This document shows, in pieces, positions 1-2,827 of a DNA stretch of 2,827 nt. Below the pieces are notes generated by a model. The model saw nothing but the letters and a program-made list of their open reading frames with translations, ran no database searches and was not told the DNA's origin. Source of the stretch: Enterobacteria phage CUS-3; the sequence record FN394993.1; one strand, 5' to 3'. Position numbers and translations under genes: made by a program. Positions within the stretch are counted from its first letter, which is position 1. The number at the start of each line of letters is the position of its first letter.

Positions 1-438
1 ATGGCGCGCCCAACAAAGTATCAAGAGGCGTATGCCGAACAGGCACGCAAACTGTGCTTGCTGGGCTACACCGATGCAGAGCTTGCTGATTTCTTCGAAG
101 TCAGTGAGTCAACTATTAACAAGTGGAAGCTTGATTATCCTGAGTTTTCGGAGTCCATAAAAAAGGGTAAGGCCGTCGCTGATGCAGAAGTTAGTGACCG
201 TCTTTATCAACGCGCTATGGGCTTCGTGGCTCCAGACATCGATATTCGTGTTATTGAAAACAGAATTGTCGAAACTCCGCTTGAGAAGTATTACCCGCCT
301 GATACAACTGCCGCCATCTTCTGGCTTAAGAACCGACAGAAGGATAAATGGCGCGACAAGGTTGATCACGAGCTAACAGGCAAAGACGGCGGCGCAATTC
401 AGATTGAAACATCACCGATGAGCACTCTGTTCGGAAAA
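1..438 (+). CDS. Phage terminase small subunit (DNA-packaging protein), N-terminal ~146 aa; 3' end and stop codon hidden in the N-run
   Basis: ATG at position 1, frame 1 open through 438 (MARPTKYQEAYAEQARKLCLLGYTDAELADFFEVSESTINKWKL...AIFWLKNRQKDKWRDKVDHELTGKDGGAIQIETSPMSTLFGK). N-terminal helix-turn-helix-like segment followed by a basic K/R/W-rich stretch is typical of small terminase subunits; the C-terminal tail resembles what I recall of Sf6/P22-like TerS proteins. Upstream RBS cannot be assessed because the window begins at the start codon. Family assignment is by recall, not search. Confidence 0.65.
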
Positions 439-538
439 NNNNNNNNNNNNNNNNNNNNNNNNNNNNNNNNNNNNNNNNNNNNNNNNNNNNNNNNNNNNNN
501 NNNNNNNNNNNNNNNNNNNNNNNNNNNNNNNNNNNNNN
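439..538. other. Run of exactly 100 N (masked sequence or unknown-size scaffold gap)
   Basis: Direct observation. Last readable base is 438, first readable base after it is 539. Length 100 is not a multiple of 3 and the reading frame changes across it (frame 1 before, frame 2 after). Confidence 0.99.
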
Positions 539-1762
539 TCTGAGCCATGTGTAAAATATTATGATGGCATTCTGTATCTGACGACCAGGGGGACATTAAG
601 TACTCAACCCGGTAGTTCATTGCACAGAAGCTCTGATTTAGGTACATCATGGAATTCTCTTCGCTTCCCAAATAATGTTCATCACTCAAACCTTCCTTTT
701 GCCAAAGTTGGCGATGAGCTGATTATTTTTGGCAGTGAGCGCGCATTTGGTGAGTGGGAAGGAGGAGAACCTGATAACCGTTATGCAGGAAACTATCCAA
801 GAACATTTATGACCAGAGTTAACGTCAATGAGTGGAGTCTGGATAATGTAGAGTGGGTTAATGTTACTGATCAGATTTATCAGGGCGGAATAGTTAACTC
901 TGCGGTTGGTGTTGGTTCAGTTTGTATCAAAGACAACTGGCTGTACTACATTTTCGGTGGGGAAGACTTTCTAAACCCATGGAGCATAGGGGATAACAAC
1001 AGAAAATATCCTTATGTTCACGATGGTCACNNNNNNNNNNNNNNNNNNNNNNNNNNNNNNNNNNNNNNNNNNNNNNNNNNNNNNNNNNNNNNNNNNNNNN
1101 NNNNNNNNNNNNNNNNNNNNNNNNNNNNNNNNNNNNNNNNNNNNNNNNNNNNNNNNNNNNNNNNNNNNNNNNNNNNNNNNNNNNNNNNNNNNNNNNNNNN
1201 NNNNNNNNNNNNNNNNNNNNNNNNNNNNNNNNNNNNNNNNNNNNNNNNNNNNNNNNNNNNNNNNNNNNNNNNNNNNNNNNNNNNNNNNNNNNNNNNNNNN
1301 NNNNNNNNNNNNNNNNNNNNNAGCGGCGGTGAAACAACGTCTTCAGCAGATGGTGCAATGATAACGTTGCATGGTTCCGGAAGCAGTACTCCACGTCGCG
1401 CGGTATATAACGCACTCGAACATCTTTTTGAGAACGGAGATGTTAAACCTTATCTTGATAATGTAAATGCTCTTGGTGGTCCGGGAAACAGGTTCTCGAT
1501 AGTTTATCTTGGCTCCAATCCTGTGGTTACCAGTGACGGAACATTAAAGACAGAGCCGGTCTCTCCTGACGAAACATTGCTGGATGCCTGGGGTGACGTC
1601 AGGTATATCGCTTATAAATGGCTGAACGCTGTCGCTATAAAGGGGGAAGAAGGGGCGAGGATACATCATGGTGTAATCGCGCAGCAACTTCGTGATGTTC
1701 TTATTTCTCACGGACTCATGGAAGAAGAAAGCACAACATGCCGCTATGCCTTTCTTTGCTAT
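539..1762 (+). CDS. Tailspike / tail fibre protein, endosialidase-type, internal-to-C-terminal portion (partial at both ends; 1031-1321 masked)
   Basis: Frame 2 is open with no stop across 539-1030 (164 codons) and 1322-1762 (147 codons); the intervening N-run is 291 nt (97 codons), so the frame is preserved. First segment: ...YYDGILYLTTRGTLSTQPGSSLHRSSDLGTSWNSLRFPNN...GSVCIKDNWLYYIFGGEDFLNPWSIGDNNRKYPYVHDGH with an Asp-box-like motif. Second segment: ...SIVYLGSNPVVTS/DGTLKTEPVSPDETLLDAWGDVRYIAYKWLNAVAIKGEEGARIHHGVIAQQLRDVLISHGLMEEESTTCRYAFLCY, matching the C-terminal intramolecular chaperone domain (peptidase S74 type) of endosialidases and related tail fibres. Not in the supplied ORF track because it has no stop inside readable sequence. 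Confidence 0.8.
629..652 (+). other. Asp-box (bacterial neuraminidase repeat) motif SSDLGTSW within the tailspike
   Basis: Codons agc tct gat tta ggt aca tca tgg in frame 2 encode S-S-D-L-G-T-S-W, a close variant of the S-x-D-x-G-x-T-W Asp-box found in sialidase beta-propellers. Confidence 0.6.
1031..1321. other. Run of 291 N inside the tailspike reading frame
   Basis: Direct observation. Length is a multiple of 3 and the frame-2 ORF is continuous in phase across it, consistent with length-preserving masking of real coding sequence. Confidence 0.99.
1532..1762 (+). other. Predicted Ser-Asp autoproteolytic site (1532-1537) and start of the C-terminal intramolecular chaperone domain of the tailspike
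   Basis: agt gac at 1532-1537 encodes the S-D dipeptide in the context PVVTS/DGTLKTEP, followed by LLDAWGDVRYIAYKW...HHGVIAQQLRDVL...CRYAFLCY. In K1F endosialidase and related fibres the chaperone domain is released by cleavage at a conserved Ser-Asp. The domain continues into the next N-run. Confidence 0.65.
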
Positions 1763-2179
1763 NNNNNNNNNNNNNNNNNNNNNNNNNNNNNNNNNNNNNN
1801 NNNNNNNNNNNNNNNNNNNNNNNNNNNNNNNNNNNNNNNNNNNNNNNNNNNNNNNNNNNNNNNNNNNNNNNNNNNNNNNNNNNNNNNNNNNNNNNNNNNN
1901 NNNNNNNNNNNNNNNNNNNNNNNNNNNNNNNNNNNNNNNNNNNNNNNNNNNNNNNNNNNNNNNNNNNNNNNNNNNNNNNNNNNNNNNNNNNNNNNNNNNN
2001 NNNNNNNNNNNNNNNNNNNNNNNNNNNNNNNNNNNNNNNNNNNNNNNNNNNNNNNNNNNNNNNNNNNNNNNNNNNNNNNNNNNNNNNNNNNNNNNNNNNN
2101 NNNNNNNNNNNNNNNNNNNNNNNNNNNNNNNNNNNNNNNNNNNNNNNNNNNNNNNNNNNNNNNNNNNNNNNNNNNNNNN
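1763..2179. other. Run of 417 N covering the tailspike 3' end, the intergenic region and probably the 5' end of the acetyltransferase gene
   Basis: Direct observation. Length is a multiple of 3. Only about 76 aa of the chaperone domain are readable before it, so the tailspike stop must lie inside this run. Confidence 0.99.
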
Positions 2180-2827
2180 ATGTCGTTTTCCGTTGATGAT
2201 AATGGATCAGGTAATATTTTTGTATGTGGAGATCTTGTAAATAGCAAAGAGAATAAAGTTCAGTTCAATGGAAACAATAACAAACTTATTATAGAAGATG
2301 ATGTTGAGTGTCGATGGCTTACCGTAATATTTAGGGGTGATAATAATTACGTAAGAATACATAAAAACAGTAAGATTAAAGGTGATATTGTCGCAACAAA
2401 AGGTTCAAAAGTTATTATCGGTAGAAGAACGACAATAGGTGCAGGTTTTGAAGTCGTCACTGATAAGTGCAATGTTACAATTGGCCATGACTGCATGATA
2501 GCAAGAGATGTTATTTTGCGTGCATCAGATGGGCATCCTATATTTGATATTCATAGCAAAAAAAGGATTAATTGGGCAAAAGATATCATTATATCTAGTT
2601 ACGTATGGGTAGGGAGAAATGTCTCTATAATGAAAGGGGTATCTGTTGGAAGCGGATCTGTCATTGGGTATGGGAGTATTGTAACTAAAGATGTGCCATC
2701 TATGTGTGCAGCAGCCGGTAATCCAGCAAAAATAATAAAAAGAAATATAATATGGGCAAGAACGGATAAAGCGGAGCTAATTAGTGATGACAAGAGATGC
2801 TCCAGCTATCATGCGAAGCTCACGCAA
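2180..2827 (+). CDS. neuO: Hexapeptide-repeat (left-handed beta-helix) O-acetyltransferase, NeuO-like polysialic acid O-acetyltransferase candidate; partial (runs off the 3' window edge, 5' end possibly masked)
   Basis: Frame 2 open for 216 codons from the ATG at 2180 to the window end with no stop: MSFSVDDNGSGNIFVCGDLV...KVIIGRRTTIGAGFEVVTDKCNVTIGHDCMIARDVILRASDGHPIFD...YVWVGRNVSIMKGVSVGSGSVIGYGSIVTKDVPSMCAAAGNPAKIIK.... Imperfect [LIV]-G-x-x-x-x hexapeptide repeats across ~2411-2740 are characteristic of sugar O-acetyltransferases. The neuO symbol rests on context (directly downstream of an endosialidase-type tailspike, same strand, AT-rich), as I recall for CUS-3; the generic family call is firm (~0.85), the specific symbol less so. 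Confidence 0.6.
   Translation, partial: MSFSVDDNGSGNIFVCGDLVNSKENKVQFNGNNNKLIIEDDVECRWLTVIFRGDNNYVRIHKNSKIKGDIVATKGSKVIIGRRTTIGAGFEVVTDKCNVTIGHDCMIARDVILRASDGHPIFDIHSKKRINWAKDIIISSYVWVGRNVSIMKGVSVGSGSVIGYGSIVTKDVPSMCAAAGNPAKIIKRNIIWARTDKAELISDDKRCSSYHAKLTQ

Follow-up and report, generated by a model that had tools for sequence, protein, structure and literature searches.

The FN394993.1 stretch of phage CUS-3 is a gapped typing concatenate of terminase, siaK1 and neuO fragments without the neuO repeat tract

The 2,827-bp stretch of FN394993.1 analyzed here (hereafter the window) is a typing record of phage CUS-3, concatenated and with gaps, and not a contiguous genomic locus. It is made up of one small terminase fragment, two from the siaK1 tailspike gene, and neuO without its variable repeat, linked by N runs; the pieces are deliberately picked gene fragments with no continuous read. 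Taken as a whole, the window is almost certainly a record from multi-locus typing of CUS-3, a P22-like temperate phage (Lederbergvirus) residing as a prophage in an E. coli K1 strain. The apparent adjacency of the terminase and the middle of the tailspike, as well as the apparent start of neuO, are artefacts of the edited, concatenated record, and automated scans reading such records as genomic sequence would misjudge the layout and overlook the neuO switch.

The biology has already been described, including CUS-3, its tailspike, NeuO, the crystal structure and phase variation (2005-2011, with follow-ups to 2026), and the initial annotation had rightly called it known biology rather than a new system. 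The CUS-3 phage genome was reportedly presented by King et al. in 2007. The result has little weight as a discovery, and its practical value is as a caution on edited database records. The features of the window are listed in Table 1.

Table 1. Features of the 2,827-bp window (a slash in a motif marks the cleavage site)
Feature	Position	Strand	Basis or content
Small terminase subunit gene, first 146 codons	1..438	+	98.6% to CP000711 22268-22705, ECRS218_0022
100-N run, nominal length	439..538	.	Stands for 18,254 bp of phage genome
siaK1 residues 487-650 of 981, C-terminal part of six-bladed beta-propeller	539..1030	+	100% to CP000711 3522-4013
291-N run, true to length	1031..1321	.	97 siaK1 codons, residues 651-747
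siaK1 residues 748-817, stalk end (triple beta-helix / End_tail_spike), to cleavage site NPVVT/S	1322..1531	+	PF12219
siaK1 residues 818-894, first 77 residues of C-terminal intramolecular chaperone	1532..1762	+	PF13884
417-N run, true to length	1763..2179	.	Last 87 siaK1 codons + stop (264 nt) + 153-nt intergenic region
neuO ATG and the two bases (TC) preceding the repeat	2180..2184	+	(AAGACTC)n excised between 2184 and 2185
neuO body, left-handed beta-helix polysialic acid O-acetyltransferase, to last sense codon	2185..2827	+	3JQY, Hexapep

Architecture of the record

Seventeen GenBank records, each 2,827 bp long and labelled Enterobacteria phage CUS-3 (terminase/siaK1/neuO), matched the window, 16 of them with 99.4-99.9% identity and the seventeenth with 98.1%; none of the 17 was fully identical to it. 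The sibling series (FN394986-FN395002 and FN394218) represents GT_x genotypes of K1 isolates. Its records contain the same N runs and the same four annotated partial CDS, they are annotated as proviral CUS-3, and their hosts are all written as serovar K1. The best match, FN394995 (GT_11), differed from the window at two bases, 1500 and 1574, with identical N positions. The window most likely belongs to this series as one more record, FN394993 being the sole number of that range absent among the matches. The typing scheme is said to originate from Mordhorst et al. 2009 (Environ Microbiol 11:3154), its presumed source.

N characters account for about 29% of the full window and about 31% of positions 539-2827. 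The lengths of the N runs were compared with the CUS-3 genome CP000711, in which the four pieces are separated by 18,254, 291 and 417 bp, with a further 133 bp taken up by the repeat. In the reverse-complemented genome, the first segment ends at 17940 and the second begins at 36195; the 100-N run replaces the large terminase, portal, coat and injection proteins, the immI region, and the tailspike up to codon 486. There are 291 bases between the matched tailspike pieces (reverse-complement 36686 to 36978), and the corresponding run preserves the reading frame, while 417 bases extend from the end of the third piece to the neuO ATG. The window had initially been read as a surface-polysaccharide modification locus, a description that does not fit a concatenated record in which 100 N stand for more than 18 kbp.

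Each of the three readable pieces within 539-2827 contained one open frame on the plus strand, in the order described earlier, and their domain and structure matches score far above what chance would give. The minus-strand ORFs of the window, at most 96 aa long, lay inside plus-strand genes or spanned N runs and were taken as chance. The first 438 bases were annotated as phage small terminase in FN394995 too. For this piece Pfam yielded only HTH and terminase matches below the cutoff; it is identified by its nucleotide match to the gene annotated in CUS-3.

Identity with phage CUS-3

Compared piece by piece with the complete CUS-3 genome CP000711 from E. coli RS218, the window showed 98.6% identity in the small terminase, 100% and 99.8% in the two tailspike pieces, and 99.5% in neuO. 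Genes, order and strand were the same in both, and neuO is located in CP000711 on the same strand as siaK1, 153 bp after it, which bears out the CUS-3 arrangement with neuO that had been named in the initial annotation. The window differs from CP000711 in being concatenated with gaps, in lacking the repeat tract and in a few SNPs; it encodes Gly where CP000711 has Arg at SiaK1 residue 767, and has TC after the neuO ATG, like MS1718, rather than TT. MS1718 was 100% identical to all three pieces examined (two tailspike pieces and neuO), and its locus order is tailspike, neuO remnant, intS and tRNA-Arg.

Judged by its sequence, the element in the window is CUS-3 itself, the same element as CP000711. 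This assignment relies on near-identity to CUS-3 genes at either end of the late region, with the siaK1-neuO adjacency taken from homologous genomes. In the phage genome itself, the genes siaK1 and neuO lie side by side on a single strand, at the end of the prophage beside int and a tRNA-Arg gene; the CUS-3 integration site is argW (PMC9659370).

The endosialidase tailspike

The piece at 539-1030 matched the Pfam family End_beta_propel (PF12217, E = 1.6e-104, 350 bits; cutoff, 24 bits) across profile positions 192-355 of 367, representing a partial propeller. Gap-free alignments were obtained with solved endosialidases (4HIZ, 1.8e-83; 1V0E/3GVK, 3.3e-80). A single Asp-box (S-x-D-x-G-x-x-W) was present as SSDLGTSW at nt 629-652, and no second one was found in a motif scan across the three pieces. 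Three catalytic-site residues were conserved, Glu at 542-544, Arg at 587-589 and Arg at 740-742 (E2, R17 and R68 of the piece). In the gap-free alignment to 1V0E, with the residue offset derived from the mature chain end at residue 910, they aligned with Glu581, Arg596 and Arg647, the active-site triad of endoNF (PMC2955717). The CP000711 annotation cites a direct assay for CUS-3 SiaK1 (GO:0016996, IDA, PMID 16689790). None of the NCBIfam families captured the endosialidase piece.

The second tailspike piece, 1322-1762, matched End_tail_spike (PF12219, E = 1.2e-32) over its aa 1-70 and Peptidase_S74 (PF13884, E = 1.4e-11) over aa 71-132, the latter along the full profile (1-58). The whole piece aligned with the endoNF stalk-plus-chaperone structure 3GW6 (1e-60), and the mature cleaved endoNF (1V0E) terminates at the homologous NPIVT. 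Both members of the Ser-Lys dyad of endosialidase chaperones (PMC3742443) were present in the motif VVT/SDGTLK: the cleavage Ser at 1532-1534 and, five residues on, the Lys at 1547-1549. The N run covers the last 87 residues of the chaperone, which were visible only in CUS-3.

The sequence comparisons thus confirmed the SiaK1 allele in the window as an endosialidase tailspike of the GH58 endoNF/SiaK1 type. Both the sialidase Asp-box and the S74-type chaperone domain reported initially were upheld, and the best matches of the tailspike were endosialidases, not non-sialidase fibres. The trimeric tailspike is a virion protein whose propeller, according to the literature on its activity, cleaves the alpha-2,8-polysialic acid of the K1 capsule and opens the way to the cell surface. 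The C-terminal S74 domain chaperones folding of the trimer and then self-cleaves at the Ser of the motif. The tailspike shares its fold family, the Glu/Arg/Arg residues, the Asp-box, the stalk, the T/S site and the Ser-Lys dyad with K1F endoNF (1V0E, 3GVK, 3GW6), whereas the latter is a diverged homologue (E = 3.3e-80) of a T7-like lytic phage with another N-terminal adaptor. The N-terminus of the CUS-3 tailspike is of the P22 type and lies outside the window.

The O-acetyltransferase NeuO

Positions 2180-2827 encode a protein that aligned over 215 residues, free of mismatch columns and with a single conservative I/V difference, to the solved NeuO structure 3JQY (E = 1.6e-142), and that matched the Pfam family Hexapep (4.2e-11), so the earlier call of a hexapeptide-repeat acetyltransferase downstream on the same strand was correct. 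The stop codon is just beyond the window; the CUS-3 frame ends with AKLTQ before the stop. Using numbering without the heptads, His119 was located at 2534-2536 and Trp143 at 2606-2608, and both are catalytically important in NeuO (PMC3046976). NCBIfam gave generic maltose, galactoside and WbbJ acetyltransferase models only, all far under their cutoffs, and thus offered a name for neither the tailspike nor NeuO. NeuO scored 475 bits, compared with about 60-77 bits for maltose or galactoside acetyltransferases, which places the enzyme with NeuO and not in an unrelated clade.

The second-best solved relative was OatWY of Neisseria meningitidis W-135/Y (2WLC, E = 3.2e-31), which is also a left-handed beta-helix sialate O-acetyltransferase and has been named the closest structural relative of NeuO (PMC3046976). 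It differs from NeuO as a distant paralogue that is chromosomal and has neither the heptanucleotide tract nor the heptad extension.

NeuO transfers acetyl groups from acetyl-CoA to the sialic acids of the capsule, and Neu5,7Ac2, Neu5,8Ac2 and Neu5,9Ac2 have been detected according to the literature. O-acetylation of the capsule, as the literature has it, makes the bacteria less prone to killing by neutrophils and other K1 phages; protection from other K1 phages has been described (PMC9659370; PMC13001214). The GC content of neuO was 36% compared with 42-48% in the phage genes, and neuO is a low-GC addition behind the tailspike. The proposed label of a capsule-targeting cargo module therefore held in part: neuO qualifies as cargo, but the tailspike is a structural, receptor-destroying protein of the virion.

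In the lysogen, neuO is most likely transcribed from its own promoter, with the assignment of that promoter being a prediction. The best sigma-70-like site in the CUS-3 intergenic region, ATGACA-17-TAAAAT with a TG (10/12), ended 16 nt before the ATG. Promoter-like sites in this region numbered 6, compared with 5.3 ± 1.7 in shuffled sequence; with no excess over the shuffled count, the predicted promoter is a lead only. The 153-nt intergenic region holds the likely promoter and likely ribosome-binding site of neuO.

The excised heptanucleotide tract

The sequence ATGTC/GTTTTCC at 2180-2191 (here the slash marks the joint) is an editing junction of the record. In MS1718 the same flanks enclose ten repeat units (8+1+1), reading ATG TC (AAGACTC)8 AAGACTA AAGACTC GTTTTCC, and RS218 carries 19 copies as ATG TT (AAGACTC)19 GTTTTCC. 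A tandem-repeat scan of the window detected none. Because the junction equals the flanks of the MS1718 tract and the repeat-free length is common to the 17 siblings, we infer that the tract was taken out of the record. The ATG at 2180 was considered as the start of a repeat-free gene and rejected; it is the natural start codon, but is joined to the body by removal of 7n bases.

In 58 of the 60 complete E. coli genomes, the span was longer than that of the window by a number of bases exactly divisible by 7. Copy numbers deduced from the span ranged from 5 to 53, with 22 of the 58 (38%) divisible by 3 and thus in frame, in agreement with the 34% phase-ON reported among 64 genomes (PMC13001214). 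Natural neuO repeat numbers are reported as 2-93, never 0, and both the VNTR mechanism and the heptad dependence of NeuO activity have been described (PMC3046976). Slippage of (AAGACTC)n, two bases past the ATG, switches neuO on and off; full-length NeuO is produced only if n is divisible by 3, and a longer tract gives a more active enzyme. There is hardly any chance that the source strain carries a repeat-free, phase-locked neuO+0 allele, reading ATGTCGTTTTCC. The heptanucleotide contingency tract is the one biologically special feature of the locus and is gone from the record.

Alternative explanations

The window could be read as a contiguous, decayed remnant of CUS-3, in which a deletion joins the terminase to the middle of the tailspike, neuO is repeat-less and phase-locked, and the N characters represent masking. 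Decaying CUS-3-like prophages do retain neuO (PMC9659370), in some complete genomes neuO persists next to truncated tailspike remnants or by itself, and the 291-N and 417-N runs have their genuine lengths. Against this, different strains have yielded 17 independent records with exactly this 2,827-bp layout, in which the pieces are annotated as distinct partial genes for genotyping, and across 5,426 complete E. coli genomes no place covers at least 80% of the window. Every match listed begins at window position 539, leaving the terminase piece unjoined to the tailspike-neuO place, and 100 N is a nominal gap length. A repeat-less neuO also falls outside both the published natural range and the copy numbers in the genomes analyzed here. 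We consider a decayed remnant very improbable.

An origin of the tailspike pieces from another K1 phage, either a lytic one of the K1F/K1E type or a temperate epsilon15-like one of the ZX5 type, would make the link to neuO an artefact of concatenation. ZX5 (Uetakevirus) has 2,393 bp of tailspike sequence in common, with 99.46% identity, but no neuO, and is taken as temperate since its annotation has an integrase and places it in Uetakevirus; several complete genomes likewise carry the tailspike piece without neuO. However, the terminase piece is CUS-3-like as well, at 98.6%, the siblings are annotated as proviral CUS-3, and MS1718 matches all three pieces at 100%. Dozens of the listed complete genomes have the tailspike and neuO pieces in one place, at 99.5-100% identity and spaced by the expected gap plus 7n. 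Among the 66 matched phage records, 29 were only 60-80% identical, the phages in that band being counted rather than itemised. The chance of such an origin is extremely small, and the typing concatenate of CUS-3 is the reading retained, which none of the data contradict.

Pairing of the tailspike with neuO

The endosialidase of CUS-3 and NeuO might form a matched set, in which the endosialidase tolerates the NeuO-acetylated capsule while competing K1 phages are hindered; we regard this as unlikely. If true, the tailspike and neuO together would be a phase-variable superinfection-exclusion device that spares the spread of the resident phage itself. What the literature reports on this point is limited to reduced killing by other K1 phages in the presence of NeuO (PMC13001214; PMC9659370).

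CUS-3 has in common with serotype conversion of the P22/epsilon15 type a temperate podovirus with a tailspike that destroys a surface polysaccharide and, beside the tailspike and int, a gene for chemical modification of that polysaccharide in the lysogen. In the latter, gtrABC or O-antigen acetylases are located after the tailspike. CUS-3 differs in that the target is the capsule and not the O-antigen, and in that a slipped-strand repeat inside the coding sequence switches the modifier.

The window as a genotyping record of CUS-3

A nucleotide search of phage records matched the window to 17 GenBank entries, each exactly 2,827 bp long, all named Enterobacteria phage CUS-3, with hosts written as serovar K1 and 98.1–99.9% identity to the window. 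In the best match, FN394995, the four annotated partial CDSs coincide exactly with the four readable pieces, the N runs coincide, and only two bases differ, at positions 1500 (T/C) and 1574 (A/G). The window is therefore a further entry among multi-locus genotyping records of CUS-3 and no continuous stretch of genome. FN394993, the one accession missing from the matched run FN394986-FN395002, may be the entry of the window itself. One open frame was present in each readable piece, on the plus strand every time, and the tailspike and the acetyltransferase lie where the initial annotation had placed them. Minus-strand ORFs were rejected; they were short and lay inside the plus frames or across N runs. 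The GC content was 48% in the first piece, 42–47% in the middle two and 36% in the last.

Readable pieces and tailspike motifs of the window
Feature	Position (nt)	Strand	Remark
Readable pieces	1-438; 539-1030; 1322-1762; 2180-2827	+	N runs of 100, 291 and 417 bases between
Asp-box SSDLGTSW	629-652	+	single occurrence in piece 539-1030
Residues aligning with endoNF Glu581/Arg596/Arg647	542, 587, 740	+	gap-free alignment

Against CP000711, the complete CUS-3 genome (a prophage of E. coli RS218), the pieces showed 98.6, 100, 99.8 and 99.5% identity in order. The element is CUS-3 itself, as had been proposed, and the finding is already known; the earlier description of it as recognisable known biology was apt. 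The terminase piece and the first tailspike piece are 18,254 bp apart in CP000711, and the 100 Ns between them are therefore a nominal spacer. The interval holds the large terminase, portal, scaffold, coat, head-completion and injection genes, the immI region and the first 486 codons of siaK1, the tailspike gene. The other two N runs reproduce real CUS-3 distances: 291 bases separate the tailspike pieces (97 codons, frame kept), and 417 bases separate the end of the second from the start codon of neuO, the acetyltransferase gene, split into 264 nt completing siaK1 and a 153-nt intergenic region. The tailspike pieces correspond to residues 487–650 and 748–894 of the 981-residue SiaK1. In real genomes the order on one strand is siaK1, neuO and then the integrase, beyond which come a tRNA-Arg gene in E. 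coli MS1718 and the attL core in CP000711. The apparent layout of the window and its apparent neuO start are products of record assembly, and exposing them as such is the use of this check.

Of the four pieces, that of the small terminase differed most from RS218 (6 mismatches), and it gave no Pfam or NCBIfam match reaching the cutoff, only weak HTH and terminase matches. Searches with the whole window matched 689 E. coli genomes, against 196 of 5,426 complete genomes with any match to the tailspike–neuO pieces alone; the excess presumably reflects piece 1-438 or the propeller piece in other prophages.

Endosialidase tailspike

The proposal of an endosialidase tailspike with an Asp-box and an S74 chaperone was borne out. 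The first tailspike piece matched the Pfam endosialidase beta-propeller family (E = 1.6e-104) and aligned gap-free to solved endosialidases, including at the active-site triad of endoNF (PMC2955717). The second contained the endosialidase stalk domain (1.2e-32) with Peptidase_S74 (1.4e-11) directly after it. The maturation site is kept, reading NPVVT/SDGTLK in the window and NPIVT at the end of mature endoNF, and SDGTLK supplies both residues, Ser and Lys, of the dyad by which endosialidase chaperones cleave themselves (PMC3742443). According to the CP000711 annotation, the endo-alpha-sialidase activity of SiaK1 was established by direct assay. The tailspike is a structural, receptor-destroying virion protein; the label "cargo module" thus suits neuO but not the tailspike.

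The propeller piece scored slightly better against the endosialidase of phage phi92 (4HIZ, 1.8e-83) than against K1F endoNF (1V0E/3GVK, 3.3e-80), whereas the stalk-and-chaperone piece was far nearer the endoNF structure 3GW6 (1e-60) than phi92 (2.8e-7), which suggests a mosaic origin of the tailspike domains.

NeuO and its heptanucleotide tract

The last piece matched the solved E. coli K1 NeuO (3JQY) at E = 1.6e-142, with zero mismatch and a single conservative I/V difference over 215 residues, and was much weaker against meningococcal OatWY (3.2e-31) and maltose/galactoside acetyltransferases (about 1e-16 to 1e-19). The downstream hexapeptide acetyltransferase is thus NeuO, as anticipated, and both His119 and Trp143 (PMC3046976) were found. 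NeuO acetylates K1 sialic acid to Neu5,7Ac2, Neu5,8Ac2 and Neu5,9Ac2 (PMC13001214), only on chains of at least 14 residues (PMC3046976). Loss of neuO leads to greater sensitivity to K1-specific phages (PMC13001214, PMC9659370) and to neutrophils (PMC13001214).

Two nucleotides separate the start codon from a slippage-prone tract of 2–93 copies; this tract encodes RLKTQDS heptads, with which catalytic efficiency rises linearly, and full-length NeuO is made only at copy numbers that are multiples of three (PMC3046976). In RS218/CUS-3, neuO reads ATG, TT, 19 copies of AAGACTC, GTTTTCC. In MS1718, a 100% match to three window pieces, it reads ATG, TC, eight copies of AAGACTC, one AAGACTA, one AAGACTC, GTTTTCC. 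The window reads ATG TC GTTTTCC, and no tandem repeat was found in it. By comparison with the tract-bearing starts, the repeat was therefore cut from the record in the canonical register, as it was from all 17 equal-length siblings. Every tested defining feature of known systems was found save this tract, absent from the edited record.

Fifty-eight of 60 complete E. coli genomes had the window pieces spread over a longer span than in the window, and the excess always divided exactly by 7. Copy numbers inferred from the span were 5–53 and were divisible by three in 22 of the 58 (38%), close to the one-third expected under free slippage and near the 34% of 64 genomes reported as phase-ON (PMC13001214). 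Both directly read tracts, RS218 (19 copies) and MS1718 (10 units), were out of frame.

The two bases between ATG and the tract vary by allele, being TC in the window (2183-2184) and in the MS1718 locus (L004 4645-4646) and TT in RS218 (CUS-3 extract L002 5645-5646). The imperfect AAGACTA unit lies near the 3' end of the MS1718 tract and might reduce slippage locally.

In the lysogen, neuO is probably transcribed from its own promoter, and DsdC, encoded beside the integration site, influences its transcription (PMC9659370). By pattern scan, the best sigma-70-like site in the siaK1–neuO intergenic region was ATGACA, 17 nt, TAAAAT, with TG, ending 16 nt before the neuO ATG; such matches were no commoner there than in shuffled sequence. 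By eye, GTTTCGTTGGCGTCAA and TTGACGTCAACGAAAT look like the arms of a long-range inverted repeat that encloses about 50 nt just past the stop codon of siaK1, on the upstream side of the promoter-like site (L002 5489-5641, under window N run 1763-2179).

Proposed origin and exchange of the locus, and its decay states

Because of its 36% GC, we infer that the phage acquired neuO secondarily. Outside CUS-3, the tailspike has its closest relative in endoNF of K1F, and the acetyltransferase in OatWY. As a whole, the scheme matches that of serotype conversion by P22-like phages; here the target is the capsule and the switch is slipped-strand.

A near-identical endosialidase module without neuO was found in the epsilon15-like temperate phage vB_EcoP_ZX5 (MW722083), and the module looks to have been recently swapped between two temperate podovirus lineages. 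The shared tailspike segment spans 2,393 bp at 99.46% identity (ZX5 region L005 3064-5456; CUS-3 L002 3064-5456). ZX5 is a Uetakevirus with an integrase, whereas CUS-3 is P22-like; its tailspike has another N-terminal part and is followed by a membrane protein, holin and endolysin in place of neuO.

Among individual matches in complete E. coli genomes, neuO lay beside 5'-truncated tailspike remnants (H88-H90) or stood alone (H91-H93); H94-H104 had the tailspike piece but no neuO, and in H23 an IS3 element lay inside the tailspike. These are visible decay states of the locus.

Follow-up and report, generated by a model that had tools for sequence, protein, structure and literature searches.

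The lic genes of Haemophilus, which contain tetranucleotide repeats, and the repeat-containing opa genes of Neisseria are simple-sequence contingency loci that carry their repeats inside the coding region. The neuO gene of prophage CUS-3, encoding a polysialic acid O-acetyltransferase, resembles both in that slipped-strand mispairing of a repeat in its 5' coding region switches translation on and off. Phase variation of neuO via its AAGACTC tract is already known, with descriptions dating back to 2005 and a new survey in 2026, and the present analysis adds no new biology to it. The tract changes in length by slipped-strand mispairing, natural isolates contain 2-93 copies of the unit, and the RLKTQDS heptads raise the catalytic efficiency of NeuO linearly (PMC3046976). 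The 2026 survey counted 3-53 repeats in 64 complete genomes, with 65.6% off, and fragment analysis of strain MS7163 showed 93% of the cells with 21 repeats, 1.9% with 20 and 5.4% with 22 (PMC13001214).

The window, i.e. the whole stretch of 2,827 nt analysed here, ends in a gene that the original prediction had named neuO. This assignment stands, since the gene shares 99.5% DNA identity with neuO of CUS-3 and its protein is nearly identical to PDB entry 3JQY ('Polysialic acid O-acetyltransferase', E = 1.6e-142). Residues 2-216 of the window protein align with residues 30-244 of the 3JQY chain, with nearly all of the 215 aligned residues identical, and the Pfam Hexapep family is matched with 42.5 bits against a cut-off of 27. 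For the NeuO crystal construct, which contains four heptads, an offset of +28 from the heptad-free variant has been described (PMC3046976), and the pairing of window residue 2 with residue 30 of 3JQY fits this offset to heptad-free numbering. The stop codon of neuO, TAA, is located just past the end of the window. The gene lies immediately 3' of the endosialidase tailspike gene siaK1 in a P22-like prophage, and the gene order in APEC O1, IHE3034 and FDAARGOS_1295 is tailspike, neuO, intS.

Layout and provenance of the record

By its sequence, the window is identified as an INSDC record in which prophage CUS-3 of an E. coli K1 isolate was typed. A series of 18 GenBank records (FN394218 and FN394986-FN395002), all of 2827 nt, matches the window at identical coordinates under the title 'Enterobacteria phage CUS-3 partial proviral terminase gene, siaK1 gene and neuO gene, genotype GT_x'. 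Each record of the series consists of a terminase fragment, two siaK1 fragments and neuO, joined by N runs. The sister record FN394998.1 lists the terminase small subunit at 1-438, siaK1 at 539-1030 and 1322-1762, and neuO at 2180->2827, the neuO CDS being annotated as 5'-complete at 2180. Between this record and the window there are only 9 differences, every one of them within the terminase fragment.

The complete CUS-3 genome of strain RS218 (CP000711) served as reference for mapping (Table 1). The siaK1 and neuO fragments of the window are collinear with CP000711 4013-1592, and the fragment at 1..438, which has no Pfam match, is annotated as terminase small subunit both in FN394998.1 and in CP000711. 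The second siaK1 fragment (1322..1762) matches the Pfam families End_tail_spike and Peptidase_S74. Terminase and siaK1 are about 18.25 kb apart in the real prophage (18,254 nt) versus 100 N in the window, which is a concatenation and not a contiguous locus.

Because N stretches occupy 439-538, 1031-1321 and 1763-2179 in FN394998.1 just as in the window, the N runs are placeholders inserted by the depositors and not a mask. Some collections do mask stretches as N, and a 7-nt array is a typical target of a masker, so that the runs could in principle reflect a low-complexity or repeat mask laid by a pipeline over real sequence that contains the tract. Such masking has almost no probability, however, since the N runs are already present in the deposited sister record, the other two runs replace either unique siaK1 coding sequence (291 nt) or 18 kb shrunk to 100 N, and the homologous 417 nt in front of neuO are free of tandem repeats.

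Different parts of the window have identical counterparts in different records of the series. Terminase and siaK1 fragment 1 are identical to those of FN394989, FN394992, FN394994 and FN394995, siaK1 fragment 2 is identical to that of FN394988 and FN394998, and neuO to that of FN394992 and FN394994-FN395000. No compared record of the series is identical to the window over all three regions (terminase plus siaK1 fragment 1, siaK1 fragment 2, and neuO). This pattern points to a further, distinct genotype of the series, possibly of recombinant origin.

Table 1. Features of the window and their counterparts in the CUS-3 reference genome
Feature	Position	Strand	Basis
Terminase small subunit fragment (CDS without stop codon)	1..438	+	98.6% identical to CP000711 22705-22268
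100-N spacer, arbitrary	439..538	.	Represents 18,254 nt of prophage; flanks map to CP000711 22268 and 4013
siaK1 endosialidase tailspike, beta-propeller fragment	539..1030	+	100% identical to CP000711 4013-3522; Pfam End_beta_propel, E = 1.6e-104
291-N placeholder, unsequenced siaK1 interior	1031..1321	.	Exact reference length: CP000711 3521-3231 = 291 nt
siaK1 fragment, end of catalytic/stalk part and start of C-terminal chaperone domain	1322..1762	+	99.8% identical to CP000711 3230-2790
N placeholder, deduced content: last 264 nt of siaK1 (87 codons and TAA at 2024-2026)	1763..2026	+	Window frame continued into the CP000711 interval
N placeholder, deduced content: 153-nt siaK1-neuO intergenic spacer, AT-rich, 27.5% GC	2027..2179	+	Homology
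True neuO start codon	2180..2182	+	Spacing of 417 nt from the siaK1 fragment, shared with CP000711 and 10 other loci
Proposed editorial junction; poly-psi VNTR TT(AAGACTC)n-1AAGAC taken out	2182..2183	+	Homologue comparison
neuO body, left-handed beta-helix (hexapeptide-repeat) polysialic acid O-acetyltransferase	2183..2827	+	99.5% identical to CP000711 2236-1592

The N run in front of neuO and the omitted tract

The N run upstream of neuO is unbroken, and its 417 positions equal the spacing in CP000711 between the siaK1 fragment, which ends at 2790, and the neuO ATG at 2372-2370. The same distance of 417 nt between the siaK1 anchor and the neuO ATG, with 0-1 mismatches, was found in 11/11 natural loci, namely CP000711, seven IMG/VR contigs and the chromosomes of APEC O1, IHE3034 and FDAARGOS_1295. 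The content of the run was deduced from homologues whose flanks are 99-100% identical to the window. When the reading frame of the window is continued into the CP000711 interval, a stop codon is reached at nt 262-264 of the interval, in agreement with the annotation of siaK1 as ending at 2526, and the 87 codons under the N run belong to the C-terminal chaperone region. The N run would represent these last 264 nt of siaK1 including the stop codon, followed by the 153-nt spacer with a promoter-like site and a ribosome-binding site for neuO. The original prediction had placed three elements under the N run, and the homologues bear out two of them, the tailspike stop and the intergenic spacer. The third, the entire 5' region of the acetyltransferase, finds no place there: the 417 N are fully used by 264 nt of siaK1 and 153 nt of intergenic DNA, and the repeat region, whose place would be between 2182 and 2183, is missing from the record altogether.

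The spacer of CP000711 contains a sigma-70-like, promoter-like site (ATGACA-17-TAAAAT, 2417-2389), a consensus match only, with agreement at 10/12 positions plus a TG extension; its window equivalents are 2135-2140 for the -35 hexamer and 2158-2163 for the extended -10. Just before the neuO ATG, the spacer ends with TAGGATACTAATATG in the homologous loci, and the CP000711 bases directly preceding the ATG are ...TAGGATACTAAT. The homologues contain an in-frame TAG 12 nt 5' of the ATG (window equivalent 2168-2170) and an AGGA at Shine-Dalgarno distance (2169-2172), with no alternative start codon between the TAG and the ATG in these loci. Tandem Repeats Finder, applied to CP000711 1500-2850, reported nothing in the 417-nt interval and a single array, the heptamer at 2235-2367. 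The homologous interval thus shows no tandem repeat but an AGGA, a unique start codon and an in-frame stop closely upstream of it, and each of these observations contradicts a phase-variable tract within the masked stretch.

Taken as a whole, the explanation that 1763-2179 is a length-exact placeholder for ordinary, non-repetitive DNA, that the ATG at 2180 is the true start and that the tract has been omitted from the record is regarded as highly probable. The original prediction had instead supposed that the N run would hide the real neuO start together with the AAGACTC tract, and that the ATG at 2180 may be a methionine codon within the gene, 3' of the tract. This would agree with the N run abutting the ATG, with the lack of AAGACTC in the readable sequence and with the location of the tract in the 5' coding region of natural alleles. 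It is nevertheless very improbable, as the N run has exactly the length of the repeat-free reference interval in all 11 loci, the homologous interval ends with the in-frame TAG 12 nt before the ATG, and the sister CDS is 5'-complete at 2180. In addition, natural genomes have no ATG in front of TCGTTTTCC. Because the last repeat unit (...AAGAC TCG), and not an ATG, precedes this sequence, an internal methionine at the position of 2180 does not exist in nature.

The ATG at 2180-2182, which opens a 216-codon frame reaching the end of the window, is by its spacing and upstream signals identified as the genuine start codon of neuO. The tract belongs two bases downstream of this codon, outside the 3' edge of the N run. 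Natural neuO genes begin with ATG-TT-(AAGACTC)n-GTTTTCC, and all natural homologues examined have their repeats two nucleotides 3' of the start codon. In CP000711, the start reads ATG TT (AAGACTC)19 GTTTTCCGTTGATG, annotated as 'poly(psi) domain; 19 copies of heptanucleotide repeat AAGACTC'. The tract is followed in natural loci by TCGTTTTCCGTTGATGATAA, which corresponds to window positions 2183-2202. The window itself reads ATG TCG TTT TCC GTT GAT G, where TCG takes its TC from the 3' end of the final repeat unit, and the record presents start codon and gene body as contiguous (...ACTAATATGTCGTTTTCC...). The earlier statement that no AAGACTC is present in the readable window proved correct: the unit is absent from both strands, Tandem Repeats Finder with a minimum score of 30 detects no repeats, and a search across the window for two consecutive AAGACTC units, allowing up to 3 mismatches, gives 0 matches.

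All 18 typing records align to the window from 2180, and the complete phage genomes (CP000711 and phiv205-1) from 2183 only. Because the complete genomes match the window only from 2183, the tract was removed at the 2182/2183 junction. The junction-spanning 25-mer ACTAATATGTCGTTTTCCGTTGATG has 0 matches in IMG/VR and in the 185,579 species genomes of GTDB. A 303-nt query around the junction finds matches in 176 complete E. coli genomes, and in an even sample of the E. coli ranking all full-length matches (53/53) are split in two at the junction. The ATG|TCG junction, and with it the MSFSV N-terminus, does not appear to be natural.

A source strain with a naturally repeat-less neuO, in which ATG-TCG is real contiguous sequence, would fit the frame rule, since n = 0 is divisible by 3, and activity has been reported for NeuO lacking heptads (PMC3046976). 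Such a strain is nonetheless hardly to be expected. Loss of all units would leave ATGTTGTTTTCC (MLFSV) and not ATGTCGTTTTCC, the window having ATGTCG (MSFSV); the junction string is missing from IMG/VR and from the GTDB species genomes, and none of the 53 sampled full-length E. coli matches is contiguous. Moreover, the junction is identical in all 18 sister records of different strains, against the 2-93 copies reported for natural isolates (PMC3046976). A natural zero-repeat allele was rejected on the difference between ATGTCG and ATGTTG and on the occurrence of the junction in no collection.

With a repeat-less allele set aside, the window is best described as a database 'neuO+0' representation, in which the tract is omitted just after the ATG. 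From the sequence layout of the record, we infer that the depositors left out the hypervariable heptanucleotide tract on purpose, and the record for this reason displays a repeat-free ATG|TCG TTT TCC. The copy number and the on/off state of the source isolate are not encoded in the record. This calls for caution in data handling, because the N are depositor placeholders at reference spacing and the tract has been silently removed after the start codon; the record can for these reasons show neither an on/off state, nor a copy number, nor a 'repeat-less' allele, and is unusable for inferring any of them.

Repeat number, reading frame and atypical alleles

When ATGTT(AAGACTC)n is rebuilt on the window's own gene with n = 0-12, the full ORF is obtained only at n = 0, 3, 6, 9 and 12, and every n that is not a multiple of 3 leads to a stop after 7-45 codons. 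Natural alleles follow the same rule. The ORF from the ATG comprises 307 aa in APEC O1 (39 copies), where it is annotated as acetyltransferase, and 258 aa in locus L009 (18 copies); it is truncated in RS218 (19 copies), IHE3034 (13), FDAARGOS_1295 (49), locus L005 (32) and EC28 (53). In the homologues as in the rebuilt window gene, a full-length NeuO requires n to be a multiple of three, which agrees with what the original prediction had stated about the natural 5' end of neuO. In living cells, the tract length changes by slipped-strand mispairing, a mechanism taken from the literature; full-length NeuO is translated only at multiples of three, and every three units add one RLKTQDS heptad to the N-terminus.

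The comparison of copy numbers across isolates, which had been proposed as a check, gives n = 5-53 in about 90 complete E. coli genomes. The extra match length is a multiple of 7 nt in 40/40 and 51/53 complete E. coli genome matches, with n = 10-49 in the top-ranked list (40 matches) and n = 5-53 in the evenly sampled list (51 matches). The copy number varies between isolates in one-unit steps, and the gene is in phase in 9/40 matches of the top-ranked and 19/51 of the evenly sampled list. Whether RefSeq has an acyl/acetyltransferase CDS under the match corresponds to the phase in 40/40 and 50/51 cases, respectively. As a proxy for the phase-on state, an 'acyltransferase under the match' in RefSeq is right in 90/91 cases; it was rejected, as it fails at EC28, where PGAP calls an internal-start ORF in spite of 53 copies.

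Off-phase neuO genes are represented in RefSeq as a shorter, intact 'acyltransferase' of 111 aa or 202 aa with internal start codons. Examples are found in IHE3034 (locus L011, 1724-2059), EC28 (L015, 1264-1872) and FDAARGOS_1295 (L012, 1976-2311). The RefSeq annotation hides the phase state, because such off-phase alleles are marked neither as frameshifted nor as phase-variable.

Some alleles depart from a uniform array. The IMG/VR contig IMGVR_UViG_2537562173_000011 (locus L003, 2040-2145, minus strand) contains 15 units, including variant units in a 42-nt higher-order pattern: [AAGACTC x3, AAGCCTC, AAGACTC, AAGTCTC] x2, then AAGACTC x3. It is in frame with an ORF of 251 aa, and it is the sole IMG/VR contig with this variant string. 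Because slippage by the 42-nt unit would keep the frame, the allele may change in length without being switched off. That the source isolate of the window had an atypical tract of this kind, e.g., an interrupted or 42-nt higher-order array, and that this was perhaps the reason for its omission, is very improbable; if true, such an array would mostly remain in frame, with variation affecting its length alone.

In NZ_CP160121.1 (locus L014, 851-1080), the tract of 225 nt is not a multiple of 7 and consists of 12 units, 22 irregular nt and 17 units. The gene is in frame from the ATG (291 aa), and PGAP calls it an incomplete pseudogene; either a genuine interrupted allele or a misassembly could account for the tract. 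In strain HH97 (NZ_CP116409.1, locus L016, 851-1611), neuO has 24 units, one of them the variant AAGACTA, and is in phase by count. Its ORF is cut short at 77 aa by an additional frameshift in the gene body. A gene that is in phase by count is not necessarily intact.

A CUS-3-like prophage without neuO is present in E. coli T309.Ta3 (NZ_CP128255.1, locus L018, 2579-2589), with the order tailspike, intS, tRNA-Arg. Its sequence corresponds to CP000711 5022-2434 followed by 1591-1, the two matches overlapping by 11 nt. The 11-nt string TAAATATAAAA is found on both sides of neuO in CUS-3; its left copy is inside the N run, at about window 2108-2118, and its right copy starts with the neuO stop codon just past 2827. 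The neuO segment missing from T309.Ta3 is delimited precisely by the two copies of TAAATATAAAA, which suggests that neuO and its promoter-like site form a discrete cassette with short direct repeats at either end. In 19/176 E. coli genomes, the match to the 303-nt junction query is confined to its upstream part. Strain M21816 (NZ_CP133923.1, locus L017, 2501-2907) contains an endosialidase-tailspike prophage remnant that adjoins ybhB and bioA. Its deletion differs from that of T309.Ta3: the sequence equivalent to CP000711 2411-1562, comprising neuO and its 5' region, is gone, and the left breakpoint is located directly after the promoter-like -35 hexamer.

Comparison with described systems

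The closest described system is the poly-psi contingency locus of CUS-3 itself (Deszo et al. 2005; King et al. 2007; CP000711), which contains the same gene with 99.5% DNA identity. The window shares with this locus the upstream siaK1, the spacing of 417 nt to the start codon and the sequence right after the tract, and differs from it in that the record omits the tract itself. The MSFSVDD N-terminus of the window protein corresponds to the heptad-free numbering of the engineered NeuO+0/NeuO+12 constructs (Bergfeld et al. 2007; Schulz et al. 2011, PDB 3JQY). While these are laboratory constructs, the repeat-free form in the window is only a database representation of natural alleles.

In comparison with the Haemophilus lic and Neisseria opa genes, neuO is distinguished by its 7-nt unit and by the location of the locus on a phage. 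A further difference is that in-phase neuO alleles also vary in the length of their product, with one RLKTQDS heptad per three units, which is reported to raise catalytic efficiency (PMC3046976).
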